DNA of 64,000 nt from Calidithermus chliarophilus DSM 9957 (GTDB taxonomy: Bacteria > Deinococcota > Deinococci > Deinococcales > Thermaceae). Shown here piece after piece: positions 1 through 64,000 of the stretch. The position numbers and the translations under genes are program-made. The notes under the pieces were generated by a model that had not been told where the DNA came from, did no database searches, and worked only from the letters and a program-made list of their open reading frames with translations. The stretch is taken from NCBI RefSeq assembly GCF_000430045.1, contig NZ_KE387026.1, positions 74,844 to 138,843 of the forward strand. Direction: 5' to 3'. The number at the start of each line of letters is the position of its first letter. Position 1 is the first letter of the stretch.

Positions 1-13
1 TTAGAATGGCACC

Positions 14-2485
14 GTGTTAGGTCTGCGGCCCGGTCTGCGAAGGCTCCTCCGAACCGCTCCCCGGCTGGTGGTGGCTCCCGCCGGGGTGGGGTTCGGGCAG
101 CAGGTGCTGGCGCTGTGGGCCCGCCGCAACAACCGCCGGATCGTGACCTCCCCGGCAGACCTCAGCCGCGAACCCTGCCTCTTCATCCCCCGAAGACGCC
201 GTGACCTGGAGTCCGTCCACCCCGGCTGCCCCGGCGAGGCCCTGTTCCTGCACGAAACCGACCTCATCTACACCAAGGCCGAGTGGCTAGGGGCTCTCGC
301 CACCGCCCGCGAAGGCTACGCCGAGGAAAGCTACCGCCTGAGCCAGGGCTGGCCCGAGGGCCTGCTGATCGCGGCCCAGCTCGCCAAGCGCCCCGACGTT
401 TTCTGCCTCCTCGAGCACCCCCTCACCCGCGCCCACCTGGGCCGCTTCCTCCCCCAGGACCTCCCGCGCGAGGCCCTGACCCGGCTGGCCTCGAGCCCCG
501 TCCTGGTCCCCGAGCTCTACGGCCTGCTCGAGCTCGAGGCCGAGCTCATCGCCGAACTCTACGACCGGGGCCTCCTCTACGCCGCCGACCAGGGCTACCG
601 CCTGCCCGCCCTGCTGCGCCGGCTCCTTTTCCGCCCCCTGTCGCCCGAGCGGGCGCTCGAGGTGGCCCAGATTTTGAGCTCGAGGCACCTCGAGCCCGCG
701 CTGGAAATTCTCGGCGAACACGGGCTATGGGAGGCGTACCTCGAGCGGATCGTCGAGACCTACATGCCGAGGACGGGACCACACGCCCTACAGGAGCACT
801 TGAACAGAGTCCCCCCGAACTATCGGTATCACGAAATCTTCCGATACCTCGTAGCCCTGGCACAACGCTCATCCGGCGATATAGAGCCTGCCATCGAGCA
901 GTTCGAAAAGCTGCTCGAGGCCGCCTCTCCCAAGTTCCAGCTATGGGTCATTAACGCTTTGGGGGTTGCCTACGGTATGCGGGGTGACTTCTCGAGATCG
1001 ATCGAGCTTCTTAGTGATGGGGTGAGTAAATCCACCCGTTCTCCGCTCCAGGGCCATCTCTTGCATAATCTTGGCATTGCCTTACTACACACCCACCGTT
1101 ACAGCGCCGGTGCTGAGTACCTAGCAAATGCCATTTCGATATACCGCGAGCTGGGAAACTCCACTGAGGAGTCCTCCAGCACCGAGAACCTGATAAATGC
1201 AAAAGTCTTTGCGGGTTACCCCCTACGGGCGTTAGGCGAATTCCAGCAATTGCGGCCTATTCACCAGAGCTCGATCATCCACGCCAACCTCGGCAGAATT
1301 CACCTGATGCTAGGGGAGCTCGACAAAGCCAAGGAGATTACCCTGAACGCCAGGAACAAGGCTCGAGAGATCGGCAACTCCCGCATGGAGAAGTATGCCG
1401 ACGTAATCCGCGCTCAGGTAGCCTACCTTGAGAACGATCTGATCCTGGCTCGCCAGTTGTCCGCCTCTGTCATTGAAACCTTTCCGGAAGCCAACGTACG
1501 GGGAGAGGCTCACTTAGTAATGAGTCAGGTTGAATTCCGGCGTGGGAACCGCAAGGCCGCCAAAGAGCACTTGGCTCGAGCCGCCAACATCACCTTCGGC
1601 TATAAGACCGAGGCCGTGCGCCAGGGGCTGAGCCCCCTCGAGCCCACCCTCGAGGAGGCCCGCGAGGCGGGGGCGATGTTCGACGTGGCGCAGTTGCTCA
1701 TGCTCAAAGGGGATCTGGAGTCGTTGCGGGAAGCCCTCAGCCTGTGCCAGCAGAACGGCTACGGGCTGCTCCTGAGGCACCCCTACTACAGCCACCACTG
1801 GCTGCCTTTGATCAAGGCCGACCCGTCGTGCTGGGCCGCCTTCCCGGTCACGGTCCAGACCTTCGGGGGGTTCAAGGTCTCCTTCCTGGGCAAGACGCTC
1901 ACCCTCGCCGACTTCCCGACCAAGAAGATCGCGGCCTTGCTGCTCGCCCTCGCCCTGCACGAGCGGCCGCAGAACCGGGAGGTGCTGGCCGAGCAGTTGT
2001 GGGGCGAGCTCAACAACCCGCTCGACTCGCTGCAGAATGCCGTCTCCAAGCTGCGGGGACTGCTCTTCCCCCAGCTCATCTGCTCGAGCAAGAGCCAGCT
2101 ATCCCTCAACTTCCCGGTCGTGCTCGACTACCGCGAGTTCGTCAAGCGGGCGAAAGCCTTCGTGGAAACCTCCGAGCCGGGGCTCGAGGACTTCATCCAG
2201 CGGCACAGCGAGCCCTGGCTCCCCGACCTGGCCGACCTCTTCCCCGTGGAGCGCTCCGAGGTCGAACGTTACCAGCACGAGTTGTGGACCCTGGTGGCCG
2301 AGCAGCAGGAGCAGGAGAACTCGCCCCTGGCGCTGGTGGCCTACCGCCACGCCCTCGCCCTCGACCCCTACTCCGAGCGCGCCTGGCAGGGGCTCATCGC
2401 GGCCTACGAACGCCTCGGCAACCCGGAGATGGCGGCCAAAGCGCGGCGCTGCATGGCCGAAGCCCTGCGCGAGCTGCGTGGCTGA
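14..2485 (+). CDS. Large transcriptional regulator: helical/TPR region followed by C-terminal winged-helix (OmpR/trans_reg_C-like) plus BTAD domain; no NTPase motif seen
   Basis: ORF bounded by in-frame TAG at 2-4, so the start is inside the window (GTG 14 or later). TPR-like repeats in residues ~250-520. C-terminal FGGFKVSFLGKTL...LLLALALHERPQNREVLAEQLWGE resembles SARP/AfsR winged HTH; the YRHALALDPYSERAWQGLIAAYERLG tail resembles BTAD. Domain order is reversed relative to classic SARPs. Confidence 0.6.
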   Translation: MLGLRPGLRRLLRTAPRLVVAPAGVGFGQQVLALWARRNNRRIVTSPADLSREPCLFIPRRRRDLESVHPGCPGEALFLHETDLIYTKAEWLGALATAREGYAEESYRLSQGWPEGLLIAAQLAKRPDVFCLLEHPLTRAHLGRFLPQDLPREALTRLASSPVLVPELYGLLELEAELIAELYDRGLLYAADQGYRLPALLRRLLFRPLSPERALEVAQILSSRHLEPALEILGEHGLWEAYLERIVETYMPRTGPHALQEHLNRVPPNYRYHEIFRYLVALAQRSSGDIEPAIEQFEKLLEAASPKFQLWVINALGVAYGMRGDFSRSIELLSDGVSKSTRSPLQGHLLHNLGIALLHTHRYSAGAEYLANAISIYRELGNSTEESSSTENLINAKVFAGYPLRALGEFQQLRPIHQSSIIHANLGRIHLMLGELDKAKEITLNARNKAREIGNSRMEKYADVIRAQVAYLENDLILARQLSASVIETFPEANVRGEAHLVMSQVEFRRGNRKAAKEHLARAANITFGYKTEAVRQGLSPLEPTLEEAREAGAMFDVAQLLMLKGDLESLREALSLCQQNGYGLLLRHPYYSHHWLPLIKADPSCWAAFPVTVQTFGGFKVSFLGKTLTLADFPTKKIAALLLALALHERPQNREVLAEQLWGELNNPLDSLQNAVSKLRGLLFPQLICSSKSQLSLNFPVVLDYREFVKRAKAFVETSEPGLEDFIQRHSEPWLPDLADLFPVERSEVERYQHELWTLVAEQQEQENSPLALVAYRHALALDPYSERAWQGLIAAYERLGNPEMAAKARRCMAEALRELRG

Positions 2486-2572
2486 GCGGTTTTGGTTTCA
2501 TTTTAGGCCCGGGCTATAGGCTCTAGTCGAGTAGCTCCGCGGATCGCTCGAGCTACCGCTTTCGGAGGAGCA

Positions 2573-2860
2573 ATGGCTTCGGACCAAGTGAACTTCGTGA
2601 TCTGCTTCGAGGATGCCGGTCAACCCTTCGAGATCCTGCTCTCCCCCAAGGAAGCGCCCCGGCTCTCCCGGGCGTTGTGCCGTGCCGAACAGCTGTGCGA
2701 ACAGATGGGCTGGCGATTGCTGCGCGTGGAGGACCGGCAGAGCGGCGAGGCGCTCGAGCCCTGCCCCCGGTGCCTGGAGGAAGAGGCCCGCGGCCGGGTG
2801 TGCACCTACTGCCAGGGCAACGCCTACGTCCCGACGCGGCCCGCCGAGCACGCGGCCTAG
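2573..2860 (+). CDS. Small Cys4 zinc-ribbon-like protein (hypothetical)
   Basis: 95 aa with CPRC...CTYC motif pair; GGAGG RBS 8 nt upstream (2557-2563); tail-to-tail with murJ with zero gap. Confidence 0.5.
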   Translation: MASDQVNFVICFEDAGQPFEILLSPKEAPRLSRALCRAEQLCEQMGWRLLRVEDRQSGEALEPCPRCLEEEARGRVCTYCQGNAYVPTRPAEHAA

Positions 2861-4339
2861 CTAGCGCAGCCGCAGCGGCAGGCGCAGCACCCGCGCGAAG
2901 ACCACGAAGGCCGTCAGCCCCACCAGCCCCCCCAGCGCCAGGGGGGGCAAGTTGTCGAGGAAGAGGGCGGGCGTGCCGAAGGGCCGGGCCGCCACGTAGG
3001 CCAGGAACCCGGCCGGGGCCGCCGCCGCCGCGACGCGCAGCAGGAGTTCCAGCAGCCAGCGCAGCGAGAGGATCGAGAGCCGCTCGAGCCGTACCCCGTA
3101 GGCCAGCAGCCCGACCAGGCCCGCGGCCGCCGTCGAGAGGTTGAGCCAGAACAGCCCCGCGTCGCGCAACAGCCAGTAGCCCAGGGTGTTGAGGCCGAAG
3201 ATGACCACCGACACCTGCACGGCCCGCCGGATCTCGTTGGCGGCGTAGAACGCCCGCAGCATGAGCTGGTTGACCCCCCACGGCAGCAGCGCGAGGCCGT
3301 AGGCCAGCAGCACCGCCACCGTGAACTCCCGCACCCGGGGGTCGAGGCCGCCGAAGGAGAAGATGGCGCCCACGATCCAGGGGGCCAGGGCCACCATCAT
3401 GGCCCCGGCGAAGCCCAGCAGCACGGCGAGGCGGGGGATGGAGCGCTCGAGCAGCCCCCGCATCCCCGCGTAGTCCTGGGCGGCGCCCATCTGGGTCAGG
3501 CGGGGGTAGAGGGCCATCGCGGGCGAGACGGCCAGGATGCCCAGGGCGGTCTGGAAGATCACCTCGGCGTTGATGAAGGCGGTCTGGGCCCCCACCGCGT
3601 AGCGGGTGAGGACGTTGGTGAGCACCAGGTTGAGGAACTGGCGCAGGCTGGTGGTGAAGGCGAAGGGCCCCATGCGCCACAGGGCGTCGCGGATGGCCGG
3701 GTGGCTCCTGAACTCCACCCCGAAGCCGCGGAGCGAGGGCAGCAGCACGGCCGCCTGGACCAAAGCGCCCAGGGTGTAGGACAGGGCCAGCGCGGTGGCG
3801 CTCCCCGGCCAGACCAGCATGACCGCGATGGACACCACGTTGAGCGCCAGCGGCGCGAAGGCCACCGCCCCGAAGCGCTCCTGCGACTGCAGGAAGGCCG
3901 AGAACAGCGCGGCCATCGAGATGAACAGCAGGAAGGGCATCACCAGCCGGATCTGGTAGACCAGGAGGTCGAAGTTGGGGCCCTGGGCGTAGGGGCTCGA
4001 GGCGTCCACCAGCCAGCCCGCGACGGCGGGGGCCAGCAGCAGCCCCGCGCCCAGCAGCAGCAGGTTCAGCGTCAGCAGCAGCGCGGCGAAGCGGCGCTTG
4101 AAGACCTCCCCCTCGCCGGCGGGGAGGCCGCTGAGCACGGGCACCAAGGCGTTGGTGACGGCCCCCTCGGCCACCAGCTCGCGGAAGAGGTTAGGGACGC
4201 GGGTGGCGATGTTGAAGGCGTCGGTGAGCAGGGGCGGGAAGAGGTTGTTGATGACGATCTGGCGCACCAGGCCCAGCACCCGGCTCGAGAAGGTGCCCAG
4301 CATGGTGATGGCGGCGTTGCGCAGGATTCGGCTCGACAA
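2861..4339 (-). CDS. murJ: Lipid II flippase MurJ/MviN
   Basis: N-terminus MSSRILRNAAITMLGTFSSRVLGLVRQIVINNLF is the canonical MurJ start; multi-TM, 492 aa. Confidence 0.9.
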   Translation of the reverse strand: MSSRILRNAAITMLGTFSSRVLGLVRQIVINNLFPPLLTDAFNIATRVPNLFRELVAEGAVTNALVPVLSGLPAGEGEVFKRRFAALLLTLNLLLLGAGLLLAPAVAGWLVDASSPYAQGPNFDLLVYQIRLVMPFLLFISMAALFSAFLQSQERFGAVAFAPLALNVVSIAVMLVWPGSATALALSYTLGALVQAAVLLPSLRGFGVEFRSHPAIRDALWRMGPFAFTTSLRQFLNLVLTNVLTRYAVGAQTAFINAEVIFQTALGILAVSPAMALYPRLTQMGAAQDYAGMRGLLERSIPRLAVLLGFAGAMMVALAPWIVGAIFSFGGLDPRVREFTVAVLLAYGLALLPWGVNQLMLRAFYAANEIRRAVQVSVVIFGLNTLGYWLLRDAGLFWLNLSTAAAGLVGLLAYGVRLERLSILSLRWLLELLLRVAAAAAPAGFLAYVAARPFGTPALFLDNLPPLALGGLVGLTAFVVFARVLRLPLRLR

Positions 4340-4402
4340 GGTAGCACCAACCCAAGCGGCTATTGTATGCCTTCCGGGGCACTTTGGCGCTACGGCCCGC
4401 CT

Positions 4403-7147
4403 TCAATTGTCCGACCAGCGGATCTTGCTGCCCGCCGGGCTCTTCTCCACCCGCAGCCGCGCGGGCAGGCGCTCGGCGAGGGCTTCGACGTGGGTGACCA
4501 CCCCCACCAGCCGGCCCTGGGTGGGGAGGGCCTCGAGCACGCCCGCAACCTGCTCGAGGGTCTCCACGTCGAGCGTGCCGAAGCCCTCGTCGAGGAAGAG
4601 CGCGCCCATGCGGCCTTTGGAGAGGTGTTCGGAGAGGGAGAGCGCCAGCGAGAGCGAGGCCAGGAAGCTCTCCCCGCCCGAGAGCGTGCGCACCGTGCGC
4701 ACCGACTCGGTCCAGCGGTCCTCCACGGCGTACTCGCTGTCCTCCAGGCGGAAGGCGTAGCGGCCTTGCGAGAGCTCGTTCATGAGCTCGCTGGCCCGCT
4801 GGAGCAGGCCCGACTGGTAGCGCTCGAGCAAGAAGTCCTGGAAGCGGTCGCCGCGCAGGTCGCGCTCCAGCCGCTCCCACACGTCCACCTCGCGCACCAG
4901 CTTGGCCTGCTGGCCCTCGAGCTCGCGCCGCTTCTGGAGCTGGGCCTCGGCGCGCTTGAGGTCGGCCTTGAGCCCCTCGGCCTTGCCGTGGGCGGCGCGG
5001 GCCGACTGGCGCAGGGTCTCCAGGGTCTCGCGCTGGAGGCGCAGCGCGGCCTCGTCCACGGGCTCGAGCCCCTTGAGCTCGTGTTCCAGGCGCTTGAGGC
5101 CCTCGGCGATGGCGATGCCCTCGCGCTGGTGCTCCTGGTGGCGCTGCTCGAGGGCGTGGCGCTCGGCGGGGCTCATGCGGGCGGCCTTCACGGCCTGGTG
5201 GTCGGCGAAGGCGGCCTCGGCCAGGAGCGAGAGCAGGCTGGCCTCGAGGCGCTCGAGGGCGCGGTGGCGCTCCTGGGCCACCTGGGTCTGGGCGGTGAGC
5301 TGGCGCTCGGCGTCGGAGCACTCCCTCTCCCGCTGCTGCAGCTCGGCGGCGAGGGCCTCGAGCTGGCGCTGGCGCTCCTGCAGCCGGGCGGCGTAGGCCG
5401 TCACCTCGAGGCCCCCCGTGGCGGCGCGGATCGCGGCGGCGAGCCCGGCCAGGCGGCGCTGGCGCTCCTGCTGGATGTCGGCGGCCTCGAGCCCGCCGGT
5501 GGCCTGGACGAGGGCCTCGAGCTGGCGCTGGAGGTCGTCGAGGTCCTGCTCCTGCTGGGCGAGGGCTTGCTGGGCCTGGGGGAGCTGTTCGCGCAGGGTC
5601 TTGAGCTGGCCCTGCTTGCCCTGGAAGTCCTCGCGCAGGCGCCGGAGGTTCTCCTCGGCCTCGCGCTCGGCCTGCTGGAGGCCCTGCAGGTTGAGCTCGA
5701 CCTCGGGGGGCAGTTGCGCCACCACCTGCGCGCACAGCGGGCAGGGCTCGCCCACGGCCAGCAGGTGGCGGTGGGCTTGGATGCCCGCTGCCCGCTCGGC
5801 GTCCTCGCGGCGCCGCCGGGCCTGCTCGTAGAGCTCGCGCGCGTCCTGGCCGAGCGTCTTGAGGGAGTCGAGCTCGAGGGTGAGGTCCCGGACCTGCTTG
5901 GTCTGGGCCTCCAGCGCCGACTGGGCCTGGGCGAAGCGGGATTGGGCCTGCTCAAGCAGCCGTTGCAGCCGCGCCCGCTCGCTCAGGCTGCGCTCGCCCT
6001 CGCGCAGGGCGTCGAGGCGGGCCTCGTCGAAGTCGAGGGGGTCGGGGTGGGACAGGCGCAGGTCGCCGCCGTAGCGCCGCAGCCGCTCGGACTGGTCCTT
6101 GAGCAGCGGGAGGCCGGCCAGCTCGAGCTTGACCTGCTCGAGCACGTTGCCGTCGTACTGCGCGCGCAGCCGCTCGACCTCGGCCCGGCTGCGCTCGAGG
6201 CCCTGCTGCAGGCGCACCAGGGCCCCCTGGGCGGTCTCGGCCTCGCGGCGGGCGGCCTCCACGCTCTCGACCTGCGGCCACACCCGCTCGGCCTGGTCGG
6301 CGCGCTCGAGCCGCTCGCGTAGGCGCGCCATCTCGGCCTGCTGGCCCTCCCAGTTGCGCTGGCGGCGGCGCAGCCCCTCGAGCTCGCTGAACTGCTCGTA
6401 GCGCTTGTGGGCCTCGGCCAAAGCCCGCTGGGCCTGCTCGGCCTCCCGGCTGAGCCGCGCCTCCTCGGCCTCGAGCCGCCCGATCTCGTCGCGCATGGCC
6501 TCCAGGCGGCCCTCCTCGGCCTCGGCGAGGCCCCGGAGCTCGCCGTCGATGAGGTTGAGCTTCTCCCGCGCCTCCTTGAGGTGCTCGCCCACCCGCTCGC
6601 GCATGTCGCGCAGGCGCTCGAGGCCGTAGAGCTTCATCAGCAGCTCGCGCCGCTCCTTGGGCACGCCGCGCAGGAAGAGGTCGAACTGCCCCTGCGGCAG
6701 CAGGATGGCCCGGGTGAAGGTGGTGAAGTCCATCCCCCCCAGCAGGCTCGTGACCTGGCTGTTGAGCGCGGCCACCTTCTCGGAGGCGGCGTGCATGCGC
6801 CAGTCGCCGCGCTCGAGGTACTCCAGGCGGCTCTGGTTCTCCTTGCCGATCACCCGCACCACGCGCCAGGTCTGGATCTGGCTCGAGGCGTCGGGGGAGG
6901 TGAACTCGAGCTCGATCTTGGCCTGCTCGGCCGCCGGGTGCCGCAGCGCGTCGTGGCCCTTGGCCCCCGCCCGGGGCGTCTCGCGGTAGAGCGCGAAGGT
7001 GATCGCGTCGAGCAGGGTGCTCTTCCCCGCCCCGGTGGGCCCGGTGATGGCGAAGAGCTCCACGTCGTCGAACTGGATCTCCTGGGGCTCGAGGTAGGGC
7101 CCGAAACCCTGCAGGCGCAGCTTGAGGGGCCTCATGAGGACCTCCAA
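4403..7147 (-). CDS. sbcC: DNA repair exonuclease SbcC (Rad50-like ATPase)
   Basis: N-terminal Walker A FAITGPTGAGKSTLLDAITFALY; long coiled-coil; C-terminal signature LSGGESFLASLSLALSLSE and D-loop LFLDEGFGTLD. Confidence 0.9.
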   Translation of the reverse strand: MEVLMRPLKLRLQGFGPYLEPQEIQFDDVELFAITGPTGAGKSTLLDAITFALYRETPRAGAKGHDALRHPAAEQAKIELEFTSPDASSQIQTWRVVRVIGKENQSRLEYLERGDWRMHAASEKVAALNSQVTSLLGGMDFTTFTRAILLPQGQFDLFLRGVPKERRELLMKLYGLERLRDMRERVGEHLKEAREKLNLIDGELRGLAEAEEGRLEAMRDEIGRLEAEEARLSREAEQAQRALAEAHKRYEQFSELEGLRRRQRNWEGQQAEMARLRERLERADQAERVWPQVESVEAARREAETAQGALVRLQQGLERSRAEVERLRAQYDGNVLEQVKLELAGLPLLKDQSERLRRYGGDLRLSHPDPLDFDEARLDALREGERSLSERARLQRLLEQAQSRFAQAQSALEAQTKQVRDLTLELDSLKTLGQDARELYEQARRRREDAERAAGIQAHRHLLAVGEPCPLCAQVVAQLPPEVELNLQGLQQAEREAEENLRRLREDFQGKQGQLKTLREQLPQAQQALAQQEQDLDDLQRQLEALVQATGGLEAADIQQERQRRLAGLAAAIRAATGGLEVTAYAARLQERQRQLEALAAELQQRERECSDAERQLTAQTQVAQERHRALERLEASLLSLLAEAAFADHQAVKAARMSPAERHALEQRHQEHQREGIAIAEGLKRLEHELKGLEPVDEAALRLQRETLETLRQSARAAHGKAEGLKADLKRAEAQLQKRRELEGQQAKLVREVDVWERLERDLRGDRFQDFLLERYQSGLLQRASELMNELSQGRYAFRLEDSEYAVEDRWTESVRTVRTLSGGESFLASLSLALSLSEHLSKGRMGALFLDEGFGTLDVETLEQVAGVLEALPTQGRLVGVVTHVEALAERLPARLRVEKSPAGSKIRWSDN

Positions 7148-7241
7148 GAGGTCTGCTCAACGCCGAACGCCGAACGCCGAACGCCAAGGCGTCTCGCGTT
7201 TAGCGTTTTGCGTCTGGCGTCTGGCGTACGACGCAGGGCCC
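7148..7241. repeat. Heptamer tandem tracts in inverted orientation (CGCCGAA x4 then GCGTYTG x6) between sbcD and sbcC
   Basis: Direct reading: acgccgaacgccgaacgccgaacgccaag followed by gcgtctcgcgtttagcgttttgcgtctggcgtctggcg; the same heptamer family recurs at 8470, 40945, 44775, 46340 and 55815. Confidence 0.7.
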
Positions 7242-8396
7242 TCATAGCCCCTCCCCCGCGTGGACTTCCTCGTAGACCTGCTGGAAAGCCCGCAGCAGGC
7301 TCTCTTCGGGCTCGGCGGCGTAGGTTTCGCGGGAGTACTCGGTGTAGGCCTCGAGCCAGTCCCACTCCTCCTGCACGGGCAGGGCTTTGCGGGGGCGCTC
7401 GAGCTCGGGGAGCTCGAAGACCACGTCGAGCAGGTGGGGGAAGCGGCGGAAGAGGTCCTCGCGCAGGCGGGGGTTGCCGCGGCCCTCGATGACGAGCTTG
7501 GCCCAGCCGGGGAAGGTGGCGAGCTCCTCGAGGCGGCGGTCGAGGTCTTCGACCTTGACCTTGAAGCTGCGCAGGGGCTTGCCCCAGCGCTCGTTGACCT
7601 GCGTGACCTTAGGCGGAACGCCGGGCTCGAGCTCGACGATCAGGGCCCCGCGCGGGGCGTTCTCCCCCTCGCCGAAGTCGAGCTGCACCAGCGAGCCCGG
7701 GTACCAGGCCACCGGGGCTTCCGCGACCTGCTGCTGGCGGTGGATGTGGCCCAGCGCCACGTAAGAGAGCTGCGAGGGGAAGGCCGACTTCTCGACGGCG
7801 TAGCTGTTGGTGCAGTGGAACTCGAACTCACCCCCGCCCAGGCGGCTGCCCTCGACGGTGAGGTGGGCGAGCATGAGGTTGACGCCGGAGTTGAGCTCGG
7901 TGGAGAGATTGGCGAAGACCCGCTTCATGCCCTCGGAGTAAGCACCCTTCCACAGCGTGCCGTCGCCCTCGAGCAGCATCTGGGCCTTGACCAGCCGCCG
8001 CTCGGAGAGGAAGGGCAGCATGGCCGCCCGTCCCCCCGCCATCTCGACCACGCCGCCCCGCCCGGCCAGCTTGACCTCGCCGCGCACGGTGGCCCCGGCG
8101 AGCGAGAGCAGGGGCGAGAGGGCCTCGAGGCGGTCCCTCGAGTCGTGGTTCCCGGCGATCACCAGCGCCGGGACCTTCATCTCCTGCAGGCGGTAGAAAA
8201 AGCTGAAGGCGGCCCCCTCGGCCTCGGTGGTCACCTGCGGCCGGTCGAAGAGGTCGCCCGAGACCAACACCAAGTCGATGCGCTCGGAACGGACGAGCCT
8301 GAGCAGCTCCTCGAGCGCCGCCGCGATCTCGGCCGTGCGCTCGGTGCCCTTGAGCAGTTTGCCCAGGTGCCAATCGGCGGTGTGCAGAATCCGCAT
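7242..8396 (-). CDS. sbcD: DNA repair exonuclease SbcD (Mre11-like phosphoesterase)
   Basis: MRILHTADWHLGK...LVSGDLFD metallophosphatase motifs. Confidence 0.9.
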   Translation of the reverse strand: MRILHTADWHLGKLLKGTERTAEIAAALEELLRLVRSERIDLVLVSGDLFDRPQVTTEAEGAAFSFFYRLQEMKVPALVIAGNHDSRDRLEALSPLLSLAGATVRGEVKLAGRGGVVEMAGGRAAMLPFLSERRLVKAQMLLEGDGTLWKGAYSEGMKRVFANLSTELNSGVNLMLAHLTVEGSRLGGGEFEFHCTNSYAVEKSAFPSQLSYVALGHIHRQQQVAEAPVAWYPGSLVQLDFGEGENAPRGALIVELEPGVPPKVTQVNERWGKPLRSFKVKVEDLDRRLEELATFPGWAKLVIEGRGNPRLREDLFRRFPHLLDVVFELPELERPRKALPVQEEWDWLEAYTEYSRETYAAEPEESLLRAFQQVYEEVHAGEGL

Positions 8397-8469
8397 TGCC
8401 GTATTAGGTTACTCCATACAGGCGTGGGCAGAAAGCTGGGGGCGATGCTTTTGGGGTGAACGCTGGGCG

Positions 8470-8672
8470 CGGGTTGTACGTCGTACGTCCTACGTCGTAC
8501 GCCAAACGCCAGACGCAAAACGCAAGACGCAAGACGCCAGACGCCCTTTGTTTACCCCCCTTAGCAAGGGGGGCAGGGGGGATAAACCCTCCCCGCGTGC
8601 GGGGAGGGAAGGGGTGGGGTTTACCACGAACTGACGGCTGATGGCTGACCGCTGACGGCTTACCGCTTCCCC
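8470..8672. repeat. Composite intergenic repeat, copy A (GTACGTC/ACGCMAG heptamers + TTAGCAAGGGGGG module with 10-bp perfect hairpin CCCTCCCCGC/GCGGGGAGGG + GCTGAC tract)
   Basis: Sequence seen directly; homologous composite copies at 46225-46420 (inverted) and 55775-55985. Confidence 0.75.
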
Positions 8673-9380
8673 TCACCAACACAGCGCTTCCGTATACGAC
8701 TCGAGCCCGAAGTGGTGGATCACCCGTTCGACCCGGCCCACCTTGCCGTCGAAGCCGAGGCCGTGGGCGAAGAGTTCGACGCCGGGGGTCAGGCAGGGTT
8801 GGAGGCCCTCGAGCCGGACTTTAGCCTGGTGGACGTAGTACTCGGCCAGCGGGACCTTCTCGGCGTAGACGGGCCAGGTCTCCTCGCCCACCCACACCAG
8901 GCCCTTGTTGTCCATGCGCCAGGTCTTGTTGAGGTTGACCATCAGCGCCTCGAGGGCCTGGTAGGCCAGCCCCTCCTGGCGGAGCCAGTTGGGCAGCACC
9001 ACGCTGCTCTCCACGTTGCCCACGCGCTCGCCCACCTCGGCCAGCAGGTCTTCGATGACCTCGGCGGCGCGCGCCCGGCCGTAGTGCTTGGCCTCGACGT
9101 TGCGCGAGAGCCCGCCGGTGCCCCCTACCAGCCGCAGCCGCCACAGGCCCTGGTCCTCGAGCACCGAGAGCACGCTCATGTAGAACTCGGGGCCGTACTC
9201 GAGGTCGAGCACCACCGGCTGGCCGGGCTCGGGCCTCGAGGCCGCGGGGCTGGCCTTCAGGATCATCTCGGCCACCGGGCGGCCGATGCGCGGCAGCACG
9301 ATGCGCCCGCTCAGGACCGGGCGGTAGTTGAGCAGCAGCGAGGAGGCGGGGAACTCTCGAGTGGGGCTGGGGAGTCGCAT
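8673..9380 (-). CDS. Hypothetical protein upstream of sbcDC (same strand)
   Basis: Start chosen at ATG 9380 (MRLPSPTREF...). No recognisable motifs. A perfect TATAAT -10 box lies at 9400-9405 on the coding (minus) strand. Confidence 0.45.
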   Translation of the reverse strand: MRLPSPTREFPASSLLLNYRPVLSGRIVLPRIGRPVAEMILKASPAASRPEPGQPVVLDLEYGPEFYMSVLSVLEDQGLWRLRLVGGTGGLSRNVEAKHYGRARAAEVIEDLLAEVGERVGNVESSVVLPNWLRQEGLAYQALEALMVNLNKTWRMDNKGLVWVGEETWPVYAEKVPLAEYYVHQAKVRLEGLQPCLTPGVELFAHGLGFDGKVGRVERVIHHFGLESYTEALCW

Positions 9381-9472
9381 AGGCCGTGAGGCAGCGCAAT
9401 TATACGCACCCGCAGCATAATCTACGCCGTGACTAAAGCATATCTGAAGAGCAGCCGGAATAAAACCGCCGC

Positions 9473-9502
9473 TTGACGGGAGCACGGGGGGCGGCGTACC
9501 CT
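9473..9502 (+). promoter_or_regulatory. Putative sigma-A promoter of the pyr operon (TTGACG -18- TACCCT)
   Basis: -35 at 9473-9478, -10 at 9497-9502, about 50 nt upstream of the leader peptide RBS. Confidence 0.45.
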
Positions 9503-9517
9503 GGACCAGACCTTTAA

Positions 9518-10165
<648 letters not shown>

Positions 10166-10170
10166 TCGCG

Positions 10171-11100
10171 ATGGAGCAGAGCACTGAAAAACCCAAACAC
10201 CTCCTCGACTTCCAGGGCTGGAGCCGGGCGCAGGTCGAAAGCCTCTTCGAGACCGCCCGCATGATGCAGGAGGTGCTCGAGCGCCCCGTGAAGAAGGTCC
10301 CGGCCCTCACCGGCTTCACCGTCGCCACCGTCTTCTTCGAGAGCTCCACCCGCACCCGACTCTCCTTCGAGCTCGCCGCGCGGCGCATGTCGGCCGACGT
10401 GCTGAGCTTCAGCGGCGCGACCTCCTCGATGGCCAAGGGCGAGAGCTACAAGGACACCCTGCTGACCCTCGACGCCATGGGCATCGACGCCTACGTGATC
10501 CGGGTGGACGCCGCCGGGGTGCCCCACCAGGCCGTGAAGTGGCTGGGTAAGCCCGTGATCAACGCGGGCGACGGCTGGCGGGCCCACCCCACCCAGGCCC
10601 TGCTCGACGCCTTCAGCCTGCTCGAGCGCCTGGGAACCCTCGAGGGCAAGAAAATCGCCATCGTGGGCGACATTCTGCACTCCCGCGTGGCCCGCTCCAA
10701 CGCCGAGCTGCTCCCCATGCTGGGCGCCGATGTCTGGCTGTGCGGCCCCGCGACCCTGCTGCCGGGCGAGTTGCCCAAGGCCCGCCTCACCACCGACCTG
10801 CGCGAGGCCCTGCAGGACGCCGACGCGGTGATGGCGCTGCGCCTGCAGAAGGAGCGCATGGACAAGGGCCTGCTGCCGAGCGAGCCCGAGTACATCGCCG
10901 GTTACCAGATCACCCGCGAGCGCCTGGGCTGGGCCAGACCCGACGCCCCCCTGCTGCACCCCGGCCCCATGAACCGCGACCTCGAGCTCGAGGGCACCCT
11001 GGCCGAGTCCGAGCGCAGCCTGGTCGAGCGGCAGGTCGCCAACGGGCAGGCGGTGCGGATGGCGGTGCTCTACCACCTTCTGGTGGGGAGAAGGGGCTGA
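10171..11100 (+). CDS. pyrB: Aspartate carbamoyltransferase catalytic subunit
   Basis: STRTRLSFELAARRMSADVLSF and HPTQALLDAF motifs; GGAG 8 nt upstream of ATG 10171 (alternative ATG at 10150). Confidence 0.9.
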   Translation: MEQSTEKPKHLLDFQGWSRAQVESLFETARMMQEVLERPVKKVPALTGFTVATVFFESSTRTRLSFELAARRMSADVLSFSGATSSMAKGESYKDTLLTLDAMGIDAYVIRVDAAGVPHQAVKWLGKPVINAGDGWRAHPTQALLDAFSLLERLGTLEGKKIAIVGDILHSRVARSNAELLPMLGADVWLCGPATLLPGELPKARLTTDLREALQDADAVMALRLQKERMDKGLLPSEPEYIAGYQITRERLGWARPDAPLLHPGPMNRDLELEGTLAESERSLVERQVANGQAVRMAVLYHLLVGRRG

Positions 11101-11102
11101 CG

Positions 11103-11165
11103 GCCGATAGCTCGTCGCCAGTAGCCGGAGAACCCTGTGCTATCGGCTATTAGCGATTCGCGCGC
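11103..11165. repeat. GATAGC-type hexamer/inverted-repeat intergenic element
   Basis: ccgatagctcg...gctatcggctattagcg; related tracts at 25530-25600, 55780-55810, 58956-59045 and 61585-61620. Confidence 0.5.
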
Positions 11166-11180
11166 GACGAAGGAGCGCTA

Positions 11181-12497
11181 ATGAAAGGTGAACTGCTCAT
11201 CAAGAATGTCCGGCTGCTGGACAGCCGGGGCGAACACGGCAAGGCCGACGTGCTGATCGGCGAGGGGAAGATCCTGGGGCTCGAGGGCGGCGACGCGGAG
11301 CGCGTGCTCGAGGCGGACGGGCTGGTGCTCACGCCGGGGCTGTGCGACCCCCACGCCCACCTGCGCGAGCCGGGGCAGGAGGTCAAGGAGGAGCTGGCGA
11401 CGGGCCTGCTGGCCGCGCTGCGCGGGGGCTACACCGACGTGGCGTCCATGCCCAACACCACGCCCCCGGTGGACACCCCCGAGGCGGTGATGGCGCTGGT
11501 CGAGAAGGCCCGCAACCTGGGCTACGCCCGGCTCTACCCGGCGGCAGCCCTCACCCAGGGCCAGGAGGGCAAGCTCCTCACCGAGGCCCGGCTGCTCAAG
11601 GAGGCCGGGGCCATCATGCTCACCGACGACGGGCGCACCAACGAGGACGCGGGCGTGCTGGCGCTGGGCCTGAGCTACGCGGCGAGCTGGGGCCTGGTGG
11701 TCTCGGTCCACGCCGAGGACGCGGGGTTGCGACGGGGCGGGGTGATGAACGAGGGCCCCCTCTCCTACCGGCTCGGCCTCCCCGGCAACCCGGCGGCGGC
11801 GGAGGCCGCCCGCATCGCCCGGGACCTCGAGATCGTCCGCTACGTGATGTCCCGTAGGGAGGGCCAACAGCCCTCGACCCTTCTGCACGTCCAGCACCTC
11901 TCGACCCGGCGGGGCCTCGAGCTCATCCGCCAGGCCAAGGCCGAAGGGCTGCCCGTGACCACCGAGGTCGGGCCGCACCACCTCACCCTCACCGACGCCG
12001 CCCTGGAAAGCCTCGATCCCGTCTACAAGGTCGCGCCCCCGCTGCGCACCCAGGGTGACGCCGAGGCGCTGATGGCGGGGCTGCTCGAGGGCACCATTGA
12101 CTGCATCGGCACCGACCACGCCCCCCATACCCTGGCCGAGAAGGAGCAGGATCTGCTGCGCGCCCCCTTCGGCATCGCCAACATCGAGGTGGCCTGGCCG
12201 CTGCTCTACACCGAGCTGGTGCTGGGGCGCGGCTTCCCGCTGCCCACGCTGCTCGAGCGCTTCACCGACGGCGCCCGCCGCGTGCTGAGCCTCCCCCCCG
12301 TCCGCCTCGAGGCCGGCGCCGAGGCCAGCCTGATGCTCTTCGACCCCCACAGCGAGCGGGCGGTAAACCCCGCCGAGTTCGCCTCCAAGGCCAAGTTCAG
12401 CCCCTGGGCGGGCTGGAAGCTGCAGGGCTGGCCGGTGATGACGCTGGTGGAAGGGCGCGTGGCCTGGGCGCACGAGCGCCTGGGCGTGGGGACTTGA
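11181..12497 (+). CDS. pyrC: Dihydroorotase
   Basis: [14 protein letters not shown]...[14 protein letters not shown] metal-binding HxH motif; 438 aa. Confidence 0.9.
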
Positions 12498-12563
12498 AGC
12501 CACGCGGCGTAGGCCAGGCGCAAAACGCGAGACGCCGGTGGTAGGGGCACCCCTGGGGGTGCC

Positions 12564-13640
12564 CTACCTCTTGACGATGAGGTCCTGGACGCGCTCGAGC
12601 CCCTCCCGCTCGAGGTAGGCCAGCAGCCCCCGGTTGATCCGGCGCGGCAGCATCGGGCCCTCGTAGATGAAGCCGGTGTAGACCTGCACCAGGCTGGCCC
12701 CGGCCCGCAGCCGCTCGAGCACGTCCTCGGCGGTGAAGATGCCGCCGACCGAGATCACGGGGATGCGCACCTTGAGCTCCTGGGTCAGGTACTTGAGCAC
12801 CTCGAGCGAGCGGGCCGCCAGCGGCCTCCCCGACAGCCCGCCGCTCTCGAGGGTGGCCGACCTGAGCCCCTCGCGGCCGACGGTGGTGTTGGTGGCGATC
12901 AGCCCGGCGACGGGGTAGCGGTCCACCAGTTCCAAAATCTCGTCAATTTGGGCCCAGGTGAGGTCGGGGGCGATCTTGAGCAGGACGGGCTTGGCCTGCG
13001 GCTGGGCCTTGGCGAAACCCCCCACCGCCGCCAGCAGTTCCTCCAGCCGCTCGCCCTCTTGCAGCGCCCGCAGGCCCGGGGTGTTGGGCGAGCTGACGTT
13101 GATGACGAAGTAGTCGCCGTAGGGCCAGAGCTTGCCCAGGCTCTGCAGGTAGTCCTGGGGGGCCTGCTCGAGCGGCGTCACCTTGGACTTGCCCAGGTTG
13201 ATCCCCAGCGGAGCCCTGAGCGAGCCCCCTTGCTGGGACAGCGCCGCCAGCCGCTGCGCCACCGCTTCGGCCCCCTCGTTGTTGAACCCCATGCGGTTGA
13301 TGAGGGCCTGGTCCTGGGGGAGGCGGAAGAGGCGGGGCTTGTCGTTGCCGGGCTGGGGCAGCGCGGTCACGCTGCCGATCTCCGCGAAGCCGAAGCCCAG
13401 CGCGGGCCAGACGGGCACGGCCCGGGCGTTCTTGTCGAGCCCGGCCGCCAGGCCGACGGGGTTGGGGAACCTCAGGCCCAGGCACTCGACCTCGAGCCGC
13501 CGGTCCCGCACCGCGCAGCAGGCCGAGATCAGGCCGAGCGCCGCCGGGCGCTGGCCGCTCCAGGCCAGCCACCGCATCACCCGGTCGTGAACGGCCTCGG
13601 GGTCCTGCCGGAAGAGCAAGGGTTTGACCAGCGAATACAC
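12564..13640 (-). CDS. pyrD: Dihydroorotate dehydrogenase (quinone), class 2
   Basis: MYSLVKPLLFRQDPEAVHD resembles the E. coli PyrD N-terminus; FMN barrel motifs (GFNNEG, KIAPDL). Confidence 0.85.
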   Translation of the reverse strand: MYSLVKPLLFRQDPEAVHDRVMRWLAWSGQRPAALGLISACCAVRDRRLEVECLGLRFPNPVGLAAGLDKNARAVPVWPALGFGFAEIGSVTALPQPGNDKPRLFRLPQDQALINRMGFNNEGAEAVAQRLAALSQQGGSLRAPLGINLGKSKVTPLEQAPQDYLQSLGKLWPYGDYFVINVSSPNTPGLRALQEGERLEELLAAVGGFAKAQPQAKPVLLKIAPDLTWAQIDEILELVDRYPVAGLIATNTTVGREGLRSATLESGGLSGRPLAARSLEVLKYLTQELKVRIPVISVGGIFTAEDVLERLRAGASLVQVYTGFIYEGPMLPRRINRGLLAYLEREGLERVQDLIVKR

Positions 13641-13661
13641 GCGGCCAGGATACCCTTCGGC

Positions 13662-14327
13662 TCAGGCGTTGGGCAAAGCCCGCACGCCCAGGTTGGCGAT
13701 CGCCCGGTGGTAGGTGGGCTCGAGGTCGCCGGGGTGGCTGACCCCGACGCGCAGGGTGCGCAGGTGCCCGTCCGAGAGGCCGTAGATCCAGCCGTGCACG
13801 GTCACCCGCTGGTCCCGGGCCCAGGCGTCCTGGATGATCGTGGTGCGGCAGACGTGCGCGACCTGCTCGATCACGTTGAGCTCGCACAACCGGTCGACCT
13901 GCTCGGCCTCACTCGGGAGCGCCAGCACCAGCTCGCGGTGCTTCTGGAATACGTCCTGCACGTGCCCCAGCCAGTTATCGACCAGGCCCAGGCGCATCCC
14001 CAGCAGCGCCGCCCGCACCCCGCCGCAGCCGTAGTGCCCGCACACGATGATGTGGCGCACCTTGAGCACGTCCACGGCGTACTGCATCACCGACAGGCAG
14101 TTGAGGTCGCTGTACACCACCACGTTGGCGACGTTGCGGTGCACGAAGAGCTCCCCGGGCAGCAGGCCGACGATCTCGTTGGCGGGGACCCGGCTGTCCG
14201 AGCAGCCGATCCAGAGGTACTCGGGGTTTTGTTGCCTCGAGAGCTTGAGGAAGAACTCCGGGTCCTGCTGCCGGATCTGCGCCGCCCAGCGGCGGTTGTT
14301 CTCGAACAGATAGTCGAGGGAGCCCAC
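13662..14327 (-). CDS. can: Beta-class carbonic anhydrase
   Basis: CSDSRV...HYGCGGV zinc ligand motifs. Confidence 0.85.
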   Translation of the reverse strand: MGSLDYLFENNRRWAAQIRQQDPEFFLKLSRQQNPEYLWIGCSDSRVPANEIVGLLPGELFVHRNVANVVVYSDLNCLSVMQYAVDVLKVRHIIVCGHYGCGGVRAALLGMRLGLVDNWLGHVQDVFQKHRELVLALPSEAEQVDRLCELNVIEQVAHVCRTTIIQDAWARDQRVTVHGWIYGLSDGHLRTLRVGVSHPGDLEPTYHRAIANLGVRALPNA

Positions 14328-14556
14328 GCGGCTATTTTAAGCTCCCGTCATAAGGAAGGGTGTCCCCGGGGATAAACCGGTCGAGGCTTGCCGGGGTTCT
14401 CCTCGTCCGTTTCCCAATTGGCGGGGTTGTTGAGGACGTGCTCGCAGGTAGTTGCAACCCGATCGGGCGCCGATGACGTTCGTCCGGGTCGTACCTCACT
14501 CAAACCAATAACATAGACCCTCCCCAAGAAGGGAGGGTCTGGCGGGGCCTCGAGCC

Positions 14557-16074
14557 CTACCGCACCTGCGGGAAGCCCAGGTCCACCTTGGAGGTGCTGG
14601 GGTCGGGCCAGCGGCTGGTGACCACCTTGGCGCGGGTGTAGAACTGCACGCCCTCGGGGCCGTACATGTGCAGGTCGCCGAAGAGGCTGGCCTTCCAGCC
14701 GCCGAAGCTGTAGTAGGCCACGGGGACGGGGATGGGCACGTTGATGCCCACCATGCCCGCCTCCACGTCGAACTGGAACTGGCGGGCCGCGCCGCCGTCG
14801 CGGGTGAAGATGGCGGTGCCGTTGCCGTAGGGGTGCTCGTTGACGAGCTTGAGGGCCTCCTCGTAGGTCTTGACCCGCACCACGCCCAGCACCGGGCCGA
14901 AGATCTCGTCGTCGTAGCACTTCATGCCCGGCTGCACGTTGTCGAGGAGCGAGGTGCCCAGGAAGAAGCCTTCACGCTGGCTCACCGCGTCCTGGCGGCC
15001 GTCCACCACCACCGTCGCGCCCTCCTTGGGGGCGTTCTCCACGTAGGAGGCCACCTTGTCGCGGTGCTCCTTGGAGATGAGGGGGCCCATCTCGTTGCCC
15101 TCCTCGAGCCCCGGCCCCACCTTGATCTTGGGCATGCGCTCCTTGATGGCCTCGATCAGGGGGTCGGCCACGTCGCCCACCGCCACCACGACCGAGATCG
15201 CCATGCAGCGCTCGCCCGCCGAGCCGTAGGCGGCCGAGACGGCGGCGTCGGCGGCCATGTTGACGTCGGCGTCGGGGAGCACGACCATGTGGTTCTTCGC
15301 CCCGCCCAGCGCCTGCACGCGCTTGCCGTTCTTGGTGCCGGTCTCGTAGATGTACTTGGCGATGGGGGTCGAGCCCACGAAGCTCACGGCCTTGACGTCG
15401 GGGTGCTCCAGGAGCCGGTCCACGGCCACTTTGTCCCCGTGCACCACGTTGAACACGCCGTCGGGCAGGCCCGCTTCCTTGAGCAACTCGGCGAGGTACA
15501 TGCTGGCCGAGGGGTCCTTCTCGGAGGGCTTGAGCACGAAGGTGTTGCCGCAGGCGATGGCGTTGGCGAACATCCACATCGGCACCATCGCGGGGAAGTT
15601 GAAGGGGGTGATGCCCGCCACCACGCCCAGGGGCTGGCGGATCTGGTACACGTCGATGCCGCGGCTAGCCTGTTCGGAGTAGCCGCCCTTGAGCAGGTTG
15701 GGGATGCCGCAGGCGAACTCGACGTTCTCCAGGCCGCGGGCCACCTCGCCCAGGGCGTCGGGGAGGGTCTTGCCGTGCTCGAGGGTGATGAGCTCGGCGA
15801 TCTTCTTGCGGTTGGCGTCGATGAGCTCGCGGAACTTGAACATGATCTCGGCGCGCCGCGAGAGGGGGGTTTGCCGCCAGCTCTTGAAGGCCTCCCGGGC
15901 AACGGCGACGGCGTGGTCCACCTCCTCCACGCTGGCGAAGTCCACGGCGGCCTGCTGGGCCCCGGTGGCCGGGTTCCACACCACCCCGCTGCGCCCGGAG
16001 TTCCCCTCCACGACTTTCCCGCCGATCCAATGCGACACGCGCTTGATGCCGACCTCAGGTTCTCTGACTGCCAT
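14557..16074 (-). CDS. mmsA: Methylmalonate/malonate-semialdehyde dehydrogenase (CoA-acylating)
   Basis: Aldehyde dehydrogenase family; N-terminus MAVREPEVGIKRVSHWIGGKVVEG; AGGAGG RBS immediately upstream of ATG 16074. Confidence 0.85.
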   Translation of the reverse strand: MAVREPEVGIKRVSHWIGGKVVEGNSGRSGVVWNPATGAQQAAVDFASVEEVDHAVAVAREAFKSWRQTPLSRRAEIMFKFRELIDANRKKIAELITLEHGKTLPDALGEVARGLENVEFACGIPNLLKGGYSEQASRGIDVYQIRQPLGVVAGITPFNFPAMVPMWMFANAIACGNTFVLKPSEKDPSASMYLAELLKEAGLPDGVFNVVHGDKVAVDRLLEHPDVKAVSFVGSTPIAKYIYETGTKNGKRVQALGGAKNHMVVLPDADVNMAADAAVSAAYGSAGERCMAISVVVAVGDVADPLIEAIKERMPKIKVGPGLEEGNEMGPLISKEHRDKVASYVENAPKEGATVVVDGRQDAVSQREGFFLGTSLLDNVQPGMKCYDDEIFGPVLGVVRVKTYEEALKLVNEHPYGNGTAIFTRDGGAARQFQFDVEAGMVGINVPIPVPVAYYSFGGWKASLFGDLHMYGPEGVQFYTRAKVVTSRWPDPSTSKVDLGFPQVR

Positions 16075-16163
16075 TTCGACCTCCTGGATGCTCAGGCTTG
16101 TGGGTGAAGGTAGGGTTGGTGGGTGCTCGAGTTGCCTCATGGTAGAACCCGGGGTGGGGCGGT

Positions 16164-16182
16164 GCAATGGACAATGTGTCTA
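16164..16182 (-). promoter_or_regulatory. Conserved operator-like motif GCAATGGACAatGTGTCTA upstream of mmsA
   Basis: Shares GCAATGGACA-N2-GTGT with the sites at 18389-18407 and 37112-37130; lies ~90 bp upstream of the mmsA start. Confidence 0.55.
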
Positions 16183-16235
16183 GACGAACGCCCGGCCGGC
16201 CGGCCGGGCGCTTTCTCACGGGACTGGATGCCCTC

Positions 16236-16363
16236 ATACCCGATTCGGTTAGTTCGTCCCCGAACGGCGGCGGGCTGAAAGGGCCGAAGGGAGGGCTCTG
16301 GGATTCAAAAAGATAGCCTCCGGGGCTCTTCGGATCGGATGATGATCTTTTTGAATCCGGTAT
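16236..16363 (-). mobile_element. MITE copy 1 (ATACCGG TIR family), reverse orientation, flanked by TCA/TCA
   Basis: TIRs TACCCGATTC...GAATCCGGTA; direct TCA on both sides; the right end overlaps the hemerythrin stop codon. Confidence 0.75.
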
Positions 16364-16794
16364 CAGGCCGCGCCGACGGGGGTACGGCCTCGCAATTGCA
16401 CGTCGATGTTGCAGATGTGCCCCACCAGCCAGTTTTTCAGCGTCCCGTGCAGTTCGCGCAGCATCTCGACGCTGGCCCCTCCGCGCGCTTTGTGCTGCTG
16501 GGTGAAGTCGGCGTAGAGCGCCAGGAAGCGGTCGTGCGCCTCCTTGTTCTTGCGGGCGATGGGGCAGCCCCGCAGCGTCATGCACAGCTCCTCGTAGGCG
16601 AAGTGGGTGTTGACGTAGCTCTCCAAGAACACCAAGAGGTTGTCCACCTCTTCGCGGTCCGCGGGGCTGCCGGGCGGGGTGGACTCGAGCAGGCGCTCGA
16701 GGCGGTTGACGTAGCCGACGAGGTTGCGGTGCTGCTCGTCGATGCGGGGTTCGCCGGTTTCATAGCTCGTGTTCCACTCGATCGCCATAGTCAC
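16363..16794 (-). CDS. Bacteriohemerythrin (hemerythrin HHE cation-binding domain protein)
   Basis: IDEQHRNLV...HFAYEE...HIC motifs typical of hemerythrin; 143 aa. Confidence 0.8.
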   Translation of the reverse strand: MTMAIEWNTSYETGEPRIDEQHRNLVGYVNRLERLLESTPPGSPADREEVDNLLVFLESYVNTHFAYEELCMTLRGCPIARKNKEAHDRFLALYADFTQQHKARGGASVEMLRELHGTLKNWLVGHICNIDVQLRGRTPVGAA

Positions 16795-16847
16795 GCTCCA
16801 ACGAGGCGAGTGTGACGAAAATACCGGGGAGGAATGTCCCCGGTAAT

Positions 16848-16966
16848 ACCAGGTTTGGGTGGATAGCCTCCGATCGGAGGCTATCCACCCCGACCGAAGG
16901 GAGTGCCCTGGGCTTCACAAAGATTTACCTCTGACGGATTTGAAGAGTATCTTTGTGAAGCCGGTA
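16848..16966 (+). mobile_element. MITE copy 2 (diverged; TACCAGG...CCGGTA), flanked by TAA/TAA; adjacent 24-bp mini-palindrome TACCGGGGAGGAATGTCCCCGGTA at 16822-16845
   Basis: Internal ttcacaaagat...atctttgtgaa inverted core, homologous to the ttcaaaaagat...atctttttgaa core of the other copies. Confidence 0.6.
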
Positions 16967-16996
16967 TAACGCCGTCCTGGAGGGTTGTCCGGCCGC

Positions 16997-18334
16997 TCAA
17001 TCGGCCGCTACGGGCGTCCCCAGCATCTGATCCACGAGCGCCAGGCCCTCCTCGATGACGCTGAGGCCGTGCTCGAGCTCCTCCTGGTTGATCACCAGGG
17101 GCGGGCAGACCCACAGCATGTTGAAGCGGCTGAAGGCGTAGACGTGCTTGGACTTGACGTGCCCCGCCAGCTTCTGCATCTCGGGGCTGGTGCCGTTGAA
17201 GGGGGCCAGGGGCTCCTTGGTGGCCTTGTCGCGCACGAGCTCGAGCACGCTAAACAGCCCCTTGTAGCGCACGTCGCCCACGCAGGCGTACTTGCGCTTC
17301 ATGGCCTCGAGGCGCTCGGCGAGGTAGCGCCCCTGCACCTCGGTGTTCTCGAAGAGGTGCTCCTCCTCGTAGACCGAGAGGTTGGCGACGGCGGCGGCGC
17401 AGCTCACCGGGTGGCCGCTGTAGGTCAGGCCGCCCCAGAGCATGTTCTTCTCGAAGTAGTCGGCGATTTCCTGGCTCACGATCACGGCGCCCAAAGGCAT
17501 GTAGCCGCTGGTGAGGCCCTTGGCGCAGGTCACGATGTCGGGCTTGACGCCGTAGTGCTGGGTGGAGAGCCACTTGCCGGTGCGCCCGAAGCCCGACATC
17601 ACCTCGTCGGTGATGAGCAGGATGCCGTACTTGTCGCACAGCGCCCGCAGCTTGGGGTAGTAGTCGTCGGGGGGGACCAAGAGCCCGTTGGAGCCGGTGA
17701 TGCCCTCCACCAGGATCGCCGCGATGGTGTGCGGGCCCTCCATCTGGATGACCTCTTCGATGTGGCTCACGCACTCGCGGCGGCAAGAGTCGGGGGTCTT
17801 GCCGAAGGGGCAGCGGTAGCAGTAGGGGTCGAAGACCCGCACGATACCGGGGATGCCCGGCTCCACCGGCCAGCGGCGGGGGTCGCCGGAGGCGGTCATG
17901 GAGCCCATGGTCGCGCCGTGGTAGGAGCGGTAGCGGGTGATGATCTTGTCGCGCCCGGTGAAGAGCCGGGCCATCTTCATGGCGTTCTCGTTGGCCTCGG
18001 CCCCGCCCAGCGTGAAGAAGCTCTTGGCGAGGCCCGTGACCTCGGCCAGCTTCTTGCCGAGCTTCCCGCGCGGCTCGGTGGCGAAGGAGGGCCCGGCGAA
18101 GCAGAGCTCATCGACCTGCTTCTTGATGGCCTCGAGCACCTTAGGGTGCTGGTGCCCCACGTTGATGTTGATGAGCTGCGAGCTGAAGTCGAGCCACTTG
18201 TTGCCGTCGCCGTCCCAGAACCAAACCCCCTGGGCGTGCGTCATGTGGATGGGGTTCGAGGTGCTCTGCACCGACCAGGAGAAGAGGGTGTAGTCGCGGT
18301 TCTCCTGGATGACTTCCGACGAGGGACGTTCCAT
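16997..18334 (-). CDS. Class-III (omega) aminotransferase, probable beta-alanine:pyruvate transaminase
   Basis: PLP aminotransferase class III fold (GHQHPKV, CAKGLTSGYMPLG lysine motif); genomic context with mmsA and pyd genes. Confidence 0.8.
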   Translation of the reverse strand: MERPSSEVIQENRDYTLFSWSVQSTSNPIHMTHAQGVWFWDGDGNKWLDFSSQLININVGHQHPKVLEAIKKQVDELCFAGPSFATEPRGKLGKKLAEVTGLAKSFFTLGGAEANENAMKMARLFTGRDKIITRYRSYHGATMGSMTASGDPRRWPVEPGIPGIVRVFDPYCYRCPFGKTPDSCRRECVSHIEEVIQMEGPHTIAAILVEGITGSNGLLVPPDDYYPKLRALCDKYGILLITDEVMSGFGRTGKWLSTQHYGVKPDIVTCAKGLTSGYMPLGAVIVSQEIADYFEKNMLWGGLTYSGHPVSCAAAVANLSVYEEEHLFENTEVQGRYLAERLEAMKRKYACVGDVRYKGLFSVLELVRDKATKEPLAPFNGTSPEMQKLAGHVKSKHVYAFSRFNMLWVCPPLVINQEELEHGLSVIEEGLALVDQMLGTPVAAD

Positions 18335-18388
18335 AAGGACCTCCTGTGCCTTTGTTCCCCCAATGGTAGTCCCGGGAGGCGAGGGGAC

Positions 18389-18407
18389 GCAATGGACAGT
18401 GTGTAAA
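18389..18407 (-). promoter_or_regulatory. Conserved operator-like motif GCAATGGACAgtGTGTAAA upstream of the aminotransferase
   Basis: ~60 bp upstream of the start at 18334; the same decamer as at 16164 and 37112. Confidence 0.55.
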
Positions 18408-18453
18408 AGCCGGGGTGCTTGCCCAGCGAAATTAGGAGGGCATATTATGTCTC

Positions 18454-18951
18454 ATGCAAAACGGCGAGCCCCTGATCCGCCACGTCCTGACGACCTGGGA
18501 GGTCCACAACGGCATCCACCTCGCCCTCTTCGACGCCATCTCCCCCGCCGGCTTCGAGGCCGTGCCGCTGAAGTCGCGGGGGCGCACGGTGCTCGAGCAG
18601 TTCAACCACACCGTCTCGGTGCGGCTGGGCTGGGTGCAGTACCACCGCACGGGCAAGTTCCCCAGCCGCCGCACCCTCGAGCTGCCCGAGAACGTGCGGG
18701 AAGGCATAGCGCGGTCGGGGGAAGAGGTGCGGGCCTTCCTCGAGCAAGCCCTGGGGGGCGAGGCCAAGGTGCGCAACTTCGAGGGCAACCCGGTGCGCTT
18801 CATGGGCTACCTCATCTCGCACGAGTCGCACCACCGGGGCTCCGTCGCCCTGGCCCTCAAGCAGGCGGGCCTGAAGCTGCCCGAGGAGGTGGCGATGCAG
18901 GGCTTGTGGGGCCGGTGGATGTGGAAGTCGGGCAGCGGCGGCCAGGGCTAG
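18454..18951 (+). CDS. DinB/YfiT-like (DinB_2) metal-dependent hydrolase family protein
   Basis: HNGIHLA...LISHESHHRG histidine triad spacing typical of DinB_2. Confidence 0.7.
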   Translation: MQNGEPLIRHVLTTWEVHNGIHLALFDAISPAGFEAVPLKSRGRTVLEQFNHTVSVRLGWVQYHRTGKFPSRRTLELPENVREGIARSGEEVRAFLEQALGGEAKVRNFEGNPVRFMGYLISHESHHRGSVALALKQAGLKLPEEVAMQGLWGRWMWKSGSGGQG

Positions 18952-18961
18952 CCGAAGCTGA

Positions 18962-19259
18962 GCTTTCTACTCCCGGCCTGGCTCAACCCGCCGGCGAAGC
19001 CAGATGATGAATACCGCATTGGGGTCGGGTAGATATACCACGTTGTAGGGAAACTTCTTCATCTGCACGCGCCGAATCCCCACCGGGTGGATCTCGGGCG
19101 CGGCTTCGGGGACAGGTGGATGCCCGCCAGAAGCTCCCGGAAAGCGGCGACGAACTTCTGTCCCAGTCCTGGCGAAAGGTTCCGGTAGTGTTCGGGGGCT
19201 TGGATGAACTCGAGCCGAGCCTCAGGATGAAAAACCTCAGCCGAGCCGTGACTCGGCAT
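18962..19259 (-). pseudogene. ParE/RelE-family toxin, frameshifted (N-terminus in one frame to ~19120, C-terminus in the -1 frame ending 18962)
   Basis: N-terminal part MPSHGSAEVFHPEARLEFIQAPEHYRNLSPGLGQKFVAAFRELLAGI. C-terminal part in another frame AAPEIHPVGIRRVQMKKFPYNVVYLPDPNAVFIIWLRRRVEPGRE. Both resemble ParE. Confidence 0.5.
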
Positions 19260-19461
19260 CGCGCAGGACTTCCTCGACCGGAATTCCCTTCGCCTTGCCG
19301 CTGCGAAGTTCTTCAGCCCGGCGGACCGCCACCTCGAGCCAAGCCCGCTCGTACTCCTCGGGGCTGAGGTCTTCCAAGCTGTCAAGCAGCCACCGGGCCA
19401 GGTCAGCACGGTCTTTGTAGTCCAAGTCCAGGGCCTGCTCGAGCACCTGCTCCTTGCTCAC
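19237..19461 (-). CDS. Addiction-module antitoxin (TIGR02574-like, RelE/ParE partner)
   Basis: MSKEQVLEQALDLDYKDRADLARWLLDSLEDLSPEEYERAWLEVAVRRAEELRSGKAKGIPVEEV matches the putative addiction module component family. Confidence 0.7.
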   Translation of the reverse strand: MSKEQVLEQALDLDYKDRADLARWLLDSLEDLSPEEYERAWLEVAVRRAEELRSGKAKGIPVEEVLRDAESRLG

Positions 19462-19472
19462 GGGTTTGTTTT

Positions 19473-19631
19473 ATACCGGATTCAAAAAGATAATCATCCG
19501 ATCCGAAGAGCCCGGAGGCTATCTTTTTGAATCCTAGAGCACACCCCTCCCTGACGGTCGGCGAAGAAAGCGTATCCCTTCGGTCGGGTTAGTCCGTCAC
19601 CGTTCGGTGACGAACTAACCGAATCTGGTAT
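19473..19631 (+). mobile_element. MITE copy 3, flanked by TTA/TTA
   Basis: TIRs ATACCGGATTC...GAATCTGGTAT; internal palindrome gattcaaaaagat...atctttttgaatc. Confidence 0.75.
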
Positions 19632-19641
19632 TACGCTACCC

Positions 19642-20352
19642 CTACCGCTTGAGCAGCTCGAGCGCCACCCACAGCCCCAGCCGGCGTTCGGTGCTGTCGA
19701 GGTCGCCCAGCATGCCCTGGAGCTGCTCGAGGCGGTAGTAGATGCTCTGCCGCCGCACCCCGAGCCGGCGTGCGGCCTCGGCGATGTTGAACTGCGAGGC
19801 GAGCAGGGCTTCGAGCGTGGAGAGCAGCGTCGAGCGCGGGCGGCTGGGCAGGGAGAGGATGGGCCCGAGCTGGCGCTGGAGGAAGCCCTGGCTGCGGCCG
19901 GTCTCGATCAGGGCGTCGAGAAGGGCCTGGAGCAGGGGCTCCTCGGCCTTGGGGCCGTGGGGGCGCAGGATGCGCTCGTGGGCGGCGCGGGTGAGGTCGG
20001 CGAAGCGCACCTCTGAGCGGAAGGCCAGGATGGGGAACTCGAGCAGCCGCGCGGTCTGCAAGAGCTCGGCGGGCACCTCCTGCATCCACTGGACGAGCTC
20101 GAGGGCCAGCCCGTGCGCCCCGGCCTGGGCCAGCGCGCGCAGGTAGGCGACCTGGGCCTCGGGCGTGGCGCGGGCGAGCTCGAGGCCCGTGCTCAGGATC
20201 AGCTCGCCCCCCGACAAAAAGCGCCAGGCGTCCATGACCTCCGCGACGTGGACCCAGGTGACGATCTGGTCGAGGCGGGAGTGGCCGGAGAGCAGTTCGG
20301 CCCCGGCGAAGGCGGGCAGCTCGAGGATCTGGCGCAGGGTGGGCAGGCTCAT
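19642..20352 (-). CDS. PucR/CdaR-family transcriptional regulator (short form)
   Basis: C-terminal FNIAEAARRLGVRRQSIYYRLEQLQ is a PucR-type HTH; start ATG 20352. Confidence 0.7.
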   Translation of the reverse strand: MSLPTLRQILELPAFAGAELLSGHSRLDQIVTWVHVAEVMDAWRFLSGGELILSTGLELARATPEAQVAYLRALAQAGAHGLALELVQWMQEVPAELLQTARLLEFPILAFRSEVRFADLTRAAHERILRPHGPKAEEPLLQALLDALIETGRSQGFLQRQLGPILSLPSRPRSTLLSTLEALLASQFNIAEAARRLGVRRQSIYYRLEQLQGMLGDLDSTERRLGLWVALELLKR

Positions 20353-20387
20353 GGTCGGGCGACACTCGAGTCTACGGCAAAGGGGGC

Positions 20388-22058
20388 TCAACCCCCCGCC
20401 AGCAGGCGGCGGCTCACCCGCCACAGCAGCTCGGGCAGGTGCTCGAAGGCGTAGGGCGCGTGCAGCCGCTCGGTGAACTGGTGGAAGTCGCGCCCCCAGG
20501 GGCCGATGTTGACGGCGGGAAGGCGCAGGGCACCTGCGAAGTCGAAGCGCCAGACGGGCCCGAAGGCCGGGGTGTTGGCCTGCATGGCCGCCACGCCCTC
20601 GGCGCTGTCGGCGCTGGCGAGGAAGCTCAGGTCGGAGATGCCGGTGAAGAAGGGGCGCACGCTGAAGCCCAGCCCGGTCTCCCGCGCCATGCGCCCGGCC
20701 TCCTCCTCCACCACCCGCCGCAGTAGCCGGTGGGCGGGGTCGGCGGGCTCGAGCGCGGCGATGGGGTAGTGCAGCGAGCCGAAGGCCAGCACCACCGCAG
20801 GGCCGGTCAGGCCGCTGTGGTCCCAGGCCCACTCGCACAGCCGGCGGCTGATCTGGGTGGGGGTCGCGCCGCCCTGGGCGAAGAGCTCGTCGCGGAGGGC
20901 GGCCAGGCGTTCGACGACCCCTTCCCCGCTATGTTCCCGTGCCGCCTGCAGCACCTCGGCGAAGGTGTACACCCCCACCTGCCAGACCGGCCCCGCAGGC
21001 AGCGGGTGGCCCAGGGCGGCGGCCCGCTCGAGCAAGACCCGCTGCCGCCGGGACCACTCCTCGAGCGCCCCCTCCACGGCCTCCTGCACCAGCCGCCGCC
21101 ACAGCTCGAGCACCTCGAGCGGGCTGCGCCGGGCCGAGAGCTGGTTGTAGACGCACCAGGCCCGGCCCGGCGTGGTCACGTCGTAGTGGGTCTTGAGGTC
21201 GAGGTGCTGCAGGCACACCGGGGGCGGGGCCACCTCGCCTTCGGCCTCGTCGGCCAGGTCGGGGTGGGCCTCGAGGCGGTAGGTGATGGCGGCGGCGAGG
21301 TAGGCGGCGCCCAGCCCGTCGAGCGGGTAGGCGGCGTGGGTCTCGCGCCCGATCACCAGCACGCTGGGCAGCAGCTTTCCCACGCTGCCCAGGTAGGCCG
21401 CACGGCCCAAGGTGCCGTCCCCCGCGTCGTTGGTGGCGTCGAGGTTGAGGGCGGCCACCAATTCCAGGCCCCCCTCCGCCAGCTCGCGCAGCCGCGCCGC
21501 CGCCGAGCGCATGCCGTGGGAGCTGTTCTCCTCGTCCGGGGTGGCGACGAGCAGGAGGTTGCCCACGCGCCCGGGGTCCTCGGCGTGCTCGAGCAGCACC
21601 GCCAACCCCGCCGCGATCCCGCTCTTCATGTCGAGCACGCCCCGGCCGGGGAGGAACTCGCCGCCGCTCAGGTCCTCCAGCGCCTTGCGGTCGCTCTCGG
21701 AGCGGGCGTTGGCCGCCAGCCACTCCCGCAGGCGCGGCAGCAGGGCCTCGGGGTCGCAGGCCCAGGGCTCGAGCTCTGTGTAGTTGGCGGTGCTCACCAC
21801 GTCGTAGTGCCCGGCCAGCACCACCGTCCGGGCGCCCGATCCGCGCACCAGGGCGAAGAGGTTGTAGCGCTCGCGAGGGTCGCCCTGGGTGCGCTCGAGC
21901 CAGAGGTCGTGGGGGCTGGCCTGGAAGTAGGGGTGCTTCGCCAGCAGGTCGCGCAGGAAAGGGGCGAAGTCGCGCTCGCCCGGGGTGTCGGTGACGCTGG
22001 GTTGCTGGACCAGGGCCAGGGTGAGGGAACGGGTTCGGTCGTGCCAGCGCGAAGGCAT
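20388..22058 (-). CDS. M20 family metallopeptidase (RocB-like)
   Basis: GHYDVVST, DMKSGIAAG, PDEENSSHG motifs of peptidase M20. Confidence 0.7.
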   Translation of the reverse strand: MPSRWHDRTRSLTLALVQQPSVTDTPGERDFAPFLRDLLAKHPYFQASPHDLWLERTQGDPRERYNLFALVRGSGARTVVLAGHYDVVSTANYTELEPWACDPEALLPRLREWLAANARSESDRKALEDLSGGEFLPGRGVLDMKSGIAAGLAVLLEHAEDPGRVGNLLLVATPDEENSSHGMRSAAARLRELAEGGLELVAALNLDATNDAGDGTLGRAAYLGSVGKLLPSVLVIGRETHAAYPLDGLGAAYLAAAITYRLEAHPDLADEAEGEVAPPPVCLQHLDLKTHYDVTTPGRAWCVYNQLSARRSPLEVLELWRRLVQEAVEGALEEWSRRQRVLLERAAALGHPLPAGPVWQVGVYTFAEVLQAAREHSGEGVVERLAALRDELFAQGGATPTQISRRLCEWAWDHSGLTGPAVVLAFGSLHYPIAALEPADPAHRLLRRVVEEEAGRMARETGLGFSVRPFFTGISDLSFLASADSAEGVAAMQANTPAFGPVWRFDFAGALRLPAVNIGPWGRDFHQFTERLHAPYAFEHLPELLWRVSRRLLAGG

Positions 22059-22086
22059 GGCGCTACGATACCCCGACGCAGGGGCG

Positions 22087-22419
22087 TCAGGGGCCGGCCT
22101 CGAGCCGCACCCTGACCCTCTGCCCCGCCTCGAGGCCCTCCGCCTTGCGAACCCGGTCTTTCAGCGGGAGGACGTACCGGCCGTCCTTAGGCCACAACGA
22201 GGTCTTCCACTCGGTCTTTCCCACGCGGACGTTCACGGGGATCATGCCCCAGCCGTAGGTCAAAAACCGCTCGGCGCCCTTGATGGCCTGGCTCTGCTCC
22301 TGGGGGACGGTGACGAAGTAGAAGGGGGCGGGGCCGCGCCACTCCCAAATCTCGCCGCTGAACTCCAGGCCCACCGGCTCACCCCCTCCCCCCGGCCTCA
22401 CCACGCCTCCTGCCGCCAC
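22087..22419 (-). CDS. DUF1905 domain protein
   Basis: EWRGPAPFYFVTVPQ...YGWGMIPVNVRVGKTEWKTSLWPKDGRYVLPLK matches DUF1905; start uncertain. Confidence 0.55.
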   Translation of the reverse strand: MAAGGVVRPGGGGEPVGLEFSGEIWEWRGPAPFYFVTVPQEQSQAIKGAERFLTYGWGMIPVNVRVGKTEWKTSLWPKDGRYVLPLKDRVRKAEGLEAGQRVRVRLEAGP

Positions 22420-22925
22420 ACGCCCCAGACCAGCTTTTCCTCCTCCTCCTCGCTCATCACGTAGCCCATCGCCTTGAGCGCCAGCTTGATCTGGCCGAAG
22501 TGATAACCCTCGTGCCAGAGCATGTGCTGGAGGAGCAGGAGGGGATGGTCGTAACTGGCGTGCTCGCCTTTCATGGGCTGGCCGCTGTGCAGGCGGTCTT
22601 TCACCGCTTCGCCGACGGCTCTAGCGCTGTGCTTCAGGGCCTCCTCGATGCGGCCGGGGTCGCGCTCGGGCAGCCGCTCCTCCCCCTCCCGGCGGAACAG
22701 CGAGGACAGGCTTCGGGCGAACTCGGGGGCGGTATGGGAGAGCCAGAAGAGCCGGGCCTGGTGGAGGTGGGAGAAGGTGAACGCGACGGAAGGGCTGCCC
22801 TCCATCGGCCGGGCGTCCATCCCGCCCTCCGGCAGCGCGTGGAGCAGGTTGAGCAGGATGGTGTTGCTGCGGTCCCACGAGTCCAGCAGGGCCTCGAGCA
22901 GGCCTGAGTCGGGCGCTTTTACCAT
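22398..22925 (-). CDS. DinB_2 family protein (second paralog)
   Basis: FSHLHQARLFW...LWHEGYHFGQ motifs. Confidence 0.7.
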   Translation of the reverse strand: MVKAPDSGLLEALLDSWDRSNTILLNLLHALPEGGMDARPMEGSPSVAFTFSHLHQARLFWLSHTAPEFARSLSSLFRREGEERLPERDPGRIEEALKHSARAVGEAVKDRLHSGQPMKGEHASYDHPLLLLQHMLWHEGYHFGQIKLALKAMGYVMSEEEEEKLVWGVWRQEAW

Positions 22926-23030
22926 GACGACCCCCTGTTCGCTTACGCAGTAAACGTAACAGGTATTACGATAGCAGCATATCCCGAGCCCCGCAACCCC
23001 TGGCGGCGCAGCGGCTTGGGAAGCTGGAAG

Positions 23031-24275
23031 CTAGCCCTGCTCGAGAATCCAGCGCAGGGTCTTGCTGGCGAGCCTGTCGAAAGCCCGCACGGCGAGCTCG
23101 AGGTGCTCCTCCTTGGTGTCCTCGATCTTGTTGTGGCTGATGCCGTAGAGGGACTGGGTGAACATCATCACGGTGGGGATGCCGGCGCGGGCCACCTCCG
23201 CCGCGTCGTGGAGGGGGCCGCTGGGCAGGCGGTGGGACACGCCCGCCACCTCGCGGATGGCCTCGTCGCAGAACTCGATGAGGGTGGGGTGGAAGGGGAT
23301 GGGCTCGATGTTCCAGATGCGGCTCCACTCCACGGTGCAGTTCTCCTCGCGGGCGAAGCGCTCGCTGGCCTCGCGGGCTTCGCGGTACATCTGGGCCAGC
23401 ACGCCCGCGTCGAGGTCGCGCTGGTCGAGGGTGCACTCGCAGCGCCCCACCACCGCCGTGACGATGCCGGGGAAGGTCTTGACCGAGCCCATCGTGCACA
23501 CCGCGTCGGGGTGCTTCATGGCGATGGGGCGGATCTCGAGGGCCAGCTTGGCCGCCGCCGCCAGCGCGTCGCGCCGCGCGGTCATGGGGGTGGAGCCGGA
23601 GTGGGCCTCCTGGCCGTGGAAGGTGATCTGGTGGCGCTCGACGCCCTTGGTGCCCAGCACCACGCCCAGCGGCAGCCCCAGCCTTTCCAGCACCGGGCCC
23701 TGCTCGATGTGCAGCTCGAGGTAGGCCGCCGCGTTCTGCTGCTCCTTCGCCGCCTCGGGGAAGCGCTCGATGTCCACGCCGCAGCGCCGCAGCGCGTCCT
23801 CCAGCCGCACCCCACCCTTGTCGGTGCGGCCCCGGTCGGCCTCGATGGTGTGGGTGCCGGCGAAGGCCGACGAGCCCAGCAGGCTGCGCCCGAAGCGGGC
23901 CCCCTCCTCGTCGGCCCAGTCCACCAGGCGCACGGTGACGGGGGGCCTGCCGCCGTACTCCGCGGCGATGCGGCGCAGCACCTCGAGGCCCGCCATCACG
24001 TTGAGGCAGCCGTCGAGCCAGCCGCCACCCGGCACGCTGTCGAGGTGCCCGCCCATCAGCAGGGCTTTCTCGCTCTCCCCGCGCAGCGTGACCCAGTTGT
24101 TGCCGGCGGCGTCCTGGTGGAACTCCACCGGCAATCCCTCGAGCTTGGAGCGGAACCACTCGCGGGCCTTGAGCCAGGTGTCGGTCCAGGCCACCCGCTG
24201 GGCCCCGTTCTCGTCGCCGGTGAGCGCGCGGAGTTCCTTGAGTTCGGCGATGGTGCGTTCGGGCTCGAGCATCAC
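23031..24275 (-). CDS. M20 amidase of the allantoate amidohydrolase / N-carbamoyl-amino-acid hydrolase family; probable beta-ureidopropionase (PydC-type)
   Basis: GGHLDSVPGGGWLDGCLNVMAGLEV...; context with dihydropyrimidinase, PreAT and cytosine deaminase. Confidence 0.75.
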   Translation of the reverse strand: MMLEPERTIAELKELRALTGDENGAQRVAWTDTWLKAREWFRSKLEGLPVEFHQDAAGNNWVTLRGESEKALLMGGHLDSVPGGGWLDGCLNVMAGLEVLRRIAAEYGGRPPVTVRLVDWADEEGARFGRSLLGSSAFAGTHTIEADRGRTDKGGVRLEDALRRCGVDIERFPEAAKEQQNAAAYLELHIEQGPVLERLGLPLGVVLGTKGVERHQITFHGQEAHSGSTPMTARRDALAAAAKLALEIRPIAMKHPDAVCTMGSVKTFPGIVTAVVGRCECTLDQRDLDAGVLAQMYREAREASERFAREENCTVEWSRIWNIEPIPFHPTLIEFCDEAIREVAGVSHRLPSGPLHDAAEVARAGIPTVMMFTQSLYGISHNKIEDTKEEHLELAVRAFDRLASKTLRWILEQG

Positions 24276-24285
24276 TCCTCCGAAA

Positions 24286-24320
24286 AAGGGGGGCGAACCT
24301 CGAGGTTCGCCCCTACGTTC
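24286..24320 (-). terminator. Intrinsic terminator-like hairpin (GGGGCGAACCTCGAGGTTCGCCCC + T5) directly upstream of the RBS of the 23031-24275 gene
   Basis: On the minus strand the stem is followed by CCTTTTTCGGAGGAGTGATG, so the hairpin plus T-run abuts the SD. Confidence 0.5.
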
Positions 24321-24360
24321 GCGGTTGGACTAGGGACGATCCTGGGGATCGTCCGCTGGC

Positions 24361-25446
24361 TTACTTGTAGTCGGCGGCCTTCTTGCCGGTGGCCTCTTCC
24401 CAGGGGCCGTAGTCGACGGCCTGGCGGGGCGGGTCCTTGGTGAGGATGCCCTGGTCGCGCAGCAGCTTGACCGAGGCCTGGAAGTCGGCAGGGGCCAGGA
24501 AGCCGGCCCAGCCCTTGGTGGTGGCCCCGGCGTTGTAGAGCTTGGCGATCTCGGCCATCTGCCAGGTCTGGTGGCCCTTGGCGTCGGCGCGGGAGCCCGA
24601 GCCCTTACAGGTGTTGCCGCAGAAGGGCAGCACGTACTTCTCCACCGTCTCGGCCTGGTTCTTCACCGCCCAGTCCCAGCCCTGCAGCGAGGCGCGGATC
24701 AGCCGGGCGGCGACCTGGCGGCCGGTGAGCCCCGAGCCCTTGAAGTTGCGCTCGTTGAGCACGCGCTCGGTGGTGAAGATGAGGTCCTCGAGCAGGTTGA
24801 TGCCCTCGTCGGCGAGCTTGAACACGTCCACCTTGCTCTCGTCGTAGCCCAGCCCCGCGATCTGGTTGACCTCGTTGTAGGTCATGGCCGAGACCAGTTG
24901 CACCTTGTCCGGGAAGACCAGCGAGGGGTCGAAGGGGTAGCTCACCGCCTTGACGTCGGGGTTGGCGGCGCGGGGGTCGAGGGAGGAGGTGAGGCCGCAC
25001 TTGCGGAACAGCGCCACCGCCGGGTACTCGTTGCCCGAGGGCCACACGCCCACGCTCTTGCCCTTGAGGTCCTTGCACAGGTCCTTGATGCCCGTGGACT
25101 TCAGCGCCACCAGCGTGAAGCCCGAGCGCTGGAAGATCTGGGCCAGGTGCACCACGGGGATGCCGCGCTCACGCGCGACGAGCAGGTCGGCGATCCAGGT
25201 GGTGCCGAAGTCGGCGGCGCCCGACTGCACGACCTGGATGGGCGACTGGTCGCCCGCGGGCAACAGGGTCACGTCGAGGCCCTGGGCGCGGAAGAAACCC
25301 CGCTCCTTCGCCACGAAGAAGCCGGCGAACTGCGCCTGGGGGAACCACTTGAGCTGCAGGTTGACCTTGATCAGGTTCTGCTGGGCCGTGCCCAGCGACG
25401 CCGTCGCCATTGCCAGCACTGCCAATACAACCGTCCACTTCCTCAT
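24361..25446 (-). CDS. ABC transporter substrate-binding protein, NMT1/THI5-like (NitT/TauT family)
   Basis: Signal peptide then KWFPQAQFAGFFVAKERGFF. Confidence 0.8.
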   Translation of the reverse strand: MRKWTVVLAVLAMATASLGTAQQNLIKVNLQLKWFPQAQFAGFFVAKERGFFRAQGLDVTLLPAGDQSPIQVVQSGAADFGTTWIADLLVARERGIPVVHLAQIFQRSGFTLVALKSTGIKDLCKDLKGKSVGVWPSGNEYPAVALFRKCGLTSSLDPRAANPDVKAVSYPFDPSLVFPDKVQLVSAMTYNEVNQIAGLGYDESKVDVFKLADEGINLLEDLIFTTERVLNERNFKGSGLTGRQVAARLIRASLQGWDWAVKNQAETVEKYVLPFCGNTCKGSGSRADAKGHQTWQMAEIAKLYNAGATTKGWAGFLAPADFQASVKLLRDQGILTKDPPRQAVDYGPWEEATGKKAADYK

Positions 25447-25524
25447 CCTCTGACCTCCTGCACGAACTGCACGACGATAGTGGCCTCAAAAACCCCGAAA
25501 TAACCTGCTCCTCCGAGATTCACC

Positions 25525-25600
25525 TCCTGGATTGCCGATGGCTTACAGCCGATAGCTTATAGCTAAAAAACCCCTCGCGCTATTGGCTAGCGGCTAGCGG
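25525..25600. repeat. GATAGC/GCTAGCGG hexamer-tract element
   Basis: gccgatggcttacagccgatagcttatagct...ggctagcggctagcgg. Confidence 0.5.
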
Positions 25601-25607
25601 CCACGAG

Positions 25608-26597
25608 CTACTCCCTGAACGAGACGTGCCAGCCGGTGAGCCGGCGCTCGAGCCAGGCCACCAGGCCGTACCAGGCGATGCCGATGACCGAGGCCACGAT
25701 GATGGCCGACCACACGATGTCGAAGCCGAAGCGCCCGGCCTCGATCTGGATGCGGAAGCCCAGCCCCTGCCCGTTGGCACCGAAGAACTCGCCCACGATG
25801 GAGCCGATCATGGCCAGGGTGGTGCCGAGCTTGAGGGCGTTGAAGATGAAGGGCAGGGCGTTGGGGACGCGCAGCCAGCGGTACTGCTGGGCCTCGCCCG
25901 CCGCGTAGGAGCGCATGAGGTCGAGGGAGAGCGGGCTGACCTCGGTGAGGCCGCGGAAGGTGTTGACCACCACCGGGAAGAACACCGTGATGGCGACGAT
26001 GGCGGCCTTGGAGGGCCACTCCAGCCCCATCATCTTCACCAGCACCGGGGCCAGCGCCACGATGGGGATGCTCGAGAAGGCGGTGGCGTAGGGCAAGAAG
26101 CCGCGCTCGAGGAACACGAAGCGGCTCACCAGCAGCGCGGTCGCCACGCCCAGGCCGCAGCCGACGAGGTAGCCGGTGAAGGCCTCGAGCACCACCGTCT
26201 GGTAGGCGTCCTGCAACAGCACGTCGCGCACGGCCCACAGCGTGGCGAAGACCCGCGTGGGCGTGGGGATCAGGCCCGCGGGCACCTGGTACGCCCGCAG
26301 CAGGGCCTCGACCGTCAGGAGCACCAGGGCCAGGGTGAGCCCGGCCGGGATGAAGCCGACGAGCGGGCCGGTGCGGACGGCGGCGAGGAAGTTGGCGACC
26401 CGGGCCACCCCGTAAGCCGCCGCCGCGAAGCCCGCCAGGATCAGCAGCTTCTGGCCCGTCCCCGCGAGGTCGCTGCGGTCCCACCAGCTCCAGATGAACA
26501 GCGCCAGCAGGGCGAAGCCCAGCCCCACCGCCGCGACGCCGAGCCAGGGCAGGGGGCGGGCCGCGGGCGACGGGCGCCCCACCTTCAGCGCTTCCAC
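25608..26597 (-). CDS. ABC transporter permease (NitT/TauT family)
   Basis: BPD_transp_1 topology; GTG start ~26597 chosen (the ORF-track N-terminal extension overlaps the upstream permease). Confidence 0.7.
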   Translation of the reverse strand: MEALKVGRPSPAARPLPWLGVAAVGLGFALLALFIWSWWDRSDLAGTGQKLLILAGFAAAAYGVARVANFLAAVRTGPLVGFIPAGLTLALVLLTVEALLRAYQVPAGLIPTPTRVFATLWAVRDVLLQDAYQTVVLEAFTGYLVGCGLGVATALLVSRFVFLERGFLPYATAFSSIPIVALAPVLVKMMGLEWPSKAAIVAITVFFPVVVNTFRGLTEVSPLSLDLMRSYAAGEAQQYRWLRVPNALPFIFNALKLGTTLAMIGSIVGEFFGANGQGLGFRIQIEAGRFGFDIVWSAIIVASVIGIAWYGLVAWLERRLTGWHVSFRE

Positions 26598-27448
26598 GGC
26601 GTCACCACCTTCTCGAGCCACCCCACCAGCGCCACCAGCAAGATGCCCAGCACCGCCGAGGCGATCATGATGACCCAGGTCGCCACCACGTCGGAGGCGC
26701 GGGAGTTCTCGGCGAGCATCTTGCCGATGCCCTGGAAGCTGATGGTGGAGATCTCGGCCACGATGGCCCCGATCAGGGCGGCGGTCATCGCCACCTTGAA
26801 GGCGGTGAAGAGGTAGGGCAGCGAGGCCGGGAAGCGCAGCTTGAGGTAGGTCTGCCAACTGCTGGCGTTGTAGGTCTTCATCAGGTCGAGGGAGAGCGGG
26901 TCGGGGCTGCGCAGGCCCTTAGCCACGCCGATGGCGATGGGGAAAAAGGCGATGTAGGCCGCGATGATGGCCTTGGGGATCCAGCCCTGCACCCCGTACT
27001 GGCCCAACAGCACCACCAGCATGGGCGCGATGGCGATGATGGGCACGGTCTGCGAGGCCACGATCCACGGCAGCAGCGAGCGCTCGAAGGCCCTCGAGGC
27101 CACGATCCCGATGGCGAAGAAGAACCCCACCACCGCCGCCAGGGCCAGCCCCACCAGGGTCTCGAGCGCCGTCACCGCCGCGTTGCGCGGGATGGCGTTG
27201 GGCGAGCCCAGCGGGAAGAGCAGGTTGGCGAAGCCGGTCCACAGCTGCTGCGGCGAGGGCAGCACGGGGCTGCGCAGTTGGGTGGCGCACTCCAGCGCCG
27301 AGCCGCACGGCAGCGCCGCGCCGCTGTCGAGCGCCCGCTGGGCCACCGGGACGTTGGCGAGGAGCATCAGCGGGTAGTACAGCGCCGCGATGACCAGGGC
27401 CACTGCGAGCATGGGGACGAGGTTGGGCGAGCGCAGGCGGGAGAGCAT
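26585..27448 (-). CDS. ABC transporter permease
   Basis: Multi-TM permease with EAA-like loop. Confidence 0.75.
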   Translation of the reverse strand: MLSRLRSPNLVPMLAVALVIAALYYPLMLLANVPVAQRALDSGAALPCGSALECATQLRSPVLPSPQQLWTGFANLLFPLGSPNAIPRNAAVTALETLVGLALAAVVGFFFAIGIVASRAFERSLLPWIVASQTVPIIAIAPMLVVLLGQYGVQGWIPKAIIAAYIAFFPIAIGVAKGLRSPDPLSLDLMKTYNASSWQTYLKLRFPASLPYLFTAFKVAMTAALIGAIVAEISTISFQGIGKMLAENSRASDVVATWVIMIASAVLGILLVALVGWLEKVVTPWKR

Positions 27449-27454
27449 AGGGCC

Positions 27455-28438
27455 TTATTTCACCCCGCTGGGGATGGCGCTGACGAAGCCGGCGAGCGAG
27501 GCGCTGTCGAGCAGGCCGGCGGCCTGGAGCTGCTGGGCCATCTTCTGCAGCTTGGCGGTGTTGACGTAGCCGAGCCCGTTCTTCTGGGTGTCGGGCGTGA
27601 CCATGATCTTCCTGATCTGCTCGAGGCCCGCGAGCTCGAAGGGGATGTCGAGGTTGGGGTTGTACTTCGCCAGGATCTTCCCGGCCTCCTGCGGGTTGTC
27701 CAGCGCGTAGCGGAAACCCTTGTAGCGGGCCTGGACGAACTTCCTGACCTCGCCCGGGTACTTCTTCAGCACGTCCTCGGTGGTGAAGAGCACGTTCTCC
27801 GGCCAGTCCACGCCGAAGTCCTTGTAGCTGTAGACGTAGTACTTCTCCTTCGCCTGCTTCTGCGCCACCATGACCTCGTTGTAGATCATGGCTGAGGCGA
27901 AGGGGTACTGCTTGGCGAGCCAGCCGCCCAGCGTGGCGGGGTCGCCCTGCTGGTTGACGACCTGCAACTGCTTCTCCCAGCCCTTGCCCACCACGGCCTT
28001 GATGGGCTTGTCGTAGCCGATCCAGGTCGCGAAGGTGCCCTTGATGTCGGCGGGCTTGGCGATGGGCTGCCAGGAGAGGATGCGCATGGCCGACTCCTGG
28101 AAGTCGGCGGCCACGATCACCAGCGGCAGCTTCTGCTTCTGGCGGGCCTCGAGCAGGTTGTAGGGGTAGTCGATGCCCAGCACCAGCTTGCCCGCCTTGG
28201 CCTCGGCCATCACCCGGTCGATGGGCGAGAGCCCGGGGCCGCCCGGCACCACCGTCACGTCCAGGCCCGCCTCCTTGTAGAAGCCCTTGTCCACGGCCAC
28301 GGGGTCGCCGATGGACTCGGCGTGGATGAACCACGACTCGATGATGGTGGCCTTGGTCAGGTTGCCCTGGGCCGTGCCCAAAAGCCCCCCCGCCAGTAGC
28401 CCCGATGCCAGCACCGCGAATGCCGCCGTCTTCCTCAT
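27455..28438 (-). CDS. Second ABC substrate-binding protein, NMT1-like
   Basis: Signal peptide then ESWFIHAESIGDPVAVDKGFYKEAGLDV. Confidence 0.8.
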   Translation of the reverse strand: MRKTAAFAVLASGLLAGGLLGTAQGNLTKATIIESWFIHAESIGDPVAVDKGFYKEAGLDVTVVPGGPGLSPIDRVMAEAKAGKLVLGIDYPYNLLEARQKQKLPLVIVAADFQESAMRILSWQPIAKPADIKGTFATWIGYDKPIKAVVGKGWEKQLQVVNQQGDPATLGGWLAKQYPFASAMIYNEVMVAQKQAKEKYYVYSYKDFGVDWPENVLFTTEDVLKKYPGEVRKFVQARYKGFRYALDNPQEAGKILAKYNPNLDIPFELAGLEQIRKIMVTPDTQKNGLGYVNTAKLQKMAQQLQAAGLLDSASLAGFVSAIPSGVK

Positions 28439-28472
28439 GCCGACCTCCTCCTAAATAAGCCCATAAGCTGCT

Positions 28473-29276
28473 TCAACCCTTCCTGGTCATCTCGAGGTGC
28501 CATCCCACGAAGCGCCGCTCGAGCGCCGTGAGCACCCCCAGCAAGAGCCAGCCCACCACCGTGCAGAACACCGCTGCCAGGAAGACCCGCGCGGTGTTGC
28601 CCACGTAGCGCGAGTCGAGGATCATGAACCCCAAACCCTGAAAAGCCCCGAACAGCTCGCCCACGATGGCCCCGTTCACCGCCGCCATCGCCGCCCCCTT
28701 GAGGCTGGTGAAGATGATGGGCAGCGCGAAGGGCAGCTTCAGGTAGCGCACCCGCTGCACGAAGCTCGCGCTGTAGGAGGTGAGCAGCTCCTCCTTGGTC
28801 GCGTCGGTGGAGACCATCCCCTTGTGCACGAAGTAGACCAGCGCGAAGAAGGCGTACAGCGCCGCGATCGCCACCTTCGAGCCGATGCCGCCCACCCCTA
28901 GCCACACCACCACCAGGCTCGCCAGCGCCACGAAGGGGATGGAGTTGAGCGTGGAGACGGCGCGGAAGATGAAGTCCTCGAGCCACTCCGGCAGCACGAT
29001 CAAGAGCAGCGCGGCCAGGTGCGCGACCAGGGCGCCCAGCAGGAAGCCCAGCACGATCTCCTGCGTGGTGATCCAGGCGTGCGCGAGCACCAGGGCCGGG
29101 GTCTTGAGGAACTCCTCGAGGATGCGCGAGGGCCCGGGCAGGAGGAAGGGCGAGTTGTACAGCCGCGCCCCTACTTCCCACAGGCTCAGGGCCACCACGG
29201 CGAACACCAGCCAGCGCACGCCCTCGTTCTTCCACAGAGGGGGAGCGTTGCGGGGGGGATGTACGACCCTGGCCAT
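28473..29276 (-). CDS. ABC transporter permease (third permease)
   Basis: Multi-TM, 267 aa. Confidence 0.75.
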   Translation of the reverse strand: MARVVHPPRNAPPLWKNEGVRWLVFAVVALSLWEVGARLYNSPFLLPGPSRILEEFLKTPALVLAHAWITTQEIVLGFLLGALVAHLAALLLIVLPEWLEDFIFRAVSTLNSIPFVALASLVVVWLGVGGIGSKVAIAALYAFFALVYFVHKGMVSTDATKEELLTSYSASFVQRVRYLKLPFALPIIFTSLKGAAMAAVNGAIVGELFGAFQGLGFMILDSRYVGNTARVFLAAVFCTVVGWLLLGVLTALERRFVGWHLEMTRKG

Positions 29277-29279
29277 GCC

Positions 29280-30557
29280 TCACCTCAGGAACCGGACCGC
29301 CTCGCCCTGCACGTAGGAGACCTCGGGCCGGGTCTCGGCCACCACCTTGCCGCGCTTGAGCACGTAGCGGCGCATGGGCAGGGTGCGCAGCGCGTCGTCC
29401 TCGGTGGGGACCGGCCAGACCACCAGGTCGGCGGGGTTACCCACCGCGACGGCGTGCCCCTCCAGGCCCTCCCCGCCCCGCACCAGCCGGTTGTGCCAGA
29501 TGGCAGCGGGACGAGAGGTGAGCATGGGGAAAAGCTGCTCGCGGTCCTCGCGCCCCGACATCAGCCCGTAGTGCAGCAGCACGAAGGCGGTGTGCAGGGG
29601 GTCGCCCTTGCCCATGGGGTACCAGGGGTCCATCACCGAGTCGTGCCCGGCGGCCACGTTGACCCCGGCGGCCAGCAGCTCCTTGACCCGCGTGAGGCCG
29701 CGCCGGATGGGGTAGTGGTCGAAGCGCCCCTGCAGCACGGCGTTGTCGGGCGGGTTACAGATGACGTGCAGCCCGGCCCGCCGCACGTTGCCGATGATCT
29801 TGTCGGCGTAGGCGTTGTTGTAGGAGTGCATGGCGGTGGTGTGCGAGGCCGCCACCCGGCCCGACAGCCTCAGGCGCAGCGTCTCGGCCGCCATGGTCTC
29901 GAGGAAGCGGGAGTGGTCGTCGTCGGTCTCGTCGCAGTGGATGTCGACGGGCAAGCCGGTCTCGTGGGCGAGCGAGAGCGCGAACTTCACGTTCTGCACG
30001 CCGTACTCGCGGGTGATCTCGTAGTGCGGGATCCCCCCGATCACGTCGGCGCCGAGCTCGAGGGCCTGCCGCACCAGCGCGTCGCCGCCCTCGAAGGAGA
30101 ACATCCCCAACTGCGGGAAGGCCACGATCTGGACGTCGATGAGCCCGGCCACCTCGGCCTTGATCTCGAGCAGGGCCTTGAGCGCGGTGAGGCTGGGGTC
30201 GCACACGTCGACGTGGGTGCGGATGTGGGTGACGCCGTGGGCCACGAACCACGGCAGCGCCTTGAGCACCCGCGCGCGCACGTCCTCGCGGCTGAGCCGC
30301 TTGACCCGCTCGGCCCAGATGGCGATGCCCTCCCACAGCGAGCCCGAGCGGTTGGGCCGGGGGTCGCCCTCGGTGAGGATGGCGTCGAGGTGGATGTGGA
30401 TCTCGTAGAAGCTGGGGCTCACCAGGTTGCCCTCGGCCGAGATCTCCTCCCCCCCGCGCAGGCCGGCCTCGAGCGCGGCGATGCGCCCGCCCTCGAGGCC
30501 GATGTCCACCAGCCCCTCGCGGCCGGTGAGGCGTGCGTCCTTGATGACGAGGTCCAT
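29280..30557 (-). CDS. codA: Cytosine deaminase-like amidohydrolase
   Basis: SPSFYEIHIHLDAILTEGDPRPNRSGSLWEGIAIWAERV...VTHIRTHVDV closely parallels E. coli CodA motifs. Confidence 0.75.
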   Translation of the reverse strand: MDLVIKDARLTGREGLVDIGLEGGRIAALEAGLRGGEEISAEGNLVSPSFYEIHIHLDAILTEGDPRPNRSGSLWEGIAIWAERVKRLSREDVRARVLKALPWFVAHGVTHIRTHVDVCDPSLTALKALLEIKAEVAGLIDVQIVAFPQLGMFSFEGGDALVRQALELGADVIGGIPHYEITREYGVQNVKFALSLAHETGLPVDIHCDETDDDHSRFLETMAAETLRLRLSGRVAASHTTAMHSYNNAYADKIIGNVRRAGLHVICNPPDNAVLQGRFDHYPIRRGLTRVKELLAAGVNVAAGHDSVMDPWYPMGKGDPLHTAFVLLHYGLMSGREDREQLFPMLTSRPAAIWHNRLVRGGEGLEGHAVAVGNPADLVVWPVPTEDDALRTLPMRRYVLKRGKVVAETRPEVSYVQGEAVRFLR

Positions 30558-30559
30558 GC

Positions 30560-31381
30560 CTACTCCTGCACGTCAAAGCCGTGCCCCTTGCGCAAGGCCT
30601 CGCGCACCTGGGTGGCGATCTCGAAGAAGCGGGTGGTCTCGCGGGTCTCGAAGTTGCGCGGCTGCGGCAGGTCCACCGGGATCACGGTCTCGATCTTGCC
30701 GGGGCGCGGGGTCATGACCACGATGCGCGTGGAGAGGAACACCGCCTCGGGGATGGAGTGGGTGACGAAGATGATGGTCTTGCCGGTCTCGCGCCACAGC
30801 CGCAAGAGCTCGAGGTTGAGGTTCTCCCGCGTGATCTCGTCGAGCGCGCCGAAGGGCTCGTCCATGAACAGGAGCTGCGGGTCGAAGGCCAGCGCGCGGG
30901 CGATGCTCACCCGCTGCTGCATCCCGCCCGAGAGCTGCCAGGGGTAGTGGCGGGCGAACTTCTCCAGCCCCACCAGCGCCAGCATGCGCTCGGCGCGGGG
31001 TTTGTGCTCGGCCTTGGGCACGCCCATCACCTCCAGCGGCAGCATCACGTTCTGCAGCACGGTGCGCCACTCCATGAGGGTAGGGGCCTGGAAGACGTAG
31101 CCGTAGGCCCGGCTCTTGCGCGCCTCCTCCGGGGTCTTGCCGCCGACGCGGATGCTGCCGGAGGTGGGCTGGATCAGGTCGGCCAGCAGGCGCAGCAGGG
31201 TGGTCTTGCCGCAGCCCGAGGGCCCGATGAGCGAGATGAACTCGCCCGCGGCGATCTCGAGGCTCGCGTTCTGCAGAGCCACGGTGCCGGTGGGGAACAC
31301 CATCGAGACGTCCTTCACCGACACCAGACTGGCGGCGCTGGGGGTTGGGTGGGGGTTGGTCTGGGATTGGGTCACAGGCAC
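30560..31381 (-). CDS. ABC transporter ATP-binding protein (NitT/TauT family)
   Basis: GPSGCGKTT Walker A, LSGGMQQRVSIARAL signature, Walker B. Confidence 0.85.
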   Translation of the reverse strand: MPVTQSQTNPHPTPSAASLVSVKDVSMVFPTGTVALQNASLEIAAGEFISLIGPSGCGKTTLLRLLADLIQPTSGSIRVGGKTPEEARKSRAYGYVFQAPTLMEWRTVLQNVMLPLEVMGVPKAEHKPRAERMLALVGLEKFARHYPWQLSGGMQQRVSIARALAFDPQLLFMDEPFGALDEITRENLNLELLRLWRETGKTIIFVTHSIPEAVFLSTRIVVMTPRPGKIETVIPVDLPQPRNFETRETTRFFEIATQVREALRKGHGFDVQE

Positions 31382-31397
31382 CTCTGAGGTTTGGCGT

Positions 31398-32030
31398 TTA
31401 CTCTACCCCCCCGCCGGTCAGCGCCGCGGCCACGCCTAACCCGATGTACACGCTGCCGGTGACGTACTTCTGCCTCGCCACGAAGCGCGGGTTGCGGCGG
31501 AACCAGGAGCCCAGGCTGCCGGCCAGCAGGGCGTATGAGCCGTCGGAGAGCACGGCCATCAAGGCGAACAGGCCGCCCAACAGCAGGATCTGCACCGCCA
31601 CGCTGCCGTGGGCAGGGTCCACGAACTGCGGCAGGAAGGCGAAGGTGAAAAAGGCCATCTTGGGGTTGAGCAGGTTGACCACGTAGCCCTGCGCGAAGAT
31701 GCGGCCCAAGCTCTCGCGCTTCGGCTCGACCACCCCCGCCTCGCCCCCGGACGTCAGTTGCCGCACCCCCAGGTACACCAGATAGGCCGCCCCCGCCCAC
31801 TTCACCAGGTTGAAGGCCAGGGCGCTGGCCAACAGCAGGGCGGTGAGGCCCAAAGCCGCCGCCAGGGTGTAGGTGAGGGCCGCCAGGTTGACGCCCAGCA
31901 CCGAGGCGAGGCCCGCTGAGCGCCCCTGCGAGAGGCTGCGGGTCACGATGTAGAGCACCGCCGGGCCGGGCACCAGCAGGATAGCCAGGCTGGCGGCGAA
32001 GAACAGGGCGAGCTTCTCGGGCGCGATCAC
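31398..32030 (-). CDS. LysE/RhtB family amino-acid exporter
   Basis: FFAASLAILLVPGPAVLYIVTRSLSQGRSAG N-terminus typical of the LysE family. Confidence 0.8.
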   Translation of the reverse strand: MIAPEKLALFFAASLAILLVPGPAVLYIVTRSLSQGRSAGLASVLGVNLAALTYTLAAALGLTALLLASALAFNLVKWAGAAYLVYLGVRQLTSGGEAGVVEPKRESLGRIFAQGYVVNLLNPKMAFFTFAFLPQFVDPAHGSVAVQILLLGGLFALMAVLSDGSYALLAGSLGSWFRRNPRFVARQKYVTGSVYIGLGVAAALTGGGVE

Positions 32031-32121
32031 GCCATCACCTCACCTGCGCTACCGCGCGGCCACCGCTGCGGTCAGTGAGGATGCTTCGGGTGTTCATAGC
32101 CACCTGCCTTTGGGTCAAGGC

Positions 32122-32277
32122 CTACCTTTTCCGGGCCCGGGCCGCCCCGATAGCCATAAATGCCGCCCCGACGGCCAGGAACGCCGCCCCGGAACTCCGC
32201 TGGTCGCTGAGCGAGATCGCACCGACCGCCATAAGGATTAGACCTGCCAGGAAAAATAACTGGGACGGCTTCATATA
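32122..32277 (-). CDS. Speculative 51-aa two-helix membrane peptide immediately downstream of pydB
   Basis: ATG 10 nt after the pydB stop; MKPSQLFFLAGLILMAVGAISLSDQRSSGAAFLAVGAAFMAIGAARARKR; not in the ORF track (below length cutoff); no clear SD. Confidence 0.25.
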   Translation of the reverse strand, partial: YMKPSQLFFLAGLILMAVGAISLSDQRSSGAAFLAVGAAFMAIGAARARKR

Positions 32278-32281
32278 TGCC

Positions 32282-33661
32282 TCAGAAGTACATCGGCTCG
32301 CGCCGCAGGAGTTTGCCGCGCCCCTTCTCGCCCACGAAAGCCCCGTCGCGCACCTGCACCTTGCCGCGCACCGTCACCACGCTGGGACGCCCGTCGATCT
32401 CGAAGCCCTCGAAGCCGTTGTAGTCGTTGTTCACGTGCTGGGTGCGGGCCGAGATGGTGCCGCGGTAGCTGGGGTCGTAGACCACCAGGTCGGCGTCGGA
32501 GCCCACCGCGATGGTGCCCTTGCGGGGGAAGAGCCCGAAGAGTTTGGCGGCCTTGGTGCTGGCGGCGTCCACGAAGCGGTGGAGGTCGAGGTGGCCCCGG
32601 CTCACGCCGTAGGTGTAGAGCAGGTTCACCCGGTCCTCGATGGCGGGGATGCCGTTGGGGATGGCGGTGAAGGCGTCCTTGCCCAGCATCTTCTGCTCGG
32701 TGTCGAAGGGGCAGTGGTCGGTGCCCACGGTGTCGATGAAGCCCTGGGCCAGCGCGTCCCACAAGGCCTTCTGGTTGCGCTTGTCGCGCAGGGGCGGCGA
32801 CATGATGTACTTCATGGCCTCCACCCCGCCCCGCTCGGCGTAGGTCTTGTCCAACAGGAAGTGCGGGATCACCGACTCGATGTAGATGGGCACGCCGCGC
32901 GCCTTGGCCGCCATGGCCGCCTCGAGCGCGGGCTTGCAGGAGAGGTGCACCACGTAACCGGTGGCGCCGGTGGCCTCGAGGAAGGTGGCGAAACGGTTCG
33001 TCCCCTCGGCCTCCACGGACTCGGGACGGCTGGGCTCGTGCCACTCGGGGCCGGTCTTGCCCTCGGCCAGCAGGCTCTGCTGCAAGCGCCCCACCAGTTC
33101 GGCGTTCTCGCAGTGCGCGGTGACGATGACGCCCAGCTCCTTCGCCAGCCTCATCGTCTGGTACATCTCCCCGTCGTCCACGCCGAAGAAGTTCTTGTAC
33201 GACAGGAAGATCTTGAAGGAGTTGATCCCGTCGGCCACGATCTCGCGGAGCTGGGCCTCGGTCTTGTCGTCGAACTTCGTCACCGACATGTGGAAGGTGT
33301 AGTCGCAGGCGCTGTTGCCCTCGGCCCGGCTCTTCCACAGGTGGTAGCCCTCGAGCGCGTCGTCACCCCGCGAGGGGCAGCACATCTCGATGTAGGTGGT
33401 CGTACCCCCCACCAGCGCGGCGATGCTGCCGGTCTCGTGGGTGTCCTTGGCGAAGGTCGCCATGAAGGGCAGGTAGATGTGCACGTGGGGGTCGATGAAG
33501 CCGGGAAAGACGTACTTGCCCGTCGCGTCGATGACCTCGGTGCCGGGGGGGGCCTCGAGGCCCCGCCCGATGCGGGTGATGGTCTCGTCCTCGACGTAGA
33601 TGTCGGCTTTGTAGCGTGAGTCTGCGGTGACGATTTCGCCGTTTTTGATGAGTAGAGGCAT
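32282..33661 (-). CDS. pydB: Dihydropyrimidinase (D-hydantoinase)
   Basis: MPLLIKNGEIVTAD...PGFIDPHVHIYLPF; cyclic amidohydrolase family; start ATG 33661. Confidence 0.85.
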   Translation of the reverse strand: MPLLIKNGEIVTADSRYKADIYVEDETITRIGRGLEAPPGTEVIDATGKYVFPGFIDPHVHIYLPFMATFAKDTHETGSIAALVGGTTTYIEMCCPSRGDDALEGYHLWKSRAEGNSACDYTFHMSVTKFDDKTEAQLREIVADGINSFKIFLSYKNFFGVDDGEMYQTMRLAKELGVIVTAHCENAELVGRLQQSLLAEGKTGPEWHEPSRPESVEAEGTNRFATFLEATGATGYVVHLSCKPALEAAMAAKARGVPIYIESVIPHFLLDKTYAERGGVEAMKYIMSPPLRDKRNQKALWDALAQGFIDTVGTDHCPFDTEQKMLGKDAFTAIPNGIPAIEDRVNLLYTYGVSRGHLDLHRFVDAASTKAAKLFGLFPRKGTIAVGSDADLVVYDPSYRGTISARTQHVNNDYNGFEGFEIDGRPSVVTVRGKVQVRDGAFVGEKGRGKLLRREPMYF

Positions 33662-33700
33662 ACGGGTGAAAAGGTGAAAAGGTGAAAAGGTAAAAAGCAC
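33662..33700. repeat. GGTGAAAAG x3 tandem octamer tract (left arm of the inverted repeat flanking the four-helix-bundle gene)
   Basis: ggtgaaaaggtgaaaaggtgaaaaggtaaaaag; inverted partner at 34150-34200; similar hairpin at 35610-35683. Confidence 0.65.
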
Positions 33701-33746
33701 GCGTTCGCTACCCTGTCACCTTCCGACCTTTGACCTCCTTTCGATG

Positions 33747-34139
33747 CTATTCCTTTGCCCTATGGCCATCCCGTTGCTCGCGTACCGAAGTTTGAAGCCT
33801 GCTGATCAGCCTGGAAACCTCCTCGGCCTGTTTGAGCAGCTTGTCGAAGGCAGGCGGCTCGAGGTAGCCCACGTCGAGTGCAACGTAGAGTTGCGACCTC
33901 AATTCGGCACAGGACGCCTTCGCGACGTTCAGAAACCGATGAAGCTCGGCTCGTCCCCCACGTTCGAAGCCCTCTGCGATATTGGACATCACCGAAACGG
34001 CCGCTCGCTGAGCCTGGCCGCTCAGGGCGTAGTCTTTCGAAAAGGCTGCTTGCCTGGTGGCTACGTACACGGCTCTGGTCAGCTCCCTCGCCTTTTGCCA
34101 GACGAATAAGTCCTCGAATCGCTCAACCTTCTTCGACAT
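33747..34139 (-). CDS. Four-helix-bundle protein (TIGR02436 family, formerly 23S rRNA intervening-sequence protein)
   Basis: FEDLFVWQKARELTRAVY...SGQAQRAAVSVMSNIAEGFERGG...FLNVAKASCAELRSQLYVALDVGYL matches the family consensus. Confidence 0.75.
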   Translation of the reverse strand: MSKKVERFEDLFVWQKARELTRAVYVATRQAAFSKDYALSGQAQRAAVSVMSNIAEGFERGGRAELHRFLNVAKASCAELRSQLYVALDVGYLEPPAFDKLLKQAEEVSRLISRLQTSVREQRDGHRAKE

Positions 34140-34195
34140 TTCCTGCGTTCTTCACCTTTGCCCTTTTTGACTTTTCACCTTTTTACCTTCTTCAC

Positions 34196-35581
34196 CTAGT
34201 GAATGTCGATCCCAACCTCTTTGCGGTACCGCTCCATGGCCTCCCAGTCCGAGCCCACCTCCGGGCGGGCCTTGGTGAGCTGGTCCCAGGTGACGCTGGC
34301 GCGGCCCGAGGGCACCTCGACCATCTCGATGCAGCCTTCCACCGGGCAGACGTTGTGGCACAGCCGGCAGCCCACGCAGTCCTCCTCGCGCACCACCGGC
34401 TGCGGGCGCGAGCCCACGGCCTCGAGCTTGCCGTTGGAGCGCACGTCGTAGCTGTAGGGCTGCACCAGGTTCCCGTTCGCGTCCACCAGGTCGATGCACT
34501 GGTGGGCGGTGTCGTTGCAGGCCACGTAGCAGAGGTTGCACTTGATGCACTTGTCGGGGTCGATGCGGGCGACGGCGCGGAAGGCGAGGTCGAAGTCCTT
34601 GAAGTCGGAGATGCGGTGCAGGCTCTTGCCCACCACCTCGTCCACGCTCTTGAAGCCCTTGGAGTCCATCCAGTTGGAAAGCCCGTCGCAGAGGTCCTCG
34701 ATGATGCGGTAGCCGTAGTGCATCACGGCGGTGCACACCTGCAGGCTGCTGGCCCCCAGCAGCAAGAACTCGGCGGCGTCCTTCCAGGTGCTGATGCCGC
34801 CCATGCCCGAGATGGGCAGCCCCGAGCGGCGCACCACCTCGTCGGTGCCCAGGGCCGAGAGCATGTTGAGCGCGATGGGCTTGACCGCCGGGCCCGCGTA
34901 GCCCCCGTGCCCGCCCTTTCCGCCGATGTTGGGGGTGATCTCGAGCGTATCCAAGTCCACGGCCACGATGGAGTTGATGGTATTGATGAGGCTGAGCGCG
35001 TTGGCCCCGGCGTTCACGGCGGCGCGGGCCGGGTAGACGATGTTGGTGATGTTGGGCGTGAGCTTGACGATCACGGGGATCTTGGCCACGTCCATCACCC
35101 ACCGCGTGATCTGCTCGCAGTACTCCGGCACCTGCCCTACCGCGCTGCCCATGCCGCGCTCGCTCATGCCGTGCGGGCAGCCGTAGTTGAGCTCGATGCC
35201 GTCGGCGCCGGTGTCCTCGATCTTGAGGACGATGTCGCGCCAGGCCTCGGGCGTGGACTCCACCATGGCCGAAACGATCACCGCGCGGTCGGGCCAGTGG
35301 CGCTTGACGTCGCGGATCTCCCGGAGGTTGACCTCCAAGGGCCGGTCGGAGATGAGCTCGACGTTGTTGATGGCGAGCATCTTCTGCCCGCCGTAGTGCC
35401 ACGCGCCGTAGCGGTTGGACACGTTGAGCACCGGCGCCCCGATGGTCTTCCACACCGCCCCGCCCCAGCCGTACTCGAAGGCCTTGTGGATCTGCGCCCC
35501 CGAGTTCGTCGGCGGCGCCGAGGCCAGCCAGAAGGGGTTGGGGGACCGGATTCCCGCGAAATTGATGCGAAGGTCAGCCAT
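34196..35581 (-). CDS. preA: NAD-dependent dihydropyrimidine dehydrogenase subunit PreA (DHOD-like domain + 2x[4Fe-4S])
   Basis: MADLRINFAGIRSPNPFWLASAPP...ELNYGCPHG...CIKCNLCYVACND; GGAG RBS 7 nt upstream of ATG 35581. Confidence 0.85.
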   Translation of the reverse strand: MADLRINFAGIRSPNPFWLASAPPTNSGAQIHKAFEYGWGGAVWKTIGAPVLNVSNRYGAWHYGGQKMLAINNVELISDRPLEVNLREIRDVKRHWPDRAVIVSAMVESTPEAWRDIVLKIEDTGADGIELNYGCPHGMSERGMGSAVGQVPEYCEQITRWVMDVAKIPVIVKLTPNITNIVYPARAAVNAGANALSLINTINSIVAVDLDTLEITPNIGGKGGHGGYAGPAVKPIALNMLSALGTDEVVRRSGLPISGMGGISTWKDAAEFLLLGASSLQVCTAVMHYGYRIIEDLCDGLSNWMDSKGFKSVDEVVGKSLHRISDFKDFDLAFRAVARIDPDKCIKCNLCYVACNDTAHQCIDLVDANGNLVQPYSYDVRSNGKLEAVGSRPQPVVREEDCVGCRLCHNVCPVEGCIEMVEVPSGRASVTWDQLTKARPEVGSDWEAMERYRKEVGIDIH

Positions 35582-35609
35582 AAATGCTCCTTTCAGGGAA
35601 GGTGAAAAG

Positions 35610-35683
35610 TGGAAAAGGTAAAAGGTCAAAAGTAAAGTCCAGGTCTTTAACTTTTCACCCTTTACCCTTTTGACCTTTTCACC
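35610..35683. repeat. Imperfect ~32-bp-arm inverted repeat (GGTGAAAAG-type) between preT and preA
   Basis: ggtgaaaagtggaaaaggtaaaaggtcaaaag ...loop... cttttcaccctttacccttttgaccttttcacc. Confidence 0.65.
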
Positions 35684-37021
35684 TCAATCATCCGCCGCCG
35701 CGCGAAGCGGCACCAGCTTGCGGTGGATGGCGAAGGCCGCGAGCTTGCCGTCCTCCACCGCCATCACCGTCGAGGCCGAGCCCTTCGCCCGCACGCAGTC
35801 GCCGCCCGCGTACACGCCGGAGAGGCTGGTCTCGAAGTCGTCGTTGACCTTGATGTAGCCCTTCTCGGTCTGCAGCCCCAGCATCTGCGCCAGCGCGGGT
35901 TTCTCCTGCCCGATGGCCTTGACCACCTGGTCGGCGGGGAGCACGAACTCCGAGCCGGGGACGGGCCGCGGCGCCGGGCGGCCCGAGGCGTCCGGGGCGC
36001 CGAGCTCCATCCGCACGCACTCGAGCCCCGTCACCTTCCCGCCCTCGACGATCACGCGCACCGGCTGGGTGAGGAAGCGGAACTCGATGCCCTCCTTCTT
36101 GGCGAACTCGTACTCGTGGGGATAGGCGGTCATCTCGGCGTCGGTGCGGCGGTAGACCATGGTCACGCGCTCGGCGCCCAGCCGCTTGGCGACGGTGGCG
36201 CAGTCGATGGCGGTGTTGCCCGCACCGATCACCGCCACGTTGCGGCCCACCTCGAGGCCCTGCGGGTTCATCTTGCTGGCCTCGATGTAGCTCAGGCCGT
36301 CGACGATGTGCTCCTCACCGGGGATGCCCAGCGCAGGCACCGCGCCCAGCCCCACGCTCAGGAAGACCGCGTCGTACTCGCGGCGGATCTGCTCGAAGGA
36401 GAGGTTGGCTCCCAGCTCCATGCCGGTCTTCACCTCCACCCCCAGCCGCTTGACCATCTCCACCTCGGCCAGCGCCACCTCCACCGGCTCGCGCAGCACG
36501 ATGATGCCGTAGGTCGAGAGCCCCCCGGGCAGCTCGCGCTTCTCGAAGACCGTCACGCTGTGCCCCAGCTTGGCGAGCTCCCCCGCGCAGGTGAGCCCCG
36601 CCGGGCCCGCGCCGATCACCGCGACCTTCTTGCCGGTGGGGGGCCCTGCCTTGAACACGTCGATGCCCCGGCTGTACACGTAGTCGGTGGCGTAGCGCTG
36701 CAGGCGCCCGATCATGATGGGCTTCTCCTCGGCGTTGAGCACGCACGCGCCTTCGCACAGCTCCTGCACCGGGCACACCCGGGCGCACGTCGCGCCCATG
36801 AGGTTGGCCTCGAGGATGGTGCGGGCCGAGCCCACCACGTTCTCGGTGGCGATCTTCTTGATGAACTTGGGGATGTCGATGTGGGTGGGGCAGGCGTGGG
36901 TACAGGGCGCGTCGTAGCAGTAGAGGCAGCGGTTGGCCTCCACCACCGCTTCATGGTCGGTGAGCGGCGGGTAGTACTCCGCCAACACCTCCTCAGGCCG
37001 GATAATCTGGCGATCGTTCAC
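35684..37021 (-). CDS. preT: Dihydropyrimidine dehydrogenase subunit PreT (glutamate-synthase small-subunit-like NAD(P)H oxidoreductase)
   Basis: CLYCYDAPCTHACPTHIDIPKFI...VAVIGAGPAGLTCAGELAKLGHSVTVFEKRELPGG. Confidence 0.85.
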   Translation of the reverse strand: MNDRQIIRPEEVLAEYYPPLTDHEAVVEANRCLYCYDAPCTHACPTHIDIPKFIKKIATENVVGSARTILEANLMGATCARVCPVQELCEGACVLNAEEKPIMIGRLQRYATDYVYSRGIDVFKAGPPTGKKVAVIGAGPAGLTCAGELAKLGHSVTVFEKRELPGGLSTYGIIVLREPVEVALAEVEMVKRLGVEVKTGMELGANLSFEQIRREYDAVFLSVGLGAVPALGIPGEEHIVDGLSYIEASKMNPQGLEVGRNVAVIGAGNTAIDCATVAKRLGAERVTMVYRRTDAEMTAYPHEYEFAKKEGIEFRFLTQPVRVIVEGGKVTGLECVRMELGAPDASGRPAPRPVPGSEFVLPADQVVKAIGQEKPALAQMLGLQTEKGYIKVNDDFETSLSGVYAGGDCVRAKGSASTVMAVEDGKLAAFAIHRKLVPLRAAADD

Positions 37022-37111
37022 GTCTGGCCTCCTGCGGGGCCGTTGGCCCCAGATCCTGCAAAGCTAAAGGGTTCGGTTTGTGCTAAGGCTAGGGCTTCTC
37101 GAGCGGCACAC

Positions 37112-37130
37112 GCAATGGACAAAGTGTCCA
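37112..37130 (-). promoter_or_regulatory. Conserved operator-like motif GCAATGGACAaaGTGTCCA (contains perfect palindrome TGGACA-aag-TGTCCA) upstream of preT
   Basis: ~95 bp upstream of the preT start at 37021; the decamer GCAATGGACA is shared with the sites at 16164 and 18389. Confidence 0.6.
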
Positions 37131-37425
37131 AAAACCGTGGGCGAGGGCAGCCAACCCCCACGCGGGTGCAAGTTTTCTCGCCCTGCCGCCAAGGCCTGTG
37201 AGCCGCAGCGCCTCTCTCCCATGCAAACCGCCACACGACCTCCTGTGTGAATAATCACCAAGAAGGTTCGAGCCCTCGCGGGAGCTGATTTAACCCTTGG
37301 CTCTATGCTTCTACTTCGCGCCGAAGGCTGTCAAGAGCGGCGCTGCATAACTTTGCGCCGAAGTTCACGTGCCCTGGGTGCATAGGTCTCAACTTTTCTC
37401 AGGCAAGGCGGGTATAGTTCGGCCT

Positions 37426-37911
37426 ATGAGGCGTTTTCTTCTCTCCGTCGCCCTGGGCGGCCTGTTGGCCGCGTGCAGCAGCGCACCACTGTCCATCGCC
37501 ATCACCGCCGAGCCCGTCAACGTCAGCCTGATCTCGGACGGGGCCATCTACTTCCAGAAAGCCGGGCAGGTGCAGAAGCCGCCGGTGGGGGTCAAGGAGA
37601 TCGGCCTCGAGGGGACGGCGAAGTTCACCGGCCAGGGGGTTCTGCACTTCTACGCGACCGACCAGGAGCCCAACTGCGCCAGCAGCGGGGGCTTCTTCCG
37701 CTGCAGCAGCTTCGACGCAGCCACGATGGACGACCTGGGCACGCTCGACTTCAGCAAGAACAGCACCTCCCCCTTGAAGTGGTCGGGAGCTCACCTGACC
37801 AGCGGCGTCAACAACCAGACCCTCTACATCGGGGTCAAGCTGGAGAGCCTGGGCCTCACCAGCGGCACGCTGAGCTTCGAAAACCTCGTCGCCAAGGTGG
37901 TGCTGTTCTGA
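37426..37911 (+). CDS. Lipoprotein, hypothetical
   Basis: MRRFLLSVALGGLLAACSS signal peptide with lipobox LAAC; 161 aa; no recognisable domain. Confidence 0.55.
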   Translation: MRRFLLSVALGGLLAACSSAPLSIAITAEPVNVSLISDGAIYFQKAGQVQKPPVGVKEIGLEGTAKFTGQGVLHFYATDQEPNCASSGGFFRCSSFDAATMDDLGTLDFSKNSTSPLKWSGAHLTSGVNNQTLYIGVKLESLGLTSGTLSFENLVAKVVLF

Positions 37912-38121
37912 TGTACCAGACCCTCGAGGGCGCCGTGCTGCAGGCCCAGGCCGTGAGCATCCACGGGGCCGTGTTCTACGACGTGGTGCTCCAGACCGGC
38001 GAGGGCGCCGTGCGCGTGCGCTTCCAGGACACCTTCCTCTCCCCCGCCCCGCAGGCCGGGGAGCGGCTGCGGCTCGAGCTCATCCTGGGCAACGTCCACC
38101 GCGTCGAACGCCTGGGCTGAA
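37912..38121 (+). CDS. Small hypothetical protein (69 aa) translationally coupled to the lipoprotein gene (TGATG)
   Basis: MYQTLEGAVLQAQAVSIHGAVFYDVVLQTGEGAVRVRFQDTF...; codon usage consistent with the genome. Confidence 0.4.
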
Positions 38122-38350
38122 GGCCGGGGCCATCCAGCGAACGGGGCGGGTGCGTATATCCTGGTAGCCCTCCCTCCCTTTTCCGGCCGGTGCGTCGTGA
38201 GGGCGTTCACCATATTTGATAAAGCAACGCTCAAGTTCCCTAAGTGTGGCCTCTGACCCTATTGACGGGGAGGGGGGTTGTAGAATCCGAATAAGTCGTT
38301 CTTTCCCGCCGTGGAGCGACGGTTTGGTAGGCGGGACATGGAGGAAGAGA

Positions 38351-40728
<2,378 letters not shown>

Positions 40729-40729
<1 letters not shown>

Positions 40730-40864
40730 TACCGGATTCAAAAAGATAATCATCCGAACCAAAGAGCCCCGGAGGCCATCTTTTTGGACCCCAGAGCGCA
40801 CCCCTCCCTGACGGTCGGCGAAGCAAGCGTCACCCTTCGGTGACGAACTAACCGAATCGGGTAT
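40729..40864 (+). mobile_element. MITE copy 4 (shorter), flanked by TAA/TAA; the left TAA is the lon stop codon
   Basis: ATACCGGATTCAAAAAGAT...GAATCGGGTAT. Confidence 0.75.
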
Positions 40865-40883
40865 AAGTCTCCCGAACAAAAAC

Positions 40884-40912
40884 AGCGGCCCCGGTATTGA
40901 ACCGGGGCTTTG
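40884..40912 (+). terminator. Intrinsic terminator for lon (GCCCCGGT-attgaa-CCGGGGC + TTTGCCTTT)
   Basis: GC stem followed by a T-rich tract. Confidence 0.55.
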
Positions 40913-40921
40913 CCTTTGCGA

Positions 40922-40985
40922 GTAGGGGCAGGCACGAGACCTGCCCCTACAGCGTCTTGCGTCTTGCGTTTTGCGTTTGGCTCGA
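40922..40985. repeat. Hairpin GGGGCAGG-cacgagac-CTGCCCC + TACA + GCGTCTT heptamer tract (composite repeat, partial copy)
   Basis: The same hairpin + heptamer module is at 44757-44795. Confidence 0.6.
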
Positions 40986-40987
40986 CG

Positions 40988-42508
40988 TCACTTCTTGATG
41001 CTCACCAGCTCGCTCAGGATGCTGTCCAGCGAGCCCACGTTGATGCGCTCGATCTTCTCCGAGATGCGCTCCAACACCTCCAGCTCCTTCAGGCGCAGGG
41101 CGATGGGGTTGTCCTCCATCACCTTGGCGGTGTTGAGCATGCTGCGGGTGGCGGCGGTCTCCTCGCGGCGGCGGATCACGTTGGCCTGCGCGGCCTTCTC
41201 GGCCTCCACCACCCGCGAGAGGATGGCCTTGATCTCGCCGGGCAGGATGATGTCCTTCACGCCCACGCTATCGACCTCGAGGCCGTAGCCCTCGGTCTTG
41301 CGGGCGATGTAGGCGGCCACCTCGCGGTCGATGAGGCCCTTGTCCTCCAGCAGCTCGTCGAGGGTGCGGGTGCCCACGGCGGCGCGCAGGCCGAACTGCA
41401 GCTCCTTGTAGAGGTAGCCCTCCACGTCGGCGAGCTTGGCCTTGGCGGCCACGGCGTCGGTGACCTTGTAGCCGGCGGTGAGGTTGAGGCGCAGGGGCAC
41501 CTTGTCCTTGGTGAGGATCTCCTGGCCCGAGACCTCGAGGGTCTGCAGGCGGGTGTCGAGCACCTCGGTCTTGAGGGCGCGGCCGAAGACCCACCAGGCG
41601 TGCAGGCCGGGGCCCAGGGTCTCGCGGAAGGCGCCATCCACGTAGAGCAGGCCCACGTGCTGCGCGGGCACCTCGCGCACGTGCAGGTGCTTGAGGGTGA
41701 GGTGGGCCACCTCGGGCAGGCCGCTCACCAGCTCGGCGGCGAGCGCGGGGCTGAGCTTGAAGTGCTCGAGGGTGTCGAGCACCTCCACCTCCACGCCCTT
41801 CCAGAACAGCTTGCGGCTAGCGGGGGGCAGCACGGCGATCACCTTGCCCTTGTGGCGCACCAGGGCCACCTGGGCGGCGCCGAGCTGCACCGACTCGCAG
41901 TACTGGGCCACGAAGCCGGGGTGGCGCTCGAGCAGCACGTCCTCGAGGGGCAGGTTGGGCACGGGCTGGGTGCGGTCGTAGGTGTGCACGGTGATCTTGC
42001 GCTCGTAGACCCAGAAGCCGTAGGTGCCGGGCTCGAGGGGGCGCACGAAGTTGCCGCGGTCGTAGAGCAGGCCGATCTGCGACTCGGCGACCTGCACCAT
42101 CTGCAGGCCCGCCAGGCTCTTGTCCTTGAGCAGCTTGGCGTGCTCGGCGGGGAGCTCGAAGCCGGCCTCGAGGTCGAACACCTGCGCCTCGACCTCCACG
42201 AAGCCCTTCCAGAAGGCGCGGAGCTGGTTGGGGCCGACGGTGATCCAGCCCTGGCCCAGCCGCACCAGCGCCGCCTGGGCGGGGCCGGTCTTGACCACGG
42301 TGAAGTGCTCGGCCAGCACGTCGGGGCGGGCCTTGAGGAGGAACTCGAGGTTGGGAATAGTGGCCTCGGGCTCGCTCAGGTCGTACTTCTGCACGCTCCA
42401 GCCCTGGCCCAGCAGGCGGTGCAGGCCGGGCATGAGCACCGCGCGGAAGTCGCCCCAGCGGGAGAGCAGGCCGCGCTCGTGCTGCTTGATACGTAGGCTC
42501 TTGAACAT
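40988..42508 (-). CDS. SPFH/band-7 (stomatin/flotillin-like) domain protein with ~280-aa N-terminal region containing two extra SPFH-N-like repeats; no TM segment
   Basis: C-terminal VKDIILPGEIKAILSRVVEAEKAAQANVIRRREETAATRS is a typical SPFH tail; GLLYVDGAFRETLGPGLHAWWVF plus two similar N-terminal segments (IGLLYDRGNFVRPLEPGTYGFWVY; RGLLSRWGDFRAVLMPGLHRLL). Confidence 0.65.
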   Translation of the reverse strand: MFKSLRIKQHERGLLSRWGDFRAVLMPGLHRLLGQGWSVQKYDLSEPEATIPNLEFLLKARPDVLAEHFTVVKTGPAQAALVRLGQGWITVGPNQLRAFWKGFVEVEAQVFDLEAGFELPAEHAKLLKDKSLAGLQMVQVAESQIGLLYDRGNFVRPLEPGTYGFWVYERKITVHTYDRTQPVPNLPLEDVLLERHPGFVAQYCESVQLGAAQVALVRHKGKVIAVLPPASRKLFWKGVEVEVLDTLEHFKLSPALAAELVSGLPEVAHLTLKHLHVREVPAQHVGLLYVDGAFRETLGPGLHAWWVFGRALKTEVLDTRLQTLEVSGQEILTKDKVPLRLNLTAGYKVTDAVAAKAKLADVEGYLYKELQFGLRAAVGTRTLDELLEDKGLIDREVAAYIARKTEGYGLEVDSVGVKDIILPGEIKAILSRVVEAEKAAQANVIRRREETAATRSMLNTAKVMEDNPIALRLKELEVLERISEKIERINVGSLDSILSELVSIKK

Positions 42509-42509
42509 C

Positions 42510-43017
42510 GGAGTTCACCTCCTCCTTCGGGCGCGTGCCTCCCCAAGGTCGCAGGCACGCAGGATATTCGCACGGGATTGCTCCCGGTTGGGGCAGAAAA
42601 GGCCCTGCCTGGGACTCCCACAGCTACGGAGCGGGCGAAAGGACGAGCGCTCGTCCTTGGCAGCGTTTGCAGCAGGCCGGATTAAGGGCTCGGGGCGGCC
42701 TCGAGCTTCGCCCGAAGGCTCGGCCCGGAGGCTCTCCTCCGCCCAGATGCGGTGTTCCCGCAGGCCGCACCGCGCGTGGCGAACCAGGCGCGGATCTGGC
42801 CGGGGGAAGACGCGCACTCGGGCGCTGCTGTCCCACGCTCGCCGGGTCGTTCGCTGCTGCCCCCTAGGGGCGAGCCCTTCGGGAGCCGGGAGCGACCCAT
42901 GCAGGGTTTGTGCTGCGCCTCGCGGCGCGGTGAAGGATTTGAACCTTCTCGGCTTTCGCCTTTACCCAAAAGACACCTTTTCAGGGTGTTTGACCCACTC
43001 CGATTACGAGTCGGAAG
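42510..43017 (-). other. ~500-nt GC-rich non-coding region between the tRNA-like genes and the SPFH gene; contains a tRNA 3-prime-half-like fragment (GAAGGTTCAAATCCTTC-ACCGCGC) at 42915-42945; candidate structured RNA or element scar
   Basis: No credible ORF on either strand; several GC hairpins; no RNase P P4 motif (GGAAAGUCCGG) and no tmRNA tag frame seen. Confidence 0.3.
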
Positions 43018-43088
43018 GTCAGGATGCGGGATTCGAACCCGCGACTGCCGGAGTGAGCTCCGGTGCTCTGCCACTGAGCTAATCCTGT
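43018..43088 (-). tRNA. tRNA-like gene #1 (degenerate: 1-72 mismatch, 6-nt anticodon loop GCTCAC, no CCA)
   Basis: ACAGGAT-TA-GCTCAGTGGCAGAGC-A-CCGGA/GCTCAC/TCCGG-CAGTC-GCGGGTTCGAATCCCGC-ATCCTGA; D- and T-arms are canonical, the anticodon arm is not. Confidence 0.4.
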
Positions 43089-43160
43089 GGTGCACGATGT
43101 GGGATTCGAACCCACGCCCTCGCCCTGCACGGGCGCGCTCTGCCGCTGAGCTAATCGCGC
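43088..43160 (-). tRNA. tRNA-like gene #2 with encoded CCA; anticodon arm folds as 5-bp stem + 5-nt loop GUGCA (possible Cys-GCA-like) rather than a canonical 7-nt loop
   Basis: GCGCGAT-TA-GCTCAGCGGCAGAGC-G-CGCCC/GTGCA/GGGCG-AGGGC-GTGGGTTCGAATCCCAC-ATCGTGC-A-CCA; acceptor pairs 7/7. Confidence 0.5.
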
Positions 43161-43290
43161 GGCGGTACGTCCGGCTGCTTTCGGCGGTACACCCTCCGCG
43201 AAGCGCGGGGGCGCCAGCCAGGCCTGCAGAGCCTGGGCCTTTGCCTCCAGGAACCCGACTTTCCCGGCGTCTTAGCAGACGCAAGAACAG

Positions 43291-43319
43291 ATGGTAGCAT
43301 TCGAATGCTACTTTAGCAA
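43291..43319 (-). promoter_or_regulatory. Putative promoter for the tRNA-like genes (TTGCTA -17- TACCAT) whose spacer is a perfect 18-bp palindrome GTAGCATTCGAATGCTAC (43294-43311)
   Basis: Read on the minus strand; the palindrome exactly fills the -35/-10 spacer. Confidence 0.45.
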
Positions 43320-43427
43320 GCCCCCCAGAACTGGGATAATCAGGGCCATGGGTCGCGTCATCGCTTTCGTGGTTATTACGGCACTGGTCCTGATCGCCTG
43401 GTTCGCGCTGCTGCACCGCTACGGGGG

Positions 43428-44309
43428 CTAAAACTTCGCCAACAGCCGCCGCGCGTACAGCGGCGCGTAAAAATAGGCGGCCGAGCCGAACCCGGTGAGC
43501 GCGTAGCCGCCGGGGATTTCCTTGAGGTAGTCCCGGTCGAGGCGGTAGCGAACGCTGCTCCAGCTCGAGCGCCACTCCGGCCGGTACCCCAGCAGTTGCT
43601 CGGCGCCCGAGAGCAGCCACTCGACCTCCTGCGGCCGGATCTGGTGGGGCGAATAGCGGTCCTGGTGCGGCAGGTAGCTCCCGCCCAGGCTGTGCCCGGC
43701 CACGTAGACGCCGTAGGAGCGGGCCTGCTTGAAGTGCTCGTGGGTGATGAGCACCGAGCCCGGCGTGAAGCGCCCCCCGAGCCCGGCCAGGTGGGCCCCG
43801 CTGGCCCCGCCGGCATAGACCAGCACCTCGCCCGTGAGGTTCCGCCCGTCCTCGAGCCACAGCGTGCTCCCCTCGAGGCGCTCCACGCTGGCCCACACGA
43901 TGTCCAGGCCCTCGGCCAGGCGGTGCAGGAGCGGGGTGGACTCGAGCCAGCCCGCGCTCTGCAGGTACAGGCCCTCCTCGAGCCACTTGTGGGGGATGCC
44001 GCGCCCCTCGAGCCGCGCCTGCCACGCCTCGCGGTCGGGCCTAGGCACCGGGCGCAGGATGCCCCGGCGCACGGGAGTGAAGCGGGGGTAGAAGCCCCAG
44101 AGGGCCTCGAGGGCCTCCTCGGCCTCGGGGGCGACCGCTCCGCGCTTGCCCCGCACCGGGTTGAGCAGGGGATCGGGCACCCGGCTCGCGTCGCCCAGCT
44201 CCCGGCTGACCACCCGCACCCGGTGCCCCGCCTCGTGCAGGAGCCGGGCCGCGGTCAGGCCCGCGATGCCCGCGCCCAACACCACGATCCCGGCGTCCGG
44301 CTGGCTCAC
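43428..44309 (-). CDS. FAD-dependent oxidoreductase (short, amine-oxidase/ThiO-like fold)
   Basis: GIVVLGAGIAGLTAARLL dinucleotide-binding motif; 293 aa. Confidence 0.6.
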   Translation of the reverse strand: MSQPDAGIVVLGAGIAGLTAARLLHEAGHRVRVVSRELGDASRVPDPLLNPVRGKRGAVAPEAEEALEALWGFYPRFTPVRRGILRPVPRPDREAWQARLEGRGIPHKWLEEGLYLQSAGWLESTPLLHRLAEGLDIVWASVERLEGSTLWLEDGRNLTGEVLVYAGGASGAHLAGLGGRFTPGSVLITHEHFKQARSYGVYVAGHSLGGSYLPHQDRYSPHQIRPQEVEWLLSGAEQLLGYRPEWRSSWSSVRYRLDRDYLKEIPGGYALTGFGSAAYFYAPLYARRLLAKF

Positions 44310-44321
44310 GGCTGCGACGGC

Positions 44322-44681
44322 TCAGGCCTGTTTAGGGTAGAAGACGTAAACGGCGTCTTCCTTGCGGCAAAGGTCGCGGCTGGCGAGGAGCTCGAGCGTC
44401 TGCCGGGCTTGCTCCAGCGGCATCCCCACCGTCTGGGCAAGCTGCTCGGCGGTGATCTTCCCCCCCTTGCGCCAGGCGACCTGCATCGCCACGCGCTCGC
44501 GCGCGGCGGGACCCATGCCCCCGAGGTCGAGCCGGAAGTTCCACCTCAGGGTCAGCCAGCCCGCCAGGAGGGCGAGGAGGCTCGAGACGGTAAAACTCGG
44601 GAGGTTCCAGCGAAAGGTGGCCAGGCTCATGGCGAAAATCGCCGCCCCAACAAGCCCGGCGATGAGGAAACGCGGTTGCAT
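44322..44681 (-). CDS. Small membrane protein (2 TM + soluble tail), hypothetical
   Basis: MQPRFLIAGLVGAAIFAMSLATFRWNLPSFTVSSLLALLAGWLTL; start ATG 44681 chosen. Confidence 0.45.
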   Translation of the reverse strand: MQPRFLIAGLVGAAIFAMSLATFRWNLPSFTVSSLLALLAGWLTLRWNFRLDLGGMGPAARERVAMQVAWRKGGKITAEQLAQTVGMPLEQARQTLELLASRDLCRKEDAVYVFYPKQA

Positions 44682-44756
44682 GGGTTCAACATACCGCCAG
44701 GAGGCCCCTAAGGCTAGGGGAAAAAGGGCAGGCGCTAGGGGGAAAAGGGCAGGCAC

Positions 44757-44795
44757 GGGGGCCTGCCCCTACAAGGTTTTGCGTCTGGTGTTCGA
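44757..44795. repeat. Hairpin GGGCAGGCAC-ggggg-CCTGCCCC + TACA + heptamer stub (composite repeat, partial copy)
   Basis: Matches the 40922-40985 module. Confidence 0.6.
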
Positions 44796-44796
44796 C

Positions 44797-46137
<1,341 letters not shown>

Positions 46138-46224
46138 GTAAACCTCAGGGGCTTGCCGGAGGGATTCCGGGGCCGCGAAAAAGGAGCGGCAGGGCCGCCA
46201 ACGTTCTCAAGTGTAGCAAAGCGA

Positions 46225-46420
46225 TGAGCTTTAAGCTGTCAGCCCTCAGCCGTCACCTATCAGCTCGTGGCCCGTGGTGAAACCCCTCCCGTGGGGAGGG
46301 TTTATCCCCCCTAACCCCCCTTGCTAAGGAGGGGAACATGGCGTTTGGCGTTTGGCGTTTGGCGTTTGGCGTCTTGCGTCTTGCGTCTTGCGTTTGGCTA
46401 TCAGCTATCGACCATCGACA
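46225..46420. repeat. Composite intergenic repeat, copy B (inverted relative to copy A): GTCAGC tract, GGGAGGG hairpin, CCCCTTGCTAAGG, GGCGTTT x4 + GCGTCTT x3 heptamers, CTATCAGC tract
   Basis: Direct sequence comparison with 8470-8672 and 55775-55985. Confidence 0.75.
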
Positions 46421-46554
46421 CCCCAAATGTGCTCGCTCGGGCATTCACCCGGAGACAAATCCGGTATGAAAAACGAATGCGAGCCAATTCATGCCTAGTG
46501 CCCTGCCGTCTTCCCGGCGTTGCCCTCGGCTTCTGCAGGGGTGCTGAGTAGGGT

Positions 46555-47499
46555 ATGGAGCGCGAACCTCCGGCCCGCTCGAGCCTCCCCCACCCCAGGC
46601 GGGGCGCCGCTTGGCTGGCGCGGCAGGGGGCCAAAGACCGCGCCGCGCTGCTGGTGATGCTCGCACCCTACCTGATCGGGACCGCCGTGCTCGTGGTGGT
46701 GCCTGCGCTGCTGTCGCTGGTCATCGCCTTCACCCGCTACGACGCGCTGGGGGCTCCGGTGTGGGTGGGGCTGGACAACTTCCGGGCCCTGGGGGAGGAC
46801 TCGCTGTTCTGGACGGCGGTGCGGAACTCGCTGGTGTTCGTGCTGCTGGCGGTGCCCCTGCGCGTCCTGGGGGCGCTCGCGCTGGCGCTGCTGCTGCAGA
46901 GGCCGGGGCGCGGGGTCGGGCTCTTCCGCATGGCGGTGTTCTTTCCCACCGTCGTCCCCGACGTAGCCTACGCCCTGATCTGGCTGTGGATCTTCAACCC
47001 CGTCTACGGGCCGCTCAACCTGGCGCTCGAGGCTTTGGGCCTGCCCGTCTCGCCGTGGCTGGCCGAGGGCAGCACGGCGCTGCTCGCCATCGTGATCATG
47101 GCGGCTTTCCAGATCGGCGAGGGCTTCGTGGTGCTGCTGGCCGGGCTGCAGAACGTGCCCGAGGAGTACTACCAGTCGGCGGCGCTGGACGGCGCCCGGC
47201 GCTGGCAGCAGTTCCGCTTCATCACCCTCCCGCTGCTGGCCCCCTGGCTGCTGCTGCTGACGCTGCGCGACGTCATCCTGAGCGCGCAGAACACCTTCAC
47301 GCCCGCGTTCTTGATGACGGGGGGCGGGCCCTACTACGCCACGCTCTTTCTTCCCCTCCGCATGTACCAGGAAGCTTTCGACTCCTTCCGCTTCGGCACG
47401 GCCGCCGCGATGATGCTGCTTTTGCTGCTGGGCGTGGGGCTGTTGCTGCTGCTGGTCTACCGCGTGGTGCGGGGCTGGGGGTACAGCGATGAGCAGTGA
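46555..47499 (+). CDS. Sugar ABC transporter permease (MalF/UgpA-like)
   Basis: LLVMLAPYLIGTAVLVVVPALLSLVIAFTRYD and EAA-loop region; 314 aa. Confidence 0.8.
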   Translation: MEREPPARSSLPHPRRGAAWLARQGAKDRAALLVMLAPYLIGTAVLVVVPALLSLVIAFTRYDALGAPVWVGLDNFRALGEDSLFWTAVRNSLVFVLLAVPLRVLGALALALLLQRPGRGVGLFRMAVFFPTVVPDVAYALIWLWIFNPVYGPLNLALEALGLPVSPWLAEGSTALLAIVIMAAFQIGEGFVVLLAGLQNVPEEYYQSAALDGARRWQQFRFITLPLLAPWLLLLTLRDVILSAQNTFTPAFLMTGGGPYYATLFLPLRMYQEAFDSFRFGTAAAMMLLLLLGVGLLLLLVYRVVRGWGYSDEQ

Positions 47500-48370
47500 G
47501 CAGCACCGGGCTTTGCGCGGGCTGGCTCGAGCGCTGCGCTTCCTGCTGCGGCTGGCGGTGGCCGGGCTGTTCCTGCTGCCGTTGTGGTGGGTGCTGGTGG
47601 CCTCCCTGCGGCCCCTGGGGCTGCCGCCCTCCCCCACCCTCGAGTGGCTCCCCGACCTCGAGGGCTGGCGCAACTACGCGCGGCTGTTCGAGACAGTCCC
47701 CCTCGCCAACCAGCTCCGCAACTCGCTGTTCGTGGAGCTGTTCGCGGTGCCCCTGACCGTGCTCACCGCCTCCTGGGCGGGCTTCGCCATGGCCCTCTCG
47801 AGGCCCCCCCTGCAGCGGCGGCTGGTGATCCTGGCGGTGCTGCTGATGATGGTGCCCACCACCGCACTGTGGCTCACGCGCTTCCTGCTGTTCAAGAACC
47901 TCGGCCTCATCGACACCCCCTGGGCCCTGATCCTGCCCGCCGTGGCCGGGACCAGTTCCTTCTACGTGCTGCTGTACTTCTGGACCTTCCGCCGCCTGCC
48001 GCGGGAGATGCTCGAGGCCGCCCGCCTCGACGGGGCCGGGGCGTTCACCCTCTGGGCCCGCGTGGCCATGCCGCTGGCGCGGCCCACGAGCCTCACCGTG
48101 GCCGTCCTGGCCTTCGGCTACTACTGGAGCGACCTCACCTCTCCCCTGCTCTACCTGCGCTCGGAGGCCAACTACACCCTCCCGGTGGGCCTGCAGGTGC
48201 TCCAGCAGATGGACTCCACCAACTGGTCGCTGCTGATGGCGGCGGCAGTGGTTATGCTGTTGCCTGTCCTGTTGCTGTTTTTGATCCTTCAGCGCTTTTT
48301 GGGCTTCGACGGGCAGCTCTTCCGTGACTGGACGGCACGGCTGGGCGGGAGCAGCAAGGGCCCATACTGA
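47489..48370 (+). CDS. Sugar ABC transporter permease (MalG/UgpE-like)
   Basis: EAARLDGAGAFTLWARVAMPLARP EAA motif. Confidence 0.8.
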   Translation: MSSEQHRALRGLARALRFLLRLAVAGLFLLPLWWVLVASLRPLGLPPSPTLEWLPDLEGWRNYARLFETVPLANQLRNSLFVELFAVPLTVLTASWAGFAMALSRPPLQRRLVILAVLLMMVPTTALWLTRFLLFKNLGLIDTPWALILPAVAGTSSFYVLLYFWTFRRLPREMLEAARLDGAGAFTLWARVAMPLARPTSLTVAVLAFGYYWSDLTSPLLYLRSEANYTLPVGLQVLQQMDSTNWSLLMAAAVVMLLPVLLLFLILQRFLGFDGQLFRDWTARLGGSSKGPY

Positions 48371-48384
48371 TCAGGAGGAAAGCG

Positions 48385-49677
48385 ATGCTGCGGAAACTGC
48401 TCTACATCGGCCTGGTGTTGGTCGCGGGGGGGTTGCTGGTACGGGGGGTGGGGGGGCAGGCCACCGCCCAGCAGGCCGCGCCCAGCGGGAGCTTCACTTT
48501 CATGATCTTCGGCGAGCCCGCCGAGAAGGAAGCCTACGACAAGCTGATAGCCGCATTCTCCCAGCGCTACCCCCAGGTCAAGGTCGAGGTCCTCTACATC
48601 CCCAGCCAGACCTCCTACCGCACCCGCCTTGCCGCCGACCTCGCCGCCGGCACCCCCGCCGACGTGTTCTTGCTCAACTACCGCCGCTACGCCCAGTTCG
48701 CCGCGCGGGGCGTCCTCGAGCCCCTCGACGCCTACGTGGCCCAGAGCAAGGTGATCAAGCTCGCCGACTTCTACCCCGAGGCGGTGCAGCCGTTCTACTA
48801 CAACAAGCGGTTGATGGGCATCCCGCAGAACCTCTCGAGCCTGGTGGTCTACTACAACAAGAACCTCTTCGACAAGGCCAAAGTGCCCTACCCCAAGCCG
48901 GGCTGGACCTGGAACGACTTCCTCCAGACCGCCAAGGCCCTCACCAAGGACACCGACGGCGACGGCACCCCCGACCAGTTCGGCCTGGGCACCGAGGCCA
49001 GCATCTTCCGCGTGGCCCCTTTCATCTGGCAGAACCGGGGCGACTTGGTGGACGACCCCGAGAACCCCAAGCGGCTCACCCTCGACGCCCCCGCCACCAA
49101 GGAGGCCCTGCAGTGGTTCATGGACCTGCAGGTGAAGCACAAGGTGGTGCCCAACAAGCTGCTGGAAAAGGCCCGCCCCAGCGAGGACCGCTTCCTCGAC
49201 GGCACGCTGGCGATGTTCCTCAACAGCCGCCGCGGCGTGCCCACCTACCGCGACATCAAGGACTTCGACTGGGATGTGGCCCCGCTGCCCCGGGGCAAGG
49301 AGCAGGCCGGCATCCTCCACGCCGACGCCTTCTTCATGGCCGCCGCCAGCCGCAACAAGCCCGCGGCCTGGGCCTTCATCGAGTTCGCCAACTCGAGGGA
49401 GGGCCAGACCATCCTGGCCCAGTCCGGTCGCACCGTCCCCTCGCTCAAGAGCGTGGCCCAGTCGCCCGCCTTCCTCGACCCCAACAACAAGCCCCGCAAC
49501 AGCCGGGTCTTCCTCGACACCATCCCCTACATCCGGGCGGTCCCCCTGATGGAGACCTGGGCCGACATCGAGACGTTGGTCTCGGAGGACCTCGAGCGCG
49601 CCTTCCACGGGGACGTGTCGCTGGAGGAGGCCATCCGGACCGCGACCAACCGCACCCAGCGGTTCTTTCCCAAGTAG
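48385..49677 (+). CDS. Sugar ABC transporter substrate-binding protein (family 1 extracellular solute-binding protein)
   Basis: Signal peptide; SBP_bac_1-like; 430 aa. Confidence 0.8.
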   Translation: MLRKLLYIGLVLVAGGLLVRGVGGQATAQQAAPSGSFTFMIFGEPAEKEAYDKLIAAFSQRYPQVKVEVLYIPSQTSYRTRLAADLAAGTPADVFLLNYRRYAQFAARGVLEPLDAYVAQSKVIKLADFYPEAVQPFYYNKRLMGIPQNLSSLVVYYNKNLFDKAKVPYPKPGWTWNDFLQTAKALTKDTDGDGTPDQFGLGTEASIFRVAPFIWQNRGDLVDDPENPKRLTLDAPATKEALQWFMDLQVKHKVVPNKLLEKARPSEDRFLDGTLAMFLNSRRGVPTYRDIKDFDWDVAPLPRGKEQAGILHADAFFMAAASRNKPAAWAFIEFANSREGQTILAQSGRTVPSLKSVAQSPAFLDPNNKPRNSRVFLDTIPYIRAVPLMETWADIETLVSEDLERAFHGDVSLEEAIRTATNRTQRFFPK

Positions 49678-49693
49678 TCCCCCAAAAGCAACC

Positions 49694-49915
49694 GCCCTGG
49701 TTATACCGGATTCAAAAAGATAGTCATCCGATCCGAAGAGCCCCGGAGGCTATCTTTTTGAACCCCAGAGCACACCCCTCCCTGACGGTCGGCGAAGAAA
49801 GCGTCTCCCTTCCAAGGGGCGCTACCGCCCTCCGCCACGCGGATAACTTCGGTCGGCCGCCCCGCCAAGGCGGGGCGGCGTCACCCTTCGGTGACGAACT
49901 AACCGAATCGGGTAT
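49694..49915 (+). mobile_element. MITE copy 5 (longest, ~70-bp internal insertion), flanked by TTA/TTA
   Basis: ATACCGGATTCAAAAAGATAGTCATCCGATCCGAAGAGCC...GACGAACTAACCGAATCGGGTAT. Confidence 0.75.
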
Positions 49916-49955
49916 TACCCGGGGCGGCCGTGCGGGGCGCTTGTAGGAACTGCCC

Positions 49956-50336
49956 TCACTGCTTCTTTCCGTCGATGAAGACCTCGAGGCTGTCGGCGCG
50001 GCCGGGCTTGACCCGGATCACGAGCTCGAGGGCGTCGTTGCGGTAGGCCAGGACGATCCAGTCCTCGGGGTCGAGGCCCTGCACCGTCGTGCCCAGGCCC
50101 AACAACACCTGCCGCAGGATCGGGACCAGGGCGTCGGCCTTGCGGGCGTCGCCGGTGTTCCTCGAGGCGATCACCAGCCCGACGCCCGGGACGTACTGCC
50201 AGCTCCCTTCGCCGCCCTCGAGCACCCCGTTGATCGCCCCTACCAGCGCCGACCGGCTGCGGTTGATCTGTTGCAGGTCGAAGGCAAAAGCAGTGCCCAG
50301 CACGACCATCAGGCACAGCAATCCACGCTTGATCAT
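49956..50336 (-). CDS. Exported hypothetical protein (signal peptide)
   Basis: MIKRGLLCLMVVLGTAFAF...; 126 aa; no recognisable domain. Confidence 0.45.
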   Translation of the reverse strand: MIKRGLLCLMVVLGTAFAFDLQQINRSRSALVGAINGVLEGGEGSWQYVPGVGLVIASRNTGDARKADALVPILRQVLLGLGTTVQGLDPEDWIVLAYRNDALELVIRVKPGRADSLEVFIDGKKQ

Positions 50337-50618
50337 CTCCCTATGCTCCTTTGCGGCTTCTAAAGCCTATCTAAATCGTAACCGCTGGCAGGCACGACGA
50401 GGGTTCAGAGACAGCCACCCTCAGCCCAACGACTTATGCTGTGTCGGCTACCGCCTTTCGCGGCAACTTGGTGATCTGCGCCTGCGTGCTCGAGCAGGAA
50501 GCTGACGAGCACGCGGCCCTGGCGCACGGAATCCCGGTGCCCACGGCCTGAGCGGGGAGCAACCCCGCCACAACGAGCGAACCGGGGCATGGCGACCCCG
50601 GTTTTTCACGCCCTGTAC

Positions 50619-50695
50619 TGGTGCGCCCGGCAGGACTCGAACCTGCGACCTAAGGTTTAGGAAACCTTCGCTCTATCCGGCTGAGCTACGAGCGC
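50619..50695 (-). tRNA. tRNA-Arg (anticodon CCT)
   Basis: GCGCTCG-TA-GCTCAGCCGGATAGAGC-G-AAGGT/TTCCTAA/ACCTT-AGGTC-GCAGGTTCGAGTCCTGC-CGGGCGC-A-CCA; canonical cloverleaf, 7-nt anticodon loop with U33, A37. Confidence 0.9.
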
Positions 50696-50746
50696 ACGAA
50701 AACGCGCTTGCAGATTGTAGCACAACCGGGCGGGAGGGCTCGAGGC

Positions 50747-50807
50747 TTGACACCCGGTTTTAGGTATGCCTAAACTATTAGCAGATATTTGGGTAGGCGT
50801 ACCTAAA
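50747..50807 (+). promoter_or_regulatory. Promoter (TTGACA 50747-50752) overlapped by two DtxR/MntR-type operator boxes TTAGGTATGCCTAAA (50760-50774) and TTTAGGTACGCCTA (inverted, 50793-50807)
   Basis: The boxes resemble the TTAGGTTAGGCTAACCTAA consensus of the DtxR/IdeR/MntR family; located upstream of the small-membrane-protein/mntR/mntABCD operon. Confidence 0.55.
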
Positions 50808-50820
50808 TACGGAGGTCATC

Positions 50821-51111
50821 ATGTGGATGAGCCTTGCGATTGCAGGGATGCTGTACGCGCTGGGGGCGGTGCTCTTCGGGCACTTCGAGACCAAGACCCC
50901 GCCGGCCCGGCGCTTGAGGAAGCTGGTGGTGTTCTTCGGCGTCACCGCGCTGCTGGCGGCGTGGGTGGGGGATTGGGCGTTGGTCTGGGTTTTGGGGATG
51001 ATGGGGGCGGGCCTGGGGTTCCACTTCACCTGGTGCAGGCTCAACCGGATCCACCCGCTCAGCGCCGAGCCTAAGGAGCGGTACTACCGCCTGAGGGGGT
51101 GGAGCCTGTGA
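50821..51111 (+). CDS. Small 3-TM membrane protein, first gene of the mnt operon
   Basis: GGAGG RBS 6 nt upstream; MWMSLAIAGMLYALGAVLFGHFETK...; stop overlaps the mntR start. Confidence 0.55.
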   Translation: MWMSLAIAGMLYALGAVLFGHFETKTPPARRLRKLVVFFGVTALLAAWVGDWALVWVLGMMGAGLGFHFTWCRLNRIHPLSAEPKERYYRLRGWSL

Positions 51112-51812
51112 ACACGTCGCTGTCCCGCCCCGTGCTGAGCGAGGCGCAGGAGGACTACCTCAAGCAGATCCTGTTGCTGGGCAGCGCGCCGGAGGGCTCG
51201 AGCCTCGAGCACACCACCGCCGTCTCGACGCAGGAGCTCGCCGACCGCATGGAGGTCAAGCCCGCGTCGGTGACGGGGATGCTCAAGAAGCTGGCCGAGC
51301 TCGCGCTGGTGGAGTACGAAGCCTACAAGGGCGTGCGGCTCACGGAGGCGGGGTACAAGGTGGCGCTGGAGGTGCTGCGCCACCACCGCCTTCTGGAGAC
51401 CTACCTGCACCAGGCGCTGGGCTACGGCTGGGAGGAGGTGCACGCCGAGGCCGAGCGCCTGGAGCACCACATCTCCGAGGCCTTCGAGAAGCGCATCGCC
51501 GAGTGGCTGGGGCACCCCTCCCACGACCCCCACGGCGACCCCATCCCCACCGCCGAGCTCCACCTGCCCGAGGGCGTGCCCACGCGCCGGCTGGCGGCGC
51601 TCGAGGCCGGCGAGCGGGGTCTCGTGGCGCGGGTCGGCAGCCAGGACCAGGACGCGCTCAACCTCTTCGCGCACCTGGGGCTGCGGCCCGGGGCCCAGGT
51701 GGAGGTGCTCGAGCACATGCCCGAGGGGGTGCGGGTGCGGGCGGCGGGGGAACGCTACCTGCTGCCCGTGGCCCTGACCCAGATCGTGTGGGTCGCGGAG
51801 GTGGGGGGATGA
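51099..51812 (+). CDS. mntR: DtxR-family manganese-dependent transcriptional regulator with C-terminal FeoA/SH3-like domain
   Basis: [12 protein letters not shown]...[45 protein letters not shown] is the DtxR N-terminal HTH/dimerisation region; GTG start at 51099 or 51108. Confidence 0.85.
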
Positions 51813-52753
51813 AGGCGCTGCACCTCTGGGCGCTGGCCCTCGTCCTGCTGCTGAGCGCCTGCCAGGTCCAGGACTTCGCCCTGCGGCCCATCGACGGCGA
51901 CCGCCCGGTGCGGGCCGTGGCCACCGCCAACTTCGTCACCGACCTCGTGCAGCAGATCGGCGGGGAGCGGGTGCAGGTCACGGGCCTGATGGGCCCTGGC
52001 GTGGACCCCCACCTCTACAAGGCCTCGGCCGGGGACGTGCGCAAGCTCACCCAGGCCGACGTGGTGTTCTACAGCGGGCTGTTCCTCGAGGGCAAGATGG
52101 TCGAGCTCTTCGAGAAGATGCCCAAGGCCATCGCCATCACCGACGCCATCCCCCACGAGCTGCTCATCGCGCCGGAAGGCGGCTTCGAGGGCACCTACAC
52201 CTACGACCCCCACGTCTGGTTCGACGTGAGCCTGTGGGCCCACACCGCCGAGGCCGTGCGGGACGGGCTCTCCAAGGTGGACCCGGCAGGCGCCGGCTAC
52301 TACGCCGAACGCACCCGGCAGTACCAGGCCCGGCTGCAAGAGCTCGACGCCTGGGTCAAGCAGGAGATCGGGCGCATCCCCCCCGCGCAGCGGGTGATGG
52401 TGACCGCGCACGACGCCTTCGGCTACTTCGGGCGGCGCTACGGGCTCGAGGTGCGCGGCCTGCAGGGCGTCTCGACCGTGGCCGAGACCGGCACCCGCGA
52501 CGTGCAGGAGCTCGCGGCCTTCCTGGCCGAGCGCGGCATCCGGGCCATCTTCGTCGAGTCGAGCGTGCCCCGGCGCTCGGTGGAGGCCGTGGTGGCGGCG
52601 GTGCGGGCCCGGGGCAAGGAGCTGCGCATCGGCGGCGAGCTCTTCTCCGACGCGGCCGGCGACCCCGGCACCCCCGAAGGCACCTACGTCGGCATGGTCG
52701 AACACAACGTCAGAACCATCGTTTCGGCTCTGCTCGGAGGCGAACACCCATGA
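51809..52753 (+). CDS. mntA: Metal ABC transporter substrate-binding lipoprotein (TroA/ZnuA/MntA family)
   Basis: LLLSAC lipobox; [23 protein letters not shown] motifs; ATGA overlap with mntR. Confidence 0.85.
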
Positions 52754-53526
52754 TCAAGTCCAGCATCAACGAACAAGCTTCGGCCCTTCCCCGGCGGGCG
52801 GCGCCCCTCGAGGTGCGCGACCTCACCGTGGCCTACCACGAGAAGCCCGTGCTGTGGGACGTGGATCTCTCCATCCCCGAAGGCCAGCTCTGCGCCATCG
52901 TCGGGCCCAACGGCGCGGGCAAGAGCACCCTGATCAAGGCCGTGCTGGGGCTCATCCCCAAGGCCTCGGGCACCGTGCAGTTCTTTGGGCAGCCGCTCGA
53001 GGCCGCCCGGCGCCGCATCGGCTACGTGCCCCAGCGCTCCTCCGTGGACTGGGACTTCCCCACCAACGCCCTGGACGTGGTGCTGATGGGGCTCTACGGG
53101 CGGCTGGGCTGGTTCCGCCGGCCCGGCAAGGCCGAGCGCGAGGCCGCTATGCACGCGCTCGAGCAGGTCGGGCTCACCGCCTTCGCCCACCGCCAGATCG
53201 CCCAGCTCTCGGGCGGCCAGCAGCAGCGGGTCTTCCTGGCCCGCGCCCTGGCCCAGGCCTCCGACCTCTACTTCATGGACGAGCCCTTCGCCGGGGTGGA
53301 CGCGGTCACCGAGGCCGCCATCCTGCAGGTGATGCGCGAGCTGAAGAAGCAGGGCAAGACCGTGGTGGTGGTGCACCATGACCTCGAGACGGTGCGCGAC
53401 TACTTCGACCACCTCACCCTGCTCAACGTGCAGGTCATCGCCAGCGGGCCGCTCGAGCAGACCTTCACGCCCGAGAACCTCAAGGCCACCTACGGCGAGC
53501 GCATGAGCGTGGGCGTGGGGAGGTGA
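52750..53526 (+). CDS. mntB: Metal ABC transporter ATP-binding protein
   Basis: [10 protein letters not shown] Walker [16 protein letters not shown] signature. Confidence 0.85.
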
Positions 53527-53530
53527 GGCC

Positions 53531-54688
53531 GTGGACCTCCTCGCCGGCATCTTCACCGACTACACCCTGCGCAACGTAGCGCTGGGCGCGGCACTGCTGG
53601 GCCTGGTGGGCGGGGTGCTGGGCAGCTTCGCCACGTTGCGCCGCCAGAGCCTGCTGGGCGACGTGCTGGCCCACGCCGCGCTCCCCGGCATCTGCTTGGC
53701 CTTCCTCCTCACCGGGACCAAGGCCCCGCTGATCCTGCTGCTGGGCGCGGGCCTGGCGGGCTGGCTGGCCTCACTGTTGATGCTCGCCATCCTGCGCAGC
53801 ACCCGCCTGCCCGAGGACAGCACCCTGGGCGTGATCCTCAGCGGCTTCTTCGGCTTCGGCATCGGCCTCCTGACCTTCATCCAGCACAGCGGCGACAGCG
53901 ACCAGGCCGGTCTCGACAAGTTCATCTTCGGGCAGGCCGCCACCGTCGTGGGCGAGGACGTGCTGACCATGGCCGTTCTGGGCGGCGTCGCGCTCTTGCT
54001 GGTGGGCCTGCTGTACAAGGAGTTCAAGCTGCTCACCTTCGACCCCGCCTTCGCCTCGAGCCTGGGCCTCCCCGTGCGCGGCCTGGGCACGCTGCTGACC
54101 TCGCTGACGGTGATCGCGGTGATGATCGGGCTGCAGACCGTGGGCGTGGTGCTGATGGCCGCCATGCTCATCGCCCCGGCCGCCGCCGCGCGGCAGTGGA
54201 CCAACCGCCTGAGCACCATGGTCTGGCTCTCCGCGGCCTTCGGCGTCCTGTCGGGCGTGCTGGGCGCGGTGATCTCGGCCACGCGCGAGAACCTGCCCAC
54301 CGGCCCGCTGGTCGTGCTCACCGCCAGCCTCATCACCCTCTTCTCGCTGCTGCTGGCCCCCGAGCGCGGGCTGGTGTGGGACTGGCGGCGCACCCGCAAC
54401 AACCGCCGCCGCATCCGCCTCGAGCGCCTGCTGCTCGACGCCCACGTGCTCTACAACCACGCCGAGCTCACCCCCGAGAGCCTGGCCCAGCGCCGCCGCG
54501 CCGCCCCGGCCAGGGCCAAGGAGGAGCTCGAGGAGCTCGCCGCCCGGGGCTGGGTGACCGGGCGCGGGGAGCGCTGGGAGCTCACCGAGCAGGGCCACGC
54601 CGAGGCCCACCGCCTCGAGCAGGCCATGCGGGTGCTGCCCAAGGCCCTGAACCCGCGCGCCGAAGGCGGCGCAGGAGGTGCCGCGTGA
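53531..54688 (+). CDS. mntC: Metal ABC transporter permease (ABC-3) with ~110-aa C-terminal soluble extension
   Basis: ABC-3 TM core, then NNRRRIRLERLLLDAHVLYNHAELTPESLAQ...ARGWVTGRGERWELTEQG resembling a winged-helix/DtxR-N-like module. Confidence 0.8.
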   Translation: MDLLAGIFTDYTLRNVALGAALLGLVGGVLGSFATLRRQSLLGDVLAHAALPGICLAFLLTGTKAPLILLLGAGLAGWLASLLMLAILRSTRLPEDSTLGVILSGFFGFGIGLLTFIQHSGDSDQAGLDKFIFGQAATVVGEDVLTMAVLGGVALLLVGLLYKEFKLLTFDPAFASSLGLPVRGLGTLLTSLTVIAVMIGLQTVGVVLMAAMLIAPAAAARQWTNRLSTMVWLSAAFGVLSGVLGAVISATRENLPTGPLVVLTASLITLFSLLLAPERGLVWDWRRTRNNRRRIRLERLLLDAHVLYNHAELTPESLAQRRRAAPARAKEELEELAARGWVTGRGERWELTEQGHAEAHRLEQAMRVLPKALNPRAEGGAGGAA

Positions 54689-55770
54689 GCTCCGACTTCG
54701 TCATCGTCCTCACCGCCATCTTCGTCTCCACCGCCTCGGCGCTGCTGGGCAGCTTCCTGGTGCTGCGCCGTATGGCCCTGATGGCCGACGCCATCTCGCA
54801 CGCGGTGCTCCCCGGCATCGTGCTGGCCTTCTGGGTCTCCGGGGGCGAGCGGGCCACGGCCCCGGCGCTGCTGGGCGCCGCCGCAGCCGGGCTGCTCACC
54901 GTGACGCTGGTGGAGTGGCTCACCCGTACCGGGCGCATCAAGAACGACGCGGCCATCGGGCTGGTCTTCCCCGCCCTCTTCAGCCTCGGGGTGCTGGCGG
55001 TGTCGCTGTACTTCCGCAACGTCCACCTCGACCTCGACGCGGTGCTCTACGGCGAGATCGCCTACGCCCCCTTCAACACCCTCGAGGCCTTCGGCCTCAA
55101 CCTGGGGCCGGAGTCGCTGTGGATCATGGGCGGCCTGACCCTCGTCAACCTGCTGTTCGTGCTGCTGTTCTACAAGGAGCTCAAGCTCTCGACCTTCGAC
55201 GCAGGGCTGGCGGCGGCCCTGGGCTTCCTGCCCGCCGTGCTGCACTACGCCCTGATGAGCCTGGTCTCGCTCACCGCCGTGGGCGCGTTCCAGTCGGTGG
55301 GGGCCATCCTGATCGTGGCCTTCCTGATCATCCCCCCCGCCACTGCCTACCTCCTCACCCAGCGCCTGCCGGTGATGATCGCCCTGGCGGTGCTGGTGGG
55401 GGCGGTCTCGAGCGTGCTGGGCTACGTGCTCGCCATCCTGCTCGACGCCTCCATCGCCGGGATGATGGCCACTGTGGCCGGGCTGCTCTTCGGGCTGGCC
55501 TGGCTGTTCTCGCCCGTGGGCGGGGTGCTCACCGCCCGCAACCGCCGCGAGCGCCAGCGCCGCGAGTTCGCCGCCCGCCTGCTGCTGGCCCACCTGGCCC
55601 ACCACGACCGGCCCGTCCCGGCGCGGGAGGTGCTCGAGGAGTTCGGCTGGAGCCCCGCCTTCCTGGCCCAGGCCCAGCAGTGGGCCCAGCGCGAAGGGCT
55701 CCTCGCGGGCGACCCCAACGGGCTGCGGCTGACGGCTCGAGGCGCAGCTTTGGCGGGGGAAAGGCCGTAG
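54685..55770 (+). CDS. mntD: Second metal ABC transporter permease (ABC-3), also with C-terminal soluble extension
   Basis: GTGA overlap with mntC; AGGAGG RBS; tail RNRRERQRREFAARLLLAHLAHHDRPVPAREVLEEFGWSPAFLAQAQQWAQREGLL. Confidence 0.8.
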   Translation: MSSDFVIVLTAIFVSTASALLGSFLVLRRMALMADAISHAVLPGIVLAFWVSGGERATAPALLGAAAAGLLTVTLVEWLTRTGRIKNDAAIGLVFPALFSLGVLAVSLYFRNVHLDLDAVLYGEIAYAPFNTLEAFGLNLGPESLWIMGGLTLVNLLFVLLFYKELKLSTFDAGLAAALGFLPAVLHYALMSLVSLTAVGAFQSVGAILIVAFLIIPPATAYLLTQRLPVMIALAVLVGAVSSVLGYVLAILLDASIAGMMATVAGLLFGLAWLFSPVGGVLTARNRRERQRREFAARLLLAHLAHHDRPVPAREVLEEFGWSPAFLAQAQQWAQREGLLAGDPNGLRLTARGAALAGERP

Positions 55771-55774
55771 GGGG

Positions 55775-55985
55775 GGTCGATAGTCGATAGCTGATAGCCG
55801 ATAGCCGGGCGCGGGTCGTACGGCGTACGTCCTACGCAAAACGCAAGATGCAAGACGCAAGACGCCCCTTCTCCACCCCCCTTAGCAAGGGGGGCCGGGG
55901 GGATACCCCCTCCCCGCGCGCGGGGAGGGGTTTCTTCTACACCACAGGCCCCTACCTTTCGCTGACGGCTTACAGCTTATCGCTT
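55775..55985. repeat. Composite intergenic repeat, copy C (GATAGC tract, ACGCAAG heptamers, TTAGCAAGGGGGG + CCCTCCCCGCGCGCGGGGAGGG hairpin, GCTGAC tract)
   Basis: Same order and orientation as copy A at 8470-8672. Confidence 0.75.
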
Positions 55986-55995
55986 CCCGCTCTCC

Positions 55996-56688
55996 CTACC
56001 GTGCCTGCACGCTGATGCGGTTCCCTGCTGCGTCTACCGCGATGATCGTCGCGGAGCGAACGGGGACTTCGACGTAGAAAGGGACCTCCTTACCCTTGGG
56101 CAGGGAGAGGGTGTTGTAGAGGGTCTTGCCGCCCTGCTGGTACTGCACGACCACCTTGTCCACGCCGGTGTCGTCCAGGGCGCGGCCGGTGATGCGGATG
56201 CCCTTGTTGACCGGGGTGCGCTCGACGATGGGCTCCTGGTTTTCCGAGCCGGGCGGGGGGGCGACGGTGCGGGTGGTGTACTCGACGATAGGCTCGGTGC
56301 GCTCGAGGCGGATCTGCGGCTGCCGGGCGTCGAGCACCAGGGGCAGCCTCATCTCCCGGCTCCGGCCGCTGAGGTCGGTGGCGGTGATGGTCAGCTCGAC
56401 CTGGCCCGACTGCGGGGTGTTGACGATGAAGCTGAACTGGTAGAGCTTGTCGCCGCGCTCCTTCTCCGGCAGTAGCTCGGTCTCCTTCTGAATGTTGCTC
56501 TTGACCCGCACGCTGCCGAGGCCGGTGTCGTCCATGGCGTAGCCCACCACCCGGACCTTGCGGTCTTTGAACACCCCGCCCTGCGGCTGGACCACCGACA
56601 GCAGGGGTGAGAGGGTGTCGTTGCTTCGCACGCAGGAGGTCAACGCGAACAAAAAGAGAATGGAGAGGAGCCAACGCATCCTCTCCAT
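55996..56688 (-). CDS. Lipoprotein with two tandem ~90-aa repeat domains (each carrying a DDTG motif)
   Basis: LFALTSC lipobox; VVGYAMDDTGLGSVRV and ITGRALDDTGVDKVVV repeat anchors. Confidence 0.55.
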   Translation of the reverse strand: MERMRWLLSILFLFALTSCVRSNDTLSPLLSVVQPQGGVFKDRKVRVVGYAMDDTGLGSVRVKSNIQKETELLPEKERGDKLYQFSFIVNTPQSGQVELTITATDLSGRSREMRLPLVLDARQPQIRLERTEPIVEYTTRTVAPPPGSENQEPIVERTPVNKGIRITGRALDDTGVDKVVVQYQQGGKTLYNTLSLPKGKEVPFYVEVPVRSATIIAVDAAGNRISVQAR

Positions 56689-56703
56689 CCTAACAACCCC
56701 GGG

Positions 56704-57186
56704 TTAGAAGTACAGGCGCGGGCCCAGGTTGATGCCCAGGCCGAACGCCGAGTTACCGCCCGCGAAGGTGAAGCCCGGCACCACCTCGGTGAGCAGGCTG
56801 AACTTCCCGGCCACGGGGAACTCGAGGCCCAGGATGCCGCGAACCTGGAACGCCGTGGCGCTAGTGCCGCTGGTAGCAACCACCACCAGGCCACCGCCCA
56901 GACCAGCGTAGAGGTTAGGGCCCTGCAGCGTGAAAGGCAGCAGCACGTCAGTGGTAAGGCCAAAGAGGGTAGCGGCGGTCCCGCCCGCATTCCCCACCGC
57001 AACAGTAGCACCGCCCCGCAGGGTCAGCGGCCCTAGGAGGTTCTCCATGCCGGCTTGAAGCCCCAGGCTCATGCCGAAGGCGGGCGTGACGGAGATCTGA
57101 CCGGAAACCGCCTCGCCGAATACCCGCCCCTGAGCAAAGGCACCGGTGAGCACAAAAACGACCATCAGAACGAGGAGTTTCTTCAT
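56704..57186 (-). CDS. Small glycine-rich outer-membrane beta-barrel-like protein (paralog 1)
   Basis: Signal peptide MKKLLVLMVVFVLTGAFAQG; alternating hydrophobic Gly-rich strands; C-terminal aromatic LYF; GGAGG RBS. Confidence 0.55.
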   Translation of the reverse strand: MKKLLVLMVVFVLTGAFAQGRVFGEAVSGQISVTPAFGMSLGLQAGMENLLGPLTLRGGATVAVGNAGGTAATLFGLTTDVLLPFTLQGPNLYAGLGGGLVVVATSGTSATAFQVRGILGLEFPVAGKFSLLTEVVPGFTFAGGNSAFGLGINLGPRLYF

Positions 57187-57303
57187 ATTCGTTCCTCCGG
57201 TCCAGAGTATATACAGAAAACGCGGAAAATCGTCAAGTCGGGAGGTCAAAATTAGTGATGGCAAGGGCCAAACTGCGCCCTTGCCATCTCGGCTAAGTGG
57301 GTT

Positions 57304-57759
57304 TTAGCGGAAGATCACGCCGACCCGGGTGCCGTAGCCGAAGCCCACGCCGCCCCCGCCCGCGAGGACGATGCTGGCACCAAGCTGCCCTTCCCCGTAG
57401 AAGCTGAAGGTGGTGCCGGCCAGGCGGTACTCAACCCCCAGCAGCGCGTGGGGGAAGATGTAGAACCCGCCGGTGGAAAGGAAGGCCCAGAAACCTGCTC
57501 CAACGCCTGCTCCATAGTACCAGCTCAGCTCGTTGCCCCCACCGACCGGGATCGGCATCTCGGCGAGGATGAAGTCGGCCGAGGCACCCAGGCCGGCGAA
57601 GGAGATGCCACCGCCGAAGCGCAGGCTGTTGCTCTGGTACTGGATGCCCAGCCACTCGGGGATCCCCGAGTAGACGCCGAAGCCGTCCGACTGGGCAAAG
57701 CCGAGGGAGCTAAGAACGAAGAGCATCGCCGATACTGCAAGAATTTTGATCTTTTTCAC
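57304..57759 (-). CDS. Small glycine-rich outer-membrane beta-barrel-like protein (paralog 2)
   Basis: GTG start with AGGAGG RBS; signal peptide VKKIKILAVSAMLFVLSSLGFAQ; C-terminal GVIFR. Confidence 0.55.
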   Translation of the reverse strand: MKKIKILAVSAMLFVLSSLGFAQSDGFGVYSGIPEWLGIQYQSNSLRFGGGISFAGLGASADFILAEMPIPVGGGNELSWYYGAGVGAGFWAFLSTGGFYIFPHALLGVEYRLAGTTFSFYGEGQLGASIVLAGGGGVGFGYGTRVGVIFR

Positions 57760-57812
57760 GCTGTCACCTCCTGATCCCGAGTCTAACACGTGAGCGTTAC
57801 GCAAGCGTTAGT

Positions 57813-58955
57813 TCAGGTGGTGTAGAGCGCGTTGATCTTGACGTAACCTTCGGTCAGGTCGCACCCCCAGGCCATCGCCTGGGCGTCGCCCGCGCCGAGA
57901 TCGGCCTCTACGAGCACTTCCTCGGCTTTCATGCTCTCGGAGGCCTGGCGGCGGTCGAAGGGCAGGGCGGCCCCGGCGTAGAGCGGCATCCCCTGGAGCT
58001 TGATGTGGACGTGGGAGGGGTCGAACTTCGCCCCCGAGCGGCCCAGCGCCATCATGACGCGGCCCCAGTTGGGGTCGTTGCCGTAGACCGCGCTCTTCCA
58101 CAGCGGGCTGGCGGCGACGGTGCGGGCGGCCTCGCGGGCCTCGTCCTCGCTGCGGGCGCCCGTCACCCGCACGGTGATGAGCTTGGTGGCGCCCTCCCCG
58201 TCGCGGGCGATCTGGCGGGCCAGGGAGACGCAGACCGACTCCACGGCCTGCCAGAAGGCTAACGGGTCGGTCTCCCCGGCCGCGCCGTTGGCGAGGATCA
58301 CGGCCATGTCGTTAGTGGAGGTGTCGTTGTCCACGGTGACCTGGTTGAAGCTGTGGTCCACCACGCGCTTCCAGCCGCGGCGCAGTTCCTCCTGCGGCAC
58401 GGCGGCGTCGGTGAAGACGAAGCCGAACATGGTCGCCATGTTGGGGTGGATCATGCCGCTGCCCTTGGCGACCCCCACCACCCGGGCGCCGCCGGGCAGC
58501 GTGGCCTCGGCGGTCTTCATCACCAGGTCGGTGGTGAGGATGGCCTGGGCGAAGGGGGTGAGCAGGGGGCCCAGTTGCACGTTAGGCAGCGCCGCCTCGA
58601 CCTTCTCCACCGGCAGCGGCACCCCGATGACCCCGGTGGAGGCGGTCAGCACGGCCTCCGGCGCGATACCCAGCCGCGCGGCGGCCAGTTCGGCCATGCG
58701 GCGGTCGGCCCGTACCCCGGCCTCGCCGGTGGCGCAGTTGGCGTTTCCGGCGTTGACCACGACGGCCTGTAAGGACCCCCCGGCCTCGCGCAATTCGCGC
58801 CCGCGCAGCACGCAGGGGGCGGCGGCCTGGTTCAACGTGCCCACGAAGGCCCACGAGCACGGAACCCCCGAGGCCACCAAGCTCAGGTCGGGCTTGCCGG
58901 AGGGCTTGATGTTGGCCGGGGTGGCCCCGGCACGGAAGCCGATGGGTAATTTCAT
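57813..58955 (-). CDS. argJ: Bifunctional glutamate N-acetyltransferase / amino-acid acetyltransferase
   Basis: [11 protein letters not shown]...ATGEAG...[17 protein letters not shown] autoproteolytic Thr region. Confidence 0.85.
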
Positions 58956-59045
58956 AGTCGATAGCTTATAGCCGATAGCCGGTAGCCAAAAGCCAGAGCG
59001 AAGAAATCCTTACTACCGACCATTGACCATCGACTAGCGACGCTC
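58956..59045. repeat. GATAGC hexamer-tract element between argJ and argC
   Basis: catagtcgatagcttatagccgatagccggtagcc...ccgaccattgaccatcgactagcgacg. Confidence 0.55.
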
Positions 59046-59052
59046 CGAACGC

Positions 59053-60021
59053 TCAATCCCCGTGGTACTCGTAGGCGTGCGCCCCCTCGAGCCCCAGCAT
59101 CAGGTCGAGGTTCTGCACCGCCGCGCCCGAGGCGCCCTTGCCCAGGTTGTCGAAGCGGGCGATGAGCAGGGCCTGCTCGCGCTCGGGGTTGGCGTAGACG
59201 AACAGCTCCATGCGGTTGGTGCCGTTGAGGGTCTGGGGGTCGAGCACGGGGTTGTGGGCGCCGTAGGTCTCCAGCGGCATCACCGTCACGAAGCGCTGGG
59301 CACGGTAGTGCTCGGCCAGGGCCGCGTGGAGCTCGGCGGCCGTGACCGGCCTGGGCAGGGCCCACAAGTGCACCGGGATCACGATCAGCATGCCCTGGGC
59401 GAAGCGCCCGACCGCCGGGGTGAAGATGGGCGGTCGCGCGAGGCGGGAGTAGCGGGTCATCTCGGGCACGTGCTTGTGGGTGAGCTCGAGGCCGTAGGCG
59501 CGGTAGTCGCCGGCCAGGCGGTGCTCCCCCCGGCCCTCCATGGCCTCGATGAGCTGCCGCCCGCCCCCGCTGTAGCCCGAGGTGCCCTGCACCGAGGCTG
59601 GGAAGGCCTCAGGCAGGAGCCCGGCGTCTACGAGCGGGCGCAGCAGGCCGATGGCCCCGGTGGGGTAGCAGCCGGGGTTGGAAACGAAGCGGGCCCGGCG
59701 GATCTGCTCGGCCTGGCCGGGGCCGAGCTCGGGGAAGCCGTAGACCCAGCCCTCGGCCACGCGGTGCGCCGAACTGGCGTCGAGGATACGGGTGCCGGGG
59801 TTCTCCACCAGGCCCACCGCCGCCTTGGCCACGTCGTCGTGCAGGCAGAGGATGGCCACGTCGGCCGCGTTGAGCAGGCGCTTGCGCTCGGACTCGTCCT
59901 TGCGCTTGGCGGGGTCGATGGAGAGGAGCTCGAGGTCGGTGCGCCCCAGCAGCCGCCCCCGGATCTGCAGGCCGGTGGTCCCGGCCTCGCCGTCGATGAA
60001 GACCTTGGGCTTTCTCATCAA
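59053..60021 (-). CDS. argC: N-acetyl-gamma-glutamyl-phosphate reductase (short, uncommon form)
   Basis: [20 protein letters not shown] Rossmann start; ~320 aa like ArgC type 2. Confidence 0.8.
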
Positions 60022-60024
60022 TGT

Positions 60025-60570
60025 TTACCAGGACAGCGCGAGGGGCGTGTCAGGAAAAGCCAGGGGAGCTACCGGCTCGGCGGGGTCGTGATCCAAACGG
60101 GACAGGTAACGGCTGCCCTTGGGCTGGCGGTAGACCTCGACCCGGTAGGCCTCAGGGTTTACGATCCAGACCTCGGGGATGCCTGCCTTCGCGTACACGG
60201 CCAGCTTTTTGCGGTCGTCCTCGAGGGTGGTTACGGCGACCTCGAGCACGAGGTACACGTCCTGAGCCTGGGGGTGTTCATGGCGATAATCGGCCACTCG
60301 GATCAGGGCCAGGTCGGGCTGAGGCATGGAGTGCTGGCCCAAACGGAGGGGGTTCTGGGTGCTAACCAGGGCCCTGCCCCGGAAATTCTCGTAGAGCGCG
60401 TCCTGAAACTTGCGTACCAGCGTGGCGTGAAGCGGTCCTATGGCCGGCATCTCGTAGACGACTCCCTCGATGAGTTCATAGCGTTTGTCCGGCGGCAAGT
60501 TCAGGCGGTAGAAGTCTTCCACCGTCAATTTGTAGCGACGGGATGGAGTCTGAGGCTCACGTACCGCCAT
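60025..60570 (-). CDS. Uma2-family endonuclease (DUF820, restriction-endonuclease-like fold)
   Basis: YELIEGVVYEMPAIGPLHATLV...DLALIRVAD...YLVLEVAVTT...YAKAGIPEVWIVNPE matches the Uma2 pattern. Confidence 0.75.
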   Translation of the reverse strand: MAVREPQTPSRRYKLTVEDFYRLNLPPDKRYELIEGVVYEMPAIGPLHATLVRKFQDALYENFRGRALVSTQNPLRLGQHSMPQPDLALIRVADYRHEHPQAQDVYLVLEVAVTTLEDDRKKLAVYAKAGIPEVWIVNPEAYRVEVYRQPKGSRYLSRLDHDPAEPVAPLAFPDTPLALSW

Positions 60571-60587
60571 GGGCTCAGTCTACCCCC

Positions 60588-61529
60588 TCAGCCTAGGAGG
60601 TGGTACAGCAGCGCCTTCTGGGCGTGCAGGCGGTTCTCGGCCTGGTCGAAGACCCGGCTCTTGGGGTGCAGGGTGGCCTCCTCCACGACCTCCTCGCCGT
60701 AGTGGGCGGGCAGGCAGTGCAGGAAGATGCCGTCCGGGGCGATGAGCTCGAGCATGGCCGGGGTCACCTGGAAGCCGGCGAAGTCCTTGATCTTGCGGCG
60801 CTGGCTGGCCTCCTGCTCCTGGCCCATGCTCACCCACACGTCGGTGTAGAGCACCTGCGCGCCCTCGGCGGCCTCGAGGGGGTCGTTGGTGAGGGTGACG
60901 TCGGCGCCGCGCTGCAGGGCGTCGAGGAGGATGACGGCGTTGGGCTCGTAGCCGCGCGGGGTGGCGATGGTGAGCTTGGCCCCCGAGAGCACCGCGCACT
61001 GGATGTGGGCGTTGGCCATGTTGTTGCCGTCGCCGATGTAGGCCACGCGCAGGCCCCGGGTGTCGGGGAAGGACTCCTCGATGGTCTGGTAGTCGGCCAT
61101 GAGCTGCACGGGGTGGAGCAGGTCGGAGAGGCCGTTGATGACGGGCTTGCGCGAATAGCGGGCGAGCTCCTCGAGCGTCGAGTGCAGGTAGACCCGCGCC
61201 ATGATGCCCTCCACCCAGCGCTCGAGGTTGAGCGCGATGTCGCGCACGGGCTCGCGCGTGCCCAGCCCGATCTCGGCGTTGGTGAGGTTGACGGCGTGCC
61301 CGCCGAGGTGGTTCATGGCTACCTCGAAGGTGGTGCGGGTGCGTAAGGAGGGCTTCTCGAAGATCATCGCCAGGGTCTGGCCCTCGAGGGGGCGCTGGCC
61401 CTTGAACTCGCCACGCTTCATGGCGTGGGCGGTGTCGAGCACCGCGCGGTATTCCTGGGGCGAGAGGTCGAGGTTGGAGAGGAAGTCGCGGCCTTTCAAG
61501 CTCTGCACGGGTTTGAGGGTTTCAACCAC
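60588..61529 (-). CDS. argF: Ornithine carbamoyltransferase
   Basis: STRTRTTFEVAM, HPVQLMADY, HCLPAHYGEE motifs; GTG start ~61529 chosen. Confidence 0.85.
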   Translation of the reverse strand: MVETLKPVQSLKGRDFLSNLDLSPQEYRAVLDTAHAMKRGEFKGQRPLEGQTLAMIFEKPSLRTRTTFEVAMNHLGGHAVNLTNAEIGLGTREPVRDIALNLERWVEGIMARVYLHSTLEELARYSRKPVINGLSDLLHPVQLMADYQTIEESFPDTRGLRVAYIGDGNNMANAHIQCAVLSGAKLTIATPRGYEPNAVILLDALQRGADVTLTNDPLEAAEGAQVLYTDVWVSMGQEQEASQRRKIKDFAGFQVTPAMLELIAPDGIFLHCLPAHYGEEVVEEATLHPKSRVFDQAENRLHAQKALLYHLLG

Positions 61530-61584
61530 AGGGTGCCTCCGGGGTGAACGCACACTTATGCGTCCAGAGAGCACGATTATACAA

Positions 61585-61620
61585 GCGATGGCCGATAGCC
61601 GATAGCTCGACAGCCGGACG
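61585..61620. repeat. GATAGC hexamer tract
   Basis: gatggccgatagccgatagctcgacagccgg. Confidence 0.5.
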
Positions 61621-61661
61621 CGAAACGCCGGCGGCTGCTCCCCGTGCTGCTCGAGCCCTGC

Positions 61662-63608
<1,947 letters not shown>

Positions 63609-63692
63609 AGGGCGTAGCCGGCGGCTACGAGAGCCTAGTGTACACCCGTTGCCCCGGGACAAGCGGCCGTGCGCTCACCCTAGGAAGCGGCG

Positions 63693-64000
63693 CTAGCGGA
63701 GGACCTCGAGCACGCTGTAGAGCCCGTCGCTGAGGGAGAGCTCGAGGTGGCCCCCGCCCGGCACGGCGTCCCGCGCGAACACCGCCCGGCCGCCCCGGAG
63801 CCCGGCCGAGAGGGTGGTGCGCCGGCCGTCTTCGGCGACGTGCACCAGAAGGGCGTGGGGGTAGTCTCGGTGGTTCCAGCTCAGCTCGAGGCGCTCAGGG
63901 GTGCGCTCGAGGGCCGCGCCCGTCGCCGGCACGCCGGCTTGCGGCCGGACCGGGGCCTCGCGGCGCAGGCGCACCTCCCCGCGCTCGAGCACCTCCACCG
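63693..64000 (-). CDS. C-terminal part of a protein whose gene continues beyond the window end
   Basis: Open minus-strand frame running to position 64000; product unknown. Confidence 0.3.
   Translation of the reverse strand, partial: VEVLERGEVRLRREAPVRPQAGVPATGAALERTPERLELSWNHRDYPHALLVHVAEDGRRTTLSAGLRGGRAVFARDAVPGGGHLELSLSDGLYSVLEVLR

Follow-up and report, generated by a model that had tools for sequence, protein, structure and literature searches.

A four-helix-bundle gene between inverted 8-nt repeat arrays in a Deinococcota pyrimidine-breakdown operon: a probable IVS-type cassette within an mRNA

Intervening sequences (IVSs) of 23S rRNA that carry an open reading frame (ORF) are known from Coxiella burnetii, where the ORF encodes S23p, and from Leptospira. 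In the same family of four-helix-bundle (4HB) proteins, Avd of the DGRs is a ring-forming, nucleic-acid-associated protein, and outside DGR Avd we know of no function for the PF05635/TIGR02436 family, which is matched by at least 7,998 clusters at 90% identity. In the Coxiella IVS the S23p ORF is accompanied by a 28-bp terminal stem that is cut by RNase III and, upstream of the ORF, by three tandem heptamers whose copy number varies between strains (PMC4990558). The homologue XCC0516 has been described as a homopentameric torus (PMC4990558). Short tandem repeats also form the STRR hairpins of cyanobacteria, which have 7-bp units, lie for example between hupS and hupL, and have been suggested to act in the stability of transcripts or in coupling translation (PMC2670836). 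No linkage of STRR to 4HB genes was found in the searchable literature, and a full-text search that included the array strings found no paper on repeat arms around 4HB genes outside rRNA; the coverage of that search was incomplete, and the absence of such papers is not proof of novelty.

The window, the whole 64-kb stretch of DNA analysed here (64,000 nucleotides), contains one 4HB gene only. It sits between co-directional genes of an operon for pyrimidine breakdown on the minus strand, which comprises a preT-like first gene (35684-37021, Fer4_20 plus Pyr_redox_2 domains), preA (34196-35581, NF006183, 667 bits) upstream of the insert and a dihydropyrimidinase (hydantoinase) gene (32282-33661, TIGR02033, 528 bits) downstream of it. 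The insert is a cassette of about 540 bp made up of a sense array, the PF05635 ORF preceded by a leader of its own, and a reverse-complement array, and it exactly fills the space that separates the stop codon of preA from the start codon of dihydropyrimidinase. We consider it probable that this is an IVS-type 4HB gene cassette that is co-transcribed within an mRNA operon; the processing of the RNA and the role of the protein are parts of this proposal that we infer.

The 4HB gene (33747-34139, minus strand) encodes a 130-aa protein of the S23p/Avd-like family. The sequence-only reading had placed such a gene between preA and pydB, and this was borne out by scores that pass the curated cutoffs across the entire domain of PF05635/TIGR02436 (S23p, 23S_rRNA_IVP), namely 118 bits against a cutoff of 33.8 for PF05635 (E=2.8e-34, profile positions 1-105 of 106) and 108.5 bits against a cutoff of 24 for TIGR02436 (E=2e-31), and by the motif SNIAEGF. 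PDB entry 2GSC was matched by sequence (E=6.5e-14), as was the PHROG "Avd protein of DGR" (E=2.8e-5). The AlphaFold2 monomer (pLDDT 90) has four long helices and in Foldseek resembled 2GSC and 2RLD, the five-chain structures of the homologues XCC0516 and BT_0352, with TM scores of 0.86-0.88, and DGR Avd (4DWL, 8UB7) with 0.81-0.84, so that the predicted fold is a four-helix bundle like those of XCC0516 and BT_0352. With PADLOC there was no family match at E<=0.01 for the 4HB protein, P0004 or P0008, and a scan of viral contigs returned no close relatives of the 4HB protein. The dN/dS figures (dN 0.166, dS saturated) together with the full-length Pfam match indicate that the ORF is intact and constrained. 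Its GC3 is 0.70 compared with 0.96-0.97 in the adjoining genes. Since ORF GC is below that of the flanks in 58 of 61 family loci, the dip is family-wide, and low GC was dropped as a sign of recent arrival.

The upstream arm, S1 (34140-34198, minus strand), is a sense array of 8-nt period and AAGGTGAA-like unit (repeat families D2 and I3-I6) with the units AGGTGAAG AAGGTAAA AAGGTGAA AAGTCAAA AAGGGCAA AGGTGAAG in that order; at its start it overlaps the preA stop codon TAG (34196-34198), and it stops just short of the 4HB start codon. After the 4HB stop codon comes a segment (33698-33746, minus strand) with a Shine-Dalgarno-like GAAAGGAGG, degenerate sense units termed S2 (TCAAAGGTCGGAAGGTGACAGGGTA) and a loop. 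The downstream arm A (33662-33697, minus strand) is an antisense array of period 8 (tandem-array score 21) with the units CTTTTTACC TTTTCACC TTTTCACC TTTTCACC, and it ends 3 nt 5' of the dihydropyrimidinase ATG (33659-33661), with no Shine-Dalgarno between the two. Both the conservation of the post-stop segment, including GAAAGGAGG, and the layout of arm A extend to loci L005 and L008, which carry a cassette with 8-nt arrays laid out as in the window (alignment A1). The tract that the sequence-only reading had given as 33670-33700 is present but runs from 33665 to 33697 and consists of GGTGAAAA three times plus GGTAAAAA; its unit is 8 nt and not 9 nt, the miscount having arisen because a shared G was counted twice. 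Likewise, a reverse-complement tract does exist where 34150-34200 had been proposed, though it spans 34151-34196 and is imperfect. Complementarity between the arms is 81% over 31 nt (33665-33695 with 34157-34187) and 89% over 27 nt (33671-33697 with 34163-34189). With up to one mismatch, 20 copies of GGTGAAAAG were counted in the window (expected 7.4 +/- 2.7), a number reached in 0 of 100 shuffles, and all exact copies fall within three spacers, those of the two arms and of the preT-preA hairpin. The window carries further heptamer arrays besides the 8-nt unit.

The hairpin in the preT-preA spacer (35599-35684, minus strand, inverted repeat I8) has the same 8-nt unit as the cassette arms and no ORF, which agrees with the earlier description of an inverted repeat with an 18-nt loop and no cargo. 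Its sense arm (35651-35683) and antisense arm (35599-35632) are arrays 18 nt apart, with 35633-35650 as the loop region between them. Folding of the sense RNA gives -43.9 kcal/mol (z = -4.9), a stability that 0 of 200 shuffles reach. The true Shine-Dalgarno of preA, GAAAGGAG, comes 3' of the hairpin. We regard this element as a possible relative of the arms within one repeat family, one that carries no ORF and can be compared with the STRR hairpins of cyanobacteria. Elsewhere in the window, the sbcD-sbcC spacer contains an AACGCCG/GCGTCTG hairpin that fits the STRR description.

The two arms of the cassette are predicted to pair as RNA. The S1:A duplex is calculated at -40.6 kcal/mol, and in the MFE structure of the 561-nt sense RNA S1 is paired with 33662-33700 across the whole ORF, although the fold overall is no more stable than shuffles (z = -1.1). 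Arm A can also pair with S2 (-32.0 kcal/mol), and the local hairpin of the post-stop segment and arm A reaches -32.5 kcal/mol (z = -3.3). No promoter-like sites were found for the cassette and no terminator-like sites on its coding strand, and an Rfam scan of 33400-35900 gave no rRNA, only spurious microRNA hairpin matches. Apparently without a promoter or terminator of its own, the cassette would be read within the operon transcript, in which the two arms may pair to form a stem of about 35 bp around the ORF; in an alternative structure the downstream arm may pair with S2, shortly 3' of the ORF. By analogy with the Coxiella 23S rRNA IVS, which bears S23p, the long stem would be a likely substrate of RNase III, and a cut there would free the 4HB mRNA and split preTA from the hydantoinase mRNA. 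The insert appears to have removed the hydantoinase Shine-Dalgarno, and the conserved GAAAGGAGG, located 5' of the local hairpin, may stand in for it when brought beside the AUG. This idea of a split Shine-Dalgarno is unproven, since the MFE structure calculated for the local hairpin has both GAAAGGAGG and the hydantoinase AUG paired. Arm mismatches showed no sense-strand G:U excess (25 G:U-compatible against 34 of the opposite type). The complementarity may therefore be maintained in the DNA, or may reflect arms of recent origin, and not selection as sense RNA; a claim of RNA-level selection on the arms was dropped after this test.

Six orthologous Meiothermus operons (L209, L217, L210, L218, L211 and L212) have no 4HB gene, and they also have no array or hairpin at either the preA-hydantoinase or the preT-preA junction. 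In the closest relatives, L209 (PreA 95%) and L217 (94%), the preA-hydantoinase spacer is 12 nt, and in L210, L218, L211 and L212 the spacers are unrelated and 47-223 nt long. The preT-preA hairpin is missing from L209-L212 and L008 (alignment A2) and from L217 (spacer sequence). Since the six operons have neither arms nor ORF, the two are gained or lost together, and arms and ORF are one heritable unit that is present or absent as a whole among close relatives. Since both spacers are array-free in these operons, the cassette and the ORF-less hairpin are insertions, with no pre-existing target. The sequence-only reading had contrasted an empty with an occupied hairpin site and had pointed to insert-free orthologous pyd operons as the place to look; there the gene-free spacers have no arms, and the contrast does not hold. 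The same operons bear on the idea that the repeats are an operon-specific leader for pyrimidine catabolism, an attenuator or regulator binding site with the 4HB protein as the regulator. Such a leader would suit the presence of one unit in three spacers of a single operon and the several alternative arm pairings. It is contradicted, however, by the nearest relatives' operons, which have none of these elements, and by the finding of the same cassette architecture in unrelated operons (rfb, coaX, restriction-type loci) of other phyla, and we regard it as very improbable.

The preA-hydantoinase junction is also occupied by the 4HB gene in further lineages of Meiothermus and in one genome of the Trueperaceae, and the insert is not demonstrably recent. 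At informative sites the window's preA sides with the empty-type genomes (64:14), whereas nucleotides 1-600 of the hydantoinase gene side with the cassette type (24:9) and nucleotides 601-1200 with the empty type again (8:27; Fisher p=7e-5). These sites thus mark a recombination tract that extends from the cassette over roughly nucleotides 1-600 of the hydantoinase gene. The comparisons indicate that within Meiothermus the cassette allele is exchanged or lost by homologous recombination in the genes on either side, and its movement does not look like site-specific homing. For operon biology, the locus is a case of an insert that takes the place of the ribosome-binding region of a gene and does not inactivate the pathway.

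To survey the family we examined 80 loci of 4HB relatives from many phyla, scoring arms by ungapped complementarity against shuffled controls; RNAduplex on 150/200-nt flanks did not usefully separate own from mismatched flank pairs. Arm complementarity exceeded that of every shuffled control in 70 of the 80 loci (median score 21.5 against 7). The array period was 7 in 54/54 upstream and 54/57 downstream arrays, a unit of 8 nt being found only in Meiothermus and shared by the window, L005 and L008, and about four copies per array are typical. Polarity was fixed, with sense arrays upstream (61:0) and antisense arrays downstream (61:2), and in 43 of 64 loci the genes on both sides were co-directional (binomial p=1.5e-12). 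Across many phyla, genes of this protein subfamily as a rule lie between two arms of fixed polarity. Among the close relatives, L213 and L216, which have a methyltransferase-4HB-SNF2 helicase operon, carry sense arrays only and are missing the antisense arm. Proteins from different phyla whose arms share a unit were 67.4% identical compared with 60.8% otherwise (0 of 2000 permutations), which indicates that the type of repeat unit travels with the ORF and tracks protein similarity across phyla. A stop triplet lies within the unit, such that three units place stops in all frames, in 39 of 54 arrays (p=1e-7) and in 13 of 25 distinct units (p=0.14). The earlier suggestion that such genes home into, or are carried between, repeats is thus upheld as regards carriage (70/80 loci), while homing into an existing hairpin finds no support at this site; recombination between matching arrays may be a way into empty hairpins.

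Another reading takes the arms for ordinary RBS-proximal low-complexity sequence or for a slippage product lying beside the gene by coincidence. The unit AAGGTGA does look like a Shine-Dalgarno, the window has other heptamer arrays, and the 8-mer array turns up often in unrelated metagenome contigs that have no 4HB gene. In a metagenome scan for GGTNAAAAGGTNAAAAGGT a 4HB gene was nearby in 3 of 120 loci and missing from 117, the matches being mostly in contigs of 30-55% GC and none of them informative for Meiothermus. But the paired arms with fixed polarity in most of the loci surveyed, the loss of the arms along with the ORF in relatives and the confinement of exact copies in the window to three spacers all contradict this explanation, which the sequence-only reading had itself named among the findings that would undo its proposal, and we give it next to no credence.

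A DNA-level mobile element, with the inverted arrays as terminal repeats or portable homology arms, is possible although we think it unlikely. Recombination between arrays would bring cassettes into ORF-less hairpins that have the matching unit, or the hairpins would be MITE-like non-autonomous derivatives, and the 4HB protein would be the element's putative nucleic-acid-binding factor. The lack of a sense-strand G:U bias in the arm mismatches would fit such an element, as would arms that mirror each other down to the order of variant units (for example in L031, L067 and L078), a protein ~70% identical across phyla, an ORF lower in GC than its flanks and the lineage-specific insertion of both cassette and ORF-less hairpin. 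Furthermore, of 39 ORF-less arrays located near cassettes in other genomes, 20 have the same unit as the cassette (8.3 expected by chance), and so does the preT-preA hairpin here. However, no transposase, integrase or nuclease is encoded, no target-site duplication is seen at the boundaries aligned with empty sites, the orthologous empty sites offer no hairpin to home into, viral contigs hold no close relatives, and the only documented movement is ordinary homologous recombination via flanking genes.

Another explanation, compatible with an IVS-type cassette, is protein-RNA autoregulation, in which a pentameric 4HB ring would bind the units of the upstream arm, one AG(G/T) core per 7-8 nt, and the competition between ring binding and arm pairing would control translation of the protein itself, RNA processing or the downstream gene. 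TRAP, which binds spaced triplets, provides the model. Of the 25 distinct units, 22 share AG[GT] and differ elsewhere (~0.33 expected, p=2e-8), but this statistic is inflated because the units are related by descent. The period stays fixed at 7 or 8 though the sequence drifts, with about four copies per array, and the upstream array is always in the 5' leader and in sense; XCC0516 and BT_0352 crystallised with five chains, and Avd is part of the DGR ribonucleoprotein. Against this, the same arrays occur in many places with no nearby 4HB gene, and the pentamer is known from homologues whereas the model obtained here is of the monomer. We consider autoregulation rather doubtful as the explanation.

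The fixed-polarity layout, which nearly every close relative carries and which is gained or lost as one piece, provides the family with a defined nucleic-acid partner for testing. It further ties together ORF-bearing rRNA IVSs, cyanobacterial STRR hairpins and 4HB genes scattered through operons and CRISPR or restriction loci. We tentatively suggest, as a joint reading that may well prove wrong, that 4HB genes and inverted 7-8-nt arrays with an AG[G/T] core constitute one ubiquitous unnamed type of cassette, that ORF-bearing 23S rRNA IVSs would be copies landed in rRNA and STRR-type ORF-less intergenic hairpins non-autonomous relatives, and that the ring-shaped protein would bind the heptad arrays for processing, spread or maintenance of the arms.

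Several described systems share parts of this organisation. The 4HB protein has the predicted fold of DGR Avd and belongs to the same superfamily, but no reverse transcriptase, template or variable repeat is nearby, the only long repeats in 33500-35800 being the arrays, and the gene lies alone between catabolic genes. As with MITEs and REP/BIME elements, short palindromic inserts occupy operon spacers and ORF-less copies lie beside a protein-coding relative; unlike them, the cassette has no target-site duplication, transposase or RAYT, its only ORF is the 4HB gene, and the arm sequence differs between loci. Integron cassettes similarly combine a promoterless small ORF, imperfect palindromic borders and host transcription, whereas 4HB cassettes have no integrase or attI, two inverted arms instead of one attC, and are scattered singly through operons. 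The preT-preA element (35599-35684) is, like STRR, an intercistronic hairpin of short tandem repeats, though it is found in Deinococcota and not cyanobacteria, the unit in the window, L005 and L008 is 8 nt and not a heptanucleotide, and in the window such arms also enclose a 4HB gene. From the 23S rRNA IVS the cassette differs in its host, an mRNA operon spacer between preA and dihydropyrimidinase and not a 23S (or 16S) rRNA helix such as 23S helix 45, and in its 8-nt unit, its arms that are whole tandem arrays and an RNase III cut that is here only presumed. It is alike in having a PF05635/S23p ORF in a loop closed by complementary termini (27-31 nt, 81-89%, paired in the MFE), in the tandem repeats just upstream of that ORF and, by analogy, in what would be passive carriage within the host transcript.

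In the window, the cassette lies between preA (34196-35581) and the dihydropyrimidinase (hydantoinase) gene (32282-33661), with a preT-like gene at 35684-37021; the minus strand is the coding strand for every gene of the region. The repeat unit (plus-strand form GGTGAAAA) is 8 nt long, not 9 nt as in the sequence-only reading. In the direction of transcription, the upstream sense array starts inside the TAG stop codon of preA and reads AGGTGAAG AAGGTAAA AAGGTGAA AAGTCAAA AAGGGCAA AGGTGAAG, and 3' of it is the 130-aa ORF (33747-34139) encoding the four-helix-bundle (4HB) protein. A short segment that includes degenerate sense units as well as a conserved GAAAGGAGG separates this ORF from the downstream antisense array, CTTTTTACC TTTTCACC TTTTCACC TTTTCACC, which ends 3 nt from the hydantoinase ATG (33659-33661), so that this start codon lacks a Shine-Dalgarno sequence (33640-33700). 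The anatomy of the cassette is established.

The 4HB protein scored 118 bits against PF05635 and 108.5 bits against TIGR02436, carries an SNIAEGF motif and matched PDB 2GSC in sequence (E=6.5e-14). Its AlphaFold2 model (pLDDT 90) has four long helices and superposed with a TM of 0.86-0.88 on 2GSC and 2RLD and 0.81-0.84 on the Avd protein of diversity-generating retroelements (DGR). Its PHROGs category is 'Avd protein of DGR', and a PADLOC search with the protein gave no match. The ORF is constrained, with a dN of 0.166 and saturated dS (preA dS 0.73-0.81 in the same genome pairs). Its GC3 is 0.70 versus 0.96-0.97 for the neighbouring genes; this cannot date the insertion, since the ORF is lower in GC than its flanks in 58 of 61 family loci.

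A scan with one genome per species yielded 80 loci, spread over many phyla and encoding proteins of 53-70% identity, and inspection of the flanks revealed upstream tandem arrays with their reverse complement downstream at almost all of them. Arms were scored by the best ungapped complementarity of the 150 nt preceding the gene to the 200 nt following it; the median was 21.5, against 7 for shuffled controls, and 70 of the 80 loci scored above the highest control value, 10. Polarity was fixed: two tandem sense units were found upstream in 61/70 loci and antisense units in none, while downstream units were antisense in 61 loci and sense in 2. The period was 7 in 54/54 upstream and 54/57 downstream arrays, and 8 only in the three Meiothermus loci. 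The proposal that the 4HB gene is carried between palindromic repeats was therefore borne out family-wide. The unit varies by locus (GGACTGA, GTGCTGA, GTGATGA, GTCCAAA, GTTCCGA and others), with AG[GT] contained in 22 of 25 distinct units. Proteins of cassettes with a common unit were more similar (67.4% versus 60.8% identity; 0/2000 permutations) despite coming from different phyla, and therefore the arms travel with the ORF; unit and protein are co-inherited. Both neighbours were co-directional with the 4HB gene in 43/64 loci, and a median of 74 nt separated the 4HB start from the upstream stop codon. Chance finds of more distant family members (L118, L111, L206 and L207) have arrays as well. 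An exception to paired arms is a methyltransferase-4HB-SNF2 helicase operon with sense arrays only. In these loci (L213, 2440-2900, and L214-L216) the 4HB protein is 73% identical to that of the window, and its neighbours are an N6/N4 methyltransferase and an SNF2/ResIII helicase of ~1000 aa each, the helicase start being overlapped; GGACTGA sense arrays are found upstream (in L216 at the ORF 3' end as well), and the antisense arm is absent.

Among relatives, the window PreA is 94% identical to that of a Meiothermus sp. MAG and 90% to that of M. granaticius. In L005 (a Thermaceae MAG) and L008 (a JGI contig), the preA/hydantoinase junction likewise holds the 4HB gene, with the same 8-nt arrays. 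A Trueperaceae chromosome (L014, OZ243927.1, 2940-3480) has the same gene order as the window, preT-preA-4HB-hydantoinase, but its arrays are of the GGACTGAG type and, unlike in the window, a normal Shine-Dalgarno sequence precedes hydantoinase; either the insertion is old and shared, its arms having since turned over, or the cassette entered this junction twice independently. The 4HB gene is absent from six other Meiothermus operons. In the closest, L209 (PreA 95%) and L217 (94%), the preA/hydantoinase spacer is 12 nt with a Shine-Dalgarno sequence (AGGGGGTG), and in L210, L218, L211 and L212 it is 47-223 nt and unrelated in sequence. Since none of the six has arrays at the preA/hydantoinase or preT/preA spacer, arms and ORF constitute one inserted unit, gained or lost together, and homing into an empty hairpin is not supported at this site, which was no pre-existing hairpin. 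The compact preT-preA hairpin (35599-35684; -43.9 kcal/mol, z = -4.9) is indeed ORF-less and built from the cassette's 8-nt unit as had been noted, but since arrays are missing from the relatives' spacers it is itself a lineage-specific insert.

At informative sites, where empty-type relatives (L209 = L217) differ from cassette-type relatives (L005 = L008), the window preA favours the empty type 64:14. The first 600 nt of hydantoinase favour the cassette type 24:9, and at nt 601-1200 the empty type leads 27:8 (Fisher p=7e-5), demonstrating a recombination tract with the cassette inside it. The cassette's patchy occurrence over three PreA clades fits allele exchange via homologous recombination. 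The window preT gene is also mosaic (empty:cassette 32:38 overall and 3:13 in a block at nt 601-800), suggesting frequent recombination over the whole operon among Meiothermus lineages. L008 (3268-3955) shows another rearrangement at this junction, a recombination footprint: a gene of the Uma2 family has been inserted after preA, and between it and the cassette the terminal ~100 nt of preA are repeated at ~88% identity, directly abutting the upstream arm.

The 4HB gene almost always has arms, yet most arms have no gene. The 80 loci held 45 further heptamer arrays >300 nt from the 4HB gene (about 0.12 per kb, versus about 1.3 per kb adjoining it), and 20/39 distant arrays used the local cassette's unit (8.3 expected). 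The window's unit is common in unrelated metagenome contigs, with a 4HB gene nearby in only 3/120 such loci; arrays and hairpins thus have a wider distribution than the gene. In these contigs (L089-L208), many resembling gut or rumen Bacteroidales, GGTRAAAA/GGTAAAAA octamer arrays are frequent at 40-55% GC, sometimes within larger ~40-nt repeats (e.g. L119, L161). Within the window, exact GGTGAAAAG is confined to three spacers, the two flanking the cassette ORF and preT-preA; 20 matches have at most one mismatch, versus 7.4 expected. The sbcD-sbcC spacer (7148-7241) holds an ORF-less hairpin of four AACGCCG units and then inverted GCGTTTA/GCGTCTG units, a heptamer other than the cassette's unit, and an ACGCCAG/ACGCAAG array of the same family as this hairpin lies upstream of sbcD (8476-8545), so that sbcD, too, has complementary arrays on both sides. 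A dispersed composite repeat of heptamer arrays (GACGCAA, GCTGATA, GTACGTC) and two small G+C-rich hairpins (CCCCCCTTAGCAAGGGGGG, CCCTCCCCGCGYGCGGGGAGGG) occurs at least three times in the 64 kb (8476-8620, 46270-46420 in reverse orientation, 55776-55935), plus a short array at 40952-40978.

In the cassette region, no promoter-like sites were found, nor terminator-like sites on the coding strand, and the cassette is probably co-transcribed with the preT-preA-hydantoinase operon. The predicted upstream:downstream arm duplex (-40.6 kcal/mol) is stronger than the local alternative with the degenerate sense units (-32.0), and arms of the cassette and preT-preA spacers are mutually compatible (predicted -40.3 kcal/mol). 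In the minimum free energy fold of the 561-nt sense RNA, arm pairs with arm across the ORF; the full fold was no better than shuffles (z = -1.1). We propose that a long arm:arm stem may form in the RNA and, by analogy with 23S rRNA intervening sequences (IVS), be cleaved by RNase III, that a compensating Shine-Dalgarno sequence 5' of the local hairpin would serve hydantoinase, and that the 4HB protein may bind the arrays. Arm mismatches had no sense-strand G:U bias, so the arms could also have a role at the DNA level.

In the literature searched, which was incomplete, we found no description of the arm-ORF-arm layout at non-rRNA 4HB genes or of the array strings. PF05635 genes between cas genes have been noted before (PMC3936711; PMC10910872). 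In cyanobacteria, STRR hairpins built of 7-bp repeats lie between hupS and hupL, and a role in transcript stabilisation or translational coupling was proposed for them (PMC2670836). The Coxiella 23S rRNA IVS encodes an S23p ORF of the same protein family as the window's ORF. RNase III cuts the 28-bp terminal stem of this IVS, and upstream of its ORF lie three tandem GACAGAT heptamers whose number varies among strains (PMC4990558).

Follow-up and report, generated by a model that had tools for sequence, protein, structure and literature searches.

The window, which is the whole 64-kb stretch of DNA analysed, carries on its minus strand a gene coding for a 506-aa SPFH ('slipin') protein (positions 40988..42508) that lies directly downstream of an RNA of ~780 nt. 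The RNA spans the segment from a conserved promoter to the RBS of this soluble, repeat-bearing SPFH gene, and all its features described below are on the minus strand. Comparison between genomes indicates that the tRNA-like genes and the 500-nt tract distinguished here by a first, sequence-only reading are modules of one large, conserved, folded RNA, arranged in the order 5' domain, tRNA-like A, tRNA-like B, truncated third T-arm module and ~290-nt 3' domain with 12 helices.

The SPFH protein is composed of two N-terminal beta-rich repeats of ~135 aa, a Band_7 domain (aa 279-450) and a long C-terminal helix. The Band_7 domain followed by a helix assigns it to the SPFH / stomatin-prohibitin family. 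SPFH proteins are membrane scaffolds and protease regulators that form oligomeric assemblies, those of the membrane SPFH proteins being cup-shaped. No N-terminal membrane anchor was found in the window protein, whose highest 19-residue hydropathy mean is 1.07 and whose amino terminus is occupied by the beta repeats. Its full-length Foldseek matches are to MVP only (585-634 columns, E down to 4.5e-14), and MVP is also the best structural match of the N-terminal 275 aa alone (probability 0.92, E 2e-3). Identity of the protein across phyla is 60-80%. No RNA partner of any SPFH protein was found in the literature searched.

The locus was compared with a set of 80 loci encoding relatives of the 506-aa protein. 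Statistics on the 5' domain and on the cloverleaves refer to 48 aligned loci and those on the 3' domain to a 27-sequence alignment. The promoter (43291..43319), as read from the sequence, has a -35 element TTGCTA (43319-43314) and a -10 element TACCAT (43296-43291) separated by a 17-nt spacer. It had been recognized in the sequence-only reading, spacer length included, and this part stands; the spacer was however said to be exactly filled by a perfect palindrome. The palindrome GTAGCATTCGAATGCTAC (43311-43294) is 18 nt long and includes the first 3 nt of the -10 element, so that it does not exactly fill the spacer. Its presence in the promoter holds for three Deinococcota-type sequences and fails in cyanobacteria. 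These three are the window, L188, which keeps the -35, the -10 and the GCATTC.AATGC palindrome arms, and L001, which keeps the arms and the -10 and whose aligned stretch begins within the spacer. In 48 related loci the -10 block (TGCTACAT in cyanobacteria) aligns with an unchanged spacing to the RNA. A consensus scanner left the window promoter unscored (8/12 matches) and labelled the palindrome as terminator-like only. A divergent promoter on the plus strand is predicted by the scanner at 43313-43340.

The 5' domain of the RNA (43161..43285), which had gone unnoticed in the first reading, is conserved in the 48 aligned loci. RNAalifold predicts in it two elements with compensatory changes, the hairpin P1 (CCAGG-CUCUGCAGG-CCUGG, about 43239-43216) and the helix P2 (CUGGCGCC...GGGUGUACCGCC, about 43217-43183), the latter enclosing the hairpin CCGCG-CUU-CGCGG. 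UA and CG replace each other in 21 sequences and GC and AU in 17, to give two examples from P1 and P2. A linker joins P2 to tRNA-like A. The 5' domain and both cloverleaves together have 56 pairs, 42 of them with compensatory changes (RNAalifold, 48 loci).

In tRNA-like A (43088..43160) the 7-bp acceptor stem is perfect, both the D and the T arm are formed, and A73 is followed by a CCA; its anticodon arm is a 5-bp stem with the 5-nt loop GUGCA. tRNA-like B (43017..43088) starts on the A of this CCA, base 43088 being common to both. B also forms D and T arms, but A1 and A72 are mismatched and its loop is the 6-nt GCUCAC; CCTTCC comes directly after it, so that there is no CCA. The two abutting genes had been described in these terms before. 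They are called by ARAGORN as 'Ala tgc at position 32' and '??? two-base anticodon tc', respectively, and both match the Rfam tRNA model over its full length (54.9 bits for A, 49.9 bits for B). The cmscan alignment gives anticodon loops of 5 and 6 residues, as opposed to the 7 expected, and a non-pair at 1:72 of B; the covariance model therefore upholds the non-canonical fold. The tRNA-Arg(CCT) at 50619-50695, used as a canonical reference, is indeed normal (ARAGORN call; Rfam tRNA 69.6 bits).

In the 48 homologues D-loops and T-loops are conserved and NCC(A) tails follow both acceptor stems. The anticodon arm of A is hypervariable even between close relatives while the remaining module is almost invariant, its loop having 5 nt in 16 homologues, 7 nt in 24 and 4, 6, 8 or 15 nt in the remainder. 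Position 1:72 of B forms no pair in 43/46 homologues with a base there, the most frequent state being A.A. The B loop has 7 nt in 47/48 homologues and reads CUCAUAA in 27/48 as well as in the close relatives L188 and L189, which makes the 6-nt loop of the window a derived state. Judging from these alignments, A and B keep the L-shape and the end determinants (acceptor stem, D-loop GG, T-loop, N73-CC(A)). The anticodon loop is not kept fixed, and in the window the two modules are thus unable to decode.

It is very unlikely that A and B are working, non-canonical tRNAs, i.e. aminoacylated adaptors that serve decoding or a non-ribosomal transfer of aminoacyl groups and are merely co-transcribed with the SPFH gene. 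The canonical length of the B loop, its frequent CAU anticodon and the NCCA tails would suit such adaptors, as would the acceptor stem of A. G3:U70 together with A73 is the alanine identity set of AlaRS, and A in the window has both as well as the CCA; yet G3:U70 occurs in just 5/48 A and 22/48 B modules, is not a conserved feature, and an alanine identity was discarded. The window loops of 5 and 6 nt exclude decoding and the called 'anticodons' vary widely among orthologues. An unpaired 1:72 as in B is unfavourable for EF-Tu delivery, and adaptors of this kind offer no explanation for the conservation of the 5' and 3' domains.

The segment that follows B (42908..43016) is composed of a linker and of the truncated third tRNA-like module. 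It contains the hairpins UCCGA-CUCGUAA-UCGGA (43015-42999) and ACACC-CUGAAAA-GGUGU (42989-42973), then GGUAAA with the GNRA mini-hairpin GGC-GAAA-GCC (42960-42951), the T-arm GAAGG-UUCAAAU-CCUUC, that is GAAGGTTCAAATCCTTC (42948-42932), and a hairpin GCGCC-GCGA-GGCGC. This T-arm corresponds to the tRNA 3'-half look-alike spotted in the sequence-only reading and is conserved family-wide. From cyanobacteria to the window one finds the same succession GGUA-(GNRA hairpin)-AG-(T-arm), its stems covarying, and Nostocales have a full third tRNA-like gene at the place of the truncated module. The tRNA-Sec model gives a weak match in the window (42924-43001, 17.6 bits).

The 3' domain of ~290 nt (42610..42903) was delimited by the 27-sequence alignment and its consensus structure. 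The consensus and the comparison with L001 define a long-range closing helix formed by 42899-42887 with 42620-42610. The domain has a conserved pairing of CGAGUGCGCGUCUUCCC with GGGAACACCGCAUCUGG, an unpaired CUUAAUCC motif and a GCCCGC motif, and the window carries a specific hairpin insert (42658-42639). The consensus comprises 105 pairs in the 12 helices. Paired cells amount to 84.3%, compared to 39-42% with partners slid, and 89/105 pairs are changed on both sides, compared to 48-59 in the slid controls; the covariation score is 0.357 versus about 0.10 in these controls, and 0/500 shuffles reach the observed pairing. Folding of the window sequence alone recovers the closing and central helices (MFE -163.7 kcal/mol, z -2.5). 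Of the 84 consensus pairs in the MAFFT alignment, no more than 45 are formed by the window row, helix 8 being paired at 11/13. Global MAFFT of the whole downstream tract from 36 loci was too gappy to fold, and the alignment was anchored on motifs instead. Another candidate for the 3' strand of the closing helix, CCGGGAGC-AAU-CCCGUG (42587-42571), was rejected because L001 identifies it as a separate conserved GCAA hairpin and 42620-42610 as the true partner. A PBS-like pairing of the A 3' end with the 3' domain, seen by eye in Nostocales only and absent in Deinococcota, was taken as coincidence.

The spacer between the 3' domain and the start codon (42509..42609), read from the sequence, contains the hairpins GGCAG..CUGCC (42609-42592), CGGGA-GCAA-UCCCG (42586-42573), which covaries with CGAGG-GCAA-CCUCG of L001, and GCGUGCCU..AGGCACGC (42560-42533), followed by the RBS GAAGGAGGAGG (42527-42517). 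The earlier statement that the tract has no ORF has to be qualified, as ORFs of 70-447 aa cross it on both strands; such mechanical ORFs are expected in DNA of 70% GC. The substitutions in the tract are RNA-helix-like and not codon-like.

tRNA-like genes, 1-3 per locus, are positioned upstream on the strand of the SPFH gene in 74/80 loci, and none was found on the opposite strand upstream of this gene in the 80 loci. Two further loci have the RNA motifs that flank the tRNA-likes. The comparison with orthologous regions that had been proposed as a check thus yields the same arrangement in 76/78 informative loci of several phyla; L017 and L021 have the SPFH gene and no RNA. RNA and gene range over cyanobacteria, Deinococcota and other bacteria including a GC-rich lineage. 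Acaryochloris marina MBIC11017 and Nostoc sp. PCC 7107 are two of the cyanobacteria with the cassette, the latter having the RT as well. More distant proteins are likewise preceded by the RNA, namely one of 75% identity from a GC-rich lineage outside the cyanobacteria, a variant of 660 aa and a soil variant of 45% identity. RNA features are present in about 31 metagenomic sequences that match the 5'-domain pattern. An SPFH or RT gene is located downstream in every one of these with sufficient downstream sequence except L109, where an insertion sequence breaks up the RNA. ORF clustering of the 80 loci revealed no flanking genes conserved across loci, the only recurrent neighbours being the SPFH gene, an RT (10 loci) and one cluster of ~190-aa ORFs (8 loci). 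The RNA and the SPFH gene therefore form a self-contained two-part cassette. The single pattern match among viral contigs lacks RNA features and gives no sign of phage carriage, and a plasmid search using the tract returned generic tRNA matches only.

This distribution bears on the proposal of the sequence-only reading that A and B are decayed tRNA genes or the scar of an old integration (att) site. Looked at in the window alone, the non-canonical loops, the gene without CCA and the T-arm fragment downstream would agree with decay. The same modules are nevertheless found in the same order, with compensatory substitutions, in the 76 loci. The pair, its abutment, the 1:72 mismatch of B and the odd loops of A recur across lineages upstream of the same SPFH gene amid unrelated flanks, which reveals selection and not decay and leaves the scar hardly credible.

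No Rfam 15 family other than tRNA (RF00005) reaches its gathering threshold in the window and 15 related loci; the 500-nt tract, for which an Rfam search had been suggested, is assigned to no known family. The pairing of such an RNA with an SPFH gene was not found in Rfam 15 or in the literature searched. The window fits models built from cyanobacteria only weakly in statistical terms. The nhmmer profile of the 5' domain has its sole window match at 43244-43179(-) with E=0.005, the covariance model of the 3' domain a single weak one at 42819-42743(-) (9.7 bits, E 2.4), and a profile of the cyanobacterial 3' domain without structure found nothing in the window. The assignment of the window to the RNA family appears to rest mainly on collinearity and on intermediate sequences.

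A reverse transcriptase (RT) or RT fragments adjoin the RNA, on the same strand, in 14/80 loci. The RT is a truncated, short form (~345-350 aa) without about 100 N-terminal residues and is closest to that of retron type XIII (PADLOC RT_XIII, 537 bits). In RT-bearing loci the SPFH and RT genes are each preceded by their own copy of at least the 3' domain. The RNA could accordingly belong to a retron-like retroelement, being template and/or primer of the RT, with the SPFH protein as anti-phage effector; RT-less loci, the window included, would then be remnants or use an RT encoded elsewhere. The RNA-then-RT order of several loci resembles that of msr-msd and RT in retrons, and the short-form RTs P0128 and P0122, whose contigs were inspected, are also upstream of the RNA and a Band_7 gene. 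One relative adjoins CRISPR adaptation genes. Set beside a retron msr-msd, the 3' domain here is closed by a long helix. Type XIII in its canonical form (Mestre et al. 2020, PMC7736814) has a longer RT, other partners and no tRNA-like RNA. The accessory WH-SWIM and ARM/HEAT proteins, present in the canonical type XIII locus L081, are not among the conserved neighbours in the ORF clustering of the 80 loci, and the SPFH protein matches none of the PADLOC defence models. The RT is absent from 66/80 loci and from all Deinococcota-type loci, and tblastn detected none in the 64-kb window (best E 1.6), yet RNA and protein are highly conserved. Several RT copies are fragmentary, suggesting that the RT is being lost. 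A retroelement is, on balance, an improbable account of the RNA.

The RNA might instead act in cis, as an unusually long 5' UTR through which transcription read-through, mRNA stability or translation of the SPFH gene (and of the RT gene) is controlled; the tRNA-likes would then be RNase P entry sites or sensors of the tRNA processing or charging machinery. Its position is invariably upstream and on the strand of the gene, and a terminator scan found no U-tract terminator between RNA and SPFH start codon in the window. The RNA copy in front of each gene in RT-bearing loci is no less compatible with a leader than with a partner. However, the RNA is 700-800 nt long, comprises three tRNA-like modules as well as a closed domain of 12 helices, and far exceeds any known bacterial leader in size. 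No conserved terminator/antiterminator or RBS-sequestering alternative was found, apart from inconsistent weak candidates in two cyanobacterial loci. The distance between RNA and start codon ranges from about 60 to >250 nt, and in several loci other genes or introns, which may be whole genes or a group II intron, separate the RNA from the SPFH gene, which argues against a simple leader. The conserved NCCA tails speak for released RNAs. A leader is the strongest competitor of the partner reading presented next, but is clearly the less likely of the two.

The best explanation overall, to which we assign a probability of about 0.5, is that of one conserved RNA that undergoes tRNA-type processing and is the RNA partner of an SPFH assembly. 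The sequence-only reading had offered tRNA-like decoys or processing signals for a long leader RNA on the one hand and a structured ncRNA on the other. Both directions were well chosen, and they cease to be alternatives as a single RNA combines them. Enzymes of tRNA maturation probably cleave the primary transcript at its tRNA-like modules, with RNase P acting at their 5' ends and the CCA of A being completed or exposed by the cut before B. The predicted products are a fragment from the 5' end, two mimics of tRNA size and the 3' domain still attached to the SPFH mRNA. That an oligomeric SPFH assembly has these pieces as its dedicated RNA partners, be it as cofactor, scaffold or cargo, is a tentative proposal for which the odds are nearly even. 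RNA and protein would in that case be co-produced in fixed proportion. The RNA may also partner the truncated retron-type RT in some cyanobacteria.

YrlA (RF02553), which acts with Rsr/Ro60, is likewise a ncRNA encoded beside its protein partner, and its tRNA-mimicking module, made up of acceptor, D and T arms, does not decode. Its sub-threshold match over the A/B junction (26.4 bits, gathering score 69) reflects only the succession of a T-arm and a D-arm. The present RNA differs from YrlA by two or three complete cloverleaves, free NCCA ends and about 400 nt more of conserved structure, and its partner is an SPFH protein instead of a TROVE-domain one. OLE (with OapA/B/C), GOLLD and ROOL are comparable in size (0.6-0.8 kb), in their many covarying helices and in their tight link to specific genes. 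GOLLD and ROOL are often near tRNAs. In contrast to these three RNAs, the one described here has no Rfam match, occurs in other taxa with another partner protein, and has tRNA-like modules that are internal and conserved. tRNA-shaped units ahead of a protein gene are also known from tRNA-mRNA co-transcripts such as thrU-tyrU-glyT-thrT-tufB of E. coli, from which RNase P presumably excises the tRNAs; these tRNAs are of the ordinary decoding kind, and no other conserved RNA domains accompany them.

The eukaryotic vault appears to resemble this system in the build of its soluble protein, in which beta repeats at the N-terminus are followed by an SPFH-like 'shoulder' and a long helix, and in the link of this protein to small structured RNAs with tRNA-type elements. 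MVP assembles into a closed cage and vault RNAs are tRNA-promoter-like. One rather speculative possibility is that the SPFH protein forms a closed cage with the processed tRNA-shaped pieces and the 290-nt domain as its RNA component, a bacterial vault-like RNP to which some cyanobacteria would add the retron-derived RT. A preprint on bacterial MVP is about other proteins.

The RNA would add a large and widespread class of structured RNAs, about 0.7-0.8 kb long and present in at least three phylum-level lineages with hundreds of instances. It would be the first such large structured RNA tied to a protein of the SPFH family, with the tRNA shape reused in tandem within a bigger RNA and a recurrent tie to a retron-derived RT outside the known retron types. 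In many genomes its loci give rise to tRNA calls that are spurious or odd (tRNA-Met, tRNA-Pyl, undetermined, two- and four-base anticodons). If the vault-like reading were true, the eukaryotic vault with its vault RNAs would have a counterpart, or a relative, among prokaryotes, and the vault-like build of the protein would make the origin of vault RNPs experimentally approachable in bacteria.

ARAGORN identifies two abutting tRNA-like genes on the minus strand ahead of the SPFH gene, at 43160-43088 (upstream, A) and 43088-43017 (downstream, B), as proposed in the sequence-only reading. They score 54.9 and 49.9 bits, respectively, with the Rfam tRNA model, while the tRNA-Arg(CCT) at 50695-50619 (minus strand in the ARAGORN listing) is canonical as had been stated, with a normal call and 69.6 bits. 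Alignments to the same model bear out the anomalies noted earlier: the loops have 5 (A) and 6 (B) residues versus 7, and position 1:72 of B is a non-pair. The sequence of A has, as described, a perfect acceptor stem, A73 and an encoded CCA whose final A is the first base of B, and CCUUCC directly follows B. The promoter and perfect 18-nt palindrome reported upstream of the pair were correctly located; the palindrome overlaps the -10 element and so does not fill the spacer exactly. A small hydrophobic ORF of 27 aa, MGRVIAFVVITALVLIAWFALLHRYGG (43348-43431, plus strand), is oriented away from the RNA promoter; the sigma-70-like promoter of this ORF, TTAGCA-16-GATAAT (43313-43340), overlaps the palindrome, and tblastn gave no match to the ORF in the other loci.

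A scan taking one genome per species yielded 80 loci encoding SPFH relatives with 57-74% identity, mostly cyanobacterial and including among the others one Meiothermus and one Deinococcus MAG. In 74 loci ARAGORN finds one to three same-strand tRNA-like genes upstream of the SPFH gene, usually abutting and ~400-700 nt ahead of the start codon. Their "anticodons" shift from locus to locus and their loop positions are off register; beyond these genes the 80 loci yield just one tRNA call, an ordinary tRNA located 3' of the SPFH gene in L062. The remaining six comprise two loci with accompanying RNA motifs, two with too little upstream sequence and two (L017 and L021) in which the RNA is absent upstream of the SPFH gene. 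The genes flanking the cassette in the window (presumed lon, FAD oxidoreductase, MiaB-like enzyme) are present in none of the other loci, and clustering of all ORFs revealed as shared neighbours only the SPFH gene, a reverse transcriptase (RT) and one cluster of ~190-aa ORFs (8 loci). What is conserved as a unit is thus the RNA region together with the SPFH gene. Among the readings offered for the pair, decayed tRNA genes marking an old integration (att) site are contradicted by the comparative data and barely credible; the suggestion of a structured non-coding RNA held, since the pair belongs to a larger conserved RNA.

Eight Nostocales loci (L035, L073 and six more) have the ~190-aa ORF, presumably YdeI-like as judged by eye, after the 3' domain of the RNA and ahead of the SPFH gene; in L073 it has 193 aa and begins MSNFDNQLENFYAKNGQEW. 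In L092 (1-3851), a GC-rich relative, the genes directly preceding the cassette encode a DEAD/MZB helicase, a Cas4-Cas1 fusion and Cas2. The strain of L091 has the same SPFH gene and other genes at that place, which suggests that these surroundings are a variable island. L188, a close relative of the window, has a ParE-type toxin/Unstab_antitox pair (4386-4920) immediately 3' of the SPFH gene.

A pattern search with the 5' domain of the RNA matched 93 metagenomic stretches, ~31 of which have RNA features. Wherever their sequence suffices these are followed by an SPFH gene (45-60% identity) or an RT, with the exception of L109, whose RNA is broken by an insertion sequence. The insertion (about 400-1950) sits inside the anticodon arm of A and carries on the opposite strand a 477-aa ORF that we take, by eye from its N-terminal sequence, to be TnpB/IS605-like. 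The lone match in a viral contig was rejected as a chance hit. The RNA is also found ahead of a 75%-identical protein in a GC-rich lineage, in one case beside CRISPR adaptation genes, and of a 660-aa cyanobacterial variant of the SPFH protein.

A and B both keep the acceptor stem, the D-loop GG, the T-loop and the N73-CC(A) tail, and their acceptor stems covary between phyla. The "anticodon" arm of A is a hairpin of free sequence that varies even when the window is compared with relatives having an 80%-identical SPFH protein. Its loop has 7 nt in 24 of 48 sequences and 5 nt in 16, the remaining ones having 4, 6, 8 or 15 nt; the 5-nt loop of the window is therefore a family trait. The B loop has 7 nt in 47/48 sequences and reads CUCAUAA in 27/48 and in the two closest relatives, so that the 6-nt GCUCAC of the window is derived. 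Of the 46 sequences with a base at position 1:72 of B, 43 leave it unpaired, the A.A of the window being commonest, and CCA is encoded in B in about 32/48. Since G3:U70 is not conserved, A of the window only incidentally hints at an alanine identity. Keeping the L-shape and the ends while the anticodon is free or lost is the pattern of tRNA mimics, not of decoders; that the modules are working tRNAs, a reading inapplicable to the window, is highly improbable. Excision by tRNA-processing enzymes is suggested by the conserved NCC(A) tails and by the single base that B shares with the CCA of A.

Aligning the 300 nt ahead of A across related loci reveals a -10 block that is conserved as TGCTACAT and reads ATGCTACCAT in the window; next comes a ~125-nt 5' domain that the sequence-only reading had missed. 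This domain features hairpin P1, which is UCGGG-UUCUGUAUA-CCCGA in cyanobacteria and CCAGG-CUCUGCAGG-CCUGG in the window, and helix P2, CUGGUGCGCC...GCGUAUACCGC, which in the window is CUGGCGCC...GGGUGUACCGCC. RNAalifold recovered P1, P2 and both cloverleaves from 48 sequences, with compensatory double changes in 42 of 56 pairs. Blocks conserved across phyla extend from B almost to the SPFH start codon. The tRNA 3'-half look-alike described in this tract exists and belongs to a conserved module (GGUA, GNRA mini-hairpin, AG, T-arm) at whose place Nostocales have a complete third tRNA-like gene. The tract had been said to hold no ORF: mechanical ORFs do cross it, as in any 70% GC DNA, and none of them is conserved. 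Right after B the window has two hairpins (43015-42973, minus strand) with 7-nt anticodon-loop-shaped loops, CUCGUAA and CUGAAAA, the first loop being CUUUUAA in L001; this shape may be a coincidence. In L088, from an Oculatellaceae MAG, a group II intron (7552-9228; RVT_N, RVT_1, GIIM, HNH) lies between the tRNA-like modules.

The 3' domain (~290 nt) is shut by a long-range helix. Its consensus of 12 helices and 105 pairs comes from an alignment of 27 sequences, with controls in which partners were slid by 1-3 columns. Paired cells amount to 84.3% versus 39-42% in the slid controls, both sides change at 89 pairs versus 48-59, and the covariation score is 0.357 versus about 0.10, with none of 500 column shuffles as high. 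With -163.7 kcal/mol (z = -2.5), the minimum-energy fold of the window at 42907-42606 reproduces both the closing helix (42899-42887 with 42620-42610) and the central helix pairing the two most conserved blocks, and leaves the CUUAAUCC motif unpaired. Cyanobacteria-only models match the window weakly, each at the expected place and nowhere else: the 5'-domain profile at 43244-43179 of the 64 kb (nhmmer, E = 0.005) and the covariance model of the central 3' helices at 42819-42743 (9.7 bits, E = 2.4). The window row meets only 45/84 consensus pairs in the MAFFT alignment because variable helices are misaligned; helix 8 has 11/13. The homology of the window tract thus rests on module collinearity, conserved blocks and the GC-rich intermediates L001, L037, L092, L188 and L189. 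The window alone carries an extra perfect 10-bp hairpin, AAGGACGAGC/GCUCGUCCUU (42639-42658, minus strand), as an insert in its 3' domain; L001, L188 and L189 lack it.

The SPFH gene (42508-40988, minus strand) codes for a 506-aa member of the SPFH family with no predicted membrane segment, whose Band_7/SPFH domain spans residues 279-450; it is identical to a Calidithermus chliarophilus protein named "slipin family protein". Its AlphaFold model (pLDDT 83; 90 over the N-terminal 275 aa) predicts two ~135-aa N-terminal units, each with two five-stranded sheets and short helices, then the SPFH domain and a helical tail of ~80 residues. In Foldseek, major vault proteins were the only matches to span the whole protein (585-634 columns, E down to 4.5e-14), and they were likewise the only high-probability whole-domain match of the N-terminal part alone (0.92, E = 2e-3); Pfam detects no vault repeats. 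The N-terminal repeat module is found in 451 cluster representatives with 1-6 matched stretches per protein. Proteins P0256, P0258, P0303 and P0372 (670-920 aa) have 4-6, and the repeat number is therefore expandable, like in the major vault protein. The predicted vault resemblance is an architectural lead and not a membership. The ORF convergent with the SPFH gene (38216-40729, plus strand; N-terminus LPVIPLRSTVI...) is, by eye, presumably Lon protease-like; for the 879-aa ORF antisense to it (38240-40879, minus strand) Pfam gave no match, and this ORF is probably spurious.

In some cyanobacteria, making up 14/80 loci, an RT of ~350 aa, or fragments of it, adjoins the RNA on the same strand; it matches the PADLOC model RT_XIII (537 bits, E = 1e-161). 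The order is RNA, RT, second 3' domain and SPFH gene in L010 and L046; full RNA, RT, reduced second RNA and SPFH gene in the L040 group; and RT, RNA and SPFH gene in L035 and L088. Other short-form RTs examined (Nostoc sp. PCC 7107, Oculatellaceae MAG) have the RNA/SPFH context too. In contrast, the long-form relative belongs to a canonical type XIII retron that lacks a tRNA-like RNA and whose partners are HEAT/WGR and 546-aa proteins, in agreement with Mestre et al. 2020 (PMC7736814), where neither tRNA nor SPFH is mentioned. The 64-kb window has no RT. The enzyme thus comes as an accessory in only some of the loci, is often decaying, and lies outside the core; a retron-like, RT-dependent system fits that minority but misfits the RT-less majority, and is improbable.

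A conserved, structured, multi-domain RNA is thus shown to be genetically coupled to a soluble SPFH protein. No terminator separates them in the window, so RNA and SPFH gene would be co-transcribed from the conserved promoter. The main rival reading makes the RNA a giant cis-acting leader, a somewhat unlikely role that its position and its duplicated copies ahead of RT and SPFH genes favour, but that is at odds with its size, its NCCA tails, its variable spacing, the presence of intervening genes, and the failure to find a switch. In the reading preferred here the transcript would be processed at the tRNA-like modules, and the resulting RNA pieces may act as partners of the SPFH oligomer (probability roughly 45%).

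Rfam 15 gives only tRNA for the window and 15 loci, and no description of a tRNA-like, SPFH-linked RNA class was found in the literature searched. In the tRNA-like pair one sees just the tip of an RNA class absent from both. The observation is genuine and of more interest than it first seemed: this class goes together with an unusual SPFH protein and, over part of its distribution, also with a retron-derived RT.
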